Of a stretch of 64,000 nt of DNA, positions 1 to 64,000 are shown piece after piece. The notes beneath the pieces are model-generated. The model was not told where the DNA came from and did no database searches. It saw nothing but the letters and a program-made list of their open reading frames with translations. Position numbers and translations under genes: made by a program. Where the stretch lies: positions 372,001 to 436,000 of the IMG/VR virus record IMGVR_UViG_3300050821_013430; one strand, written 5' to 3'. Position 1 is the first letter of the stretch; each line of letters begins with the position of its first letter.

Positions 1-389
1 GCCCAAAACGAAACCGATGGCAATCCCACCCCATATCGCAGACCAGAACGCCACCTTTCTTGTCGAACGCCAGAACGGCGACCAATCCTTCTTCGGCTTG
101 GGGGCGGGCGGTTCTTCGGGGATATCCATTGCAGCGGGCTCCCTATAACTCGTCGTTGCTTCCACTTCGCCGGAACCGTTGCAATCGAGACACTTTTGCT
201 TACTCATGATTACACCTTCCCTTTCTTCCAACAGGCATTCCGAAACTCGGTCTCATCGAACTTTGGGTTGTCCCTGAACAGATCGACGAAGGCGTTGATG
301 ACATCCAACTTATGAACGCCGCAGCAAGCAGGCCCAATGATGTTGGCAATCTTGATGGCCTTGTCAAAGTCCTTTTGGCTGCTCATCGG

Positions 390-752
390 TCATTGCCCTT
401 TCAGAACGGCATCGACGCGCACCAACGCTCGTTCATCATCAGCCTTGTCGTTCTCTACATCCAAAGAGCCGTGGAAAACGATGCAGTCTCGGGCAACGAC
501 CAAAGCATCGCGCATTCTTTCAGTCTTCTCCTGCTCGTTATCCAAGGCATTGACCAATTCGACGGTATGTCCATCCGCAGCAACTTGCAACAGACGCACC
601 TTCTCTCGCAGTTTCAGTATCTCCCGAGCCATCTCGTGGCCCTCATAGGGGCCAAAGACTTCGGCCAACTCGACGAGTCGGTCTTCGGATACACCTTTCA
701 TTGTCTCGCTCCTTACTTGCTTGCCTTCATCAGAATCGGAACCAATCGACAA
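390..752 (-). CDS. hypothetical protein (coiled-coil)
   Basis: ORF in minus-strand tiling with SD-like upstream sequence. Confidence 0.55.
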   Translation of the reverse strand: MSIGSDSDEGKQVRSETMKGVSEDRLVELAEVFGPYEGHEMAREILKLREKVRLLQVAADGHTVELVNALDNEQEKTERMRDALVVARDCIVFHGSLDVENDKADDERALVRVDAVLKGQ

Positions 753-991
753 GTCAGTTTATGATCCTCGAATGTCTTAGGGTAGGAGAGAAATTCTCGA
801 CAATCTGGGCAGAAACCAGACAACTCCCCGTAATACCCAACCTCAAAGGAGAGGTAGAGTTTGACCAGCATCTCGATGGTCTGCTCCGGGGTGAGCGAAG
901 GTAGGCCGGTCGGGTGTTCTAACTTGCAGTTTGGCCGAAAGAACCAATGCCCAGATTCTTCCTGTCTGCATCCTTCGGGATGAGTGTTCAT
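713..991 (-). CDS. hypothetical protein, CxxC motif
   Basis: Start reset to MNTHP (GGAG-like SD upstream); CPDC motif. Confidence 0.45.
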   Translation of the reverse strand: MNTHPEGCRQEESGHWFFRPNCKLEHPTGLPSLTPEQTIEMLVKLYLSFEVGYYGELSGFCPDCREFLSYPKTFEDHKLTCRLVPILMKASK

Positions 992-1007
992 TGTCTTGCT
1001 CCTCGGG

Positions 1008-1262
1008 TTAGGGTCGGTAGTTGAAAGTGATAGACATCCCGGTGGTGTTGGGCTCGGTGCAGATATACACCTTCGACTTCCAGGGATAACAGCAGCGGAT
1101 GAATTTGCAGGACAAGGATTGGTCAGGCGTTTGGTAGATGCCCTTCTCGTAGTCGAAGGTACCCGCACACCCGCACATGCTCAACAACACCAATAGACCG
1201 ATATACCTCACCCAATAATGCGGGGCTATTCCTTGCGGACGTGTAGAAGCATCCGACACCAT
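1008..1262 (-). CDS. putative lipoprotein/membrane protein
   Basis: Hydrophobic stretch followed by MCGC lipobox-like motif. Confidence 0.45.
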   Translation of the reverse strand: MVSDASTRPQGIAPHYWVRYIGLLVLLSMCGCAGTFDYEKGIYQTPDQSLSCKFIRCCYPWKSKVYICTEPNTTGMSITFNYRP

Positions 1263-1264
1263 TG

Positions 1265-1400
1265 GTGATATACTCTCCGAATGGTTTTAGCCGTTCGAGA
1301 TTGTGCCATCAACGCTGAGAGCCTGCTTGCCACGCTTGCGCGTGGGCTTCGCAGGTCTTACCTCAACTCCGACAAGGGTTGATATCCCAACCCCGTTCTT
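1265..1400 (-). ncRNA. putative omegaRNA scaffold of TnpB
   Basis: Structured 3' end overlapping the tnpB C-terminus; terminal hairpin TCGAACGG/CCATTCGG then TCAC end; 5' boundary approximate. Confidence 0.55.
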
Positions 1401-2522
1401 GCTTTTCAGCAAGGACATACCTTGTGTATGAATGTTGATCGCGGCATTCGCATCACGATCGTGATGCGTGCCGCAGTTTGAGCAATCCCATTCTCGATCT
1501 TTTAGGTCGAGAGTCTCATTGATATGCTGGCAGCAAGAACAAGTCTTGCTGCTCGGATAGAAACGATCAATGAAGATCACCTTTGAGCCATACTTGCTGG
1601 CCATATAGACCAGTTTCTGAACGAAGGAGTAGAGGCCTAAGTCTCCAATCTTGCGACTACATAAGGCTTGCATCCCTTTCAGGTTGAGGGTCTCTAAGCA
1701 AATTGTCTCGTAGGTTTGCACCAATTGGTAAGCCAACTGCCAGTGAAAGTCTTTTCGTTGGTTGGCGATGTCGTCATGAGCCTTGGCAAGCGCACGAAGT
1801 GCGCGCTTGCTATTCCCACTACCCTTGACCTTACTATCTAACTGCTGATTGAGTCTCCTGATCTTCTTGCTGCTTTGCTTGAAGAACAAGGGAGATTGGA
1901 TCGCTGTACCATCACTTCCTGTCAGGAAGTTTTTGAGCCCGAAGTCGAAACCGACGCTTTTACCCGATCTGGTTTCTTGTTTGGACGCTTCCTGAAAGTC
2001 TGTGGTGATGTAGATGAACCATTCTCCTAATGAGTTCTTTTTGACGGTGAGGGTTTTGATCTTACCCTCCCAGTCTCGGTGCTTGTGAAACCGAAATGTC
2101 TTTCCTCCTCGGCCGTGATAACTTTGTCCGCTGATGTAGAGCGTGTTGTCATCGAGTAGTTTGTAGCCAGTATCTTGCCTGAATGTGATGCTCCGATACT
2201 TGGGCGTCTTCTTGAATTTAGGAGGAGAGGTTTTTACGCCACGTCTCAGATCGTCAAAGAAGTGATCATAGCCGATGTATATACGGTCAACAATCTGACG
2301 AGTGGCTGTAGCATTGATCATCTGCCAGGCAGAATTAGGCTCGTTTCGCCTATCTCGCACCAGCCCATACATGTCGTAGAGACTGATGTAGGTCTTATCC
2401 CGAGAATATGCTTCCCGCTTGGTCAAAAGAACCCAATTGTAGATGTCGCAAGCCACCGTGAGCAAGGCGTCCAAATAGCGGGTTTTGCGAGTGGTATAGA
2501 GTTTGTAGGCGTAGGTCTTCAT
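1287..2522 (-). CDS. tnpB: RNA-guided endonuclease TnpB (IS200/IS605 family)
   Basis: RuvC-I GFDFG, RuvC-II ETL, zinc finger PSSKTCSCC...CSNC, RuvC-III DRDANAAINI; catalytic D/E/D intact. Confidence 0.95.
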   Translation of the reverse strand: MKTYAYKLYTTRKTRYLDALLTVACDIYNWVLLTKREAYSRDKTYISLYDMYGLVRDRRNEPNSAWQMINATATRQIVDRIYIGYDHFFDDLRRGVKTSPPKFKKTPKYRSITFRQDTGYKLLDDNTLYISGQSYHGRGGKTFRFHKHRDWEGKIKTLTVKKNSLGEWFIYITTDFQEASKQETRSGKSVGFDFGLKNFLTGSDGTAIQSPLFFKQSSKKIRRLNQQLDSKVKGSGNSKRALRALAKAHDDIANQRKDFHWQLAYQLVQTYETICLETLNLKGMQALCSRKIGDLGLYSFVQKLVYMASKYGSKVIFIDRFYPSSKTCSCCQHINETLDLKDREWDCSNCGTHHDRDANAAINIHTQGMSLLKSKNGVGISTLVGVEVRPAKPTRKRGKQALSVDGTISNG

Positions 2523-2530
2523 CTCACCAT

Positions 2531-2559
2531 ATCGTAATCCTCTGAGAGATGGTTGTCAA
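2531..2559 (-). promoter_or_regulatory. sigma70-type promoter for tnpB
   Basis: TTGACA-17 bp-TACGAT, 8 nt before the ATG. Confidence 0.7.
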
Positions 2560-2960
2560 GTGATCTTCTTTGGAAGGTGTAGGTGCATACGACACCAATT
2601 GCAGTATACGCACACCTCTTCCGTTCCCTTCGTATGACATTGCACACCCACTTTCTTGAACGGACAGGTCTTGTCGTTCAGGTCGTGCGATAGAGAGTGA
2701 TGCACGCACTCCTGCACCATCTTGCGTTCCAATTCATTCCGTTCCTCAATCAATCGATTGATGCGACCATCCAGACGAATGAGTTGCAAGAGGTAATCGG
2801 GGAAGGGATCGATGGCGTCTTGCGGTTTAGGAGTAGGTATTGGATTGAGGGTGGTATCGGGCAATCGAATGTCTCCCACCTCTTCGAGAGAGCATCCCAG
2901 TAAAGAGGCTAATCCTTCCCAATTGACCGTTGCGGCCGTGTATCTATCACCACTGCTCAT
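2556..2960 (-). CDS. hypothetical protein with C-terminal Cys/His cluster
   Basis: ORF in tiling; coiled-coil followed by C..C..C..C. Confidence 0.6.
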   Translation of the reverse strand: MSSGDRYTAATVNWEGLASLLGCSLEEVGDIRLPDTTLNPIPTPKPQDAIDPFPDYLLQLIRLDGRINRLIEERNELERKMVQECVHHSLSHDLNDKTCPFKKVGVQCHTKGTEEVCVYCNWCRMHLHLPKKIT

Positions 2961-2963
2961 TGG

Positions 2964-3209
2964 TCATCCTCCTTCGTATTCATGGACACACTCAGATGAG
3001 GCTGATTTCGGATTGCTTGGATGCAACCCGCACTTGACACAGAGTTTGGCATCCCGCTTCTTGGGTGCTTCTTTGGCTACTACCTTCTCGGCCTCGGGGT
3101 ATTCATGAGCAAAGCCATATTGGCATCCTTTTCCAGGGTTTAGACACCAGGGACGCTTGTCGCTTTCGGGTCGAATGCAGAAGAGGCAGAGACGATCGCT
3201 CATTGGCAT
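2964..3209 (-). CDS. Cys-rich zinc-finger-like protein
   Basis: CLFC...C...C and CVKC...H motifs; start reset to MPMSD. Confidence 0.5.
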   Translation of the reverse strand: MPMSDRLCLFCIRPESDKRPWCLNPGKGCQYGFAHEYPEAEKVVAKEAPKKRDAKLCVKCGLHPSNPKSASSECVHEYEGG

Positions 3210-3225
3210 AACCTCGTATGAGTGT

Positions 3226-3612
3226 ATGAGTTCAGACTTGCTACTTGCTTTAGCGGAACACTTTGAGGCCCTCGCTATCGGCACCGTACATGACCTTGGC
3301 AAACGAAGACTACTTACCACCGTCCTCGAAGCCATTCGTTTGCGGAAAGACCCTTGGGAGCATACCAGCGCTCTCTTGAAAGGGGTAGATCGGAAGCAGG
3401 TTTCGGATGCCCTCTTCTACCTGTTCGAGTACGGGGAGATCACCTACAATCGGGAACACGGATATGCCTTAGTCCCGAAGTCCCAACAACCCAAACTCTC
3501 TCCTGAGAGCATCCGCCCCATTGAGAGAGATGTCGCCAAACAAGACAGGATCGCTCTGCAAAACCAGAGGCTATGGGACGCCATCCTGAATGCCAAGAAG
3601 CCTCAGCGATAG
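3226..3612 (+). CDS. putative winged-helix protein
   Basis: VDRKQVSDALFYLFEYGEITYNREHGYAL resembles a wHTH recognition helix plus wing; fills a gap in the minus-strand tiling. Confidence 0.4.
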   Translation: MSSDLLLALAEHFEALAIGTVHDLGKRRLLTTVLEAIRLRKDPWEHTSALLKGVDRKQVSDALFYLFEYGEITYNREHGYALVPKSQQPKLSPESIRPIERDVAKQDRIALQNQRLWDAILNAKKPQR

Positions 3613-3754
3613 ACCGAGGACAAGAGCACCAATTCCCAGGCGATGATGATAGCCGATATCCAAACGGCCCTCTCATAACCCATCTCCTTTCGATAGGCAT
3701 AGAAGGCGTAGATCAGAACGAGGATGGAAGCGCCACCAACCAGTAATGGCATCA

Positions 3755-4285
3755 TCATCGGTAAACGCCCATCTTCAATTGCGCCCGCATCTCTTCCGGT
3801 ATCTCCTGACCATTGCCCATGGCCAGTCTTTCGCAGTAAGCGCGGAAACTGTCGCCATCCACCCTGATATACTCACTTGTTCGTGAGACCGTAATGCTAT
3901 TACGAGTGCATAACTCGATGAACAGGGTAGCCATCTTCTCGAAGTAGCGATTACTTGCCACACCGAAGTCAGCACCACCAACGAGCCAATGATCCGCCTC
4001 TGGTAGGCTGCCGATGTACTTGAAGGCTGCTTTCATCGAACGCTCAATGTCCAACCTCTCCTCCGCAAACCTCTTGACTAATGGCTTGGCGCATTCCTTG
4101 AACAACTCCTCATAGTCAATCGGCTCCGGTGATGGAAGAAGTTTGGTAGTGATGACGGAGTGATCTCCTTCTTGATAGGGAGGGAGTTCGGGCGACTTCT
4201 TCTTCCGAGGAAACACGCCCATCCACCATCCCATCCCCGCAAAACCAATGAACAACAGCAGCGATAGCGTTATCACCATAGTCAT
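3755..4285 (-). CDS. membrane-anchored hypothetical protein
   Basis: N-terminal TM helix followed by a basic stop-transfer RKKK. Confidence 0.6.
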   Translation of the reverse strand: MTMVITLSLLLFIGFAGMGWWMGVFPRKKKSPELPPYQEGDHSVITTKLLPSPEPIDYEELFKECAKPLVKRFAEERLDIERSMKAAFKYIGSLPEADHWLVGGADFGVASNRYFEKMATLFIELCTRNSITVSRTSEYIRVDGDSFRAYCERLAMGNGQEIPEEMRAQLKMGVYR

Positions 4286-4650
4286 TCTCCCTTCAACCAA
4301 TTGAGTGCTCGTGCGAAGAAGCCAGGCTTCTTTGGCATCCTTCGTTGTTCGTCCATATCCTGATGGACATAGTAGAGACAATCGCCTTGGTCAGAGTTGA
4401 TGATCATTCCGCCATCATCCATCGCATAGACCTCGGCCTCGGCATACCCATACACCTTGACTTGATCATTGGCGAGGGCTTTGGCTTCCTCTTCGGAGAA
4501 TGCCGTTTGGATATGACTCAGGCCAGAGCCTGGTGGAATCGCCTTCACCGCATAGCGCATAGTCTTCTTCGACGCCTCGTAGTCCGCTGCCTCCGCACGC
4601 AGCATCGCCTGAAACTGCTCCTCATTGTCTTTCTCATCGTCTTGGTTCAT
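4282..4650 (-). CDS. hypothetical protein
   Basis: ATGA-coupled to neighbours. Confidence 0.55.
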   Translation of the reverse strand: MNQDDEKDNEEQFQAMLRAEAADYEASKKTMRYAVKAIPPGSGLSHIQTAFSEEEAKALANDQVKVYGYAEAEVYAMDDGGMIINSDQGDCLYYVHQDMDEQRRMPKKPGFFARALNWLKGE

Positions 4651-4976
4651 CGGACTTCCTCCTTCGGTATATGCCCGCCTGCCGCTTCCCAATAAGTGAA
4701 GCGTGTGGCCTCCCAAGAGAGAAGGGATCGATACCCATCATCCTTCAACATCCGTATCTTGCCGCAAAAGGCGCAGCGCCACACCGTTCCCTCATACAAG
4801 GGACGGAAGGTGATCCAATTCCAAAACCGATACCAGAGTCCGGGTGGTTCGCACTTATGCGGTTTGATCGGAGGCGGAGGTTTGCGGGCTCGGATGATCC
4901 CTCCGACTTTCAGAGGCACCACTTCGGTCTTGGCGAGAGTGTCCGGAATGCGATAGGGCTGAATCTCGTTGCTCAT
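4647..4976 (-). CDS. zinc-binding paralog family A protein
   Basis: PYR...HKC.PP...WRCxxC...W...GG pattern shared with 16946 and 22253. Confidence 0.6.
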   Translation of the reverse strand: MSNEIQPYRIPDTLAKTEVVPLKVGGIIRARKPPPPIKPHKCEPPGLWYRFWNWITFRPLYEGTVWRCAFCGKIRMLKDDGYRSLLSWEATRFTYWEAAGGHIPKEEVR

Positions 4977-5194
4977 TGCCGTTTTCCTCCCACCATAGTC
5001 AGTATATTGGCCACTACCGCTGTTCCTACAACGGTTTCCAACAACGCCTCTATACACTTCAAGTCGTTTGGACGCACTCCCTTCTTTCGGAGGGCTTTCA
5101 GGATACCGGCCTTGGCCTCCAATATCTCCTTGCCAGTTCTAAACACGGCCAATTGACGACGCTTCTTTCCCGTTCTCTTCGATGCCCTCTTCAT
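4973..5194 (-). CDS. basic hypothetical protein
   Basis: ATGA-coupled ORF. Confidence 0.45.
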   Translation of the reverse strand: MKRASKRTGKKRRQLAVFRTGKEILEAKAGILKALRKKGVRPNDLKCIEALLETVVGTAVVANILTMVGGKRQ

Positions 5195-5417
5195 TATCCT
5201 TCACCATACCCTTGGGTTGCCATAGGCTACCGTGTCAGTCTTCTTCCCACATTGTCCGCAGAGGTAGTGCTTGCCCCACTGAGAGGTGTAGGTCTTCCAA
5301 TAGTGGTCGCACCATAATCGTCGCCACAGAGAACACAGCCATTGGATCATATCTCACTCCTCCTATACGCCCTCAGGAAGCGTTTTGCCCTCAGGATGAC
5401 CCGAGAGACGTACCTAA

Positions 5418-5813
5418 TCAGTCCGAATTGATGGCGGGCTCATTAGGAGCGTCCGCACCCTCTTCCTCATCCTCGTCCCGCCCCGAGCGTTCGCGTTGCT
5501 CCTTCGTCCAATTCTCCCAATTGAAACTCTCATCATTGCCTCGGCGCGTATTGCAGAACCAATGGCTAATCGAGAGGTTATCCATCTCATCACTGCCACC
5601 CTTCGAGAGTGGGGTTTTGTGCTCGATTGTGGCAGCAGAGGGATTGACGTGTCTTTTGCAGACGAAACAGGGAACAATCCCGTCGTTTTGCTTGCTTAGG
5701 TACTTGTAGAGAGTTTCGCGACGGGAGGCGAGTTTTTCTCGTCGTAAGCGGGCGAGGGCTTTCTTGCTGGGCTTTCTCATGTCGAGGTCTATATCCCGCC
5801 GAATCAGGATCAA
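5418..5813 (-). CDS. HNH endonuclease
   Basis: CFVC...ATIEHKTPLSKGGSDEMDNLSISHWFCN: HNH signature. Confidence 0.85.
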   Translation of the reverse strand: MILIRRDIDLDMRKPSKKALARLRREKLASRRETLYKYLSKQNDGIVPCFVCKRHVNPSAATIEHKTPLSKGGSDEMDNLSISHWFCNTRRGNDESFNWENWTKEQRERSGRDEDEEEGADAPNEPAINSD

Positions 5814-6201
5814 TCCTTTTGATTGACCGACCCCTTGACACCTAATTCCGCAGATACCAGATCTGAGATGTCCTCACAAGTAGATCTTAGTCAGAAGTAG
5901 AGATGTAAGAGAGTGAGATCAGGGGCGGGTCTTCTTCTTGTCGGATAGGTAGACTACTATGTTCGCCACCACCGACCCCAGGAACATCAGGAAACCAACA
6001 CCAATCAGTATTAGAGGGACTAACATTGACTTGTTCCTTCCAATTGACGGTCATACCATCCACATATCCAAACCACGAACGCAGAGTAGAGCATCGCTGC
6101 TACTCCTGCTATCACCGTGTATTGCCACACATTCACTGTTGAGTAGAGAATGAACAGCACGCAGATCACTCTCACCCAACGGTGTAGGGAAGTGTAATGC
6201 T

Positions 6202-6702
6202 TCATCCAATCCCCAGCCATTGCAACGTCCGTCGCCATAGAGAAGGCATAGGAATGGGTTCTTGTACGCGTTCGTAGGTATGCGCGATCTTGGTAGCCTC
6301 TTGATTATCAGGATGTGGGCGCTCTCCCCAGCCGAAGCCAATGCGATCCTCTTTGCAGATTGGATGGATCTCCACTGGTTTGCATCGCTCCTGAATTGCC
6401 ATCCCCCAGAAGGTGAAGGCCAAAACCAAACTGGTCGTTCTCTCGATACAGTCTGCCAGAGGAACAACGATCTGCTTATGCTCGGGTAGTTGCTTGGACA
6501 CGATCCATCCCCTTTCGTATGTCCAATCGATGTAGTAGCGAGCGTAGATCGGGGGAGACTGTCCCTGACGAACGGGGAGGATGAGGGGGAGTTCGGGCAG
6601 GGTATGAGCCTGTCGATCTTTAGCTCTCGTTTCGTCCATCCAATGGGCATTGTAGACGGGAGGGAGGGGCTTCTTGGTTTGCTTAGTCGTATTGGTAGAC
6701 AT
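6202..6702 (-). CDS. hypothetical protein
   Basis: ORF in tiling with GGAG SD. Confidence 0.55.
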   Translation of the reverse strand: MSTNTTKQTKKPLPPVYNAHWMDETRAKDRQAHTLPELPLILPVRQGQSPPIYARYYIDWTYERGWIVSKQLPEHKQIVVPLADCIERTTSLVLAFTFWGMAIQERCKPVEIHPICKEDRIGFGWGERPHPDNQEATKIAHTYERVQEPIPMPSLWRRTLQWLGIG

Positions 6703-6714
6703 CGGTTCTTCTCC

Positions 6715-7329
6715 TCAGTTCCAGCCCATATACCACTGCACCGACGGAGCCAGGGCATTCTCGGTTTGACCGTTGGGGAAGGCGGTTTGAGCAGTGATTA
6801 CGCGGAACATAAAGCCCACCCTCCGATGATCTCGCTCACTCCAAGGGGCGATCCTCCAATCATACCCAATACCAATACCAATGTTGCCTCCCCAAGCGGT
6901 GGCGCTGGTCTCTGCTGCGAGAGAAACCGCGGAAACGCCACTGGTCAGTAGAATATGCAGGCCCCTATACGGCACGGGATACCAATCAAGATAGGGCCCA
7001 GCGCTAAACAGGTTGAGACTGACATCGTTGGAAGTCGGATGGTTTTGCACCCCATTGACGGTCACGGCCGTGACGATCGATGCCACTTCCGATCCATATA
7101 CCCCGAAGGCCAAACCCGGCAGAACATACCCACCGAGATAGGTCTCAAACGAGAGCGCAGGGCCTCCGACAGAAACGCCGCTCAAACTCTCGGCGTCTTG
7201 AACGGCCCCGATACCGAAACCTGCTCGGGCTTGAACATCTCCGATCTGGCGTTCTCGCTCTTGCGCATAGGCAGGAGCCACCATCGTTGTTGCCATTGCT
7301 ACCACCGCACACATCATTGTCTTCTTCAT
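6715..7329 (-). CDS. outer-membrane beta-barrel-like protein
   Basis: Sec signal (MKKTMM...AYA), amphipathic Gly/aromatic strands, aromatic C-terminus (WYMGWN). Confidence 0.65.
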   Translation of the reverse strand: MKKTMMCAVVAMATTMVAPAYAQERERQIGDVQARAGFGIGAVQDAESLSGVSVGGPALSFETYLGGYVLPGLAFGVYGSEVASIVTAVTVNGVQNHPTSNDVSLNLFSAGPYLDWYPVPYRGLHILLTSGVSAVSLAAETSATAWGGNIGIGIGYDWRIAPWSERDHRRVGFMFRVITAQTAFPNGQTENALAPSVQWYMGWN

Positions 7330-7368
7330 TGTCGTTCTCCTTTCAGTATTCCCGGCCGATCAAAACCA

Positions 7369-7424
7369 GAATGGCATTGATCTGCCATTGGACTCCTCGG
7401 CCCACTAACAGATCAATGCCATTC
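7369..7424. repeat. 16-bp perfect intergenic inverted repeat
   Basis: GAATGGCATTGATCTG / CAGATCAATGCCATTC with a 24-nt loop. Confidence 0.85.
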
Positions 7425-7467
7425 AGGCATGCTCCTTCCAGTCATGCCACGACTATGCTTACAGTGC

Positions 7468-8247
7468 TTATACCACGCTTACAGTGTCGATCATGGTAAT
7501 CGCTGGTGCAGGTGCAAGTCTTGCAAACTTGCGCTGATTGTCGAAGCCCAATTCCGCTGCCTCGACATCTCGTCTCCATTGCGGAACATTGGCCCCGAAG
7601 AGCAGTGTTTCCGTTCCTGGCCCGCCGATACGGATGACTACGCTGCCACCGACAGACAAAGTGAAAGGCGTCGAAACGCTATTCATGTAGGAGAACGGAG
7701 CGTTGGCTACCGTCGCCTTGCTGTTGAAGAAACTCTCGAACACGAAGTCGCTTACGGTAACTTCGACGCCGTTGATTACGATACCGTATGACACGTCCTC
7801 GACCGGGGTGCAAGCATCGAGCGCGTATGAGGTGTACCCGTCATCACAATAGGTGACATCAAACCGATTGAGGATCAGTTTGAGTATCTTGCGAGAGAGC
7901 GTTCCTGACACCGTATATTGATGCGGATTGGTGGGGTCTTGCACCATCACGGCTCCGCCGTTGTTTAGGATCTGATCAACGATCACGAACTCAGTGTCCT
8001 TGCCTCCTAAGGGATTGGTCACCACAGACGCGTTGCTGTCTATGATGGCGATTGTCCACGCCCAGTCAGGGGCTACCTGTCCCTTCGGGTAGAATTGGCA
8101 TCGTACATTCGAGATACGCCAAGCCGGTAGGAAGTGCAACCAGAGTTGGTTGTTGATTGCGTTTTGCATTGTTGCTACATCAACATCGTTGACGAGCGTT
8201 GAGTTGTTTACGATTGCTATTAGCATACTGTTCTCCTGTAAGGACAC
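7468..8247 (-). CDS. hypothetical protein, possibly a degenerate zincin-like fold
   Basis: 259 aa; TLSRKILKLI sits where related proteins usually show TLSHE (from recall); downstream CxxVE and VSDFV motifs. Confidence 0.55.
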   Translation of the reverse strand: MSLQENSMLIAIVNNSTLVNDVDVATMQNAINNQLWLHFLPAWRISNVRCQFYPKGQVAPDWAWTIAIIDSNASVVTNPLGGKDTEFVIVDQILNNGGAVMVQDPTNPHQYTVSGTLSRKILKLILNRFDVTYCDDGYTSYALDACTPVEDVSYGIVINGVEVTVSDFVFESFFNSKATVANAPFSYMNSVSTPFTLSVGGSVVIRIGGPGTETLLFGANVPQWRRDVEAAELGFDNQRKFARLAPAPAITMIDTVSVV

Positions 8248-8710
8248 TACTCTTACACGATCTCCATGATCGTTTTGTTGCTCCTCATCCTACAAGAGAT
8301 ACGCATATACACCCCCATTTCAGCGGGGTGAAAAGACGATTGTGGGATAACTCAGCAGTATCACCACCTTAGGGTAGAAGATAGTTGCTCGAATTACCGT
8401 CAATTGAGCATCGCCTCATCGTTTTGCCCTCTTTGGGAAGATAGGTCGGTCATACACCCACGACCACTTACCAATCGTGATAATCCAACTACTACCACCC
8501 TGAGACCATTGGAAACGAACTGCTCCAAACTTGTCCCAGCCGTATTGGGTGTAGGATGCGTCGCTCATTGTCGCCACCTGCTGCGTCCTTCGATCATCCA
8601 ATACCACTTGAATATGCTGATGACCCAAGTGGAATAGGCCACCCAACTTACCAGGGTGATATGGCACCACTTCGGGCCCCAGGTTTTGATCTGCATACCA
8701 GGAAGATCGT

Positions 8711-9079
8711 TCATCGGATGATCAGCCACTTGATTAGGATGGTCAGCCAGATGATACCCACGCCCGCAACATACCCCAGAAAGTCGGTGATGTTGTCGAA
8801 TGGCTGTTGCTTGGGCAGTTCGTAATTGGCGTCATACCAGAACTCCTTGACCGCGGCGAAGAGGATCATTCCGGCAGAGAGAATACCGATCACCATTAGG
8901 TTGGGAAGTGTTGGGTAGGCGATGATTGCGCCAATCGCCAGAATGAGTCCACACCAGCCAGAGTGGGCCATAAACGCAACGTAGTAGTTGTTGGCCATCC
9001 ATGAGTTGCTGATATGGGTTTTGAGCCAGGCTTGAATGCTGATGAGATGAGTTTTCAACCAGATGACGAAGTTGTTCAT
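8711..9079 (-). CDS. multi-pass membrane protein
   Basis: 3-4 hydrophobic helices. Confidence 0.6.
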   Translation of the reverse strand: MNNFVIWLKTHLISIQAWLKTHISNSWMANNYYVAFMAHSGWCGLILAIGAIIAYPTLPNLMVIGILSAGMILFAAVKEFWYDANYELPKQQPFDNITDFLGYVAGVGIIWLTILIKWLIIR

Positions 9080-9101
9080 TGACTTGCTCCTTTACTCAGC
9101 C

Positions 9102-9335
9102 TCATTGCCTAAGGAACGCGGCCTTGCTTACTGCTCGCGCTCGAATGCCCATCTCGTTTCTCTCGGTGAAGACCAGTTCCAACATCACGCATTGGGCAGC
9201 CCAATCAGCAATGCAGTCGTTGCATACATGCACTGATCCAATTCCTGATGCGTGTTGCATCACCTTGACTTTCAGAACGGTAGTTTTACAGAGGGCGCAG
9301 TAATGTCCATCGGCGACGCGGTAAGGAACGTCCAT
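9102..9335 (-). CDS. C4 zinc-finger protein
   Basis: CALC...CNDC. Confidence 0.5.
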   Translation of the reverse strand: MDVPYRVADGHYCALCKTTVLKVKVMQHASGIGSVHVCNDCIADWAAQCVMLELVFTERNEMGIRARAVSKAAFLRQ

Positions 9336-9336
9336 C

Positions 9337-9597
9337 TCAATGCACCTCGTATGTTGTTGGTTTGCCTTCCATCTTTGTCCTGATCCATTCCAATGCCTGC
9401 GTCTTCAATTCTCCCTCTGCGAAGGAGATGGTCTGCGGCATTCCGAAACGGATGAGGAAGTTGCTAAACTCCTCAATGGTGGATACCGAACACCAATCGC
9501 CCGGTGCAGCCTCCATCTTCGGATCGACGAAGAGGCGATACCCGAGCGTTCTCGGCTTGTAGATCTCGCTTTGATACTCCTTGTCCTTCTTACTCAT
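9337..9597 (-). CDS. hypothetical protein
   Basis: AGGAGAACGACCAATG start cassette. Confidence 0.5.
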   Translation of the reverse strand: MSKKDKEYQSEIYKPRTLGYRLFVDPKMEAAPGDWCSVSTIEEFSNFLIRFGMPQTISFAEGELKTQALEWIRTKMEGKPTTYEVH

Positions 9598-9824
9598 TGG
9601 TCGTTCTCCTTCTTCCAACACTTAGGGCATACATCGAAAGGAAACCACGGTGCCAGCCACTTCTCGCAAGTCTTTGTCTCACACTTCGACCAATCCAATC
9701 CACCGTTGTTAGGCATCTCACAGTCAGCAGTATCGCAGACACCGCAGTAGATCTCGTCGCCAATCGCGATAAACTCACTACCGCAATCCTCGCAGCAGTT
9801 TTCGCCAATCATCGTCTCACTCAT
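9594..9824 (-). CDS. Cys-rich zinc-binding protein
   Basis: Multiple CxxC motifs; GGAGAACGACAATG start. Confidence 0.55.
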   Translation of the reverse strand: MSETMIGENCCEDCGSEFIAIGDEIYCGVCDTADCEMPNNGGLDWSKCETKTCEKWLAPWFPFDVCPKCWKKENDQ

Positions 9825-10198
9825 TGTCGTTCTCCTTCCTCAATCCATAACACACCATTCGGATGGAACCTGAACCATATCCACGCCGCTAACTGTGCAG
9901 TACAATACCAGCGATAGTGTCGGACAACATCAGATGGGTAAGTGATCCGCCACATCACTTCTTCCTGAATTGGATGATGACGTCTGCATACGGATGCCCC
10001 TGCACATACCACCAGGCAGCCAGCCAGGCAGACCACTTCCAGCGGTAGTATCCGACCACGAACGGCATCTTGTCATCGCCTACTTCTCGGTCTCGCGCAA
10101 AGGTATCGACTACTCGCCAGTTCTTGGAGGCATTGGGATCGATGGTGGTAATGATGTCAGGAGTGCGATACGGTTGAGTCGTCATTGGATACGCTCTT

Positions 10199-10543
10199 TC
10201 ATGGCAACGAACACATCTGCACTTCTCGATTGGATCGCGAAGCCATTCCGCACGCCACTTGCTCTTTGGTCATCTTGTTGGAGCAGAAGGAGTAGAAGCG
10301 TCCAGTGGTGCCGTTGTCGCGAAACTCCTGATCGATCAATTCAGTAGCGACTTTCAGATGCAGCGCGTCATACTCGTGGTCGGGATCGAATTGAGTGGCG
10401 ATGGTCAGTGCGATGCTATGGGCGTAGAGCCGGTCGCAATCCTTGATGGACGCTTTGAGCGGCTTGTAGATGGCAGCATTGGAAGGATGGCGAGCGCATC
10501 CAAGGAAAGAGAGAACGAGGATGATGGGTAGATACTGCTTCAT
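10199..10543 (-). CDS. putative lipoprotein
   Basis: MKQYLPIILVLSFLG-C lipobox. Confidence 0.6.
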   Translation of the reverse strand: MKQYLPIILVLSFLGCARHPSNAAIYKPLKASIKDCDRLYAHSIALTIATQFDPDHEYDALHLKVATELIDQEFRDNGTTGRFYSFCSNKMTKEQVACGMASRSNREVQMCSLP

Positions 10544-11569
10544 GGTGATACTGCCTTTCAGTGGCACTTGTGGTTAGCAAGCCTTACGATGGCATATATG
10601 CCCATCTACGCATCTTACTCTATGATGATAGCAGTCTTTGATTCCGCCGTGATTATAGCAACTCGGATGCGCGGGATGACTGATACCATCGGATGGGGAT
10701 TTGGTATCGAAGAGGCAAGCGAGAACAAGGATGATGATGGCTGCCTTCATGACTTTTGGAAGCAGTCCAGAGAATTGATCAGTTTGACGCAACCCAATTC
10801 ATAACACGCCAAGCGTCTCCGTTCTCGATCTCCCCACTGAACTTGTCCAGCGAGGATGGTTAGATACTCGGCAGTCGGTTGAGAGATCACCACCAATCCA
10901 AATCTACCCAACAACCATCGTAGTAGTTTGGTCATAGGTCAAATCCTTCCAGTTCTTCGGCCCAATGCCGAAGTATGCGACTGATGGTGTGAGTGGGGCG
11001 CACGTCTCCCATAGGGGGATATGGCCAGAAGAGTAGGGAGACGATCCAGAGAAAGGCGACAATGCGAACGATGCGATGTTGGGTGGGGGTCATGGTGCTG
11101 CTTGTCCTCTATCTCTTACGCGTCCGGCAGATTGAGGATAGGGAGACAGTGAGTTTCGTTATGCTTCCTCACCTGATCGATGATCTTCCCCGCCCAGAAG
11201 TCGACATTGGCGATTGAACTCTCGCCGGTCGAGTATCGATAGGCGGAGAGATTGGCCTTGTTCCGCAGAAACAGGTAGGTATCGTCGACTTTCATCTTGC
11301 TGCTCCTATCTCGCGTGGTCGATACCAGCGCTTGTTCCTTCTACTATACAGCGGCCCTCTCGTTCGGAAGCCAAACTGCCGCTTCTCTCTCTTGCTTGGC
11401 CACATGATGCTGATGATAAAGCCAAACAGGATCAGTTGCAGGCATCTCGCAACGATCTTGAAACCGGCCGCAGTGTAATCCTCATCAGCAATGTTGAAGA
11501 CATCAAAGGATGGAATCAGGTTGATGGAATGCCAGCGGTGAACGGTAAAGTCCCAGTTGCTTGGCCTCA

Positions 11570-11797
11570 TCATACACCCCCGAGACGAATGACCCACCAC
11601 TCCGCGTCCGTCATCACCTGCACATCATCCACTCCCCATATCTTGTTGAACGCGTCGGTCAGATGTTCCTTGACCATCTCCGTGCACTTCTCGTCGCTCT
11701 CCTTGGCTTTGACGCTGATGTAGAGGGACATCTCGGGATCCAGTGGATCGTGCTTCTTGGATGAGAGGTGAAAGACCCAAACTCTTCGTTCGCTCAT
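11570..11797 (-). CDS. hypothetical protein
   Basis: ORF in tiling. Confidence 0.45.
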   Translation of the reverse strand: MSERRVWVFHLSSKKHDPLDPEMSLYISVKAKESDEKCTEMVKEHLTDAFNKIWGVDDVQVMTDAEWWVIRLGGV

Positions 11798-11990
11798 GGT
11801 CAATTCCGCTCCTGACTGCCTACGCTGGTGCAGGGGATCGGGTGCCATTCCTCACCGTTGAGCAGAAAGGCCACTTCCGTTTCGATGGTCGTATATACCT
11901 TGGCCTTGCTCAGGGACGGAGAGAAGACATCGGGAACGCCGGTGAAAAACTGTCCGTCCTTCTTGCGACGGATGACATAGACGAACTCGC

Positions 11991-12281
11991 TCATAGCCCC
12001 CTCCCTTGAATGCTAACCCAGCCCTCGGGCTTCTTCTCTTTGAGGTATCGGATGGTTTGGATGCCGAACCTCAGTGTCTCGTACATCTCCTCCAACTCAC
12101 GACGCTCCATAGAGATCGGATGAGTAATCCCTTTTTCCAGCGTTTCCACGATGCAGTATCCGCCATACACTTCGTCGTAATCGAGATGCCAGGTGCCAGG
12201 GTGATGTCCCACTTCCTTTCCCATCGCCCAGCAGTAATTCTCGAAGGCTCGGTTCAAGTTCTCTTCGGTAGGCCTCATCAC
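11991..12281 (-). CDS. hypothetical protein
   Basis: Coupled ORF in tiling. Confidence 0.55.
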   Translation of the reverse strand: MMRPTEENLNRAFENYCWAMGKEVGHHPGTWHLDYDEVYGGYCIVETLEKGITHPISMERRELEEMYETLRFGIQTIRYLKEKKPEGWVSIQGRGL

Positions 12282-12893
12282 TTTGCTCCTTGACTATTCT
12301 TCAACATGCCTCGCACGGTATACACCAGAAAGACAAACCACCCGCCTCCGCACACCACATACCCGATGTTATGCGGCAAACGGAACATCAGATAACTAGC
12401 CACGCAGGCGACCACAAACACTCCCACTACCGCGAGAGAATAGAGCACCGCTTTGATCCAGAGTTTCATTGTCGTTCTCCCTGTCTAATGAGGATCGTGT
12501 CGATCTTCGTATGCACGCTCGCCATCTCTTTGATCCCTATCTTTCTCTCTTGCTTCCAATGCTGCTACCTTCGCGCGTTCCTTGTCGAGCGAGGCAAGTA
12601 GTCCGCACGCGTGTCTCACCCGCATTGTCAGGACATCGTAATGTCGTTCGATGCCGAGAAACTCTCTGACATCTTGCTCCTCTTGCGGAGTTAGCGGATC
12701 GTGTTTCATTCGGGTGCTCCTTGAAAGGCAGTAGGATCGGCGAAGAAGAGTCGTTTGGCCGCGCCGAGATAGACCTTGCGAGCGGCAAGGTCTTTCTGAG
12801 AGGGCTCGCGCTTCTCGTGCGGCTTGTTGAGAATAGCGAGAGTGTCGAGAAGGACGAGTTTGTCGAGGACGAGAAACAGCATGGTCATTCCTT

Positions 12894-13376
12894 TCAGTTG
12901 CTCACCGGCACCATCGGGCTTTCCACGAAACCGTTCGGGAAGAAGTTGTCGAAGCATCCCACTGTCAACGCAAACCCGCTGCCGGGAGCGCTTTCGCTTG
13001 CCACCAAACTCACCGCCTCGCTCTTGTAGGCCAGATTGAGATTGGACGAATTGAGCGTGTAGTTGCCAACATACTGGGCATCCACCTCATTGGCTCCGCA
13101 AGACCACTCCTTGGGCGTGAAAGTGATGGTGCCGCTTGAAAAGCCGGTAGAGTTGAAGATGCCACTTTCGATCTGCACCTCTCCCTGCGTAGGTGAATAC
13201 AGGTAGAGGTCATATAGGGAGTAGGTTCCGTCCTTGTTGAGGGTGAGGCCGAGACCTTCCGTTCCATCGGCGGTGGTGTAGATCCAATTGGTGTAGGGCG
13301 TCAGGGCTGCATCGTTGCTTCCGAAGCACCCCGCACCGCACACCAGTATCGCGCACATCATCGTTCTCATTGTCAT
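12894..13376 (-). CDS. putative lipoprotein (beta-rich, lipocalin-like)
   Basis: ILVCGAG-C lipobox; beta-strand-rich mature part. Confidence 0.65.
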   Translation of the reverse strand: MTMRTMMCAILVCGAGCFGSNDAALTPYTNWIYTTADGTEGLGLTLNKDGTYSLYDLYLYSPTQGEVQIESGIFNSTGFSSGTITFTPKEWSCGANEVDAQYVGNYTLNSSNLNLAYKSEAVSLVASESAPGSGFALTVGCFDNFFPNGFVESPMVPVSN

Positions 13377-13383
13377 CGTCCTT

Positions 13384-13647
13384 TCACTTGACTTCTGGCA
13401 CGCACATTGTCGAAGCGCACTGGAAGATCATTGATCCGTCCTCGGTGTTGGGCGATTGAGACCAACTCTTCTCCACAAAGCCAGTCTTGCACACACCTCT
13501 TGCAGCCTTGGCACACTCTGCATAATCGGAACACACCACCTCTTTGTAGTCAGTCTCTCCGACTTGCTTGGTGGTGCTGCTCCAATGGGTGGGATTGCAT
13601 CCGAGCACGCTCACGCACGCCACCAAGCATAGCATTGTCGCTTTCAT
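13384..13647 (-). CDS. putative Cys-rich lipoprotein
   Basis: MKATMLCLVACVSVLG-C lipobox. Confidence 0.65.
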   Translation of the reverse strand: MKATMLCLVACVSVLGCNPTHWSSTTKQVGETDYKEVVCSDYAECAKAARGVCKTGFVEKSWSQSPNTEDGSMIFQCASTMCVPEVK

Positions 13648-14012
13648 TGACCCTTCTCCTTGCGCTCATTGATCTCCTTCGGCTCCGCAGTAAGCAGGAA
13701 GTCCACAATCGGATACGGAAGACGCTCCAACATCAACTCTTCGGCCTCGGTCGGAAGGATGGTGGTAATCGTATCGCCTTCCGCCAGATGCACATGATCC
13801 AACAACACCTCGATCTCTTCCACTTTACTCCATCCTTTGGCGAAAGTGAGAGGATCGGCAGTCAATCTCACACCGAACCATGTCCAACTCTCCTTGATCC
13901 GAGAGATGCGAAGGATGCGATACCAACTCAATTCATCGAGCAAGAAGGCGAACACCCTCTCACCATTGGCGAGAGCCTGTTCGGTTTGCTCACAACGTCC
14001 TGTCATTGTCAT
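13644..14012 (-). CDS. hypothetical protein
   Basis: Coupled ORF. Confidence 0.55.
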   Translation of the reverse strand: MTMTGRCEQTEQALANGERVFAFLLDELSWYRILRISRIKESWTWFGVRLTADPLTFAKGWSKVEEIEVLLDHVHLAEGDTITTILPTEAEELMLERLPYPIVDFLLTAEPKEINERKEKGQ

Positions 14013-14022
14013 TGAAGCCTCC

Positions 14023-14490
14023 TCAGGTTAGACGATCCCACACCATCTTGCATCCAGTACACACCCAGTTAGGCCCGCCTGCTGCATATGGGAAGGAGTT
14101 ATGGCACTTGATGCAAGTCGGGCCGCTTGTTGGTGCACCACTCCCGAAGTCCGCCAGAATGATGTTCTCGTGCCATAGCCACAACGAGAAGGTATACCGA
14201 TCGATCTGCGAATGGCGCGGATTGTTGGCATTCTGAGCGGCCGCGACATACGCCGGATCGGAGATCCGATTCCTTGCGGTGAACGGCATATCCGAATCAT
14301 CGATCCATCCCAGCAAGTATGGATTGAGCGGATCGGCCAGGTCTTGGAAGATGACCGTTGCTTCGCATACCACACCCGTAGGCGTGGCTGACATAGCGGT
14401 TTGACCTGGTGCGATAGTGTGCGGACGGAGGTAGACACGCACCTTGTCCCCAATTCTGAGTGTTCCTGGCAGTCCTCGACCTTCCTTCAT
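14023..14490 (-). CDS. SH3/KOW-like plus C-terminal zinc-ribbon protein (paralog of 36056)
   Basis: LRIGDKVRVY...LLGW...CIKC...CTGC. Confidence 0.6.
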   Translation of the reverse strand: MKEGRGLPGTLRIGDKVRVYLRPHTIAPGQTAMSATPTGVVCEATVIFQDLADPLNPYLLGWIDDSDMPFTARNRISDPAYVAAAQNANNPRHSQIDRYTFSLWLWHENIILADFGSGAPTSGPTCIKCHNSFPYAAGGPNWVCTGCKMVWDRLT

Positions 14491-14491
14491 A

Positions 14492-15091
14492 TCAAGCCTT
14501 CCTTCCTTGTTTGGAAAGACGCTCTTGGTACTGCTCATCGTTCTCCATCTGCAAGAACTCATCGTGCATCACATAGAGTCGTCGTCCGACCATCGCGACA
14601 GTAATGCGACCCACGGGAGAGTCCCATGTACGAGAAGCAAAGAACACTTGCGTCCTACCCACATTCGAGTGATTGATCTCGTGGAAGAGGTTCATCTTGA
14701 TGGTCTCCTGTTCGTTCTGCGCCATCATCTTGGCGTTGTGTCGTTTGGTGTTGCATCGCAGGCATATGCAAGCGCTGTCATGGGCGATACGCGTTCTCTT
14801 CCCCTTCTTATCAGGAGAAGGGGTGGTAGGATTGACCACTGCACGAAGGAACTCATCGACTTCTTCTTGCCACTCTTCGCTATCCATCACCTCCTTAGAT
14901 GATTGCTCGCGAAGTATGAAGCCAGCATGAGCAAGACGCTTCTGCATCTTGTCCGGAAGCAGTGAGGAACCCTCGACATGGAAGATGGTCTCCACTCGAT
15001 TGGTGGCTTTCTCGATCAGCAACACCAATCGAGAACGATGTTTGACGGGCGGTAGCGATTCCCGACGATCGGGCATATCCTGAAACGGCAT
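14492..15091 (-). CDS. hypothetical protein
   Basis: 199-aa ORF in tiling. Confidence 0.55.
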   Translation of the reverse strand: MPFQDMPDRRESLPPVKHRSRLVLLIEKATNRVETIFHVEGSSLLPDKMQKRLAHAGFILREQSSKEVMDSEEWQEEVDEFLRAVVNPTTPSPDKKGKRTRIAHDSACICLRCNTKRHNAKMMAQNEQETIKMNLFHEINHSNVGRTQVFFASRTWDSPVGRITVAMVGRRLYVMHDEFLQMENDEQYQERLSKQGRKA

Positions 15092-15103
15092 GGTAGTCCC
15101 CTT

Positions 15104-15586
15104 TCACTTGTCGTCAATGTCGTAATGGAAGCGGATGCACTTCTGTTTGGTGTCATCCCACCCCAACATCTTGGCATCGCGTTCGATGATAGAATCATCA
15201 TGACGATCCCAGATGCTAACGGAGCGAGTTGAGCCGCTGGTCTTGTATGTACCATCACGTTCGACAACGCAATTGGTAGGCTTTCCATCGCGATCGTATT
15301 CCACCAGGATAATACCGTCCTTGAAGTGTTCGTAGGCTGACTCTCGCTGTTGTCGATCGCAGGCGTGTGCCCAGGCAACGATACCGATCACACCGCCATA
15401 GACCAAACCAGAACCGCTAACACCAATGATAGCGAACTTCGCTATCTTGCCAGCGATCCTCTCGAACTTGCTTGGCTTCTTGATCTGCTCTTCGAGAGTC
15501 TTTTCCTCCATCTCCCGATAGTTGGTGATGGTGATCTTGCCTTCTCCCTTGCACTCTGTACAATCGATGGTCTTTGTCATGGTCAA
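15104..15586 (-). CDS. membrane protein with N-terminal CxxCxGxG
   Basis: CTECKGEG motif and one long hydrophobic segment. Confidence 0.6.
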   Translation of the reverse strand: MTMTKTIDCTECKGEGKITITNYREMEEKTLEEQIKKPSKFERIAGKIAKFAIIGVSGSGLVYGGVIGIVAWAHACDRQQRESAYEHFKDGIILVEYDRDGKPTNCVVERDGTYKTSGSTRSVSIWDRHDDSIIERDAKMLGWDDTKQKCIRFHYDIDDK

Positions 15587-15886
15587 TTACTCCTTGAAGT
15601 TGTAGCCATACGGGCGGATCGGATCGATGGTGGTTGGTAGCATCCATGTGGGTGTGTAGATGGTGGCAGGCATGGGATAGACTTCCTTCGGAGAGCCGCG
15701 AAGTCCTGGGATGCTGCCCTCAAACCAGACGGTGGAAGACGGATCAATGGTCGGAATGGGTGAAACCCAATGACGGAAGGCAAGCATGAGACCGAATAGC
15801 AGTTTCATCGGACACTCCTTTCAACGAAGATGCCTACCACGATCCCCGAGACAAACTCAGGGATCGGGCGTAGATACCTACGGTTA

Positions 15887-16165
15887 TCAGGCAGCGACCT
15901 TGTTCTTGTTGGCTCCTTGCACTCGCGCCTTGCAAGACCCAGTTTTCATGCCTCCCTTGCGCCCGGCTTCGCGCGCCTCTTCCCTATTCCATTCGTAGCC
16001 CGGTGCTCGCCCTGTTTCCGGATTGATGACATGGGCTGCTTTCCCGCCCTTGCGGCTTGCTTCGATACGCTGCTCCTTGGACAGAGCGGCAAACCCACGG
16101 GGCTTGCGCACCTTCGGAGCGGCGGGAGTTTCTTCGGTGGTCGTGTTGATGTTGTCGGTTTCCAT
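15887..16165 (-). CDS. KGG-repeat general stress protein-like
   Basis: RGFAALSKEQRIEASRKGG and EEAREAGRKGG repeats (YciG/GsiB-type). Confidence 0.8.
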   Translation of the reverse strand: METDNINTTTEETPAAPKVRKPRGFAALSKEQRIEASRKGGKAAHVINPETGRAPGYEWNREEAREAGRKGGMKTGSCKARVQGANKNKVAA

Positions 16166-16945
16166 GGTGGTGTCCTTTCGGTGTCAGATGTCAGTTGAAC
16201 CAGAAGTGCTTGATGATGATTGCGACTGCGAAGATAAGGGTGGTGATGACGAACATGCGCATGTCTTTATCCTCCTTTGCCGAGCGAGGAACTTCCGCAT
16301 CGACTTTGCCCATTCAACGATGCCAATGGCTAAGGTCTGTTCGCGAGAATGCTCCAATCTCACCAGTCCGTTGCCATTGCGAAGGAAGCAGGTCATCCAA
16401 ACCTCGACTCGTGCTCGTGGTCTTTGCGGGTTTTGGTGTCGATACCAGAACATGATCCACACTTGGATTCGCCATAGGCCGCATTCCGATTGCAGCCGGG
16501 TGTGTTGCAGCGTCTCTTGGCTCGATTACGAAACTTCCAGGGATGATCGCTTGATTGTCGTGGCATTGTTGTTCTCCCTTTCTACGCAGACCATTGACTT
16601 TGTGTATCGGACGGAGTGGCGTTCTGCCAGAACATCCGCCACATCAGCATGTAGTACCACCAGTAGGCCGCTCTATCGCCTACTCCGTTCTTCCGATGAT
16701 CCATCTTACGCCTTCCAGTAGTTGGGATTGCACTCTCGCAACTCGTTGTCGGTGGCTTCTTGCCATTGAAGCCTCCATTCGAGACAGAAGCCCCACCACT
16801 GATTGATCAGTTTGGCGCGCTTGTCCATCTCATCCTTCCTTTCCCTTCATGAATGACTGAATAGTCAGCCACATCATTGGCGCAGAGATGGCAAAGATGG
16901 CGATCAACAGGACATGTAGCCACGGATTATCGGTATGTACGGGGT

Positions 16946-17314
16946 TCATTCGGTACCGCCTTTCTCTTTCCACTCTTCTAACGACGACCTATCCCATCTC
17001 AGCCACACCCATCTATCTTTGGGCTCAATGGGGTACCTCAATACCAGTTTCCAGACTTCGTAGCACACATCGCACCTCCACAGATACCCCTCTTTCAGTC
17101 TGGATATCCGCCATCGATGAAGATAGAACATCCCCTCGGTAAGAGTATTACTGTCGCGTGGCTTCTCGCACACGTGGCGAGACACTGGACGCACTGAGAT
17201 CAATCCTGATTTTGGCCCAGTAGGCTTTGACTGCGGTGGGACTTCCGCCACCGCTCGATAAGGATGAACGATGATCTCATCATTACTCTTTGGCATTGTC
17301 TTTTCCTCCGTCAA
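16946..17314 (-). CDS. zinc-binding paralog family A protein
   Basis: HPYR...GLI...HVC.KP...WRCDVC...WKEKGG. Confidence 0.6.
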   Translation of the reverse strand: MTEEKTMPKSNDEIIVHPYRAVAEVPPQSKPTGPKSGLISVRPVSRHVCEKPRDSNTLTEGMFYLHRWRISRLKEGYLWRCDVCYEVWKLVLRYPIEPKDRWVWLRWDRSSLEEWKEKGGTE

Positions 17315-17699
17315 TGCAGGTCAGTTTCGGTTTGTTCTTCTCCTGCTTGGCCGGAGAAAGAGGCACGGTCTTATGGCCACCCTTCTCATCGGAGAAGATG
17401 ATGTTAGTTGGGCCCCAACGAGGTGCTATCTTGTTTGGCCAGAGTATGAATCCGTAGATTTTGGTCTTGGTCTCATCTATCATCGCTACTACATCTGCGT
17501 GCATCTCATCAAGGTTCTTTGCTTCTTGCGGCGTGATGCACAAAAACAGTACCGATGATGGTCTCTTTCGATAGTCTTTGGGCATCTCACCATTCTCTGT
17601 ACCGGGACACACAGAGTAGTTCTTCCTAACCAGTCCAGCAATGATCTTGTCGGTGCTCATGGCGGTCAGAAGAACAAAACACGCCATTGCTTCGCTCAT
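17283..17699 (-). CDS. hypothetical protein
   Basis: Coupled ORF. Confidence 0.5.
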   Translation of the reverse strand: MSEAMACFVLLTAMSTDKIIAGLVRKNYSVCPGTENGEMPKDYRKRPSSVLFLCITPQEAKNLDEMHADVVAMIDETKTKIYGFILWPNKIAPRWGPTNIIFSDEKGGHKTVPLSPAKQEKNKPKLTCIDGGKDNAKE

Positions 17700-18175
17700 A
17701 GCGCCCTCGCCAGTTCTTTGCCCAGAAGCATGGCCATCAGATCGGGTTTATGCACCTGCCACCACGCATCCCACGGCAGATCAATCACTCCCGCATTGTT
17801 GCAGGATGAGCATTCATCGAGTCCAAGACACATCGGACACTTCTCGGTGTATTCCGGTTCTTCTTCTTGCCAAGTCTCTGCGTCAGTATCGATGTAGAGA
17901 TTAGAAGGAACATCCTTGGTGGCATCAGAGATGAGTTTGCAGGCGGTTTGGAATCCGGGGTAGTTATCCCAATCGGAATCACCTTCCGCCGGATCACCGA
18001 AACTACCGTCTTTGACCGGGCCGTAAAAGAGATCGAAAGTGGATTGGTTGATCAATCGTTGCAGTGATAGATCAATGCCGTTATGCTGCACCGTCGGATG
18101 CTTCTCCATGAAGTCCTTGGCCCAGGATTTCAGCGTGCGTTCGTATGCCTTGTCAGTCTTGCCTGAGTTGCTCAT
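17696..18175 (-). CDS. hypothetical protein with CxxC pairs
   Basis: CPMC..CSSC; SD GAGGAG. Confidence 0.55.
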   Translation of the reverse strand: MSNSGKTDKAYERTLKSWAKDFMEKHPTVQHNGIDLSLQRLINQSTFDLFYGPVKDGSFGDPAEGDSDWDNYPGFQTACKLISDATKDVPSNLYIDTDAETWQEEEPEYTEKCPMCLGLDECSSCNNAGVIDLPWDAWWQVHKPDLMAMLLGKELARAL

Positions 18176-18545
18176 CGTACTCCTCCTCTTCCGGCTCCGT
18201 TGATTCCTCTTTCGGATCGGCATGATCAATCAGGTTGAACAACTCCACCTGATAGTAGGCCACCCACAAACGCACACGCTCGGGTACATCTCGATTGCCG
18301 ATCGCTTCAATCACACTCTCGTGCAGGTTTGACCACCCATCGGCGGTGAGATCGTTGGACAGGAAGGTGCCGCAAGAGACACAATGCTCCGGATGATCGG
18401 AGAAGAGGTCTTGATTAGGGCCCTGCGGAAGTAGATCGCTATCCTGAGTATCCTCCTGACCTTCGTTGAGGAAGCGGTTTCGGATCTCAATCCCGCAACC
18501 TCCGCAGTAATCCGACCCTTGATAATGGTAGGTATCGATGCTCAC
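18153..18545 (-). CDS. hypothetical protein with CxxC pairs
   Basis: YCGGC...CVSC; acidic tail. Confidence 0.55.
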   Translation of the reverse strand: MSIDTYHYQGSDYCGGCGIEIRNRFLNEGQEDTQDSDLLPQGPNQDLFSDHPEHCVSCGTFLSNDLTADGWSNLHESVIEAIGNRDVPERVRLWVAYYQVELFNLIDHADPKEESTEPEEEEYDEQLRQD

Positions 18546-18720
18546 TTGACTTCCTCCTCTACTTCGATCTCTTCAACAACATCCAGGTACTTGACCTGCT
18601 CATAGAGCACGAACACCTGAACGGTGGCTTCTTCCTCATCCTTGGCTTCGATGGCAAGGCTCTGAGGCTTGCATACGTCGGTGGTGTCTTTGAGACGTCC
18701 GCTGAAAGTAGCGATGAACT

Positions 18721-18963
18721 TCATGTCTTCACCTCGGAATGGATGTTGCCACACTGTGGGCATATGTCTGCGATGGGGCCTGGCTCGTCGTTTGCGAGCA
18801 ACTCACGCACCACGGGCTGGAAACACCGTTGCTTGCTAAACCGATCGGCCGCTTGTCGGGCAGAGGGCAAGTCCATCTTAGCCATCCCGTTCTCGCCCCT
18901 TGTTCCGTGTCCCCATAGCCATCGGTTTTCCTCCATGCACCAGACATTGTAGTCAGCCATCAC
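18721..18963 (-). CDS. hypothetical protein with CPQCGN tail
   Basis: Ends ADICPQCGNIHSEVKT. Confidence 0.55.
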   Translation of the reverse strand: MMADYNVWCMEENRWLWGHGTRGENGMAKMDLPSARQAADRFSKQRCFQPVVRELLANDEPGPIADICPQCGNIHSEVKT

Positions 18964-19205
18964 TTCACCTCTTGGTGGAAATTACCGCATTGAGGACAAG
19001 CGTCGTCCGAGACAACCTCGAAGCCATGCATTGACCATGCCCAATCTACGCCAATCAACTGAAAGGTGCCGTGATTGCTTTTGGTTCCTACCGCTCTAAT
19101 CACCTCATACACCCTTCCAATCACGAGATGCTTGGCTGCGGAAAAACCAACCAACCCATCATCCACAGAGATGCACTTGACTTTCATTGTCGTCTCCTTA
19201 CGCAC
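18960..19205 (-). CDS. SH3-like protein with CPQCGN tail
   Basis: MKVKC...LVIGRVYEV; ends DACPQCGNFHQEVK. Confidence 0.55.
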   Translation of the reverse strand: MRKETTMKVKCISVDDGLVGFSAAKHLVIGRVYEVIRAVGTKSNHGTFQLIGVDWAWSMHGFEVVSDDACPQCGNFHQEVK

Positions 19206-19852
19206 GAGCGCAGTTATGCGTGAAGTTTGGGTTAGTGCGGGCTTTTGGCCCAGCCTTCCTACGAATGCCTCTCAGAGCCCACCCACAATGATCACAGATG
19301 ACCCTGTACCGCGAATCATAGTGAGACCCTTCCCCTATCACGATGATGTCATGCCTCTTCAATTCCTCGCATTGCTTCGCACGGCACTCATTACACCTGT
19401 CGTAGATGTTGTTGAACGCCTTACCGCACCGTTTGCAGAATCGACTCTTAGACCTCGGTTGACGAGCCATTGTTGTCTCTCCTTATTGGGGCGATGGTGA
19501 TGACCATTGATCCACCACCTTATCGATCTGATGCCCCATGGTGTATCCCACGCCAAACGCCACGAGACACAAGCCTATCGCTATTATCCACTGCTTCATT
19601 GTAGTCCTCCGATGATCTTGATCTTGATCCATTGTGGTCTGATGTAGCCCGTGATACCAGTAGTGGGCTGGGCAAACTTGACCAATTCACCATGCATGCC
19701 CACTACTACGCACTCCGCGCCCTTGTCGTGCAGTCGAAAACGATCGCCTGCTTGGAACATGGATTACCTCGTTGTTGCGACGCACCCGAAGATCAGTCCA
19801 AGAACGATGGCAACAGAGTACCACCATATGAACTCCTGAGTTAGAGTATCTC

Positions 19853-20068
19853 TCACGGGTGATGCTGCTTGCATTGAGGACACGGATCGGAGATCAGATC
19901 CAATTCCGAATCTCTGAACCATCTTCTGTCTTCCGCGATCCCTTCAACCCACACCGTGATCGCGGAATTGGTGGCGACGACGACTCCTGTCTTACCTCGA
20001 AAGTCGGTTTTGGTGCAGGTTTCGTTCACCCTCACTCGTTGTCCAGGCTTGATGTCTTCGTATCTCAT
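19853..20068 (-). CDS. KOW/SH3-like protein with CPQC tail
   Basis: IKPGQRVRV...GKTGVVV; ends DPCPQCKQHHP. Confidence 0.55.
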   Translation of the reverse strand: MRYEDIKPGQRVRVNETCTKTDFRGKTGVVVATNSAITVWVEGIAEDRRWFRDSELDLISDPCPQCKQHHP

Positions 20069-20079
20069 CGTATCCTCCT

Positions 20080-20436
20080 TCAATCGGTATGAGCGGTTTC
20101 CTCGATGTCCTCGAACAACGATGTCTGCTCCTTTACCACCGCCCTGACATCGCAAGTGATCTTGAACCACTCGCCATGATCGATGCTTGTAGCGCAGGAT
20201 GCGATCTTCTTCTCCTCCGCACCGAAGGAGACCAGGATCTTGGTGGTCTCATCCAGTGCAGCAGAATCCCCCGTCCATACCAGGATGTTCTTGTGCTTCT
20301 GACCCACTTCCCATCCTGATCCGAGAACGGGAAGACAATCTCTGGCGTTCTCTTCGGTCTCGAACTCCAATGCGATCTGCGCCCAGTATGCACCGTGAAA
20401 GTGATGAGCGAGAATGCCCTTCGCTGTAATCACCAT
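20080..20436 (-). CDS. hypothetical protein
   Basis: ORF in tiling. Confidence 0.55.
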   Translation of the reverse strand: MVITAKGILAHHFHGAYWAQIALEFETEENARDCLPVLGSGWEVGQKHKNILVWTGDSAALDETTKILVSFGAEEKKIASCATSIDHGEWFKITCDVRAVVKEQTSLFEDIEETAHTD

Positions 20437-20768
20437 GATGTCTCCTTGATCGCCTTCGACACCTCATCCGCCGAGAAAGTCGCCTCATCCACTTCGAGAT
20501 AGGCTACTCGCAGGTTATGGTTGGCTGCGTCCGTTTCCAGTTTGACCAGTCTCTCGGGGGAAAGTGGATAGACCAACATCACCCGATGCACATACCCGTG
20601 CGTACCGCTCAGTACAATCGCTTTCATCTCACACCTCTCTGGCAACATTCGCCCTTCGCTTTGGTTTGACTACGATCTGCCACACATCGATGGCAGTAAT
20701 GCCCAAGTAAGACCCCGCACCGACACAAGATCGGCTGCAAGTCAGACGAAGGACAGACAACTTCCCTA

Positions 20769-21065
20769 TTACACGACTGACAGGTCATCGTCTTCTTCCT
20801 CTTCTCGTCTGCACCAATCATCGATGAACCCTTCCACCAGCCTCACCAACTCCATGTTGGCGATGCGGTGGCTTCCGCTTGACTTCTTGTTCCGTCCGTT
20901 CGTCCTGATATCAACTGCTAACTGCTCCAAGCGAATGTCATTCGGGTTTTCCACCCACAAGTCGGTGAGTTTCTGCATCACCGCGGCTTTCTGTTCGTCG
21001 GTATACTCCTTCTCTTCCGGGTCAGAGTGCATTACCAGCGCCTTTGACTGCTTGGGGAAGTGCAT
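20769..21065 (-). CDS. hypothetical protein
   Basis: SD GGAGG; in tiling. Confidence 0.5.
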   Translation of the reverse strand: MHFPKQSKALVMHSDPEEKEYTDEQKAAVMQKLTDLWVENPNDIRLEQLAVDIRTNGRNKKSSGSHRIANMELVRLVEGFIDDWCRREEEEDDDLSVV

Positions 21066-21078
21066 TCATCCTCCTTGG

Positions 21079-21579
21079 TTAGTCCGAAGAAGCATCGTTG
21101 CAAACGCACAAGTTTGCCGAATTGAGATGGCATTCGGGTGCGACGCAAGCAACATCAGAAGCGGCATCCGTTGCAGCGTCGGGACACACGCAAGTCCCTG
21201 GCACTGGCTGAACGCAAGGTGCTTTGCAAACGAAGGCGTCCTTGCTTCCCGCATCGAGATCACAAGGATCGAAGTTGAAGTCCTGCATCCATCCATTAGG
21301 AGTACAGGTAAACCACCAGTGGCTGGCCATACAGACAGTGCTAACTACACCGTTAGTGCAAGAGCCTTTCACCATGTTGCCTTGCGCATCCTTCATGTAA
21401 GCGCAAGTGCAGGCGTCGCTGCCATCCCCGAAACCGGGATAGAAGGCGGGAGAGCCATCCTGCAAGAAACTGGGGTATTGATTGGCATCGTCGGGGACAT
21501 CGGCCGGGACGTATTCGCTGCCCGAGGCGCAGGCCGAGATGGCGAGAGCGGAGAAGATGATCAGTGTTGTGTTCTTCAT
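21079..21579 (-). CDS. Cys-rich lipoprotein
   Basis: MKNTTLIIFSALAISA-C lipobox; about 14 Cys; DAG/DAA motifs. Confidence 0.7.
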   Translation of the reverse strand: MKNTTLIIFSALAISACASGSEYVPADVPDDANQYPSFLQDGSPAFYPGFGDGSDACTCAYMKDAQGNMVKGSCTNGVVSTVCMASHWWFTCTPNGWMQDFNFDPCDLDAGSKDAFVCKAPCVQPVPGTCVCPDAATDAASDVACVAPECHLNSANLCVCNDASSD

Positions 21580-21978
21580 TGAGGTGTTCCTTTCGAGTTG
21601 AGTGTTTCGATTGATGTCTATACGGTAGACATCTCCTTGATCTCTTCTTGGGAGGCTTCTTCCGTGTCGTGCATATCGAGCACGTCGTAGATTTCGTCCA
21701 GTAGCGAATCGGGTGAGCCGAGACACACCACCGGACTAACTTCCAGATGCATTCCTGCTTGTGCCGTAGCCTCTCTCACCTTCTCGGGGATGGTGTAGTC
21801 ATCTCCGACGATGTAGCGAGCGACCGTGATATCAGGGGTGCAGTAGGCGAGCCTTACTAACCTCATTGGATCATCCTCCCTTGTCAGTGATGGTGGCTAA
21901 GCATGAACAAGATCAGACAACCGTAAGCGATCCCAACGCCCAACAGAAAGAACGCTGCCTTCTCTTTGCGAGTCATCG

Positions 21979-22236
21979 TTATACTCCACTTTCAATCGGC
22001 TTGACAATGCTCAACTTCAACTCGAAGGTATGCCCAACTTCGTCAGTATCGGTATCGAAGAAGACGATCTTGGACTTTTGGAAGTCCACCACGCAGTGGG
22101 CGAAGATATGACCAGACTTGAAATCACCAACATCCACCTTCAACTTCGGCTTCTCGAAGGAGAGCACGCCTTCGTCCACTGAGTCCCAAGTTTCCCACGA
22201 GAAGAGTTGCCCTTCGATTCCCGTTTCGATGCTCAT
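21979..22236 (-). CDS. hypothetical protein
   Basis: AGGAGAACGGACAATG start. Confidence 0.55.
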   Translation of the reverse strand: MSIETGIEGQLFSWETWDSVDEGVLSFEKPKLKVDVGDFKSGHIFAHCVVDFQKSKIVFFDTDTDEVGHTFELKLSIVKPIESGV

Positions 22237-22252
22237 TGTCCGTTCTCCTTGT

Positions 22253-22765
22253 TCATTCCTCACCACCAGCCTCAATCCAGTTTTGGATGGTGGCAAGTTT
22301 CCACTCACACCCTTGGTTCCGCGATTCCAGCCAGACTTTCAGCATGTAGACGCTACCGCACGACGAACATCGCCACATTGATCCGATGCGGATCAACTCC
22401 ACCTTATTGCGCCAGAAGAATCTCCACCATCCGCCATTGACGATGATATGCCTGGCGCAGAGTTTATCGGTATCGGCGATCATCGAATTAGTCCCAGGCA
22501 AACCCTTTGTTCCAGGTGGTGAGCACTTATGAGGGATAGCCTCCGGCTTGACGTGGATCAATCCAAACTTGGGATTGGGCGGTGGTTGCACTGCCACACT
22601 GATATCTCGATAGGGATGCTTTTCGATGGCGGTAGTGTTCATCTTGATCTCTTCCTTCAACAGGCAGTCATTACAGAGCCTGCAAGCGAGGAGGTTGTCT
22701 TTCCACGGATAGAGGGTGCTCATTCGAGAGCACTTGTCGCAGGTGCCGCGATAGGTGGCCATCAC
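22253..22765 (-). CDS. zinc-binding paralog family A protein with extra N-terminal zinc finger
   Basis: CDKC..CRLC, then HPYR...HKC.PP...WRCSSC...WIEAGG. Confidence 0.6.
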   Translation of the reverse strand: MMATYRGTCDKCSRMSTLYPWKDNLLACRLCNDCLLKEEIKMNTTAIEKHPYRDISVAVQPPPNPKFGLIHVKPEAIPHKCSPPGTKGLPGTNSMIADTDKLCARHIIVNGGWWRFFWRNKVELIRIGSMWRCSSCGSVYMLKVWLESRNQGCEWKLATIQNWIEAGGEE

Positions 22766-23694
22766 TCACTTACTCCTGTTCTCCGGTTCGACCCAATCGA
22801 TCCCTAACACTCGAAACAGGTCTTCCTCATTCTCCCCGCCCAACTTCTCATCCCCACGCCACACACCATACTCATTGACCGTTAGACCTTTGACCTGCGC
22901 CATAGTCCTTACGAAGATGTTCCACTCCCTGCTACCAGTACAGTGATTCAGCAGCGCCCCATAACTCTCCCTACCTGCGAACCAGAAGTCGCACTGTATC
23001 CCACCTTCGTCCGGCAGAGTGATACTGATCCTCTTCTCACCACCCGAGATCACCTCAAACGCGATCTTTCCTTGCATCAGAGCGTAGGATAGGTCGATCA
23101 CTTTCGTCTTTGACTCGTCGATGCAAACGGCGATGTCGATATCCTTAGCCGTTTCCAGTTTGCGACGGATACTCCCACACACCGTTGCATCCAACACATT
23201 GGGCAACGCCAACATACACTCTCGCACCTTGTCTGCAATCCTCTTTGCATCCTCATATGGGATGCGCTTCGACTCTTTCTTGGTGGTAGCCAGCACCGCT
23301 TCCGTCAGTTTGGGATCAAGTTTCCCCTCTCGTGCCGCTTCCACCAACGCTTCGATGCCGCTATAACCCTCCTCATACAGACGCATTGCTCGCTTAGGGC
23401 CAATTCCATGCACCACCGTCATGGTCAGCATTCCAATCGGATAGTCAGCGGCAAGAGTCTCGTACTTCTCGCTGGTGCCGTGTTCCAGAAACTCGCGGAT
23501 CACTTCTCGGATACTGACACCAACACCACGAACCAGTTTCAGGTTGCGTCTTCGATCGATTCTCCGGCGTATTCCATTTCCAGGATGCTCTTGGCCGCTT
23601 TCTCGTAGGCTTCCGTCTTGAAGTGGTTTTCACCGTTGAGTGTTTTGAGTTGCGAGATCAGTTTGAGATGATCAGCGACCTCTTGGTTTCGCAT
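22766..23694 (-). CDS. polX: DNA polymerase X family protein (no PHP domain), interrupted by a -1 frameshift near 23543-23630
   Basis: N-terminal MRNQEVADHL...AYEKAA in one frame; HhH GVG and GIGPK, GSIRR..KDID and third Asp (QCDF) in the other frame. Confidence 0.85.
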
Positions 23695-23921
23695 TACAGC
23701 CTCCACTGTTTGGATATTGGGACTGGCAGTGGCGCGCCTTCCTTATGGGCGACCACCAGATAGACTTCCGGACGGATACGACTAACCTCGAAGTGTTCGT
23801 TGAGGTGGTTCTTGATGATCACTACGGTATGAGTGTCGATCATCCCCACCTTATGGAAGTCGATGAGGGTATCGATGATGTCTCGGGTGAGTTTGGCGGG
23901 TGGACGGGCGTAGATGAGCAC
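23694..23921 (-). CDS. hypothetical protein
   Basis: TAATG-coupled to polX. Confidence 0.5.
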   Translation of the reverse strand: MLIYARPPAKLTRDIIDTLIDFHKVGMIDTHTVVIIKNHLNEHFEVSRIRPEVYLVVAHKEGAPLPVPISKQWRL

Positions 23922-23950
23922 GGTACCTCCGTTTGGATTGTGGATTGACT

Positions 23951-24026
23951 TGGTGCGCCAGGCCAGATTTGAACTGGCAACTCTTCGCTTAGAAGGCGAA
24001 GTTTCTATCCGTTGAATTACTGGCGC
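23951..24026 (-). tRNA. tRNA-Arg(UCU)
   Basis: Acceptor GCGCCAG/CTGGCGC, anticodon arm TTCGC-CTTCTAA-GCGAA, T-loop TTCAAAT, encoded CCA. Confidence 0.92.
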
Positions 24027-24034
24027 AAACTACT

Positions 24035-24520
24035 TCACGGTGCGCTGAACGACTGCACCGTACAATACTTCGACCCCACGAACGTCATCACGACAGGATT
24101 GGGGGAGCCGATGTTGGGTAGATCACTGTCTGCATAAGACACGGTATAGGTCAGCGTCGTCCGATCCAACGACACCGACCACCCACCGAAGTCTGATGGT
24201 GGCACCACGTCCAAGACGATGGACAATGGTGCGGTGCCCCATCCTTTTTGCGTTGTACCGAACATTAGAGAGTCGGACGATTGCATGCTCGCCGAGGCAA
24301 CCGAGGCGGAAACAAAGACACTTCCGTCTGAATACTCCTCTGCTTCGTAGGTGATATACTGCTCGGCCATATTGATGTTGGCGAAGCCGGTGCAGTAGGT
24401 GGATTCCACCACGTAATCGGAAGCACCGGCCTCTCCGGACACACCATCTCTCCCATCTTTTCCGTTGGATGCGCATCCAGAGGCGATAAGACACGCGACA
24501 CCAATAGCGATCGTCCTCAT
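24035..24520 (-). CDS. lipoprotein with short collagen-like repeat (paralog of 27788)
   Basis: IASG-C lipobox; GKDGRDGVSGEAG; shared C-terminal domain. Confidence 0.7.
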   Translation of the reverse strand: MRTIAIGVACLIASGCASNGKDGRDGVSGEAGASDYVVESTYCTGFANINMAEQYITYEAEEYSDGSVFVSASVASASMQSSDSLMFGTTQKGWGTAPLSIVLDVVPPSDFGGWSVSLDRTTLTYTVSYADSDLPNIGSPNPVVMTFVGSKYCTVQSFSAP

Positions 24521-24561
24521 TGAAGTTCTCCTTTGGTTGTGTAAGTCTTCGGATCGGCTGA

Positions 24562-24717
24562 TATATAGTTCAGTGCAAGGAAACCGTTATAGCGATCAAG
24601 AGGCTATTCGCATCTGGCAAAACCAACAAGGAGATAGCCAAGAAGTTTGGTATGAAAGCCAGATACGTATGGCGTATCCGTACAGGAGAGATATGGTCTG
24701 ATCTTCAAGTCGAATAG
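24562..24717 (+). pseudogene. HTH fragment (homing-endonuclease C-terminal type), no canonical start
   Basis: Manual translation CKETVIAIKRLFASGKTNKEIAKKFGMKARYVWRIRTGEIWSDL; frame begins after a TGA. Confidence 0.5.
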
Positions 24718-24763
24718 ACTACCGATTCGACCCACCAATCACTTGATAGGCCGAGGCAGTAGC

Positions 24764-25288
24764 CTACAACGACTTGTTCACACTGATGTCAGCGTGCGCC
24801 GTAAGCGCGTAAGTCAGTGTCGGGCCATCACTGGGAATACTGCCAGTGAACCAGAAGTGCAACGACACCGGCCCACTTGACAGATACCGCAACATCGTTC
24901 CGTTGTCCATCGTAATGGGCAAGTTGACGCTGGTCGTTCCTGAAACATCCGTGTCGACCATCGTTGCTTCCGGCATTCCCCCTCCGTCTGTCTGAGGAGA
25001 CATCGTGATCTTGACATGGTTCATGAACGACAGATCACTTCCTGTGAGAACACTACTCGGGAAAGAGACACTGAGACCGCCGATCTTTCCCAGATTGGAA
25101 AGAGCACTACTGATGTCGTAGGTCTGCACCGTATCCACCGTTCCCGAAACACCCGGCGGAATAGGTACCGGACTTGCAGGAAGAGAGAAACTTTCGGAGA
25201 CAGAAGCATCATCCGAGGCAGTACCCTGTACGCATCCGATCGCACAGGCACACACGAGAGAGAGTAGAGAGAGTAGAGAGAGTTTCAT
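24764..25288 (-). CDS. putative lipoprotein
   Basis: ACAIG-C lipobox; beta-rich. Confidence 0.7.
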   Translation of the reverse strand: MKLSLLSLLSLVCACAIGCVQGTASDDASVSESFSLPASPVPIPPGVSGTVDTVQTYDISSALSNLGKIGGLSVSFPSSVLTGSDLSFMNHVKITMSPQTDGGGMPEATMVDTDVSGTTSVNLPITMDNGTMLRYLSSGPVSLHFWFTGSIPSDGPTLTYALTAHADISVNKSL

Positions 25289-25318
25289 TGGTCTTGATCT
25301 CCTTTCGAGTTTGATGGC

Positions 25319-25864
25319 TTAGAACAGCCACTGAAAGCCAATACCAACTGCTGGTGCAGCCGTGGCAGACAAGTGCGGATTGCCAACGCTGACATTGGCG
25401 GGAGGAGTGAAGGTGTTTTGGAATCCTGAGACATTGGCATCGAGATGCGTCAGACCTCCGCGGAAGTAGAAACGGAATCCCGTTCTCTTTCCAAACTCCA
25501 AACCGAGAAGCAGATTCTCGTAGGTGTAGGAAACACTCGGAGAGCCGTTGACGCCTGGCACCTGACCAGCCCAGAAACCTCCCACCTCACCAGTCAGCGT
25601 GAGAGACACGGGAAAGTTGAACGGATCGATAGTGGCCGAGCCTTTCATCCCGGGCGCGAGACCGTTGTAGGAGCCATAAACTCCCAACTTCAACTGTGGA
25701 ATCCACGGACTCATTACGAGCCCGAGGCTTCCACCAGAGGGAACACCGACATCGAGTCCAGCACCAAGTCTGAACTTGTTCCCTTCCGGTTCCCCCGCCA
25801 TCGCACTTCCTCCCATCGCCATCATCGCGACGAGACACATTCCGAATACCGTTCGCTTGATCAT
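25319..25864 (-). CDS. outer-membrane beta-barrel-like protein
   Basis: Signal peptide (..SAMA), alternating strands, C-terminal GFQWLF BAM-type signature. Confidence 0.7.
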   Translation of the reverse strand: MIKRTVFGMCLVAMMAMGGSAMAGEPEGNKFRLGAGLDVGVPSGGSLGLVMSPWIPQLKLGVYGSYNGLAPGMKGSATIDPFNFPVSLTLTGEVGGFWAGQVPGVNGSPSVSYTYENLLLGLEFGKRTGFRFYFRGGLTHLDANVSGFQNTFTPPANVSVGNPHLSATAAPAVGIGFQWLF

Positions 25865-26076
25865 TGAGTCGTCCTTTCGTTTCCGCAGTTTCGTTCGCAC
25901 GCCATTCGTGCGTTCCAACACTCACCCGTACACTCTGACTTCTGACTTGGTGTTCCTTTCTTGCACCGTCCCATACACTTGTCGCTTTCGATCTTGCACG
26001 CATCCACACAATCGAGTTTGTCCGTCGAAGTCGATCCGAACATCACGACAGTTAGCAGCAAGATCACGAGTCTCAT
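25861..26076 (-). CDS. secreted Cys-rich small protein
   Basis: Signal peptide; regularly spaced CxxxC helices. Confidence 0.55.
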   Translation of the reverse strand: MRLVILLLTVVMFGSTSTDKLDCVDACKIESDKCMGRCKKGTPSQKSECTGECWNARMACERNCGNERTTQ

Positions 26077-26345
26077 GCTCTCGCCCTTGCTTCTTGGCTC
26101 TCGTTGATGATCACGACCTTATCACCGCAGTATTCCTCGATGATGTGTCGTCCCTTGTCGCGACCACAAGCCACCCCCAACTCCTTACAGTAGTCCTTGA
26201 TAGAGCCACGGTATGGGCGGATGGTGTTGTTGCCACCATAAGCGGGATCACTCCACACGAAGTTCTCCCTGTGAGTGGTGGTTAGGAGCCACTCAGAGCC
26301 CCAGAACCAGATGAAGTTGGCTGAATCACTGCTTCTCAGACTCAT
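26073..26345 (-). CDS. hypothetical protein
   Basis: Coupled ORF. Confidence 0.55.
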   Translation of the reverse strand: MSLRSSDSANFIWFWGSEWLLTTTHRENFVWSDPAYGGNNTIRPYRGSIKDYCKELGVACGRDKGRHIIEEYCGDKVVIINESQEARARA

Positions 26346-26590
26346 CGCTTCTTCTCTTTCTCCGGTACGGTGTCAATTCGATGTTCTCCCTTCCAATTCG
26401 ACTCCACGATCTTGCCAGTGATGACGCGATCGCCATCCCTGACAGAGACCATGATCCCGACTCGTCTTGGCGGAAGGGCGATGAAGGTATAGTAGCGCGG
26501 AGAGACATTGCTCTCAGGGGCAAGAATGGTCAGGATCTCTTCGGTCATTGGGAATACCTCCGCGTTATCGAGTGAAGAACACGATGCCAC
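26342..26590 (-). CDS. hypothetical protein
   Basis: Coupled ORF. Confidence 0.45.
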   Translation of the reverse strand: MASCSSLDNAEVFPMTEEILTILAPESNVSPRYYTFIALPPRRVGIMVSVRDGDRVITGKIVESNWKGEHRIDTVPEKEKKR

Positions 26591-27372
26591 CGATGACCAC
26601 GAACCATCCGATGAAGATGAGTAGGGTCACCAAGGTTGCCAGTGGATTGTCGTCGTTTCCTTGAACCGTTGCGATAGGTCGATCACTGATCATTGCGTTG
26701 TTCCTTTCAGTCGAATCGTTGTCCCCCTCTTTGGATCGTAGACCACCACTCTTCCCGGAGGAGAATAGCGCGTAGCGACAAGTTGCGCTTCGTTCTCCCA
26801 TCCCCTCTCACCGGAACGAAGATAGCCATACTTGGCGCAGAAGAGCAGATCGCCCCAGGAGGTGTCATGTCGTAGGTACTTGCCATCGAAGAGGGGATGT
26901 TCGATGACGAAGAGAAGGACGCTCATGCCCACATGTCCCAGGACTCGCCGCAGTCGAGACACCTACGAGTAGGATATCCACCATCATCGCCTGACTTGAT
27001 GGTGCGGCGGTGTTTGCAGTGTTGCGTGATGGGAGGCTCGGGGAGACGAAGGCCTTTGACATGGGGCGCGAGATGATTCAGGTCTGGAACGCCCTGACGA
27101 GTGAGTTTGATCTTGGCTATTCGTTTCATCAACAGTCTCCTCTCATTGGGATTGTCCATTGAACCATCGCATCAAGCACCTTAGCAAGTCCTCTCGACAA
27201 TTAGTGCACAACCGGAGAGTACGAACTGGTATGTCGTTGACCCAAGTTGGTTGGAGATGAACGATATCGAAGGGAATGCTAGTCGCTTTTGCGGCAGATG
27301 AATCCACTCCACCATTAGTCAGATAGACGACGCGGGTTTCAGGCCACTTAGTCTTGCAACGCTGACAGGTTC

Positions 27373-27771
27373 TCATGTGTGTATGTACCCATCTTTCACT
27401 TCAACACCGACATACATCCCGCCCAACATGAACGAGTAGTGATCTTGCGACCACCTCAGTTGGCTAACGATTTCCTCGTATCGCTTCGGAAACGACTTCT
27501 TGATCGAATCGAGCACGACGGGTGGGATGTATCCCGTTCCATCGCAGGCATTGCAATCATCGAACACGGCATCTTTCAGTCCTGCCGATGGATTGCGCAC
27601 AATCTTCCCCAATGGAGCATAATAGCACCGCTCGTAATAGGAGCACTTTGGACATCGAATCGCGCTGCTCATTGTTGTTCCTTTCGTTGTCGCCAATACC
27701 GATATTCCTCCACCAGACCAATGCAGAAGGAACCGATCACACAGAGGAGAAGCCAGGTGAATTGCAGCCAA
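27373..27771 (-). CDS. DnaJ-type zinc-finger hypothetical protein
   Basis: CPKC...CNACDGTG; true start probably MSSAIR. Confidence 0.5.
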   Translation of the reverse strand: MAAIHLASPLCDRFLLHWSGGGISVLATTKGTTMSSAIRCPKCSYYERCYYAPLGKIVRNPSAGLKDAVFDDCNACDGTGYIPPVVLDSIKKSFPKRYEEIVSQLRWSQDHYSFMLGGMYVGVEVKDGYIHT

Positions 27772-27787
27772 TCACGAAGCCAACGGA

Positions 27788-28336
27788 TCATTGGGGAGCC
27801 GGGAAGGAGGTCATCGTACAATCCGTGCTCGGGAACAACAACACGATCGGCCCACCGTCGAGGTCGTCATCCTCATACGAGGCGCTGACCATCATTGCGT
27901 CTCGGTCTAAGGAAAGGACGAAGTATCCGAACTCTGCCGAAGGAACGAGATCCAACTCAATCACCAACGGAGTGGTGGCGTATCCTGTTTGAGTGGGAGC
28001 GAAGTAGGCGGAGTTGGATGCCGAGAGCGTACCATTGGACACCGTGGCGGAAACGAACATACTCCCACCGTAGAAGTGATCCGTTTGATACCGGAAGGCG
28101 ATGAGCGTGCTATCCATCGTTCCGTTCCCAATGCATTGGATGCTCTGATTGATGTAGTCCGAGGAGCCAGGATTGCCCTGAGGGCCCGCGTCTCCGGTCA
28201 TTCCCGTTGTTCCCGCCTCTCCGGTATCTCCCTTGGGGCCGGTGTTTCCTGCCGGGCCCTCGGGCCCTTCCGCCCCAACGGTAGTGCAGCCCATCGCCAA
28301 CATCGCCACCAATCCAATCATCGTCTTCATTGTCAT
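27788..28336 (-). CDS. collagen-like repeat lipoprotein
   Basis: LAMG-C lipobox; about 13 G-X-Y triplets; C-terminal domain paralogous to 24035. Confidence 0.8.
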   Translation of the reverse strand: MTMKTMIGLVAMLAMGCTTVGAEGPEGPAGNTGPKGDTGEAGTTGMTGDAGPQGNPGSSDYINQSIQCIGNGTMDSTLIAFRYQTDHFYGGSMFVSATVSNGTLSASNSAYFAPTQTGYATTPLVIELDLVPSAEFGYFVLSLDRDAMMVSASYEDDDLDGGPIVLLFPSTDCTMTSFPAPQ

Positions 28337-28905
28337 TCTCCTTTTGACCCAGTAGCCAAAACTCGGATCAACTTCGCCGGAACCCCACCTACCATCGTGT
28401 TTGGGGGGACATCTCTCGTCACTACCGCACCGCTTGCTACTACTGCACCCTCACCGATCTTGACGCCAGGAAGGATCTTGACACCACTTCCAATCCAAGC
28501 GCCATCGCCAATCGATACCGGAGCATAGGTTGCCTTCCCACATCGACGATGGGCATTCCCAGATTCATGGCTGACCGTCATAATCAGTACATGATGACCG
28601 ATCCCCACACGATCACCGATATCCACAGCCGCTCCCAGGTCAATATGAAACGGCCCGTTGATGTAAGCCTCCTCTCCAATCGTCAGGAGTTCCTTGGCAT
28701 CACCAAACCCGGTGATGTTGAGTTCTCCGTGGATTAGGGAAGACCGCCCAATGCGAAGACCCATTGCCCGAAGGAGGGTCGTCCGCACCCGATCGAAGGT
28801 CAATTGCGGTAAGGATCGAGAAACCAGCCTCCCACCTACCTTCCGAAGGTCGATCTTCGTTTCGTCGCGCACTACGTTGATGAGTTTGTTGACGTTGTAC
28901 TTCAT
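28333..28905 (-). CDS. hexapeptide-repeat (LbH) O-acetyltransferase
   Basis: IGDGAWIGSGVKILPGVKIGEGAVVASGAVVTRDVPPNTMVGGVPA signature. Confidence 0.9.
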   Translation of the reverse strand: MKYNVNKLINVVRDETKIDLRKVGGRLVSRSLPQLTFDRVRTTLLRAMGLRIGRSSLIHGELNITGFGDAKELLTIGEEAYINGPFHIDLGAAVDIGDRVGIGHHVLIMTVSHESGNAHRRCGKATYAPVSIGDGAWIGSGVKILPGVKIGEGAVVASGAVVTRDVPPNTMVGGVPAKLIRVLATGSKGE

Positions 28906-28908
28906 GAC

Positions 28909-29559
28909 TCAGTATCCGTTCGCACACCAGTAGGAAGTTAGGTTGCTCTGACACGACCCTGCATCGGGGCAAGGGGTATCGAGCGTGCAGTTTCCGGCTG
29001 ACGTCGGTGGGATCTGCACACCACCAGGGCAAGTCCAATACCACTCCCACTCCGATCCCATCCCACCATCGCTCTCGGGGAAGGTGAAGAGTTCTCCTCC
29101 ATAGACGGTACAGGTAGGTGTCTTGCAGATCAGGGCGGATAGTCCCAGATTGGCGAAGACGCTGCATTCCTCATTGGGGGCGCCGGTGGTGGATAGGATG
29201 CCTCCGTCTTGATCCCTGACATTGCCGTTGTTGCCACCATCCGCACCATCGATGTTGTAGGCGCGATACAGCCATTGCCCGCACGGATCCGTCCCATCGA
29301 AGGATCCCACCCCATAGAAGGCTCCGGTGGGGATCTCTGTACAGGCAGTACCACCGCTTGACGAGGAACTCGATCCTGAACTGCCGCTACTTCCACTACT
29401 GCCGGAAGACGAACCGCTTGATCCGCTTCCGCTTGACCCCGAGGATGACCCTCCCATATCATCGGGAGCGTCGCTTGCATTGCCTGCGTCGTTTTGGATG
29501 GCCCCACTACTGCCACCGCATCCGACGCATATCGATAGTAGCACCATTGTCGTCTTCAT
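28909..29559 (-). CDS. Ser/Gly-linker, Cys-rich lipoprotein
   Basis: SICVG-C lipobox; SSGSSG linker; DAG/DGG motifs. Confidence 0.7.
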   Translation of the reverse strand: MKTTMVLLSICVGCGGSSGAIQNDAGNASDAPDDMGGSSSGSSGSGSSGSSSGSSGSSGSSGSSSSSSGGTACTEIPTGAFYGVGSFDGTDPCGQWLYRAYNIDGADGGNNGNVRDQDGGILSTTGAPNEECSVFANLGLSALICKTPTCTVYGGELFTFPESDGGMGSEWEWYWTCPGGVQIPPTSAGNCTLDTPCPDAGSCQSNLTSYWCANGY

Positions 29560-30898
29560 CTTGATCCCTTTCGTTTCGCCAACTCAGATTGCTTGCACTT
29601 GTCCGGATGCTCTCTGCAAACGGCGGTGCTATGATGACCGCACCCGTCGCAGTAGTAGAGGTCAATCACCTCTATGGGTATCATCGGCTCCGTATCGCGC
29701 TCCGAATCCTTGTCCTTCACTGGCCAGTATCCGTACATCTCAGTACCGCCTTTCCTTCCGGGCCGGGATAGTTTCGTCCACCTCTCGCCATCCATCGATT
29801 GGATGGTTTCAGACACTCGCATCGATCTCCTTTGCAGTCTCCCCATACGTAGATCACCGGATGCTTATCACCTTCCGCGACATGATTGCCGGTATGCGGA
29901 GAACGGAGGGTGCAGGTGTATCCGTCCAGACCCAAAAACCGGGAGAGCCATCGCTGATCTCGCGCCCCGCACATAGAGGCATTGGTGCGATAAACGCTCA
30001 TTGGCTCACATGGTAGATGGTGAAACACACCCTACCTCCCGGCTCGCATATCTCATCGCCGGTGCAGCAGGTACCCTCTTCATTGCACTCCACGAAGCCA
30101 GGATCACAATGCAACACCGGCTCCTCTCGTTTCAATCCCTCTACCCACTGGTCATCTATGGGAGTCCAGGCGGGAGAGAGGAAGATAGCGGCTCCCAATG
30201 CGATGAACGATAGCGGAGCGTCTCTCATGGCTTCCTCGTGATCAGGTAGGTAATGGTGGTGAACATGAGGAAGGCCACGAAGACGAATGCTCCCCATCCT
30301 TCGGATTGGAGATCGCCAATGGATACCAACTTGAATGCCCCAACTCCGGAGGCGGTGGCACCGACTGCACCGACACACATGCACTTGAATACGCCCATCT
30401 TACTCCTCCGTGTATCCGTTGAACCAAGGGCCATACTTCTTCGTGCGTTCCTTCCCTTCCTTGGAAGTGGTCGTGCGCGAAGAGGAGTTTGCCTCGCTGC
30501 AAAACTCCTGAGCATCCGCCAATGTCAGTCCTTTGAGAAGAACCTTGTTGGGGCCGTTGAAGAAGAGGCGAATGACCTTGTAGGTGGCCATCACTCCACC
30601 AGACTATCCGGTACCCATGACTCTCCGATGGTATCGAAGTCGAGGATCATGGGCTCCAAGTCCCAGGACTTCTCTCCCTCGGCGCGAATGAGACGGATGC
30701 TCTCGCCGTTTTCGAGCCAGGAGATCTTCCAAACGGTTCGATCCTCTTCCGCGTATGCATGAGCAAACTCGAACCGAGCGAAACTTCTAAGCCCAGTAGT
30801 CTCTGATCTCGTCTGATACATGATGTTGTTCTCCTTTGGGTTAGACGCTTAGGGCGGGCCCCGGTTATGCGGAGCCCGAATGGAAGCGTATTACCTGA

Positions 30899-31174
30899 TT
30901 ACCACGACTGACGCGTTGCAGCCTTCAAGAACATCGCCCGAATCGCCTTTCGCTCCTTCTGCTCGCTTGCCCAATACCTCAGACATCCCATGCTGATGCC
31001 ACCCACGATCAGCACGAACATAGTCAGCGACATCGGCACCCCAAGGGAGCAAAGAGCGTAGATGACCACGAAGGGAACGACCACGGCAGCGGCGCCCCAC
31101 ACGATGGCCAGAACGGCAAACAGCGTCATGTCGAGCCCGATCATCGCCTTGAACGAATCCATCATCTGCTTCAT
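30899..31174 (-). CDS. two-TM membrane protein
   Basis: Two hydrophobic helices and a basic tail. Confidence 0.55.
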   Translation of the reverse strand: MKQMMDSFKAMIGLDMTLFAVLAIVWGAAAVVVPFVVIYALCSLGVPMSLTMFVLIVGGISMGCLRYWASEQKERKAIRAMFLKAATRQSW

Positions 31175-31362
31175 TGTCTCATCCTACCTTCCGTTGAATT
31201 GACTTGTTCCCCATCTGCATCCATAAGCGCTTGCGATCCACCACCGTAAGAATCCACTCGCCCCTCACCTCTTTGACTTCGCTGAGTACCTGAGTGATAC
31301 CAGAGCGCAAATTCCAGAGTGGGGAGTGTAAGGACAGAACGATCTTGTCTCCTACCTTCAAT

Positions 31363-31677
31363 TCACCCATTGGACTTTTCCTCCTGCACCTGACTGATTA
31401 CCGAACCATCCGAAGAATGCTTGAACGCGTAGAGCGAACAAGGGGATAACTCCCAGGTGCCGTACATCCCCGAGTAGCCATCATCGAACTTCACCTCATA
31501 CGGGTGATCCTTACCGTTGTACAAGCCAGTCTTGGTCTTATTCAGAGCAACGATGTTTCCAAAGGAATGCCCTGCGTGAATGATACGTTGTCCCACCCTG
31601 AATCGAAGCGTCTTCGGGTCGGGAAGTTCTACCTCTCCGGCAGGAACATCCAACCAATTGATCTCTGCGCTGATCAT
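31363..31677 (-). CDS. SH3-like protein (paralog of 43305)
   Basis: FRVGQRI...G.....N....GLY...D.PY.V.FD.GY. Confidence 0.6.
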   Translation of the reverse strand: MISAEINWLDVPAGEVELPDPKTLRFRVGQRIIHAGHSFGNIVALNKTKTGLYNGKDHPYEVKFDDGYSGMYGTWELSPCSLYAFKHSSDGSVISQVQEEKSNG

Positions 31678-31906
31678 GTCTTCTCCTCCCCCAATGCTTT
31701 ATTGAGGTTGTTCTGAGCGACGCATATCCGTTCTCGCAGGCGTCGTACCTCTTTCACCAGTACATGCAGGTCTCCACCTCCGCAGTAGTAATAACTACCA
31801 TCCTCGCGCCTAACGAGTTTGTGGATGCCGTTGGTGGTGCCGCAGATTCGACAGTTGTCCTCCGATGCGTATGTATACTCCAAACGCCGGAGTTGCTCTT
31901 CGTTGA

Positions 31907-32371
31907 TCATGACTCCGCCTTATTGTGGTATGAGCCATCTTTCCACCGATAGATTCCAGTGTAGATGACCAATTGTCCTTCGTTGTCTGTCTCGTATCCG
32001 TTCGGGTTATGCATCATCGTCCCTTCTACGATGTTGGCCCACGCTTCCGACAGAGTGAGAGCCTCTTCCGGCGGAGTAGGACAAGGAGCAACTGCTTTCA
32101 TCCCACCACCAGTCCGCTCAACGAGTTGAATCTCGCACATGTCCGCATACTCGTATTCGGCCCTGATGTCATCGTGCCAATAGATGGCAACCTTGTCTTC
32201 GCTGTTGCTGAGTACTCGACCATACTCCCCATCAACAACGTGGAGTACAATATCACCGACCACCAGACTCTCTGCTTGCTTTCTATCCATTGGACTCCAC
32301 CTCCACTTTGCCCATGTATGACATGTCGATGGGACGGTAATACTGTACCGCTTCCCAGCCATCGGCCACAA
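31907..32371 (-). CDS. SH3-like hypothetical protein
   Basis: LVVGDIVLHVVDGEYGRV; true start probably MDRKQ. Confidence 0.5.
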   Translation of the reverse strand: MWPMAGKRYSITVPSTCHTWAKWRWSPMDRKQAESLVVGDIVLHVVDGEYGRVLSNSEDKVAIYWHDDIRAEYEYADMCEIQLVERTGGGMKAVAPCPTPPEEALTLSEAWANIVEGTMMHNPNGYETDNEGQLVIYTGIYRWKDGSYHNKAES

Positions 32372-32512
32372 TGCCGATGTAGTCGTGCGGCTGCTCTTGA
32401 CTATTCCACTCTTTGACCACCGTACCGTACAGTTTGCGATTGCCGCAGCCTGTGGCGGAGCAGATGGTGTAGAGCCGATCGCCCTTCTTCAACGTCTTGA
32501 CAACATCGATGT

Positions 32513-33109
32513 TCATGGTCTGATCTCCTCCCTTCTTACAGTCGTTTCACTCCTCCGCAGGAATCCAAACGGCCCGTCCCAATCGTATTGGTGGGTCAAT
32601 AGCATGTCGAACAACTCCTTCTCAATGGCGCAGAACACTTCACCATGCATCTTATCCACGAAGATGGCTCGAAACGGACGACGCTCATTGTGGATATGGT
32701 GCGAGAGTTCGTGCAGCAGAATGATCAGATCATGCGACCCCATATAGATGGTGCGCTTGTATGCACGGTAGTAGCCTCCGCTATACTCATACCCCTCTTC
32801 CTTGCCGCGCACTTCCTTGATCGACTCTACACCCATCGCTTGGCATAGATCGTCGCACAACTTCTCCATTGCCTCGAAAGAGAGGATCTTGTGCGCATGC
32901 GCGTAAGTCCTGATGAACGTTCTCTCTTGTGCAAAACACGCACGATACTCCTCGTCCTTCGCTATACGCGCGTCTTCAATGAAGGGATGACCAGCCGGTA
33001 GTTTCCGTTTAGCGAGGTGATACCGATCCAATGGAGGATAGGTCATCAGATATGCTTGATGCAGTACCAACTTGATCTCTCGCCAGCCCATGTCAGTGCG
33101 CCACATCAA
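32513..33109 (-). CDS. SprT-like HEXXH metallopeptidase-like protein
   Basis: LLHELSHHIH...HGEVFC. Confidence 0.65.
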   Translation of the reverse strand: MMWRTDMGWREIKLVLHQAYLMTYPPLDRYHLAKRKLPAGHPFIEDARIAKDEEYRACFAQERTFIRTYAHAHKILSFEAMEKLCDDLCQAMGVESIKEVRGKEEGYEYSGGYYRAYKRTIYMGSHDLIILLHELSHHIHNERRPFRAIFVDKMHGEVFCAIEKELFDMLLTHQYDWDGPFGFLRRSETTVRREEIRP

Positions 33110-33494
33110 TCAGGTAGGAATGCTCCATCGCGTCGTCGTTCTCCACCAGGAAGAAGACGGTAGTTGGCTTCTCCACCTTGACATTCACCACGCACTTGTC
33201 TTGTGCAGCGATCTCCCCGCCCATCGCATATGCACGTGGACGTAGGTCAGGAAGAGTGCCGGTAGCGATCTCAACGCCGGATAGTTCCTCCATACGGATT
33301 CCGATGACCGCGCATGACATCGAGCCTTTGCCCCGCACCTCGAAGTGATAGCGCCCGACATGTGAGAGGTCGAGCACTGTCAATCGGAATGAGCCGGGGG
33401 AGAGGTCTTGGGTGGTGAGGTAGTCTTTGGCTTCTGCGGTGGAAGAGAGGGCGAGACAACCGATGAGAGCAATGGAGACGATAACGGGTTTCAT
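33093..33494 (-). CDS. secreted beta-rich protein
   Basis: Sec signal ending AEA. Confidence 0.6.
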   Translation of the reverse strand: MKPVIVSIALIGCLALSSTAEAKDYLTTQDLSPGSFRLTVLDLSHVGRYHFEVRGKGSMSCAVIGIRMEELSGVEIATGTLPDLRPRAYAMGGEIAAQDKCVVNVKVEKPTTVFFLVENDDAMEHSYLIDVAH

Positions 33495-33564
33495 TGGGTG
33501 GAATCTCCTTTGAGTGGTGTTTCCGATCCTGCCCCACCGAAAGAGTGAGGCAGACGCAGAGACG

Positions 33565-33999
33565 CTACTGACAGGCCGAGCCCCCGCTCACGCACACCTG
33601 GCCTGCTTGACAATATCTGCCATTGCCACAATCCACAGAATCGAGCGGGCGACAGGTATGATCGCTTCCGCACAACTCGTAGGGGCAATAATATCCGCCC
33701 GCGCAGCAATCTGAAGGAACCGGAATGCATCCCGTTCCACAAACCAGAGTGCCGTTGGGGCATCCACCGCCACCGCCTCCTCCACCACCGCCGAGACAAA
33801 CACCAGCACCGCAAACTGGAGCGCTGGGCGGACAACTTGTACCATTGCCGCAGCAAGTATACCCGGGGCCCGGAGTACAGGTGCCATCGCTGCATTGTGT
33901 TCCGCCACCTGGACACGGATCCACCGTGCAAGCCGTTTGGCTCGCCAGACCGATTCCGATGATCACCACCGACACCAAACCCATCATTGTCTTCTTCAT
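33565..33999 (-). CDS. Cys-rich repeat lipoprotein
   Basis: SQTA-C; repeated C..G..CC..G..CP modules; poly-Gly linker. Confidence 0.7.
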   Translation of the reverse strand: MKKTMMGLVSVVIIGIGLASQTACTVDPCPGGGTQCSDGTCTPGPGYTCCGNGTSCPPSAPVCGAGVCLGGGGGGGGGGCPNGTLVCGTGCIPVPSDCCAGGYYCPYELCGSDHTCRPLDSVDCGNGRYCQAGQVCVSGGSACQ

Positions 34000-34416
34000 C
34001 GCTCTACCCTTCTTTCCCTGTTGATCTCCGAAACCAGAATCCCATTCCGATAGTGGGCTACTGTCCCTCGCGAGGACTTATCCCACTGTTCCCAATTATC
34101 CACCGCCCCCATTCCAATGGCCTTAGCCAGTCGGATATAGCCAGCCGTGAAAATCAACTTCAAGTCGATGTTGGTCGTCATGGTATTACCTCCACAGTCC
34201 GAGTAAAGTGTCCCCCGGAAACTCGCCCCGGTCGGTGGTCAAAGAGTACATCCACCAGGTCGGGATAGATGGCAAGACAACCGCCCACATACTCTCGAAG
34301 TCCATACCGGGCCACCACCGTAGCGGGGCGCATGGTATGGGATATCGGCGTCGTCTTGTCATCCCGATAAAGCAGAGGATCGAAGACCATCACCCTACTC
34401 CCTGGCATGATGGTGC

Positions 34417-34800
34417 TCATCGCACCCACACTGCGGTCTGATTCAGCGGCTTGATATCCCCACTGGTCAAACCCGATGAAACCGAACAGGCGTATTGCTG
34501 TTGGTCGGTCAAAACCACCTCACCCCAACTCAATCCTTGTTCCTGGCAAACGAGATGGTGTCGTGCTACCGCCTGAGCGAAGTTGTCTTCCACATAGACA
34601 GCCGCACACAAACAGAAGGTTTGGGCCTGGCCACTCAATCCATTCATCTGTCGATTGCAGAAGTCCAGTGCCATCTTACCGAAGTCCTTATAGGTCTCCT
34701 GAGTGATGGGGGTGCAAGGGGTCATGGGAGGAGTGGGCGCAGGAGTAGCACTGCACCCAATTGACGACATCACCATCAGTACGGTCATATAGGCTTTCAT
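34417..34800 (-). CDS. putative lipoprotein
   Basis: MKAYMTVLMVMSSIG-C. Confidence 0.65.
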   Translation of the reverse strand: MKAYMTVLMVMSSIGCSATPAPTPPMTPCTPITQETYKDFGKMALDFCNRQMNGLSGQAQTFCLCAAVYVEDNFAQAVARHHLVCQEQGLSWGEVVLTDQQQYACSVSSGLTSGDIKPLNQTAVWVR

Positions 34801-35171
34801 TGGTCGTCTCCATTGCAGAGGTGAACGATGCCCGTTCCGTTGGGGCCTTGGCAACTCGACCCAACCTCACATTGGAGGTCATTGCAGTCGGTGGCCGAAT
34901 TGTCGGGAGCAAAGCATATCCAAGGGTATTGGAAGCCGGAAGCATCGGCAGGATAGACCCACATTCCCGTATCCTGATCGAAGGGATAACAGGGGTAGGT
35001 CTTGTCGTTCCAAAGTGCCGAATCCACATCATCGTGAGTGATGGTGCAGCACAGGTCGGAGTGATTGCCATCATCCGCCACATCCGGAGAGGCATCGAGG
35101 TTCTTGGTATAGGGATCGTCTGCGCCGCAACCCACGCTCACGAGCAGACAGATAGCAGTATAGGGTTTCAT
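34797..35171 (-). CDS. Cys-rich lipoprotein
   Basis: MKPYTAICLLVSVG-C. Confidence 0.65.
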   Translation of the reverse strand: MKPYTAICLLVSVGCGADDPYTKNLDASPDVADDGNHSDLCCTITHDDVDSALWNDKTYPCYPFDQDTGMWVYPADASGFQYPWICFAPDNSATDCNDLQCEVGSSCQGPNGTGIVHLCNGDDQ

Positions 35172-35172
35172 C

Positions 35173-35730
35173 TCAGTTGTCCTCGCAGAAGCCGGGGCTC
35201 TGATGATGCACCTGCGCGTATTGCAGTACATCGGCGCACATGACATGAGGTGCGGCAGGGCCAAGATCGGGATACATCACCGCAGCATGTTCCACATAGG
35301 TGTGGACTAAGCCCATGGCATGTCCCACCTCATGTTCTACCGTAGTGGTGAACTGATCGTCCGTTTCCACATCCGTCGGAAGCCACACACTACCCCAAGA
35401 GTTTCCACTCGGATACCAGTAGTAGTTGGTGTAGCCAATGTCGGAAGAGTTGGTGTCTTTCTCGATCTGCGCGCGCGTCTCCCCGTTGATGGAAATGGCA
35501 TTGACGCAGGTGCCATCATCGCAAGATCGATTCTCGAAGAAGACATCGAAGGAGATTCCGGAATTGGCTCCCTTAGCCTCCCACTCATTGAGACCATCCA
35601 ACACCAACTGCACACGATGTGGACTGAGGGTGGTCGGATTGATGTAGACTTGGTAGTGATTGGGCAGATGTCCACATCCAAACGATCCGAGAGTCATCAA
35701 TCCCACCATTCCGAGCGTGAACTTGTTCAT
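35173..35730 (-). CDS. matrixin-like (metzincin) metalloprotease lipoprotein
   Basis: SFG-C lipobox; HEVGHAMGLVH followed by Met-turn AVMYP. Confidence 0.85.
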   Translation of the reverse strand: MNKFTLGMVGLMTLGSFGCGHLPNHYQVYINPTTLSPHRVQLVLDGLNEWEAKGANSGISFDVFFENRSCDDGTCVNAISINGETRAQIEKDTNSSDIGYTNYYWYPSGNSWGSVWLPTDVETDDQFTTTVEHEVGHAMGLVHTYVEHAAVMYPDLGPAAPHVMCADVLQYAQVHHQSPGFCEDN

Positions 35731-35909
35731 TGGGCAACCCCTTCTTGCACATCAGCGGTTAGAGAGTTTGAGGTGGAGGGAGAATCCACTTGCATAGGCT
35801 CAACTTTGCAGTCGCGCCAATCCACCATGACCCCATTGGGAGTCATTAGAGCGATACCAGGAACACAAGCAGAAGAAGAGAGAAGAAAGAGCATGGCTAC
35901 CAGTTTCAT
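35727..35909 (-). CDS. small putative lipoprotein
   Basis: LLSSSA-C. Confidence 0.5.
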   Translation of the reverse strand: MKLVAMLFLLSSSACVPGIALMTPNGVMVDWRDCKVEPMQVDSPSTSNSLTADVQEGVAQ

Positions 35910-36055
35910 CGCTTGTTCTGCACTGGGAAGAGTTGATCAATGAGTGAGTTGGCGAAGGAGGTCATTCCTTCGATTGAGGCGATGAGGATCGCTTTCGCGA
36001 TATCCGCCACCACCACGAAGATGGTCTTGTTGGAGATCATGAGTACACCTCTCGG

Positions 36056-36496
36056 TTATCGGTTTCTGCATGAATAGCACCATAAGGTGCCATCCGGTCG
36101 ATTGGCTACTGCCATCGGGAAGAAGTTGCCGCACCCTCCACTACACGTTAGCCCATCGGGGCCTTGCATCTTGGAAGGGGCGGGGATGGTATCCGCGGTA
36201 GGAGATACGACATTGCCTCCCACCTCTTCGGCACATCGAGCACCCGATAGCCAGATGATCCGATCGAAAGTACCGACCGAGGTTGTCCATCCCTGATTAG
36301 GATTGCTGGCTTGATCGGCCCCCAGGAGAAACCGTTCTCCTGCCTTCCAACCCAAACAGACATCTACCCCATTGGAAGACTTGGATACCACGGTGGCGAT
36401 GTCTGTATGGGCAGTGATTCGATCCATCCACGAACCACCAGTGTCAGTATAGTAGCGTACCTTCTCTCCGATGGCGAAGGTAGATAGATACCTCAT
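36056..36496 (-). CDS. SH3/KOW-like plus C-terminal zinc-ribbon protein (paralog of 14023)
   Basis: FAIGEKVRYY...CLGW...CSGGC...CYSC. Confidence 0.6.
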   Translation of the reverse strand: MRYLSTFAIGEKVRYYTDTGGSWMDRITAHTDIATVVSKSSNGVDVCLGWKAGERFLLGADQASNPNQGWTTSVGTFDRIIWLSGARCAEEVGGNVVSPTADTIPAPSKMQGPDGLTCSGGCGNFFPMAVANRPDGTLWCYSCRNR

Positions 36497-36695
36497 GCTA
36501 CCCTCCGTCCCAGGGTAGGTCGAAGCAACTCCTCGATCCACTGATCCTGATTGGGACAACTCGGGTGGTATTCGTCCAGCCGATATCCTCGTCCCTTGAT
36601 CTCGTCGATCACGTCCTGCGGAATGCGGTTCTCGCTATTGGCAGCGAAGACCCCAATCACGCTGAGTGTCATCTTGTCTCGTAGCAGAATCACCT

Positions 36696-37022
36696 TCATG
36701 GTCTTACCCTACCCAACTTCCTGAGGACATTACCCGACACGTCGGGACTCGCGAACTTCTCTTCCCCCATCTCCCTCAACAGAGAGTCGATATCGATATT
36801 GATGGTAGGCCTCATCAAACAAGGCTTGGTTGGCTCCTCTTCCGCGAATTGCATCACCAACTCACCGAAGTCGGTCAAGGTGCGCGTGGTCGGAGGCTCC
36901 TCCGGAATCAGAGTGTCTCGGTCTTGGCTGGTGAGCCAACAGGTCTCGGAGCAGTAGCCCGTTAGGCCCACCATATCTCCGGTCGCCTCACAGTCGATGT
37001 TCTTGCACACTTGTCGTCCCAT
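36696..37022 (-). CDS. hypothetical Cys-containing protein
   Basis: AGGAGAAGACAATG start. Confidence 0.5.
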   Translation of the reverse strand: MGRQVCKNIDCEATGDMVGLTGYCSETCWLTSQDRDTLIPEEPPTTRTLTDFGELVMQFAEEEPTKPCLMRPTINIDIDSLLREMGEEKFASPDVSGNVLRKLGRVRP

Positions 37023-37222
37023 TGTCTTCTCCTCCTTTCAATGCAACAGATAGCCAACACCCCATCCCAGGTCATACCCCAGGAGAATCAGTCCTGCCCC
37101 AATCAACGCATAGAGAACCCAATTCGGAACCATCTTGTTCATGCCATCCTCCTTCATTGTTCGAGTCTACGCCGCTGCCCCCATGCACATACGCACATGA
37201 GGGCAGAAACGGAGAAGCGAAC

Positions 37223-37402
37223 CTACTTCTTGCCGTGAACCACTTTCAGGCTCACCAGAGCAAGGCCGGTGAAAAGGCAGAAGTACCAGGGAACTGCCAT
37301 CTGATTGACGTGGAAGGCGGGCGAGGCGAGCGTGGACTGCCAGTAATGAAAGGCGATGGCAGTCAGAGCAGCCGAAGCGACAAGTGCGAAGATCTTCTTC
37401 AT
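37223..37402 (-). CDS. small two-TM membrane protein (paralog of 46125); absent from ORF track
   Basis: Manual translation MKKIFALVASAALTAIAFHYWQSTLASPAFHVNQMAVPWYFCLFTGLALVSLKVVHGKK. Confidence 0.7.
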   Translation of the reverse strand: MKKIFALVASAALTAIAFHYWQSTLASPAFHVNQMAVPWYFCLFTGLALVSLKVVHGKK

Positions 37403-37485
37403 TGGGCTATCCGTCTCTTTCTTTGGGTTGTGTTGAGTTGTTGATCCCTAAGCGAGTTGAGTCCTAATCCCCCATAAGCAAGTCC

Positions 37486-37839
37486 CTACTTCCTCAATGC
37501 CCTTTCCGGCAAGGGAGGTGGTGAAGCCGCTTTCTTGTGCGATGCGCTGCTCTTGCGCTTCGGCGGTTCCGTAGGAGCCGGAATCCGAATCACTTCCGGC
37601 TGAGGGTCTTTCCCAGCATCCCTCACTGGGACGTTGCCTACCATAGCCTTGACCACCGTCCCACCATCGCCTACCCACGCCAGTTTCGCACCGTACAAGT
37701 GAAGGGCAAAGTTCGCCGAAGCGCGCTCCCACACTTGAACGACGGTATTGTCCACCAAAGTGAAGTCAATTCGGACTTGGTACTGATTGCCCCCTTTCGG
37801 GGGAACGCTGAATCCACGCGGAAGCGTGCTGATGTTCAT
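37486..37839 (-). CDS. hypothetical protein with Pro/Lys-rich tail
   Basis: AAAGGAG SD; follows a structured leader. Confidence 0.65.
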   Translation of the reverse strand: MNISTLPRGFSVPPKGGNQYQVRIDFTLVDNTVVQVWERASANFALHLYGAKLAWVGDGGTVVKAMVGNVPVRDAGKDPQPEVIRIPAPTEPPKRKSSASHKKAASPPPLPERALRK

Positions 37840-37867
37840 GTCTCGACTCTCCTTTCAGGTTGATTGC

Positions 37868-38037
37868 CGTAAGTCTGGCCACATCGACGGGGCGAGAGCG
37901 CGGATGTGTGGGGAGGGGATCCACGCTTCCTGCGACGACCGGATGTAGCCAGGCTTACGAGAGCCAAACCCAAACCCGTAGAAACGCCGATACCCGGCTA
38001 TCCGACAATCCAACGAAGGATCGGGATAGCCGGGTAT
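37868..38037 (-). ncRNA. structured intergenic RNA element (two long helices)
   Basis: 18-bp stem 37868-885/37942-959; 14-bp perfect stem 37990-38003/38024-037. Confidence 0.55.
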
Positions 38038-38066
38038 GAACCGGCCCGTATTCGGCGAATGTTCGG

Positions 38067-38585
38067 TTAGAACAGCCGCTTTTCGGCGTGGGCATCGAGG
38101 TCTCCCATCGCCTTTTCCGCGGAAGTACGCCTGGGGAAAGGCCCCCACGCGCGCTCACACGAACCGAGGTTGTCCGACGTCGGAGCCTTGTCCGTCTGAA
38201 CGATTCCGTAATCACTTCCGTCGTACACGACGTAAGACGGGCCCTTCGGCAGAATGGGGTGCACTCGCGTCCCGTCCTCATTCAGAGCGGGCTTTCGACC
38301 GCGCGGCTTGTATTCGCCGGAATCCTCCGACGTCTCCTCACCATTCTCGATCTTCTCCTTCATCGCCTCGAACTCCGAAACGAGATATCCGAGAACGCTG
38401 GCAACTGCCGGATCATTGGAATCCTCATTGGCTTCCGTGATCTTGGCAATCACCATGTTCAGGACGTTCACCCGAGGACTCGTGCGCGTCTTGCGCTCAC
38501 CAAACGACATCAGCTCTTCCATCGTACTTCTCCGTATGTTGGCTCCCAATGTGGGAGCGGTTTCGACCAACGGCTGAGGCAACAT
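38067..38585 (-). CDS. hypothetical protein (GC-rich, probable early gene)
   Basis: Downstream of a TTGTCA-16-TAGGTT promoter; start uncertain (38585 or MEELM). Confidence 0.6.
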   Translation of the reverse strand: MLPQPLVETAPTLGANIRRSTMEELMSFGERKTRTSPRVNVLNMVIAKITEANEDSNDPAVASVLGYLVSEFEAMKEKIENGEETSEDSGEYKPRGRKPALNEDGTRVHPILPKGPSYVVYDGSDYGIVQTDKAPTSDNLGSCERAWGPFPRRTSAEKAMGDLDAHAEKRLF

Positions 38586-38605
38586 GCCTTGACCGTCGCA
38601 CCCAT

Positions 38606-38633
38606 AACCTAAGCATTCCTTCGACATTGACAA
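38606..38633 (-). promoter_or_regulatory. sigma70-type promoter
   Basis: TTGTCA-16 bp-TAGGTT. Confidence 0.5.
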
Positions 38634-38657
38634 GCCCAATGCTGACGATTATGCCGA

Positions 38658-38672
38658 TGGCACGATCTTTGC
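38658..38672 (+). promoter_or_regulatory. sigma54-type (-24/-12) site
   Basis: TGGCACG-ATCT-TTGC, full consensus, intergenic. Confidence 0.6.
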
Positions 38673-38741
38673 CGAACAATGAGCCTCCGATACTCCCGAA
38701 GGCTCAGGCTCAGCCGTAGGCCTATGTCATCCTACCTTGCC

Positions 38742-39134
38742 TCACTCTTTCCCCTGCACCGCGTCAACCAGCACCTGCGTTCGCTTGGCACGCTTCTTGG
38801 CATCCCATTCCTTCCGGGCGACCAATGAGCAGGCATAGCACGCAGGTACCTTGTAGAGACCTCGGAAAGGGACAAGGTGATAAGCGGAGCGATTAGGGCT
38901 CCCACACACTTTGCAGCATTGGGCAGGACAAGGCTCACACGGCATTGCCTCCGCTCGTGCCACCTTTTCCGCCTTGTCGCATTCCTGCCGATACAGCAGG
39001 ATAGTCTGACTCAGTGTTGCCTGAGCCACCAGGTGCGCGTTCCTTTCCTCCGATGACCGCGACTTGTTCCCCAATTCCTTGTGCTGCTCGCGCAGGGCGC
39101 GGAGCCAATCGATCACTTGCTGGTCGTATCTCAC
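38742..39134 (-). CDS. coiled-coil plus zinc-finger protein
   Basis: CEPC...CKVC...CYAC. Confidence 0.55.
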   Translation of the reverse strand: MRYDQQVIDWLRALREQHKELGNKSRSSEERNAHLVAQATLSQTILLYRQECDKAEKVARAEAMPCEPCPAQCCKVCGSPNRSAYHLVPFRGLYKVPACYACSLVARKEWDAKKRAKRTQVLVDAVQGKE

Positions 39135-39226
39135 CTTTGACCTCCTTTGCCTACACTGTGGTTTGACCGCTACGACCTCATCCCCTCACCTTGTCCTACA
39201 CTCACTTCATTCGTGAGGTCTTCGAC

Positions 39227-39709
39227 CTACACCTTCACCCATTCCACCGTGCTCTTCCAGAACGGCGGAAGTCTTCTCTCCTTCAATCGTCGGTGCATAG
39301 CATACACCGCGGCGGGAGGACACCCGTGGATATTCCGCTGGGCGCACTTCGCCACCTCCTCCATCGTCCCACATCGGAGGGTAATGATCTCCGGCTCCCA
39401 CCCGAAGGCCAGTGAGGCTTGATAGTAAGGAGCGATCTCCCATGCCTCCGTATTGGTATTGCAGACCACGATCAAGGGAGGAGGAATATCCTTCCATGGA
39501 CACGCCACCTGCTCGATGAACCTACGGAAGCAATCAGCGTGCGCCTGTTCCAACTTGGACGGATCGAACTTGTAGTAGCCATCCGACATGGTGAAGAACT
39601 GATCGGCGCTGATTAGCGCCTTATGTCCGCTCGGCATAGGGAGACTATGTGCGTAGGTATCCTTCCCACTCCCAGGAATACCACTCATGATCACCACTCG
39701 CTTGCTCAT
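39227..39709 (-). CDS. P-loop polynucleotide kinase (AAA_33/N4BP2-like)
   Basis: MSGIPGSGKDT Walker A; ISADQFF; NTN..WE..PY; RNIHG.P. Confidence 0.85.
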   Translation of the reverse strand: MSKRVVIMSGIPGSGKDTYAHSLPMPSGHKALISADQFFTMSDGYYKFDPSKLEQAHADCFRRFIEQVACPWKDIPPPLIVVCNTNTEAWEIAPYYQASLAFGWEPEIITLRCGTMEEVAKCAQRNIHGCPPAAVYAMHRRLKERRLPPFWKSTVEWVKV

Positions 39710-39948
39710 TGTTTCACCTCCACCAACCGATACAACTTCTTGGTATCCGTGTCGTAGAGCAGCACCTCTCCGCCCACATCCTCTGCATCCGCATACACCA
39801 CATTGGGGCCATGTAGGTATTGGGCTAAGTAGGCGGAATCATACTTCCAGGCAGAGGAAAGCGGGCCCCATTGAAGATCGCTATTCAGAAACTGATTCAG
39901 ATGTTTGGGATGCCGAATCACCAGAGCCAGATCGTCGATGTATCTCAT
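39706..39948 (-). CDS. hypothetical protein containing the 32-bp repeat
   Basis: ATGA overlaps at both ends. Confidence 0.6.
   Translation of the reverse strand: MRYIDDLALVIRHPKHLNQFLNSDLQWGPLSSAWKYDSAYLAQYLHGPNVVYADAEDVGGEVLLYDTDTKKLYRLVEVKQ
39811..39842. repeat. 32-bp exact direct repeat, copy 1
   Basis: ATGTAGGTATTGGGCTAAGTAGGCGGAATCAT, identical to 51570-51601. Confidence 0.95.
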
Positions 39949-40256
39949 ACCCCCACCCTCTTCCTGTCCATCGCCACCGTGTGCATCACTCGCACCGTCT
40001 CGTACATCGAGGCTCCGGTGCGCTTGCTGTATGCCTTATAGGCATCCAACTTGCTCTTGCCCGCAAACCAGGCACGAAACTCCTCGGGGAGAGGGGTCGC
40101 GAATTGACCCTTGGCCACCTTGGTATCCACCCTCAGGTGAATCTCATCCTCCACCATCCCTTTCAGGGAAACCAATTCCTCGTCGCTGAGACTCTTGACC
40201 ACTTTCAGGGCCTTGTCTTCCTTCATCCCACTCTTCGGAGATTCCTTGGTAGTCAT
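39945..40256 (-). CDS. hypothetical protein
   Basis: Coupled ORF. Confidence 0.55.
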   Translation of the reverse strand: MTTKESPKSGMKEDKALKVVKSLSDEELVSLKGMVEDEIHLRVDTKVAKGQFATPLPEEFRAWFAGKSKLDAYKAYSKRTGASMYETVRVMHTVAMDRKRVGV

Positions 40257-40439
40257 CACATATCCTCCTTTGAGGGCAGTCGATACACTTTGGGCGTATC
40301 GTGATAGCAGCCTTCGCACACATCCCCAACGTACATGATCTTGTGGCCAGAAGTGGGCTGTTGGCAAGCGACAAGACCATCGACCCCGCCCTTGTTATGG
40401 TCTTGTTTGCAATGCAGACTCTCACAGTAGCAGGTCATC

Positions 40440-40742
40440 TCACACCTCCCATTCCGGGATCGTCCCGCCTGACATCACCGCCACACACCAGGAGTAGGCC
40501 TTGCTGAAAACTCCGTGTCCCTCGCACAAGGTGAGAGAGGCGATCTTGCTTGCCCACATCACGGAGATCGGATGACGGTTGAGGGCGGTGGTATTGAACT
40601 TGTCCCCCATCGACTCTTCCAACAGGGCTCGCAGGCGCGTAATATCCCGGGAAAAGGAATGCACCACTCCACTCAAATTGCAGGCGTTCTGAGAGGTGAA
40701 CACATCCTCCGCCAAATCCTTCATGGTACGATTGTCGTCCAT
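40440..40742 (-). CDS. hypothetical protein
   Basis: GGAGAACGACAATG start. Confidence 0.6.
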   Translation of the reverse strand: MDDNRTMKDLAEDVFTSQNACNLSGVVHSFSRDITRLRALLEESMGDKFNTTALNRHPISVMWASKIASLTLCEGHGVFSKAYSWCVAVMSGGTIPEWEV

Positions 40743-41536
40743 TGTCGTTCTCCCTTACTGTCGCTTGTCGAAGTAATCGGCAATCTCCGGGAGCAGGGCC
40801 ATCGCCAATGCGAAACCCGACGCCACGCCCACAACGATGAGAGCAACTACATGAGCAGCCATATCACACCTCCTCGAATTGAACGGGGTTTTGACGGTCT
40901 TGGAGTTTCCAAGCCTTGACGCAGAGAGCCACGGCAGCGCCCAAGAAAGAGAACGCGGTGATGAACAAGACCACAGCCAGGGAGAAGTGCGCAGGGAAGG
41001 TCATATAGCCCACACCCAGCGCAACGCATCCGGTCAGTTTGCCCATTACCAAGGCGCCGATAGCGAACCGATTGGTACGGATCACCTCGGGAGAAGGGGG
41101 AACTACTTGGTAGTACATGGTGAGACTTCCTTTCCTCAGGAACACAGCCAGGAAACCAGGCCCAATACCCCGGAACCGATCACCAGTCCAATCCCAATCA
41201 GGATCAGAATCCAGGCACCGAAGTAGGCGAGGCGGAACCAACTCACATGATGCTTATACACGCCCACCATCCTACTTCCCCTTACTCTCGAAGACGATAG
41301 GGGCCGGGATGCAATACTGAATCGCCCCATCGCACACCCACCCGTCCTTACAAACGGAATCATTGGCGCAGGCGGTAGGAGGAGGCTCCGCCATCGCTTC
41401 CACCAGAACCTGAGAAATGGCCAGGTCATGCCGAAGGCGCAGGTCATCCAACACCACCAGCCCCAAACTCAGAGAGCCGAGGAAGGAGGCGAGGATCACC
41501 CACTTGTACTCATACATACGCTGATAGAGGTTCATG

Positions 41537-41824
41537 TCAGACCTCTCCCAAGATGTCGAAGATGTTGGCCGTAGGAACCACCGGAGCGGCGGGGGTGGGA
41601 TGCTTGGCGTTGAGAGACTCCCAGCGGTTGAACTGCCCACGCACGATGACATTGCCGTTCTGATGCTTCAAAGTCTGCGCATTCCCCATCTCGGAGAACT
41701 TGGGCGGGGAAGCGGCACGATCCTGCGACACCGTGCCACGATTGTTGGATCGATTGTGGCGACGGAATCCCGACTTGCTCGCCTTGTTTTCCGACTTGTC
41801 CGCACTCTTGTTCTGCTTGGCCAT
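41537..41824 (-). CDS. basic low-complexity protein
   Basis: GGGAG SD; in tiling. Confidence 0.55.
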   Translation of the reverse strand: MAKQNKSADKSENKASKSGFRRHNRSNNRGTVSQDRAASPPKFSEMGNAQTLKHQNGNVIVRGQFNRWESLNAKHPTPAAPVVPTANIFDILGEV

Positions 41825-41860
41825 GGTAGTATCTCCCTATGCGTTGATTGGTTGAATTAC

Positions 41861-41902
41861 CTGCGATTGACTGCGAACGATTTCGCTCGGAATCAAACGC
41901 AG
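41861..41902. terminator. long imperfect intergenic hairpin
   Basis: CTGCG/CGCAG, TTGA/TCAA and CGAACGA/TCGCTCG stacked stems; function not established. Confidence 0.4.
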
Positions 41903-41953
41903 AGAATTAGAACCCAGGACGGAGCGGATATAGGTGTAGGTAAGGAGTTCAAC

Positions 41954-42634
41954 ATGAAGAGTATCGAACGAGAAAAGGCACGGGTTATGCGACAAGAAGG
42001 ACAGAGTGTTAGGGACATTGCTAAGGCGTTAGGGGTCGCCAGAAGTAGTGTCTCTGTATGGGTGAGGGATGTTGTACTTACTCAGGCGCAGATAGATGCG
42101 CTAACGACGCGCAATCCTATCTACGATAGGCAGCACAAGGGCGCGAAAGGAAGACAGCGATTAGCCAGGGAAGCACGCATTGAAGCCAGAAAAAACGGAC
42201 ACGAGGTAGCAAAACGAAAGGAATATCTGCACGCATTGGGATGTGGTCTGTACTGGGGCGAAGGAGCAAAGGATAGGGTAAGCTGTCAATTAGCCAACAG
42301 CGACCCATACTTACTGAAAGTATGGCTTCAATTCCTACATCAGTATTTCCCTGATGTGAAAACGACCCTGATCATCCATTGCTACACTGGCAACGGTCTA
42401 TCAGTTGAGGAGATAGAGAATTACTGGTCTGACACCCTCGGTATTCCTAAGGGCGATTTCAGGAAGACAAGAGTGAATCCAATAAGTAGAGCGAGCCTAC
42501 ACAAGAAGCCACAGAACACGCTTCTCTACGGTACAGCACATATCACTGCTAAGAAAGGGATGCGAATAGTTCAACACATCTTCGGGGCCATTGAGGAATA
42601 TGGTGGCTTCTCTACTGAGTTTGGGTTGGACTAA
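41954..42634 (+). CDS. HTH plus LAGLIDADG-like homing-endonuclease-type protein
   Basis: AAGGAG SD; N-terminal HTH (SVRDIAKALGVARSSVSVWV); LYWGEG...NSDP..L..W..FL. Confidence 0.75.
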   Translation: MKSIEREKARVMRQEGQSVRDIAKALGVARSSVSVWVRDVVLTQAQIDALTTRNPIYDRQHKGAKGRQRLAREARIEARKNGHEVAKRKEYLHALGCGLYWGEGAKDRVSCQLANSDPYLLKVWLQFLHQYFPDVKTTLIIHCYTGNGLSVEEIENYWSDTLGIPKGDFRKTRVNPISRASLHKKPQNTLLYGTAHITAKKGMRIVQHIFGAIEEYGGFSTEFGLD

Positions 42635-42640
42635 CTACAC

Positions 42641-42718
42641 TGGCGTCCCCATCCGGGCTCGAACCGGAACCAACAGATTGAAAGTCTGTCCGCCTAACCA
42701 GTTAGCAGATATGGGGAC
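42641..42718 (-). tRNA. tRNA-Glu(UUC)
   Basis: Acceptor GTCCCCA/TGGGGAC, G discriminator, ACAGA-CTTTCAA-TCTGT, T-loop TTCGAGC, CCA; slightly long D-arm. Confidence 0.88.
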
Positions 42719-42728
42719 ATACACTACT

Positions 42729-43109
42729 CTACTGCGGCACCAACTTCTTGATCATGTACTTGACCAAATCCCGATCAAAAGGCCACTCCTGTGTGGGAAT
42801 CTTGGCAGCAGTCAGCCATGACCGAATGATGGCCGCGCCTTTCCCACCCCAACTATGGCTCACTGCTTGTGCGGGATAGTAGGATGGATCGAGTTCATTC
42901 ACGATGAACTTCGCCACATCCTCCCCACTCCCATCTACGCCCAGGTCGTGATCCAACATCAGCAGACCGATCCGAACCGTCCCGGCTTGCAGAATCTCCT
43001 TCCCCTCATCGCAGGAGAAGGCATGCAAGACCACATGCCCCGCCGCGGTAAAGAGGTCTTCCGCCATGTCGTGCCGTGTCTGGTCATCATCCACGATCAG
43101 GATGTTCAT
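42729..43109 (-). CDS. stand-alone receiver-like domain (cyclic-phosphate-processing REC type)
   Basis: ILIVDDD...LDHDLG...G.DVA..I...VSHS; lacks the canonical REC Lys. Confidence 0.7.
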   Translation of the reverse strand: MNILIVDDDQTRHDMAEDLFTAAGHVVLHAFSCDEGKEILQAGTVRIGLLMLDHDLGVDGSGEDVAKFIVNELDPSYYPAQAVSHSWGGKGAAIIRSWLTAAKIPTQEWPFDRDLVKYMIKKLVPQ

Positions 43110-43304
43110 CTCACACCTCCTTCCCTTCCGGTTCCAGAAAGAACGCGTTGATGCGGCTCTCCTCCGTTTCCCCATCCCAGACCACATAGACCAACATGCC
43201 CCAAGTACGCTTACACACGCCCACCTTGACGTGCCACTCAGACTTGTTCTGAGCGGCGGAATGTCCCTGCACCCGATCTCCTGCCTTGACTGCGAAGAAC
43301 GCCA

Positions 43305-43550
43305 TTACCCCACCTCTCCTTTCAAGTCCTTCTCCATGTAGAAGTCCAGATACCCATTGTCGAAGAGTACGACATAGGGGTACTTGTCCGCCCGGTACAG
43401 CCCCTCCCGATTCTCATTCAGGCGAATCACCTCGCCCGGCCCATGTCCGTCCGGATAGACTCCGAAGACATGCGCCACCCGATCCCCCACCTTGAACTTC
43501 AATTCCGCCGTTTTGGGCACATTGCCTCTCGGCATCTGATATTGACTCAT
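43305..43550 (-). CDS. SH3-like protein (paralog of 31363)
   Basis: FKVGDRV...GEV..LN.N..GLY..DKYPYVV.FDNGY. Confidence 0.6.
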   Translation of the reverse strand: MSQYQMPRGNVPKTAELKFKVGDRVAHVFGVYPDGHGPGEVIRLNENREGLYRADKYPYVVLFDNGYLDFYMEKDLKGEVG

Positions 43551-43888
43551 CTCATCCTCCCAGCAGTGCATACACTGCGGTGAAACTGGCTACACAGATG
43601 TACATCGCCCGAAGAAGAGTGTCGGTAATGTCAATGTCATCCATTGTCCTACCTCTTCTTGGGTTGGGGTTCGTCGAAGTGTAATCCTTGCTCATGACTT
43701 CTCCCTCATCGGAGGCGCACTCCGGTAGATGTATGTAGTTGAGGCCAGGATGGCCCGTTCTCGTTCCTTCTGCCACCGGCCCCTCAGTGTCCGGTAATAG
43801 GCCCTCCCATCGAGGAACATACTTCGGCCCATGTAAAGCGACAGAACCGACCAGATGGCAGCAGCAATGCATGAGATGATGTACATGC

Positions 43889-44260
43889 TCACACCACCTC
43901 CCATCCCTGAGGATGCGTGGGATGGTAGTTGCAGGGGGTAGGAGCCCCACACTTGTCGCAGGTGTGGGATTGGCAGGAAGCACGGAAGAACTCCATCTCT
44001 CGCTCCCTATCCGAGGTCTGCCCCTTGGTGGGCTGAGGTGGGAGACTGGGCACTTTCCGCTCCAAGTGTCGGGGGAGGGAGGGTTGGGTGTCGGGACAGG
44101 CCTCGTCGACTTCCACGAAACGGTCTGCGGAGTAGGGCGCATATTCGCCACGATTGTCCTCCACTTCCAGCCATCCGGGCGAATAGGTGATAGCCCGATA
44201 CTCTCTCCCCACCGTTAGCGCCCCTTCCTGCTTGGCGTTATTGACGCACTTGACCTTCAT
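43889..44260 (-). CDS. SH3-like protein with C-terminal CxxC..C.YH
   Basis: MKVKCVNN...LTVGREY, similar to 18960. Confidence 0.55.
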   Translation of the reverse strand: MKVKCVNNAKQEGALTVGREYRAITYSPGWLEVEDNRGEYAPYSADRFVEVDEACPDTQPSLPRHLERKVPSLPPQPTKGQTSDREREMEFFRASCQSHTCDKCGAPTPCNYHPTHPQGWEVV

Positions 44261-44276
44261 TGTCCCACCTCTCCCT

Positions 44277-44867
44277 TCAATCGTCTTTGCAGAAGCCGTT
44301 GTTCTCATGGCGCAGGTTGGCATACTGCACCACATCCACGCACATGACATGAGGGGCTGCCTTCTGGTATTCAGGGAACATCAATGACACACCCGGTACG
44401 AAGGTGTGTTGAAGGCCTAACCCATGTCCCACTTCGTGCTGAGTGATGCCACTGAAACCTACAGCATCAATCCCATTCGCCTCCTCATCCGCCTCATCCC
44501 CAGGGACGAACACCCTCGCCCATTCGTGCCCCATGTGATCTGTCCAGTGATAGGTGGTACCCACTGCGTTAGGGTCTCCGGAGAGGCGCCGAATCTCCTC
44601 CACGCTCTCACTGGTAATGGAGAAGGCGTTGTCGCAGGACTCATCGCACATCCGCTCCTCAATCACCACATCGAAGGACAGCCCCACATTGGCAGCCTTG
44701 GACTCCCACTCATCCAGACTTTCGAGCACCATCTGCATGTGGGGTGGGTCGAAGTGGGGGCTGATGTAGACGGTGTAGTGCGAAGGAGGATTGGCGCAGG
44801 CGGTGCCGAAGACGGATGCGGCGAACATCCCCAGCAAACCACCCACACCTAATTCCAGGGTTTTCAT
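44277..44867 (-). CDS. matrixin-like metalloprotease lipoprotein (paralog of 35173)
   Basis: GTA-C; HEVGHGLGLQH; SLMFP Met-turn; shared AAPHVMC.DV.QYA. Confidence 0.85.
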   Translation of the reverse strand: MKTLELGVGGLLGMFAASVFGTACANPPSHYTVYISPHFDPPHMQMVLESLDEWESKAANVGLSFDVVIEERMCDESCDNAFSITSESVEEIRRLSGDPNAVGTTYHWTDHMGHEWARVFVPGDEADEEANGIDAVGFSGITQHEVGHGLGLQHTFVPGVSLMFPEYQKAAPHVMCVDVVQYANLRHENNGFCKDD

Positions 44868-45229
44868 CGACCTACCTCCTGGTACAGACCCACACTCAGT
44901 CTCCCAAACTCCCCCACCGCGCACATCTGGTGATAAAGGGCGAGGGCGTCATCCACTGTTGGGCACTTCTCCAAGACACCTTTGGTGCCTGTAAGGAGAT
45001 CAATGCCTCGAACGCACCACCGACCTTCTGGTAAGTGTCTGTATGCCCACTTGCGCGGACAGAGGAACCGTAGGCTCTCCTTCACCTTTCCGTTCAACTC
45101 CTCCGATGTCTCACCCTCTACCACTTGGAACAACTGTATCCAACGGTAGTCGTTGTGGGATTGCAGGGCTTCCACACTCTCGTATGGGAGACTTACCTGC
45201 TTGTCCCTGAAAACAGCCACGAATCTCAC
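44864..45229 (-). CDS. hypothetical protein
   Basis: Coupled ORF. Confidence 0.5.
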   Translation of the reverse strand: MRFVAVFRDKQVSLPYESVEALQSHNDYRWIQLFQVVEGETSEELNGKVKESLRFLCPRKWAYRHLPEGRWCVRGIDLLTGTKGVLEKCPTVDDALALYHQMCAVGEFGRLSVGLYQEVGR

Positions 45230-45474
45230 GGACTGCTCTTCTGGTCATAGGCCAGTTGCAGATTGAGCCAGAAGGCGACAGTAGAGCCTAACACCTTACT
45301 CAGGCGCTCGGCGATGTCGGGTGTGATGCTTGCTCGCTCATCCAGTAGCGCAACGATGGTGTAGGGAGGGATACCCGTTTGCCCCGCCAATTCCATTGCG
45401 CTCATGGTGAGAGGTTTGAGGTACTCCTCACGGATGACCTCACCAGGATGGATTCGTCGCATACCGTTCTTCAT
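45226..45474 (-). CDS. higA: HigA-family antitoxin (XRE HTH), orphan
   Basis: IHPGEVIREEYLKP...ITPDIAERLSKVLGSTVAFWLNLQLAYD. Confidence 0.85.
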   Translation of the reverse strand: MKNGMRRIHPGEVIREEYLKPLTMSAMELAGQTGIPPYTIVALLDERASITPDIAERLSKVLGSTVAFWLNLQLAYDQKSSP

Positions 45475-45719
45475 TGTCCTACCTTCAATTCCTTTTCGAT
45501 CTCTCCGAAGTCCCTGTCGTACTCTTCCCACGCCAGTACGATACCGTGGGAGGTGTTAGTCCAGCGCTTACCATTGAAGTCCAGGTAGGTGCCGGTGTTC
45601 TGATAATCGACCACCATTCGCGCCAACATCCGCTTGGAACGCAGCATGGTGGGGATGGGATCACATCCGGTGTACATGTGCTTACCCCTTCCTTCTCTTT
45701 CGGGGGAAATTGGCTCGAA

Positions 45720-45908
45720 TCAGTCGGAGGCATTCCTGCCAGGTGAGAACACCTGCGCCACCATCGTCCAAAACGACCCAGATGGGATCACACGCTGGGG
45801 GAGTGTTGAAGTATCCCCTGATGTATCCGTAAGTAGCCGTGGTATCGAAGTCTTGCCGCGGCTTGCTTACGGGTAGGGATGGCGAGCAGGCGAAGTAAGA
45901 TGACTGCC
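45720..45908 (-). ncRNA. structured intergenic RNA element
   Basis: About 16-bp stem 45827-45872 nested in further stems; 5' end carries GCAGTCATCTTAC. Confidence 0.45.
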
Positions 45909-45909
45909 T

Positions 45910-46119
45910 TCATTTCCCCTCCTCATACCACCTCAGGATGGCTTTGAGGGTTTCGGGGGAGAGGATGACACTTTGCATTCCCGCACCCTCACCCTGGGTG
46001 ATCTTGAAGGTGGATTCCCCATCATGTAGGGAAAGGTAGTCGATCCACTTGACCACCTCGACCTTGGGCGTCTCTTCCGCCCCACCACTGAAACACATCT
46101 TGTCGCCGATCTTGCGCAT
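45910..46119 (-). CDS. hypothetical protein
   Basis: GAGGTAAGG SD. Confidence 0.55.
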   Translation of the reverse strand: MRKIGDKMCFSGGAEETPKVEVVKWIDYLSLHDGESTFKITQGEGAGMQSVILSPETLKAILRWYEEGK

Positions 46120-46124
46120 GTTCC

Positions 46125-46307
46125 TTACCTCCCCTTCTTGGAATACACCGCCCGCAGCGAGACGATGGCCAGGGCTACGAACAGACAGGTGCTCCAGGCC
46201 ACTTCGAGGGTATTCAAGTTGAAGGCGGTGTGGGAGAGTGCGGGGAAGAAGAAGTACAGCATCCAGGTGGTGGCGATGGCAAACCCGATGGCAACGAACG
46301 CTTTCAT
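46125..46307 (-). CDS. small two-TM membrane protein (paralog of 37223)
   Basis: AF..N...V.W..CLF..LA.VSL..V..KK shared. Confidence 0.7.
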   Translation of the reverse strand: MKAFVAIGFAIATTWMLYFFFPALSHTAFNLNTLEVAWSTCLFVALAIVSLRAVYSKKGR

Positions 46308-46399
46308 GACATCCTCCGAGGTTGTGGGTGGTTGAACGCAAGTGAAACCTGCCAGCGAAGCGCCGCTTGAACAAGCGACAAGGTAAGATGACTGCGACC

Positions 46400-46696
46400 T
46401 CAGGCTGTCTTCGCCTCCTTGGCGAGCTCCCGACACACTCTGCACGGCTCCTTGTGGATGCAGGTGCCGGTCTCCTTCAATTCAGACGATTGGGCGGTGA
46501 TCTCGTACACCGTCTCCGCCTTGGGGAGCAGACCGTACTCCGAACTCGCGATGTAGGTCTTGGCAGTCGGGCCGGTGCCCAGGGTGAGAGTGGCGATCCC
46601 AGTGTAAGTAGACCAGTCCCCTTCCTTCCGATTGCCTGCCACCCCCGCCACGATTCGGAACCGTCCGTGATTGTCGTACTCGATGGTGAATTGCAT
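46400..46696 (-). CDS. hypothetical protein
   Basis: AAGGAG SD. Confidence 0.6.
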   Translation of the reverse strand: MQFTIEYDNHGRFRIVAGVAGNRKEGDWSTYTGIATLTLGTGPTAKTYIASSEYGLLPKAETVYEITAQSSELKETGTCIHKEPCRVCRELAKEAKTA

Positions 46697-46720
46697 GTGA
46701 GTATCTCCTTGTGTGGGTGG

Positions 46721-46996
46721 TTAGCGGCCGAGGTAGTCCAGCAGGTTCTCGTCTCCCCCGCCGAAGTCCTCTTCCCCACCTTGTGCGCTGCCTCGGTTGG
46801 CCTTGGGGATGATTGAGAACACGTTCATCGAAACGCGTACCTGTCCGTGCTCTCCGTCCTTTCCGCACACCCGCTGAGGGCCGCGGCTGCTGTAGATGAT
46901 CTGGCTCTTGCCGGTCTTGCTCTGTCCCACCTTCTGGCTCAAATCGAGCCGAATGGTGAGAATGTCTCCGTCCAGGCTCATATCGATCTCTTGCAT
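46721..46996 (-). CDS. small beta-rich conserved hypothetical protein
   Basis: LTIRLDLS..G.SKTGKS..I.SS.G. Confidence 0.6.
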   Translation of the reverse strand: MQEIDMSLDGDILTIRLDLSQKVGQSKTGKSQIIYSSRGPQRVCGKDGEHGQVRVSMNVFSIIPKANRGSAQGGEEDFGGGDENLLDYLGR

Positions 46997-47040
46997 GACA
47001 CTTGTTCTCCTTGTCGGTTGTTGTGGGTTGGATGTAGGGG

Positions 47041-47337
47041 TTAGGCGGACTTGAGCCACGCTGACATGTCCATGCTCTCCTCTCCCGTCTTGTAGACGGT
47101 CGAGGTGTTCTCCGGGTCGACGTTTCCGCCGTTCTGCTCCAATTCGTTCACCGTGTCGCCGAGGAGGAGGTTCAGCAGGGCGAAGCCGGAAGCATACTCC
47201 AAGACTACACGTCGGGCCTCATGGTAGTTGCCTTCCTCACCTCGGGTCTCGATCTCCGCCCGAACAGCCTTGCGGCTCAGGGCGCGAATGGGGGCGTTGC
47301 CGCAGTTGCTCTCAGCAATCCAATATGCCAGTTGCAT
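47041..47337 (-). CDS. hypothetical protein
   Basis: GGAG SD after a structured leader. Confidence 0.6.
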   Translation of the reverse strand: MQLAYWIAESNCGNAPIRALSRKAVRAEIETRGEEGNYHEARRVVLEYASGFALLNLLLGDTVNELEQNGGNVDPENTSTVYKTGEESMDMSAWLKSA

Positions 47338-47359
47338 GATGATCTCCGTTGTTGAGCCC

Positions 47360-47590
47360 CCTTGGGGGCGGTTGTCGTTTCGTATCCCAAGTTATCCCAG
47401 CAGTCAGCCCACATGAACGCAGAATGTGGCGGGGTATCGACGAGGCCCATTCCAGCCCCTCATCCCGTCTGACATTCCCACAATTACCCCCGTTGAAGGT
47501 AAAGCGGGGCTTTCATGTAGGCTGACTGCTGAGGGGCTCCCAACCGGAGCCCGCAGACCGAAACCCCCTAAGGGATACCCTTGGAGGCTT
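47360..47590 (-). ncRNA. multi-branch structured intergenic RNA
   Basis: 20-bp stem 47398-417/47512-531 (one G-U on minus); flanking hairpins GGGCTCC/GGAGCCC and GCCCCC/GGGGGC. Confidence 0.55.
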
Positions 47591-47602
47591 CAATCCGACA
47601 TC

Positions 47603-47848
47603 TCAGTCCAAGTGCCCACCCGTTCGGGGCGTAGGCACACCGTTGCTACCTCCGCCTACTTCCTGCCACGGCATTCCCGCATCATCCCAGGTTGGCGCCC
47701 CGCAAGGGATGCCTTGTTGATGCGCCGTGTAGCAGAAGTCAGGATACTGTTGCCCACCGTCATCCGCGGTGGGGGTGTAGTCTACCGGGCCCGCACCATA
47801 GGCGCAGCCGCTCAACATCACGCACGCTGCCATCAGGTATCGAGCCAT
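47603..47848 (-). CDS. small lipoprotein
   Basis: VMLSG-C; DDGG/DDAG motifs. Confidence 0.6.
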   Translation of the reverse strand: MARYLMAACVMLSGCAYGAGPVDYTPTADDGGQQYPDFCYTAHQQGIPCGAPTWDDAGMPWQEVGGGSNGVPTPRTGGHLD

Positions 47849-48126
47849 TGTTGCACCTTTGCTTCCTTTGCCTACAGTGTGGTTTTTGACGCCTTCGCAC
47901 TCTTCCGCACCTTATCCTACCTTTGCCTTCTCGAACTCCGCCAGGATCACATCCACCGATGCGATGGCTTCCTGCACCAATTCGGTCTCGATGCTGGCTT
48001 GCTCGATGTAGTCATCCGCACACATCAGCACCTTTTCCTTTCCCAGCCGGTGGATGGCAGGTAGATTGACTTCCTCCAAGGTGAGAATGCGACCGCAGAA
48101 GAAACAGCCGTAGATGTGGGCCATTG

Positions 48127-48444
48127 TCAGTACCCCATCTCGATTACTTCGTTCTCGGCCGCAATGTCAGCCTGCCTCCGACAGAAGGCGCAAGTGGGCT
48201 CACACATCCCATCGCATCCCACCTCCTCGGCTTCGGCGCTCAGGTCGAGCACCCCCGGCTCCTCCGCCATCGGCACCAGTTTCAGCACCTTGTCGTACAT
48301 CGTGTTCAGGGTGCCGTGCAGCTCCTTGTCCCCACACTCCGACATGTGGGCTCGGATGAGACGACGAAGCAGGCTCAGCTCCATCGCGGTGAATTGAGAG
48401 TCCATGTAGTCCTCCTGGGGTGGATGTGGTTGAATGTGCGCCAA
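48127..48444 (-). CDS. hypothetical protein with C-terminal Cys cluster
   Basis: Start probably MDSQF (GGAGG SD). Confidence 0.5.
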   Translation of the reverse strand: MAHIQPHPPQEDYMDSQFTAMELSLLRRLIRAHMSECGDKELHGTLNTMYDKVLKLVPMAEEPGVLDLSAEAEEVGCDGMCEPTCAFCRRQADIAAENEVIEMGY

Positions 48445-48537
48445 AGTCTGCCCCGGGCTCCCTATCTGTCCGCTTCTCTCCGGTGCGTGGGGGTCTATGG
48501 GTGGAGAGAGGCTAACAGGAGACCGAGGCAGACTTTG
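48442..48537 (-). ncRNA. structured intergenic element
   Basis: 11-bp perfect stem CAAAGTCTGCC/GGCAGACTTTG extended by nested stems. Confidence 0.45.
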
Positions 48538-48859
48538 ACGGGGGATGTGGCTAAATACCTACATCCCCCTACATGCGCCAGAAACACTTGTAGCCAGGAG
48601 CAGAACCGAAGTCCCACTCCCAGCTACTTGTCAGGGGAAGGAGAGCAAATGCTCACACTTCCGCCCATTGTCAGACAGACGGAGGAAGATGCGTACCACC
48701 TCCCCCGAGATGCCCCACTCCTCTCCCACATCGTAGGCCCAGGTAGAGAAGACGCAGCTATCGCCGATACGCACCTTGCGCTGAAAGGTAGGATGCCACA
48801 TCAGGGCCAGGCTGAACTGTACGGCGAGGTACTCCAAGGCACGGAGATGTAGGGTCATC

Positions 48860-49084
48860 TCAGTACCCCACCGGCATGAAACCTACACTCTTGCACTTGG
48901 GGCACTTGGGTGAGTCCTTGGTGATTCCCAGCCCGCGGTAGAAGGCCACACGATCGGCGGGCATAGGCTTCTTGTGATCCTTGTGCCCACATTCCTCACA
49001 CCGCCAGAACGGCTTGGGAGGTGTGATCTCACCTACGGGCATGTCGTCGCCGGACACGAAATCGTCATCGAAGTCGTTCATCAT
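48860..49084 (-). CDS. zinc-ribbon protein
   Basis: CEECG...CPKC. Confidence 0.6.
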   Translation of the reverse strand: MMNDFDDDFVSGDDMPVGEITPPKPFWRCEECGHKDHKKPMPADRVAFYRGLGITKDSPKCPKCKSVGFMPVGY

Positions 49085-49291
49085 CCCACCTCCGTGTAGT
49101 GAAAAGCGTACAGGTACGGGGGGCCATCCACCCGCACGTTCGTCCGTCGACGCACCCTCTTACCTTTGACCAACTCCTCGTACACGGGGAGCGGCTCCTG
49201 GGAGAAGATGCCATCTCGGCGCTGATGTAGGGAAGCAAGCGCCAATGCGACTACCTCGGCAGAAAAGACACCCATCATCCCACCTCCTCGT

Positions 49292-49702
49292 TCAATCCGT
49301 TGGACAACCCGACTCGTACCACATGGTACGAGCATCGTCTGCTCTGTCTTGCGCCACCTGACGTTGGTACTTGAGGTACGCAGCCAGGTGCTCCTTCTGC
49401 TCCGGTGTGGTACAAGCGTCCCCATCCACCACCAGAACCACGTTCTTGCCCCCACACACCTCACAGGGGACGTCGTACATCCCACCTCGTGAGAAGTAGG
49501 CTTCCCTTTCCTCACTGCCGGGCTCGAACGCCTCGTCGAACTCCTCTTGTGAGTAGGCGTGGTTGCCGATGCTCGGTGTCAGGTGAGTGCCGTGTCCATC
49601 GCACTTGGAGCACACTTCGTGCTTGTGTGGGAGGAGTGCGACCACCTCGTCCCCGGTTTCGACGTCGTGGTAGGTGACTTCCCGACTTTGGGGCCGCATC
49701 AT
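49292..49702 (-). CDS. DnaJ-type zinc-finger phage protein
   Basis: CSKCDGHG...YDVPCEVCGG. Confidence 0.6.
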   Translation of the reverse strand: MMRPQSREVTYHDVETGDEVVALLPHKHEVCSKCDGHGTHLTPSIGNHAYSQEEFDEAFEPGSEEREAYFSRGGMYDVPCEVCGGKNVVLVVDGDACTTPEQKEHLAAYLKYQRQVAQDRADDARTMWYESGCPTD

Positions 49703-50369
49703 CCCACCTCCTCCTCTTCCTCCTCACACTCGTCTTTGTCCTCTGCCATCATGCCCGACATATAGGCGACCGTGCGCCTGTCCTCGCACTCCGCCCACAC
49801 TTCCGCCATTTCCCGACGTTGATCCCTGGGAGCCTTCATTGTCATACCTCCTCACAACCTGCCATACCATATGATAGGCTGTGAGGAACTATCCCACATG
49901 CTGCCCCAAACGCAGAAAACACGAATCCCCAGAAAGGAGCCTTGTGGCCCCTTTCCAGGGTGAATGTAGGTGGATGCCCTACTTGACTCGTTCCGCCTCA
50001 CCTTGTGGGATGTCCTGCACCCCGAAGCGCTGCTGTAGGGTCATTGTCCCCATAGCGCCCAGGTTGTAGTCAAAGGTGACCACGGTGTGGGTTCCTTCCC
50101 GCTTGACTACGGTAACCTCCCACACTTGGCCATACTTGACCGAAAGGTGGGCGCGGATGGTAGGCGAGATGTCGTTCATTGTCCTACCTACCACGCCACC
50201 GCGACCAGACAAGCCACCACGTAGGCCAGTGCCGCACCATAGGCGATGATGTTGTTCATTGTGTGTCTTCTCCCTTCGTGTCGGTTGGGAAACTACAACG
50301 GCCCCAAACCTCCCGTGTATGGGAAGTTAGGGGCCGGAGGGTAGTTCTCCTACCTTGTAGGCTGGGAAC

Positions 50370-50885
50370 CTACTTCGCCGCGGGGGGAGTCACCTTGACG
50401 CAAAGCGTCTTGGATGCGTCCGCAAGGCGCGTCACGACGAAACCGAGTTCCTTACAGCGGATCGCGACTTGCTCGATCGCCATTCCGCTCTCGAATGCCT
50501 CGGAAAGCGCCGAACACGGCACGTTGTACGACCCGGGGAAACCGCCGAGCGAGGCACGCAAGCCAGCGGAAAGCCCGTTGTACTCGGCGCGGCGCGTCTC
50601 GTACTCTTCCGCATACGGCCCCATGAGATTCGCCAGATCCGCGCGAATCTGTTTCTCGGCCTCGCGCTTCCGCTCGGTCGCCATGAACGAAAGCGACTTG
50701 ATCACGCGATCGTTGACGGTACGGATCGTGTCGGGAGTCAGCACCTTGTCGCCGAGAGCCTTGCCGTTGGGCCAGGCATTGGCGAAGATTGCGTGCAAGG
50801 TCGACAGTGCCTCGGTCGCCGCGCTCTCTTCCGTCTCGGAAAGGACCAGAACCTTGTTACTCGTGTCGCTGGGAATCATGGCCAT
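50370..50885 (-). CDS. hypothetical protein, first gene of the leftward region (GC-rich)
   Basis: CAGGAG SD; downstream of a TTGCGC-17-TAGGTT promoter. Confidence 0.7.
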   Translation of the reverse strand: MAMIPSDTSNKVLVLSETEESAATEALSTLHAIFANAWPNGKALGDKVLTPDTIRTVNDRVIKSLSFMATERKREAEKQIRADLANLMGPYAEEYETRRAEYNGLSAGLRASLGGFPGSYNVPCSALSEAFESGMAIEQVAIRCKELGFVVTRLADASKTLCVKVTPPAAK

Positions 50886-50948
50886 GATGACGTATCTCCT
50901 GTTATGTCCCATGTGGGACGGTTGGGTTACTACTGAACGCTACTGCTA

Positions 50949-51091
50949 CGTAGCGGTTAGAACCTAAGGCGCCGCGAAGCACCGCGCAACGTGGCATACT
51001 ACTTGCCTTAGATGCTAACCGCTACGGGAAACGATGTAGGGGGAACCTATACAGTGTGGCTCGACTCCTTACATCGTTTCCGTATCCTGGT
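50949..51091. repeat. two tandem long inverted repeats
   Basis: CGTAGCGGTTAG...CTAACCGCTACG (12 plus 7 bp) and GGAAACGATGTA...TACATCGTTTCC (12 bp). Confidence 0.8.
50957..50989 (-). promoter_or_regulatory. sigma70-type promoter (-35/-10 at 50984-89 and 50961-66)
   Basis: TTGCGC-17 bp-TAGGTT. Confidence 0.5.
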
Positions 51092-51569
51092 AGGATGCTA
51101 TCTCTACCTGATAGTCCAGTGTCGTTTTCTCCCTATGTTTTCGGGGGGTTAGGAAGGACGGGACACGTAACGAGTATCCGACCTAACACTAGACAGGATG
51201 ACCTGGCCCTACTCTAGCCTACCTTGTGGCAGACCACGCACCCACTATGTGGGACATCTTCCGCCTCCGCTTTCATCGCCCCACCTTGCACCCCTTACGG
51301 GGTATGCATGTAAGACGCTAGGACGTTTGGCGCCGATGTAGGACTATTAGGTTGTCAGGGAGCAGAGGTCATCCAACATCCTACCTTGTCCCACGTTGCG
51401 ACCACGGATGTAGCGCGCGGTGCGGGAGGGTAGGTTGCGGGAGAGGACCACGATACAGACATAGATAGCACGTGCTATGCCAAGAGAGGGTAGAGGCTAA
51501 CTATGCGGAATCATTGGAGAGGCACCTGATGTAGGGCAAGGTGGGATGGGGGCGGGAGCCCAGGGTACG

Positions 51570-51601
51570 ATGTAGGTATTGGGCTAAGTAGGCGGAATCA
51601 T
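51570..51601. repeat. 32-bp exact direct repeat, copy 2
   Basis: Identical to 39811-39842; a degenerate third copy lies at 51495-51517. Confidence 0.95.
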
Positions 51602-51678
51602 TGGGGATAGGGTTGGGGTATGGGGCCCCCAGGGTGGGGGAGCCTACCCTCACCCCCAGGGTAGGGGTCTTGCCTACC

Positions 51679-52049
51679 TGGTACAGTTGTTGTATGGGAT
51701 AGAAGCATGCCAAGCCTAGAGGGTAGGGGGAGGTAGGACAGGGCGGGGATGGCCGGTATCTTGCACCGGATAAACTCATGCCAAGGGTGCCGTGTAGTAC
51801 AAGGTGGGAGATGTAGGGCAAGGTCGGGCGGTGCAAAACCCATGCCAAGTGGTAGGATAAGGTGGTTTGGGGCCGGTTGGCATTGAAACTGCAAGGGAAA
51901 GGAACATGCCAAGGGCTTTTGGTAGGAAGTTGTAGGAGATGGTAGGTTTCTCGAGGAATGGCATAGGTATTGCAGGGGAAAGAAGGATACCAGCAGAAAG
52001 GTGGGATATTGTAGTTGGTATGGGGATTGCAAGGACAAGAAGCATGCCA
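51679..52049 (+). repeat. array of 34-bp units with sigma54 -24/-12 geometry
   Basis: TGGY-N8-TG(C/T)A-N11-(C/G)AT(G/A)CCA at 51679, 51750, 51878, 51959 and 52016; partial unit ending 51847. Confidence 0.8.
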
Positions 52050-52465
52050 TAGGGGGCTGGAGCCCCCGTTTCCTGGGAGGTAGGCCAGGGTGGGGCGGTG
52101 TGGGCCTCCCAAACAGGGGTAAAACACTCTTCCGCCCGCCTTCAACACTAATCCCTCCCATTCAATCAAACCCTGCTCGACACTAATCTGACTATCCTAT
52201 CCGCCCCACCAATCCTACCATTCCTAAACACCCCTCAATCTATTCCACCTTACCTTACTGCCCGAAACTACTCCTCCTATAAGGCCCTAGGAAGCGTCGC
52301 ACCTTAGAACGTAGGGGGATGTCAATCTCAGTCGAAAGCGTCCTATAACTAAGCCTAGCCCCACTAATAGGCCATCTACCCACCACCGCCACTTCAAATC
52401 AGACCCCCTCAACCCTCAAAACCTGGATAATTCGCCGAACTGCAAAATTGACGCCGGAAACCGAA

Positions 52466-52482
52466 TGCAAGAATCGTGCCAA
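52466..52482 (-). promoter_or_regulatory. sigma54-type (-24/-12) site
   Basis: TTGGCACGATTCTTGCA, full consensus. Confidence 0.65.
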
Positions 52483-52500
52483 AATGTAAGCGTCAAATGA

Positions 52501-52749
52501 ATGGAATTAGATACTTCAACTCTTGGAGGTGCCATTCTTTGCGGTAAGGACAGCCCGACATCGGTATTGGCTGCTGCCGCGGGACTCCTGAACAAGAGGA
52601 AGACGACAGATGGGACAGCCTTTGGATTGAAAATCGTGCCAGGAGATCATGAGCGAGAGGATCCGCGTAAAATGGAGAGTGGGGCGAGAGCCCTAAACCT
52701 TATTAGGAGGAATAAGACGCTCGGAAAGGATCGTAATATCATCATCTGA
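52501..52749 (+). CDS. hypothetical protein
   Basis: First ORF right of the non-coding region. Confidence 0.45.
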   Translation: MELDTSTLGGAILCGKDSPTSVLAAAAGLLNKRKTTDGTAFGLKIVPGDHEREDPRKMESGARALNLIRRNKTLGKDRNIII

Positions 52750-52923
52750 AAACTCCTCATCACCCACAAACCAACTATATTCTCTCTCACGACCAACATA
52801 AACACCGTTCTCCCACCTATTACCTTCAATATAGGTATAAGAAGCGATGCGGGGCTCATATTTCTTATCCTTATCTTGAATCCAATAGTATCCTAATTCT
52901 CTAAGTGGCGTCTTGCTTCCCAT
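52693..52923 (-). CDS. hypothetical protein
   Basis: Start reset to MGSKTP (AAGGA SD). Confidence 0.45.
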   Translation of the reverse strand: MGSKTPLRELGYYWIQDKDKKYEPRIASYTYIEGNRWENGVYVGREREYSWFVGDEEFSDDDITILSERLIPPNKV

Positions 52924-52998
52924 ATGGTGTCCTTTGTTATTGACATGGTAAATCCAAGAGAATAAGAAGTCAAGAGGATAAAATGACATTGGGAAGAG

Positions 52999-53904
52999 AT
53001 GCTGAAAACTGGAATCATTACCGCCCCACCCGCTATGGTGAGAGACATCAGCGACTTCGTGGTAGGAGCTTATGCTACACGGATCCTGGAAAACTTTGAG
53101 GAGAAGAGATTCCCACGGAACAAAGAAAGTATGGCGATACGAACCGTGCTGGAAGCGTTGGCCGAACGAAGCGGCAAGAAAATGATCATCCACCAGATAG
53201 ACTTCGCCTACTACTTTGCGAAATTGAATTTTGATGATTGGGATGGGCCGGTGGGACCTGGGGAGAAGATAAAAGAAGTGCTAGGAGAGCACGGAGTAGT
53301 AGGAGTAAAGTGCTATGAAGTCTTCTACCCTACAATGGACAAACATCCACGACCGGGAGCTAATGCTCAATGGAGCTATAACTTCCAAATCACCACCTAT
53401 GCAGAATTGCCAATGGCTCAGAATCTGCAAGACTTTCGTCAATTGACCTTGGATTTGCAAGGGAAACAGAATGAGCTGAAGGTAACGGTGGCCCATGAAC
53501 TCATTCATATGGTCCAGTATATCATTCAGATAATGCGAGGATTGAAAGAGATAGGAGGACTACCTGCTGAGAAAGTCAGGCATTCGGCCCCTCCCTTGGT
53601 TGATCCGAGCATCCCTTATCACTTACGGGATGAAGAGTTTTACACCAGTTTGGCGGATACCATTGAAACCTTTATGGAGCATGTTCGGAATGTGCCGGTG
53701 GAATACCGGGAAATAGCACTGCGGAGCTTTTTGAACCTACCATTCGCGGCGAGCAGAGATGCTCGGAAGAATTTGGTTGTTAGCACTTTCTTCGAGAAGA
53801 TGCATAAGGATGATCCGAAAAGATGGGCGGAGTATGCCAAGAAGTTTGTGAAGCATTTGAGTCAGCATCCGGAAATCATGGGAATGGAAAGCGCTGCGGA
53901 ATAA
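52999..53904 (+). CDS. HEXXH zincin-like protein
   Basis: VAHELIHMVQY...EEF. Confidence 0.65.
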   Translation: MLKTGIITAPPAMVRDISDFVVGAYATRILENFEEKRFPRNKESMAIRTVLEALAERSGKKMIIHQIDFAYYFAKLNFDDWDGPVGPGEKIKEVLGEHGVVGVKCYEVFYPTMDKHPRPGANAQWSYNFQITTYAELPMAQNLQDFRQLTLDLQGKQNELKVTVAHELIHMVQYIIQIMRGLKEIGGLPAEKVRHSAPPLVDPSIPYHLRDEEFYTSLADTIETFMEHVRNVPVEYREIALRSFLNLPFAASRDARKNLVVSTFFEKMHKDDPKRWAEYAKKFVKHLSQHPEIMGMESAAE

Positions 53905-53987
53905 AGCATTACGCGCTGCATAAAAAGGCATCTCTTGTTTGAGGTCCTTAGAAACATCCCTCAAAATCTTCCAAAAAGGCTGCACAT

Positions 53988-54710
53988 ATGAATTTGTTGA
54001 AGGCTCTGTTGATTGCTTGTTTGTCGATTTTCAGTTTCGGTTGTGGTACCAGTATGCACGTCAGTGGGCAAGTTAGTGTGCCAAACTTGATGAGTAAGAC
54101 GGTAGTACTAACTACTTATGTGATGAATGAAGATGATGGTACCGCCTCAGTAAAACCATATTGCAGCGGAGTCTTTATTTCGGAACGGGAGATTTTGACA
54201 GCAAGACATTGCGCGGCAGCGATAGCAGAAAAGGATAACGTGGAAGAGTTGGATAAGCTTCCAATGCACTACACCTTAGCCTCCGAAGCGGTAGGCGTTG
54301 GCAAGGAGCCTGCTGCGATGCATTTGGCCTTCGTGGTCAAAGAAGATAAGGACAAAGATTTGGCACTACTGCTATTGCCGAAACAAGGGATTCCGGCTCA
54401 TGGAATTGCGCGAATCGCGGACGAGATGCCCGCACTGGGCGAAGCGGTGGAAGTTATTGGAACGCCCACGGGAAATTATTTTACTTTGAGCCACGGCTAT
54501 GTTGCGGCAGTCAGAGAAGACTATCATGATCGAAAAGGTACCTTTTTGCAAGTGAGTGGTAATGGCATCTACTTCGGCAACAGTGGCGGACCTGCTTACA
54601 ATGAAAAAGGTGAGCTGGTCGGGATTGCAGACTTTTTGAGTATGAGATTGCCCGGCAGCGTTTTCTTTGTGGCAGTACCGGAACTGAAAGAGTTTATCGA
54701 AGAAGTCTAA
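53988..54710 (+). CDS. trypsin-like (S1) serine protease lipoprotein
   Basis: SFG-C; LTARHC, DLALL and GNSGGP catalytic triad. Confidence 0.9.
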   Translation: MNLLKALLIACLSIFSFGCGTSMHVSGQVSVPNLMSKTVVLTTYVMNEDDGTASVKPYCSGVFISEREILTARHCAAAIAEKDNVEELDKLPMHYTLASEAVGVGKEPAAMHLAFVVKEDKDKDLALLLLPKQGIPAHGIARIADEMPALGEAVEVIGTPTGNYFTLSHGYVAAVREDYHDRKGTFLQVSGNGIYFGNSGGPAYNEKGELVGIADFLSMRLPGSVFFVAVPELKEFIEEV

Positions 54711-54726
54711 CGACTGCTTGTAAGCC

Positions 54727-55338
54727 ATGAAATTTTGGTTGTTGATAGACTTGTGCTTAGCCCTTCTTTGTGTGGGGTGCTATCATAACTTCTACCAATA
54801 CACCCGAGTTGCCCCAACAGAGATAAGTTGGCGGATTATTTCGGTCTATGTCGATCGTGGTTTTACGGAACAAGAAAAGATAGAAGTCGTCAATGCTATC
54901 ATGCAGTGGAATTATGTTCTCAATAACTACATCCAATTACGAATAGAATCCTTTGATGCAACCTTCGATGAGGATAGTGTTGCGGGAATACAAGAGAAGC
55001 GGGGATACATGTTCCGGAAAATTTCTGAGTCGGAAGCCTGCGCCTTGAAAGAATGCTCCGATGAAACCTTAGCCTTTGTTAATGGAATAGGAAGCAGAGG
55101 CGATACCGTTTATGTCATTGGCGGAAGAGAACGGGAAGAAAAACTAAGAGGCGTAGTAATGCATGAAATCGGGCACCTGATGGGCGTCAGACATATTGAA
55201 GGTACCTTGATGGACGAAAACTACGACCCCATTACCTTTCAATGCGTGGATCGAATTACCGAAAGGTGGGCAGCGTATCGACAAGGACTGGACCCCAATA
55301 AATTGAACTATTGTATCATTGGAGATGATCCGAACTAA
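54727..55338 (+). CDS. matrixin-like metalloprotease lipoprotein
   Basis: CVG-C; HEIGHLMGVRH; TLMD Met-turn. Confidence 0.85.
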   Translation: MKFWLLIDLCLALLCVGCYHNFYQYTRVAPTEISWRIISVYVDRGFTEQEKIEVVNAIMQWNYVLNNYIQLRIESFDATFDEDSVAGIQEKRGYMFRKISESEACALKECSDETLAFVNGIGSRGDTVYVIGGREREEKLRGVVMHEIGHLMGVRHIEGTLMDENYDPITFQCVDRITERWAAYRQGLDPNKLNYCIIGDDPN

Positions 55339-55982
55339 GTAGAACTGGAATCCGAATCATCGTAATAGGTGTCATAGATTTCTCTGGTTAGACCCATATC
55401 TAAAACTACCGGATGTTTTCCATTAGTTCCATAACTGGAAATCCGTGCCAAATCCCCCGGCAAAACCCTAAATGTCTTGCTGAGTCTTACAAGGTCTTGA
55501 TAGAGTTCAGTCTTAGCAATTCGCTCAAAATTGTTGGGTTTCTCGTGCTCGCCATTGGAAAGGTCTCTCAAACCATATCGAAGAGCGTCTCCGAACTGCT
55601 TGAAATCAATGCCGGTCATTTGCTCAAAATCCTTCTCATTGATCTTCTCTAAAAAAGGAGCCACCCGCCAGTAGCCCTGCTTGTCAGCAAAAATGGTAGG
55701 ATTGATATATTTGGATTTCATTCCAGGATCGGATTCCACCTTATTTTGGGCTAGGCCTTTTTTGTTCTTGGCCAGTTTTAGCACTTGACCGTCGGGAAGT
55801 TTATAGATGATACGGGCTGATCCAGAAGAGAGGTGCTCCGTATGCTTCTCAGCATATTCAATACGATCCTTGAAATGCTCTAACTGAGACAGTTGAGAAA
55901 GAATGGTTTTGGTATCTTCGACACTAACCTTGACCAATTGTTGGTAAAAAGTGGCTAACCGGGCAAGGGAGTTATAGTTCAT
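55335..55982 (-). CDS. protein-kinase-like fold protein
   Basis: SSGSARIIY Gly loop, VLK, GDL catalytic Asp, VVLDMG (DFG-like). Confidence 0.65.
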   Translation of the reverse strand: MNYNSLARLATFYQQLVKVSVEDTKTILSQLSQLEHFKDRIEYAEKHTEHLSSGSARIIYKLPDGQVLKLAKNKKGLAQNKVESDPGMKSKYINPTIFADKQGYWRVAPFLEKINEKDFEQMTGIDFKQFGDALRYGLRDLSNGEHEKPNNFERIAKTELYQDLVRLSKTFRVLPGDLARISSYGTNGKHPVVLDMGLTREIYDTYYDDSDSSST

Positions 55983-56098
55983 GATCTTTTGGACAAGAAA
56001 GTTATTCTGCTGCTAGCATTGTTACGACAGAAATTTGATATCCATTTGATATATCGAATTATTGCCCTTGATCTAGGCATGATCCATCATTCTCATAT

Positions 56099-57220
56099 AT
56101 GCAGCGAACAGTTTCCGTCCCAGTCAATGTCCCAACAGGCTTTCTTGATTACTTGAAGACCTGCTCGGTCATCTTCAATAGGCATATCGATTGGGCCTTC
56201 GAGAACTATACCTACAACAAGATCAAGGCCCACCAAGCCCTCTACTACCCTATTCGGGCAGAGTTCCCAGAGATACCTTCCTCGGTCTTGCAGGCTATCC
56301 GAGATACTGCTGTGGAGGCTGTAAAAGCCATCGACTTCAAGTTCAAGCCCACCAAGAAGCCCCATTCAGCAGTTAGATACAATGCTCGAACCATATCTCT
56401 TCGTGGCAATTTGCTCTCGTTCTCTTGGTCGGGCGATAGGATCAAGCAGTTAATCAAACTGCCTACTTTCTTCACCAATCGCTATAAGGACTGGAAGTTC
56501 CAATCAGCCACCATCGGCTATGACAAGCGGAAAGCCCAAGTCAGAGCCAACCTTACTTTTACTTACCCCACTCCTCCTATCGTTCAGACTGACAACTCTG
56601 ATCGAATAGTTGGGGCAGATCGAGGCTTGCACAACATCATCTCGCTGTCGGATGGTACTCTGTTCAATGCCTCTCGTGTTCGAGCCCAGAAACGCAAGTT
56701 CCTGTATGTAAAACGACAGCTCCAAGCAAAAGGCACTCGATCATCAAAGCGTCTCCTCAAAAAGAGATCAGGTCGAGAAATGCGGTTCAGCTCGGATGTC
56801 AATCATTGTCTATCCAAGAAGTTGGTCAATCTTCCGTATGATGTGTTCGTCCTCGAAAACCTTGCGGGTATCCGTAAACGAAACAAGGGTCGAAAACTCA
56901 ACGGCTGGCTGTCTAACTGGACATTCTTTCAGTTAGAGCAGTTCATCGGGTACAAGACAGAAGCACTTGGCAAGCAAGTAGTCAAGGTGGATGCCCGCTA
57001 TACCAGTCAGAAATGCTCAGACTGTGGGAATACAGACAAAGCAAGTAGGAAGGGCTCTCGATACTTATGCGTTGAATGTGGGCATGCGGAGCATGCCGAT
57101 ATCAACGCCGCTAAGAATATCAAGGCCAACTACACTCTCTCCTTGGCTGCAAAGAACAAGGAGCAGGCTCTCGTCAATGAGCCAAATGCCTCGGTCGCAA
57201 GATCAGAGGCAAGTTATTAG
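56099..57220 (+). CDS. tnpB: RNA-guided endonuclease TnpB
   Basis: VGADRG, LENL, YTSQKCSDC...CVEC, ADINAAKNI; catalytic D/E/D intact. Confidence 0.95.
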   Translation: MQRTVSVPVNVPTGFLDYLKTCSVIFNRHIDWAFENYTYNKIKAHQALYYPIRAEFPEIPSSVLQAIRDTAVEAVKAIDFKFKPTKKPHSAVRYNARTISLRGNLLSFSWSGDRIKQLIKLPTFFTNRYKDWKFQSATIGYDKRKAQVRANLTFTYPTPPIVQTDNSDRIVGADRGLHNIISLSDGTLFNASRVRAQKRKFLYVKRQLQAKGTRSSKRLLKKRSGREMRFSSDVNHCLSKKLVNLPYDVFVLENLAGIRKRNKGRKLNGWLSNWTFFQLEQFIGYKTEALGKQVVKVDARYTSQKCSDCGNTDKASRKGSRYLCVECGHAEHADINAAKNIKANYTLSLAAKNKEQALVNEPNASVARSEASY

Positions 57221-57239
57221 TTTTCTGATAACGCTTGAC
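57150..57239 (+). ncRNA. putative omegaRNA scaffold
   Basis: Overlaps the tnpB 3' end; terminal hairpin 57213-57232 then TTGAC; 5' boundary approximate. Confidence 0.5.
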
Positions 57240-57266
57240 ACACCAAAATGCGGAATAAGGCAGGGG

Positions 57267-57911
57267 TTAGGCGAAGAGAGAGCAAGTATCAAAATCATCC
57301 AATTGATTAGGAAGTTGTTCGACATCTAAGAGTCGTTGAAATCGAAGAGGACAATCCAATGGATCATAACTGAAATTACGACTCCGTATTCCTCTTTGCA
57401 TTTTACGAGGAGTGATCTCGATAACCGACTCTTTTCGCGATACAAAATTGATAGCCCTATACTCTTTCTTTTCTTTCACCAGAATGGCATTCTCATAGAA
57501 AACTGGTATCTCAGAGTATTGGGCTTTTTTCAGATCGAGATCAAAAGATTTGGAACTATAACGATATGCGACGCAACTACCGCAGGTACGATGAAAATTG
57601 ATGGCATTGATGGCTTGACTTTTCTTACGAAAGGATTGAAACTTCTCTAAATCAACGCTACTTTGCGACTCGGAGAAATAAGGAGACAAGTAAAAGTCAT
57701 TCGAGGTCAAATCGTAATGTACTTCTATTTGGAAATCAGTTCGACGAGAACTCATCGGATAACCGGTAATAGAAAATGTTCCAATGGCACGCTCGGCCTC
57801 AAGAGCCACTAGTTGAGGTGTCCAAGTATTGAGAGTCAATTCTAACACCAATGTCCCACTACAAAGGGGACAGTTAGTTCGATAATCGAGAAAGTTTTGT
57901 AGAGTAGTCAT
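57267..57911 (-). CDS. hypothetical protein with CxxC pairs
   Basis: CPLC...CGSC. Confidence 0.6.
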   Translation of the reverse strand: MTTLQNFLDYRTNCPLCSGTLVLELTLNTWTPQLVALEAERAIGTFSITGYPMSSRRTDFQIEVHYDLTSNDFYLSPYFSESQSSVDLEKFQSFRKKSQAINAINFHRTCGSCVAYRYSSKSFDLDLKKAQYSEIPVFYENAILVKEKKEYRAINFVSRKESVIEITPRKMQRGIRSRNFSYDPLDCPLRFQRLLDVEQLPNQLDDFDTCSLFA

Positions 57912-57951
57912 CTATCCCAGTCTAAATGCCGGGAGAAGAGATGTCAATGCC

Positions 57952-58428
57952 TTAGCCTAATTGATCGACTACTTGCTTGATTAGGCCGTGCTCATTCTGC
58001 CAATTTTGCACATCTTCGGGAGTATGTTCCTGAGGGGTATGAAGCATTTTTTCGAGCCAATTCATTCTGCCCTTGAAAGCCGGAGAATTTGCATACCAAA
58101 CGCCCATCTCATCGAGAGTGGGTTTTTGACCGCTCCTAATTTTATTGGAGAGGGTTTGGAAGAAGGAAAAAAGTGCCCTGCCTGTAAGATGTTGCTGGGG
58201 AACTGGGACCGTGGTAGGGGTGGCAGGCTTTGGCGCAGGAATACTTGGCGCTGCTTTAGGGGCTTCTGGCACCTGTACATTCGAGGGATCGAACTGTACA
58301 TACTGGCCAGGGCCGGTCATTTGCTTCAATTCCTGAGAATATCTCTTGAGATAGCTCTCGGGGGTTCCGAATCGAGCCAATTTCTCGAATAGTTCAATTT
58401 TCTTCTTCAGATCGTCAAAGTTTTGCAT
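57952..58428 (-). CDS. hypothetical protein with Pro-rich linker
   Basis: 158-aa ORF; GAGGA SD. Confidence 0.65.
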   Translation of the reverse strand: MQNFDDLKKKIELFEKLARFGTPESYLKRYSQELKQMTGPGQYVQFDPSNVQVPEAPKAAPSIPAPKPATPTTVPVPQQHLTGRALFSFFQTLSNKIRSGQKPTLDEMGVWYANSPAFKGRMNWLEKMLHTPQEHTPEDVQNWQNEHGLIKQVVDQLG

Positions 58429-58463
58429 AGGGATTCCTCTTAGCTTATCGTAATGTCAGAATA

Positions 58464-59411
58464 TTAGTCGCCTTCGGTGCCTTGGTCAATGGAATTGTCC
58501 TCTGCTTCCAATTCACTTACGGTCAGGTCATCTTCATCAATATCTTCCGCAAGACCCCCAAACATATCGTCTCCAATTTGATGAACGTCATGATCTTCAT
58601 CGTCGTCGTCATGATGATGGTGGTGGTGATGATGGTGCTCGGATTCTTCAGAATTATCAACATCAGTATCAGTATCAGTATCAACTTCATCATCCTCGTC
58701 GGGAGTGGCTTCCACTTCTTCTAGAAGATTGGGGCCGTGATGTCGTCGGTGTTCGTCTCCCTCAAATTCAACCTCGCCCCTAAACTTACCCTCGGCCTCG
58801 AAGTCGTCATCATCCCCAAACATATCAGCATCCCCATGATCATGCTCCTCGAATTCTTCTTCTATGGTATGACATCCATGATGATGCTCCCGAACCTCAA
58901 ATCTACCGTATTTATCCTTGTCATCAACATCCAAAATGTATTCATCATTAGGATTATCTCTATCACGAGGAGGATCATCTAGATCTTGATGGTGGTAATG
59001 GGCCCGATCCGTTAGCTCATCGCTAATGGTTGGAGGGGGACGATGACGATGCTCGAAATGGATCCTATCTCCCGCAATCAATCCCTGGAGATACATCTTG
59101 TCGATAGAGGTGGTGAAACGAGTAGGCCCTACTTTATTATGGAGAATATAGGCCAAACCGGCTTTCAGGAATAAAACGATATCAGCCAGGTGTCGGTTAG
59201 TACAATCTGAAAGGTCCCTCAATACCAAAACTCGAAGATGATTGAGATGGATATTCAGAGGATAGTTAGGATCGGCAACGACTCGGGCATCAAACTCTGC
59301 GGCAGTAATAATCTCGGTAAGATAGAGTTGTCGGGTAAGAACATCTTGGATCTGTTGTACAACATCTGTGTTGGTAAAAATGATAGCGGGAGGAAAGCAA
59401 TGATGGCGCAT
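58464..59411 (-). CDS. protein with acidic and His-rich disordered C-terminus
   Basis: Globular N-terminal ~100 aa; D/E-rich tail containing HHHHHHHHH. Confidence 0.7.
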   Translation of the reverse strand: MRHHCFPPAIIFTNTDVVQQIQDVLTRQLYLTEIITAAEFDARVVADPNYPLNIHLNHLRVLVLRDLSDCTNRHLADIVLFLKAGLAYILHNKVGPTRFTTSIDKMYLQGLIAGDRIHFEHRHRPPPTISDELTDRAHYHHQDLDDPPRDRDNPNDEYILDVDDKDKYGRFEVREHHHGCHTIEEEFEEHDHGDADMFGDDDDFEAEGKFRGEVEFEGDEHRRHHGPNLLEEVEATPDEDDEVDTDTDTDVDNSEESEHHHHHHHHHDDDDEDHDVHQIGDDMFGGLAEDIDEDDLTVSELEAEDNSIDQGTEGD

Positions 59412-59785
59412 TATTTCCTCGCCGCGAGTCGATAAAACTCTTGGGCCATGGCTACCACGTTAGTTCCGGCAGAAGATTGACCCTCAGTAGAATGCTTGAT
59501 CTTTTCCTGCATAAGAAGGTCATCAACCTCCATTTTGACGACCAACATCATTTCGGAAAGATCGCTGTTGCCCTTGACTCCGTAGCTGATAGCCATATCC
59601 TTAGCGTGGTCGAGAGATTGTTCTAATTCCTGAGCATTAGCATATTCTGGGCGTTCTAAAAACATCGAAAGCCGATTAATAACCCTATCGAGACGTGGAT
59701 CATGAGCGCTGAGCTGGTACAAGGTTTCTATGATCCGTTTCAATACAGGCAGGATGACCTTAGATTTGAGCAAATTCACCAACAT
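59411..59785 (-). CDS. helical hypothetical protein
   Basis: TAATG-coupled to 58464; start reset to MLVNL. Confidence 0.55.
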   Translation of the reverse strand: MLVNLLKSKVILPVLKRIIETLYQLSAHDPRLDRVINRLSMFLERPEYANAQELEQSLDHAKDMAISYGVKGNSDLSEMMLVVKMEVDDLLMQEKIKHSTEGQSSAGTNVVAMAQEFYRLAARK

Positions 59786-59843
59786 AGAAAGATACGAAAT
59801 TATAGCCCTTGACACGGAAAGTAGAGATGAATAAAATAGGGGC

Positions 59844-60410
59844 ATGGAAACACCAACATATAAATTTGCTCTCAGAAAAGATTTAGAAGGGGAGGAAAAG
59901 ATCGAATTTTTACCTACCCGTGCCGAACCAAAGGCCAGCGGCTGGGATGTGAGAGCCGCTCAGGAAGATCGAAAACCAGTCATATTGAAACCATTCGAGC
60001 ATACTAAAATCCAATTAGGATTTCGTGCTTTTTGCCCAGAAAATTATTGGTATGAATTGAAACCACGCTCCTCTTCTTTCGCTAAAAAGAATTTGCACTG
60101 TTTATATGGTACAATTGATGAGACCTATGAAAATGAATTAGTACTAGCGGTACAATACATTCCTTTCTTCGAGTTGGAATCCGATGTCGATGTTGAGTAT
60201 GGTTATTACGGCGATAGTCGTACAACTGTTGGAATTAGAGTGGTTGCTCCCGATTTGGTAATCAATTTCGGCGATGCCATCGGACAAATCGTACCGGTCA
60301 AACGACAGGAAATGCAGGCGGAACAAATCACCAATGCAGATTATGATGCGCTGTGCAAGGAGCGGGGTGGAGTACGTGGGGAAGGCGGATTCGGGAGCAC
60401 CGGAAAATGA
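59844..60410 (+). CDS. dut: trimeric dUTPase
   Basis: SGWDV, PRSS, GTIDETY, AIGQ and RGEGGFGSTG motifs I-V. Confidence 0.93.
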   Translation: METPTYKFALRKDLEGEEKIEFLPTRAEPKASGWDVRAAQEDRKPVILKPFEHTKIQLGFRAFCPENYWYELKPRSSSFAKKNLHCLYGTIDETYENELVLAVQYIPFFELESDVDVEYGYYGDSRTTVGIRVVAPDLVINFGDAIGQIVPVKRQEMQAEQITNADYDALCKERGGVRGEGGFGSTGK

Positions 60411-60985
60411 TATTCGATAAGACCCAGCTACCCTCTTGCGATGGGCTGACAGAAAAACCCAATGTTTGGATACAAACCTATACCGGGAAGAAATTCTATC
60501 CCCTTAACCCAAAGATTGAAGATATTTCAATCGAAGATGCTGCCCATTCACTTTCGATGTTGTGCAGATTTACCGGGCACTCCCGCGTTTTTTATAGTGT
60601 GGCGGATCATTCCATCAGGGTTTCTTATCTGTGTAAACCAGAAAATCAATTATACGGACTATTGCATGATTTAAGTGAGTACATTCTCAACGACGTAAGC
60701 TCTCCGTTAAAACGATCCGGACACTTCGATGATTACCGAAAGATCGAAAAGAATTTGCAAACGCTGATTTGTCGAAAGTTTGGACTCGCAGAAGAAGAGC
60801 CGCTAGAAGTCAAAGTGGCTGATTTGACTATGTTGGCGACCGAAGCACGCGATCTACTTCCCGGCGGACCCCACCCGGACTTTCGTTTGGAATATGTGCC
60901 CCTGCCAACAGTTATTATTCCCCTGTCGCCAGCAGAGGCGGAACGACAATTTTTGGCTCGATATAGAGAATTGACGGGAGTATAG
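60407..60985 (+). CDS. HD-domain phosphohydrolase (YfbR/YfdR-like)
   Basis: AHSLSMLCRFTGH...YSVADH...LLHD.SE...D; ATGA-coupled to dut. Confidence 0.85.
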   Translation: MIFDKTQLPSCDGLTEKPNVWIQTYTGKKFYPLNPKIEDISIEDAAHSLSMLCRFTGHSRVFYSVADHSIRVSYLCKPENQLYGLLHDLSEYILNDVSSPLKRSGHFDDYRKIEKNLQTLICRKFGLAEEEPLEVKVADLTMLATEARDLLPGGPHPDFRLEYVPLPTVIIPLSPAEAERQFLARYRELTGV

Positions 60986-60986
60986 T

Positions 60987-61724
60987 ATGAGTGAATGGAA
61001 TTGCGAAGAATGCGGACAGGATGTCAGAGAGCCCAGTAAGGGCTGCAAAAGTTGTAATCCCGGCTGTTTCCCAGAGCCACTAACTTATGAGGAAGAACAA
61101 CATCTTCGTTATGTTCTAGTCCACGAAAATGACCCCCGTAAGGTGGCTCAGATAAATCGTGAGGATTTTACCGATCCCAAAGCAACGATAGAAGAAGCTA
61201 TGCGATTACAAAAGGAAGAGGGCTACCATTCAATAGTCATATTTGAGAATGGAACACGACACGCCACTATATCTAATGGCGGGCCAGAACGGGTCTATTG
61301 GGAAGAGGAGGGGCCGCGACTATTGGCCACTTTGGATCAGGCACAATCAAAAATCGTAGAATTACTCGATGGGCATTTGAATATACTACATCGTCGGATA
61401 GATGAACTTCGTGCAGATAGCCTGCGCGGCGATAATGAAACTATTGCTGCCCAGAACGAAGAGATTACATTGATGCGTCATCAGATCAAAAAATTAGAGG
61501 GAAAAACTATGACAGAGAAGAAGTTTGTTTATGTGGTGAGTGCAAAATCAGAAGGATGTGATGATTATGGTCCTTGGGTCTTTGCTAAAAAACCTTCGAT
61601 GAAACAGTTAGAGAAGTTTCTGCGAGAAAAGTGCGAGGAGGATTTTACCGAGGAAAATGATGGGCCCGGTGAATGGGGTAGTTATTTGTATATTACTGGG
61701 CCAAACGAAGCAGAAGTGCTATGA
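60987..61724 (+). CDS. hypothetical protein (zinc ribbon plus coiled coil)
   Basis: CEEC..CKSC; long helical segment. Confidence 0.6.
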   Translation: MSEWNCEECGQDVREPSKGCKSCNPGCFPEPLTYEEEQHLRYVLVHENDPRKVAQINREDFTDPKATIEEAMRLQKEEGYHSIVIFENGTRHATISNGGPERVYWEEEGPRLLATLDQAQSKIVELLDGHLNILHRRIDELRADSLRGDNETIAAQNEEITLMRHQIKKLEGKTMTEKKFVYVVSAKSEGCDDYGPWVFAKKPSMKQLEKFLREKCEEDFTEENDGPGEWGSYLYITGPNEAEVL

Positions 61725-61742
61725 GTAAGGTAGTATAGTAGT

Positions 61743-62171
61743 ATGCAGATCAACGAAGCGGGCAAAACTTATACCATTAGCGTCAAAGAGAACGGCGACA
61801 AGTTTTGGTATTACAAGGGGAAATTGCATCGAGAACAAGGCCCCAGCATAGAACTAGCCAACGGGTCAAATGCTTACTATTGGGAAGGAGAGAAAATCAA
61901 ATGCTCTTCCCAACAAGAGTTTGACAAGGCCATTGCTATCAAAAAACAAGCGGCCACAAAGAAATATTGGGATGTGCGTGTTGAGTGTACCCTCCCAGCC
62001 ACGCTTAGTTATCGCATCTTCGCTGCTTCACCAGAAGAAGCGATAGCACTCATCAACAGTTCTCAACCCACTCAGGTCAAATACAAACTGATTGGCAAGA
62101 AAAGCCTCAAGGCAACCGTTTATGACGCGGGCTGTTCGGTCATCAAACTCGTTAAAAACCTACTCAAATAA
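61743..62171 (+). CDS. LHRExGP-repeat protein
   Basis: FWYYKGKLHREQGPSIELANG motif. Confidence 0.65.
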   Translation: MQINEAGKTYTISVKENGDKFWYYKGKLHREQGPSIELANGSNAYYWEGEKIKCSSQQEFDKAIAIKKQAATKKYWDVRVECTLPATLSYRIFAASPEEAIALINSSQPTQVKYKLIGKKSLKATVYDAGCSVIKLVKNLLK

Positions 62172-62172
62172 T

Positions 62173-62649
62173 ATGGAAGCCCTGAACAATAACTTCATTG
62201 TCAAAGATACTGCCAGAGGCAAGGGAGTTTTTGCTAAGGTCGATCTCACTGCAAATCAGACTGTAATGGAATTTACGGGGCCGCTGCTAAACGCTACGCA
62301 AGTAAATAAAATGCCTACCGCCAATTACTTACAGATTGGGCCAAATACCTTTATAGGAATGTCGGGCAAAAATGATGATATGGTGAGTCATTCTTGTTCT
62401 CCAAATTGTGCTGTTGTGATTGGTGCTGAAAGGGCCTTCCTCAAAACCTTGTATGTTATCAAAGTAGATACTGAGATTACTTTCGACTATTCAATTACAT
62501 CTACTGGCATTCCTGCTTGGTCGATGGTCTGCCGGTGTGGTACCTACGGATGTCGTAAGAAAATCAGCGGATACGATTCCCTTGACAGTAAAACCAAAGA
62601 GTATTACAAATCGTTAGGCGTTGTGCCTAAGTATGTGGAGAATGAATAA
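62173..62649 (+). CDS. SET-domain protein (lysine methyltransferase-like) with post-SET zinc cluster
   Basis: RGKGVFA, SHSCSPN, EITFDY, CRCGTYGC. Confidence 0.88.
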   Translation: MEALNNNFIVKDTARGKGVFAKVDLTANQTVMEFTGPLLNATQVNKMPTANYLQIGPNTFIGMSGKNDDMVSHSCSPNCAVVIGAERAFLKTLYVIKVDTEITFDYSITSTGIPAWSMVCRCGTYGCRKKISGYDSLDSKTKEYYKSLGVVPKYVENE

Positions 62650-63314
62650 TGGGACTGAAATACTATGTGATGGATTTGGAGACGACTGGATTAAATTCAG
62701 CGTATCACGAAATTACTGAGATTAGCATTATTCGGGCTGATGACAGAATGCAACTAACTCGTATGGTGCGTTGCGACTATCCTGAGAGGGCTAATTTAGA
62801 CGCTCTGCTCATTACCAAAAAGACATTGGCTGATTTAGCGATAGGAGATGAGAAGGGTGCGGTGGTAGAAAGAATTGACCGCTTTCTGAACGAAGATGGT
62901 TTAGAGCCCAATGGGCGTTGCTTTATTGGCCACAATGTGATTTCCTTTGACAAGAAGTTTATTCACGCCCTTTATGAAGGACTGGGTAGGGAGTGTCCTG
63001 TTTCTTTTTGGTTGGACACTATTCATCTAACTCAAAGTTTCCTCAAAACCGCCGATCTCTCAACTCTTCAAATCAAGAAAACGGCAACGGGAAAACCATC
63101 CAAGAAATTGCAAGACGCTTGTGATATGTTGGGAATCGAAAAGATTGCCGAAGCTCACGCATCCAAAGCAGACACTCGTAATACCTATTTACTTTGGAGA
63201 AAACTAATGGATATTGGAATTGATCATCTTCCTCATATCAAATCATTCCCGCACTGCCTCAAAGAAGACGAAGACCTGATTGATTTTGATCAGACCGATC
63301 TCGAAAGCACATGA
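62649..63314 (+). CDS. DEDDh 3'-5' exonuclease (DnaQ-like)
   Basis: MDLETTG, GHN..FD, AHAS.AD; TAATG-coupled to SET gene. Confidence 0.9.
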   Translation: MGLKYYVMDLETTGLNSAYHEITEISIIRADDRMQLTRMVRCDYPERANLDALLITKKTLADLAIGDEKGAVVERIDRFLNEDGLEPNGRCFIGHNVISFDKKFIHALYEGLGRECPVSFWLDTIHLTQSFLKTADLSTLQIKKTATGKPSKKLQDACDMLGIEKIAEAHASKADTRNTYLLWRKLMDIGIDHLPHIKSFPHCLKEDEDLIDFDQTDLEST

Positions 63315-63961
63315 CGGTCAAGACTCTTGCCAACATCTATTTGGAAATGGAACCCCATATCAAATTGGCTGGCTCCTATACACATCAACGAAAACGGCTC
63401 CCTCTCGTTATTCGTGCTTGTAGGCTTAAGCCTTATGATTGGGTATTTGGAAAATGGAAGAGCAAATTAGCTCTACATCGACACTGGGTCGATGAATGGG
63501 GGAATAGTCTTTTATTAGTTGGTTCTCGTCTTACCAAAATCATTCCCTATGATTTAGAATTGGATACCACTAAAATTGTAGGCACCGACCTATACGAATA
63601 TCTTCCTCCTTCCAAACTCCTCAAAATCAGCAAGAACATTTTTATCTTGGCTGGCAAGGATGAAGATCAGTATTCCGATCATTTCATCGTAGCATTCTAC
63701 GGGATTGACGGGTTTCTAAGAGTTCGCAGTTGTTTGCACGATCAATGGAACATCTGCCCACCAGTGCTACTCGGAATAAAGACACTATACTCTATCGTTG
63801 ATCATATTGGCGAAGAAGGTTGCAAGGAAGTACCTGCGCAGGAAACAATTCTGTATTCCTGTGCTAAACAACAAACTTGGATTAGCGACTGCGAGTTTGG
63901 TGGGGAATTTGTCGCTACAATGAAACAGTATGCTCCAACAGTTTTGGAGTACTTATCCTAA
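63311..63961 (+). CDS. hypothetical protein
   Basis: ATGA-coupled; 216 aa. Confidence 0.65.
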   Translation: MTVKTLANIYLEMEPHIKLAGSYTHQRKRLPLVIRACRLKPYDWVFGKWKSKLALHRHWVDEWGNSLLLVGSRLTKIIPYDLELDTTKIVGTDLYEYLPPSKLLKISKNIFILAGKDEDQYSDHFIVAFYGIDGFLRVRSCLHDQWNICPPVLLGIKTLYSIVDHIGEEGCKEVPAQETILYSCAKQQTWISDCEFGGEFVATMKQYAPTVLEYLS

Positions 63962-64000
63962 GGAGAAACGATGGTTAGCAGCGAGTTAGAGTTCGATGGT

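What the first reader, a model, noticed from the sequence alone, without database searches (positions are those of the whole stretch)
51495..51625. Non-coding 32-mer identical to the inside of a gene 11.8 kb away
Seen: ATGTAGGTATTGGGCTAAGTAGGCGGAATCAT occurs exactly at 39811-39842 and at 51570-51601. The first copy lies inside the translationally coupled gene 39706-39948 (codons for D-S-A-Y-L-A-Q-Y-L-H, using TTA and CTA, which look rare here), about 100 nt upstream of the polynucleotide kinase gene. A degenerate copy, GGCTAAcTAtGCGGAATCATTGG, sits 87 bp earlier at 51495. A 32-nt chance match in 64 kb is negligible. Inference: (a) a plus-strand RNA from the control region would be perfectly antisense to that mRNA, as an sRNA or guide; (b) a phage-specific promoter/operator repeated in front of the PNK gene; or (c) a recombination or looping site linking the control region to 39.8 kb.
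Basis: partly seen in the sequence, partly recalled or inferred. Interest (0 to 1): 0.75.

Follow-up and report, generated by a model that had tools for sequence, protein, structure and literature searches.

The report
Control-region 32-mer copied into a gene
A 32-base piece of a giant soil phage's regulatory region is repeated letter for letter inside a small early gene 11.8 kb away; the repeat is real, but it looks like a recent copy from the regulatory region (a repair patch or an extra protein-binding site) rather than a guide or antisense RNA.

Summary
The 32-mer occurs exactly twice, at window 39811-39842 and 51570-51601, both on the + strand, with random flanks and none expected by chance. 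Three assemblies and the source run's unitig graph support two true copies. The window lies in a complete 472.7-kb soil megaphage. Copy 2 is native: it sits in an ~87-bp tandem unit, within a phased GTAGG array, in a 1.8-kb non-coding gap. Four lines of evidence say the gene copy was derived from it: rare codons, base composition, local motifs that continue past both borders at copy 2, and a diverged local paralogue. Copy 1 replaces, in frame, a segment of an ORFan gene coupled to a PNK-like kinase gene. I found no CRISPR array, no sRNA-like promoter or terminator, no RNA over the 32-mer in the RNA data I could examine, no integrase, resolvase or TnpA, no recombinant contig and no link to the phage's four TnpB genes. 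RNA contigs start about 60-150 nt to the left of the control-region copies, in a strongly structured leader. Best reading: a recent ectopic copy of an upstream regulatory DNA element, so whatever factor binds the element would also bind it in the gene. Function is unproven. Interest is moderate.

The parts
51570..51601 (+). Copy 2 of the 32-mer, the native (donor) copy in the non-coding gap
   Evidence: Exact match. G-C = +8, typical of this region: 46% of its 32-nt windows reach that value. Both borders continue local motif families: cGATGTAGG occurs 5 times in the region, and GAATCATTGG is shared with the degenerate copy. It carries two GTAGG pentamers of the local array.
39811..39842 (+). 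Copy 1 of the 32-mer, the derived copy, antisense inside an ORFan early gene (codons 36-46)
   Evidence: Exact match. Its codon adaptation is in the lowest 2.8% of 11-codon windows, and it uses the two rarest Leu codons. Its composition is atypical for the gene block: 4.9% of windows reach it. It is a frame-preserving replacement, because the weak homology to the relative's syntenic ORF continues on both sides.
51483..51517 (+). Degenerate local paralogue of the element (core 51495-51517, 21/23 identical)
   Evidence: It shares the 3-nt TGG extension with copy 2 but not with copy 1.
51483..51668 (+). Two tandem units of about 87 bp, each a core followed by ATGGGG..CCCAGGGTA
   Evidence: Alignment A1.
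39706..39948 (-). 80-aa ORFan gene that holds copy 1; translationally coupled (ATGA) to both neighbours
   Evidence: It matches only itself among 5.8 billion proteins. Public gene calls include it. The AlphaFold model is uninformative, pLDDT 42.
39227..39709 (-). PNK-like P-loop kinase gene immediately downstream
   Evidence: AAA_33 at 4e-8; phrog_2071 and phrog_505.
50913..52692 (.). 1.8-kb non-coding gap between two leftward genes: G-rich on + to about 52100, then C-rich; GC falls from 0.58 to 0.45 across it
50920..51440 (-). Strongly structured segment seen in RNA libraries (leader or ncRNA), directly left of the control-region copies; strand not determined
   Evidence: Fold z = -5.75 on the minus strand and -4.91 on the plus strand. 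RNA-library contigs at 51097-51424, 50716-50917 and 50661-50938, all 100% identical, come from two soil metatranscriptomes.
51338..52084 (+). Strand-biased, partly 10-bp-phased GTAGG array
   Evidence: 14 copies on + against 3.7 +/- 2.0 expected, and 3 on the other strand.
51467..52481 (.). Cluster of sigma-54-type -24/-12 boxes on both strands, including the genome's only perfect match (52481 to 52466, minus strand) and a weak box (51482 to 51467, minus strand) that abuts the degenerate copy
   Evidence: 5 hits at 10/12 or better against 0.058 expected, reached in 0 of 2000 simulations.
50370..50912 (-). First gene of the leftward block; its 5' part is present in both RNA libraries
   Evidence: No family hit.
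41954..42634 (+). HTH + LAGLIDADG homing-endonuclease-like gene, the only + strand gene between the two copies
   Evidence: HTH_38 and HTH_23. 77 homologues. The profile hits the I-DmoI motif at E 0.011. Model pLDDT 92.6. Top VIA-align hits are LAGLIDADG domains, Z 5-8.

Best explanation
The 32-mer is a native piece of regulatory DNA. It is half of an ~87-bp tandem unit inside a phased GTAGG array, lying 60-180 bp upstream of where leftward RNA contigs begin. One verbatim copy of it was written, recently and in the same orientation, over a similar-length segment of an ORFan early gene 11.76 kb downstream in the same leftward gene block. Shown: the identity itself, two true copies, the abrupt borders, the direction of copying (control region to gene), and replacement in frame. 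Inferred: (i) at the control region the element acts as DNA, as an upstream binding site for a sequence-specific factor that controls the leftward start; (ii) the gene copy arose as a short templated patch during break repair or template switching; (iii) because it carries 20 of the 23 conserved core bases, whatever protein binds the control-region element should bind the gene copy too, giving at most an operator- or roadblock-type side effect about 100 nt before the PNK-like gene. Whether that effect is selected is unknown. The pair is also a passive 32-bp direct repeat that could mediate loss of the 11.76-kb block.
For: Exactness and borders. Only three copies in the genome. Direction of copying: rare Leu codons and lowest-2.8% codon window; G-C = +8 is reached by 46% of control-region windows but only 4.9% of gene-block windows; GATGTAGG and GAATCATTGG continue past the identity only at copy 2; a diverged local paralogue and tandem unit. 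Replacement rather than insertion: the relative's syntenic ORF aligns across residues 25-50 in the present frame, and removing the 32 nt would shift the frame. DNA-level role at the control region: RNA-library contigs at 51097-51424 and 50661-50938 but none over 51444-52500, and no RNA run listed for 51430-51730. The 32-mer segment does not fold better than shuffles, whereas the neighbouring segment has z = -5.75. The GTAGG array is phased and strand-biased. A plausible source of breaks exists: an HTH-LAGLIDADG endonuclease-like gene lies 2.1 kb away.
Against: No repair event can be observed, and there is no microhomology beyond the borders. Frame-preserving ectopic patches without flanking homology are rare. 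No variant of the 80-aa protein turned up, the three assembled contigs that carry it encode it identically, and the 84-kb contig carries both DNA copies, so neither recency nor neutrality is shown. No binding protein is identified. The RNA evidence comes from assembled contigs of two small metatranscriptomes, has no strand information, and 'holes prove nothing'. The link to the endonuclease is circumstantial.
Confidence: 0.45

Rival explanations
1. Selected dispersed operator or 'stoperator'. The same regulator binds the control-region element and the intragenic copy, both oriented alike with respect to leftward transcription. It would block or tune transcription entering the PNK-like gene, or loop the 11.76-kb early domain.
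For: All three copies have one orientation. The control-region copies sit upstream of the leftward RNA contigs. The array of phased motifs suggests protein binding. An HTH-containing sequence-specific DNA-binding protein is encoded inside the block on the opposite strand.
Against: Operators do not need 32/32 identity, and the local paralogue itself is degenerate. There are only three copies. The copy sits inside a tightly coupled gene although intergenic gaps lie nearby. Copy 1 lacks the last 3 conserved core bases. No regulator has been shown to bind.
Confidence: 0.25
2. Trans-acting antisense or guide RNA. A + strand transcript of the control region carrying the 32-mer pairs perfectly with the early mRNA (or guides a nuclease to it), 100 nt before the PNK-like gene.
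For: Perfect 32-nt complementarity between a + strand RNA and the minus-strand mRNA. The segment is unstructured, as a seed or guide should be, and lies next to a highly structured RNA. The phage carries four TnpB-like genes. Plus-strand sigma-54-like boxes exist in the region.
Against: The sequence was copied from control region to gene, not captured from the target. There is no sigma-70-like promoter or intrinsic terminator around it. No RNA contig covers it in the two RNA libraries that hold the adjacent segments, and no RNA run was listed for it. All good + strand boxes lie downstream of it. There is no Rfam family, no sub-match at a guide position of any TnpB, and no similarity to the TnpB 3' ends. 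The control region has no other long match to the genome, so it is not a hub of guides.
Confidence: 0.12
3. Recombination site. The two direct repeats are att/res-like cores, or hot spots, at which the 11.76-kb early block is excised as a circle, deleted or amplified.
For: The repeats are direct and 11,759 bp apart. The inner unitigs have somewhat higher depth (9.8, 12.3) than the outer ones (6.7, 9.1). A circle would carry the leftward start region plus the early genes.
Against: There is no tyrosine integrase, serine recombinase or Y1 transposase in the genome. The 28-nt core occurs in one metagenome contig only, which carries both copies in the parental order. The assembled places carrying the flanking genes were reported as having mostly the same neighbours. 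The block is not compositionally distinct from its left flank. The depth differences are within GC and coverage noise and come from unitig means only.
Confidence: 0.07
4. CRISPR-type spacer or solitary mini-array, or a target for a host CRISPR system that has been copied as a decoy.
For: 32 nt is a typical spacer length. The 437-kb relative carries two CRISPR-like arrays.
Against: There is no array anywhere in this genome. What flanks the 32-mer is a tandem unit whose 'spacer' part is itself repeated. The relative's repeat has no counterpart here and none of its spacers hits this phage. The 28-nt core is absent from 185,579 species genomes.
Confidence: 0.02
5. Assembly artefact.
For: The repeat length (32) is close to common k-mer sizes.
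Against: An assembler cannot create identity. Two incoming and two outgoing unitigs meet at a node of summed depth. The ORF is intact and coupled across copy 1. An 84-kb contig from a separate assembly carries both copies, and the 80-aa protein is encoded identically on three contigs.
Confidence: 0.02

Closest known systems
Stoperators of cluster A mycobacteriophages (L5 gp71 repressor sites) and the dispersed asymmetric C1 operators of phage P1 (own knowledge)
   Same: Asymmetric sites of one regulatory element occur both in the control region and far away, some of them inside genes, in a fixed orientation relative to transcription.
   Different: Those are 13-17 bp, present in about 17-30 copies and tolerate mismatches. 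Here there are three copies, one pair is identical over 32 nt, and no repressor is known.
I-TevI operator versus homing site in phage T4 (own knowledge)
   Same: A long sequence related to a site inside a gene recurs in a promoter region and is read by a homing endonuclease with an HTH. An HTH-LAGLIDADG gene lies between the two copies here.
   Different: No binding or cleavage is shown, the endonuclease family differs (GIY-YIG versus LAGLIDADG), and the T4 sites are similar, not identical.
Short ectopic (templated) repair tracts and short-patch gene conversion
   Same: Abrupt borders, a donor-context signature, and a recipient with foreign composition and codon usage.
   Different: Classical conversion needs flanking homology, and none is seen here. 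The event itself cannot be observed.
Phage antisense RNAs (lambda OOP, P1/P7 c4, P22 sar) (own knowledge)
   Same: A control-region RNA complementary to an early mRNA could be drawn from the sequence.
   Different: Those RNAs have their own promoter and terminator and are either cis-encoded or pair over short loops. Here no transcript, promoter or terminator is found.
attL/attR cores of integrated elements
   Same: Identical direct repeats of a few tens of bp flank a block of accessory genes.
   Different: There is no recombinase, no compositional boundary at the left repeat and no empty-site or circle junction.
Exact promoter/5'UTR cassettes of the related 437-kb phage G001
   Same: The relative does spread long exact regulatory repeats, 40-60 nt at 3-6 loci.
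   Different: The one cassette family I inspected lies directly upstream of start codons; the others were not placed relative to genes. The sequences are unrelated, and this phage has ten times fewer exact repeats (88 against 917 of 18 nt or more).

Membership tests
CRISPR array / spacer | Two or more near-identical direct repeats of 23-50 nt flanking unique spacers | tested here: not met
   A TRF and k-mer scan of the whole genome found no array. The flanks of copy 2 belong to a tandem unit whose core is itself repeated.
CRISPR array / spacer | Cas effector or adaptation genes in the genome | tested here: inconclusive
   Only four TnpB-like genes were found. Other Cas families were not searched one by one.
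TnpB omega-RNA guide | Guide directly 3' of a scaffold that overlaps the 3' end of a tnpB gene | tested here: not met
   The nearest tnpB is 4.5 kb away. There is no sub-match of 11 nt or more at a guide position and no similarity to the four 3' ends.
Trans-acting sRNA gene | Own promoter and terminator delimiting a short transcript | tested here: not met
   No sigma-70-like promoter or intrinsic terminator in 50800-53100. Other promoter types are not excluded.
Trans-acting sRNA gene | Transcript detected over the element | tested here: not met
   RNA-library contigs cover 50661-50938 and 51097-51424 but not 51444-52500. No RNA run was listed for 51430-51730. The test is weak: contigs only, and two small libraries.
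Site-specific recombination site (att/res) | Cognate tyrosine or serine recombinase | tested here: not met
   PF00589, PF00239 and PF01797 are absent from the genome.
Site-specific recombination site (att/res) | Recombinant junction (circle or deletion) in sequence data | tested here: inconclusive
   None among assembled contigs. Unitigs break at the repeat and cannot tell. Read-level counting was not possible.
Dispersed operator / stoperator | Several copies in a fixed orientation relative to transcription | tested here: met
   Three copies, all on the + strand, that is the same orientation relative to the leftward genes. Three is a small number.
Dispersed operator / stoperator | Bound by a phage regulator | not testable with these tools
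Sigma-54 promoter with upstream activator site | -24 GG / -12 GC box at correct spacing downstream of the element | tested here: inconclusive
   A weak box (9/12) on the minus strand at 51482 to 51467 abuts the degenerate copy, and the 32-mer would lie about 110-145 nt upstream of its predicted start. No such box follows copy 1.
Sigma-54 promoter with upstream activator site | Enhancer-binding AAA+ activator and sigma-54 available | tested here: not met
   The phage has no sigma-54 DNA-binding domain. Its only Sigma54_activat hit is a ClpB-type chaperone. The host is unknown.
LAGLIDADG homing endonuclease (gene 41954-42634) | LAGLIDADG helix ending in a conserved acidic residue plus Gly, and the alpha-beta-beta-alpha-beta-beta-alpha core | tested here: met
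   The family consensus is ..LYWAEG.. with E103 90% or more conserved and G104 invariant. The profile hits I-DmoI at E 0.011. Ten or more of the top structural matches are LAGLIDADG domains, Z 5-8. Activity was not tested, and Foldseek alone found nothing.

The most novel reading that the evidence does not exclude
The control region makes a guide-like RNA, a large structured scaffold with an unstructured 32-nt segment. That RNA would perfectly target the phage's own early operon just before the PNK-like RNA-repair gene, either with one of the four orphan TnpB-like proteins or through RNase III. This would be a self-targeting, programmable regulator in a megaphage whose relative still carries CRISPR arrays.
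Probability: 0.08. Interest if true: 0.8.

Novelty: new member of a known kind. Interest (0 to 1): 0.38.

Why it matters
If the gene copy is only a repair patch, it is a clean natural example of a short templated ectopic tract in a phage genome. Donor and recipient can be told apart, and a homing-endonuclease-like gene sits nearby. If it is bound by the same factor as the control-region element, it would be a stoperator-like device in an uncultivated 472-kb soil phage, placed just before RNA-repair-type genes. Either way, the work defines the control region of this phage: an abundant, highly structured leader RNA seen in field metatranscriptomes, a phased GTAGG array, and the densest sigma-54-type box cluster in the genome. 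These are better experimental entry points than the 32-mer itself.

Tried and rejected
- **CRISPR or mini-array:** no arrays, and the relative's repeat and spacers do not match this phage.
- **Decayed paralogue or pseudogene:** the flanks are random.
- **General phage promoter:** only 3 copies, and no phage RNA polymerase.
- **Known RNA family:** no Rfam hit in 50000-53500, and only sub-threshold miRNA noise in 53500-59000.
- **TnpB guide:** no sub-match at a guide position and no scaffold similarity.
- **Phage-encoded bEBP for the sigma-54 boxes:** the only hit is a ClpB-like chaperone. There is no RtcB.
- **Conservation test:** the 80-aa protein is an ORFan. The phage database gave no DNA match. 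The only IMG/VR relative is at 36% protein identity, with no DNA homology in the control region.
- **Host CRISPR spacer or host sequence:** none among 185,579 species genomes.
- **Structure of the 80-aa protein:** pLDDT 42, uninformative.
- **Function of the first leftward gene:** nothing found.
- **Apparent discrepancy in contig counts for the 80-aa protein:** resolved; it is on 3 contigs like its neighbours.
- **Unitig depth imbalance as evidence for circles:** not interpretable, because these are mean depths of four unitigs that differ in GC.

Full report
**Observation**

The 32-mer is present exactly twice in the window, at 39811-39842 and 51570-51601, both on the + strand. No further match appears even with three mismatches, and none in 100 shuffles. 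The identity ends abruptly at both borders; in register, the flanks agree at only 1-4 of 10 positions.

The window is bases 372001-436000 of a 472,749-bp IMG/VR virus record rated 100% complete. Its ends overlap by about 353 bp, so it is circular or carries a terminal repeat. Genome-wide the 20-nt core has three copies at up to 3 mismatches: the two exact ones and the degenerate one 87 bp upstream of copy 2. All other exact repeats of 26 nt or more that I examined looked like paralogous genes (collagen-like repeats, a multi-copy gene family) or tandem repeats.

**Not an artefact**

An 84-kb JGI contig carries both copies at 99.99-100% identity. Three assembled contigs encode the 80-aa protein, and the places were reported as having mostly the same neighbours. 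In the source run the k=31 unitigs break exactly at the repeat. The 32-nt node has depth 18.8, equal to the sum of the two incoming unitigs (6.7 + 12.3) and the two outgoing ones (9.82 + 9.13). The 'loose ends' reported at 51570 and 51601 are simply the flanks of copy 1.

**Context of copy 1**

Copy 1 lies antisense within an 80-aa gene (39706-39948, minus strand). This gene overlaps the preceding gene and the following PNK-like P-loop kinase gene (39227-39709) by ATGA. The protein is an ORFan: only itself among 5.8 billion proteins.

In the only detectable relative (G001, 437 kb, PNK-like protein 36% identical), a 96-aa ORF occupies the same coupled position. It aligns weakly (E 0.003) over residues 25-50, on both sides of the 32-mer-encoded residues 36-46, in the present frame. 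Deleting the 32 nt in silico shifts the frame. Copy 1 therefore replaced an ancestral segment of similar length rather than being a plain insertion.

**Context of copy 2**

Genes run leftward (minus strand) up to 50912. A 76-aa leftward gene at 52693-52923, with a sigma-70-like promoter at 52973-52945, bounds the other side. So 50913-52692 is a 1.8-kb non-coding gap.

The gap is G-rich on the + strand up to about 52100, then C-rich, and GC drops from 0.58 to 0.45 across it. Copy 2 and the degenerate copy are the cores of two tandem units of about 87 bp. They lie within a strand-biased array of GTAGG pentamers: 14 copies against 3.7 expected, several exactly 10 bp apart. Region-specific motifs include GATGTAGG (5 of the 18 + strand copies in the genome) and CATGCCAAG (4 of 4).

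**Direction of copying**

Four independent lines point from control region to gene.
- **Codon usage.** The two Leu codons in the segment are the rarest locally (TTA 11 and CTA 21 of 398). The 11-codon window ranks in the lowest 2.8% for codon adaptation.
- **Composition.** The 32-mer has G-C = +8. That value is reached by 46% of control-region windows but only 4.9% of gene-block windows, and the rest of the gene has the opposite skew.
- **Borders.** At copy 2 both borders continue local motif families beyond the identity: one base to the left (GATGTAGG) and three to the right (GAATCATTGG, shared with the degenerate copy). Neither continues at copy 1.
- **Local paralogue.** The interior of the 32-mer matches the diverged local paralogue.

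**Transcription**

Two soil metatranscriptomes from different studies hold contigs 100% identical to 51097-51424 and to 50661-50938 / 50716-50917. They hold nothing over 51444-52500. A search restricted to 51430-51730 listed no RNA run.

The transcribed stretch 50920-51440 folds far better than shuffles: z = -5.75 on the minus strand and -4.91 on the plus strand. It includes two long hairpins just before the first gene. The 32-mer segment does not fold better than shuffles (z +0.5 and -1.0). There is no sigma-70-like promoter, no intrinsic terminator and no Rfam family.

The simplest reading is that a leftward RNA starts near 51425-51460, so the control-region copies are upstream DNA at about -30 to -180. 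A weak sigma-54-type box on the minus strand (51482 to 51467) directly abuts the degenerate copy. These RNA data are contigs without strand information, so this step is an inference.

**Alternatives tested**

- **CRISPR.** No array in the genome. The relative has two CRISPR-like arrays, but its repeat and spacers have no counterpart here.
- **TnpB guide.** The phage has four TnpB-like genes and no TnpA. No part of the 32-mer recurs at a guide position, and the control region does not resemble their 3' ends.
- **Guide hub.** The control region shares no other long match with the genome. Its count of matches of 13 nt or more (22) is below the random-region mean (35).
- **Recombination.** No integrase or resolvase, and no recombinant contig.
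- **Host sequence or spacer.** None in 185,579 species genomes.

**A possible cause or reader**

The only + strand gene between the two copies (41954-42634) sits next to tRNA-Glu in a patch of lower GC. It has an N-terminal resolvase/transposase-type HTH and belongs to a widespread family of about 225 aa. The family's conserved LYWAEG motif aligns with the I-DmoI LAGLIDADG motif. Its confident model (pLDDT 92.6) matches LAGLIDADG domains as the best structural hits, at Z 5-8. Foldseek alone found nothing.

Such enzymes read long asymmetric sites and make double-strand breaks. This is circumstantial support for a break-repair origin of the patch, and it also gives a candidate protein for reading a 32-bp site.

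**Verdict**

What is shown: a real, exact, two-copy 32-mer whose donor is the control region and whose recipient is a coding gene. What is inferred: the element works as DNA upstream of a leftward start, and the gene copy is a recent ectopic patch that may bind the same factor.

My probabilities are:
- patch with at most incidental binding: 0.45
- selected operator or stoperator: 0.25
- antisense or guide RNA: 0.12
- recombination site: 0.07
- CRISPR-like: 0.02
- artefact: 0.02
- something else: the remainder

Nothing here needed a referred step.

Noticed in passing
window 51467-52481 (also 38658, 43918; genome 369458, 369645): Dense cluster of sigma-54-type -24/-12 boxes on both strands. The genome's only perfect consensus match, TGGCACGATTCTTGCA, is at 52481 to 52466 (minus strand). 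There are 5 hits at 10/12 or better against 0.058 expected. Further good boxes sit in intergenic gaps of the minus-strand gene block, but on the + strand. The phage has no sigma-54 or bEBP gene, and the cluster is not shared by the relative G001.
   Followed up: partly
window 50920-51440: A non-coding segment that folds very strongly (z -5.75) and is present, 100% identical, in two soil metatranscriptomes from different studies. It could be a leader or a stable ncRNA. No Rfam family; strand unknown. Long hairpins at 50949-51026 and about 51030-51084 lie between it and the first gene.
   Followed up: partly
window 41954-42634 (+), beside tRNA-Glu 42641-42718 (-): Free-standing HTH + LAGLIDADG homing-endonuclease-like gene on the opposite strand in a lower-GC patch. 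It belongs to a widespread family of about 225 aa with no Pfam endonuclease annotation.
   Followed up: yes
window 56099-57220 (+), window about 1287-2555 (-), genome 149200-150414 (-), genome 311648-313069 (+): Four TnpB-like genes (OrfB_IS605 + Cas12f1-like TNB domain) in one phage genome, with no TnpA. Two of them are paralogues sharing 18-20-nt inverted exact matches. Their omega-RNAs and guides were not analysed.
   Followed up: partly
whole genome G000 (10-kb bins): GC content climbs steadily from about 0.38 at 200 kb to 0.56 at 415 kb, then drops sharply to 0.45 at the non-coding gap (window about 52 kb). This compositional gradient along a phage genome is unexplained. Contigs and unitigs span the drop, so chimerism is unlikely.
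   Followed up: no
genome 1-353 and 472397-472749: The record's ends repeat each other: 350 of 353 bases fall in four exact blocks. The genome is therefore circular or has a direct terminal repeat, although IMG/VR labels it 'linear'.
   Followed up: no
genome 369430-369980 (2 kb left of the window): A second non-coding island inside the minus-strand gene block uses the same motif vocabulary as the control region (TGGCATG-N5-TTGCT twice, CCAGGTAGGCAAGAC, CCTACATGG, GGTAGG) in inverted orientation.
   Followed up: partly
window 42729-43109 (-), 39227-39709 (-), 42641-42718 (-): RNA-repair flavour of the block: a cREC_REC (cyclic-phosphate-processing receiver) protein, a PNK-like kinase and a tRNA-Glu. 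No RtcB in the genome. In bacteria the Rtc RNA-repair operon is sigma-54/RtcR-dependent (own knowledge), which may or may not relate to the sigma-54-like boxes.
   Followed up: partly
relative G001: L025-L026 (99.6-101.5 kb and 109.2-111.0 kb); also 197-202 kb and other loci: The 437-kb relative carries two CRISPR-like arrays (37-nt hairpin repeat, period 72-74, about 37 repeats matched by the pattern used). It also has several families of 40-60-nt exact cassettes at 3-6 loci each; one family lies directly before start codons and another contains a TTGACA -35-like motif. No spacer hit this phage or the rest of G001 in a short-query BLAST.
   Followed up: partly
window 35173-35700 (-) and 44277-44867 (-); 54727-55338 (+); 53988-54710 (+): Paralogous Zn-metallopeptidase-like genes (Matrixin motif) about 9.1 kb apart with 71-74% identical DNA stretches, plus a third metallopeptidase-like gene and a trypsin-like protease just right of the gap.
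   Followed up: no
window 49905-52106 in run X3: A 2025 soil run holds a related strain. Its contig over the sigma-54-box / 34-nt-unit array (51832-52106) differs at 1 of 275 bases, whereas coding pieces differ at 1-9%, which suggests constraint on the array. The 32-mer itself was not covered.
   Followed up: no
unitigs of run X1 around both copies: Mean depths are inner flanks 9.8 and 12.3 against outer flanks 6.7 and 9.1. This is compatible with coverage or GC noise, or with a minority of circles or duplications of the 11.76-kb block. It cannot be decided from unitigs.
   Followed up: no
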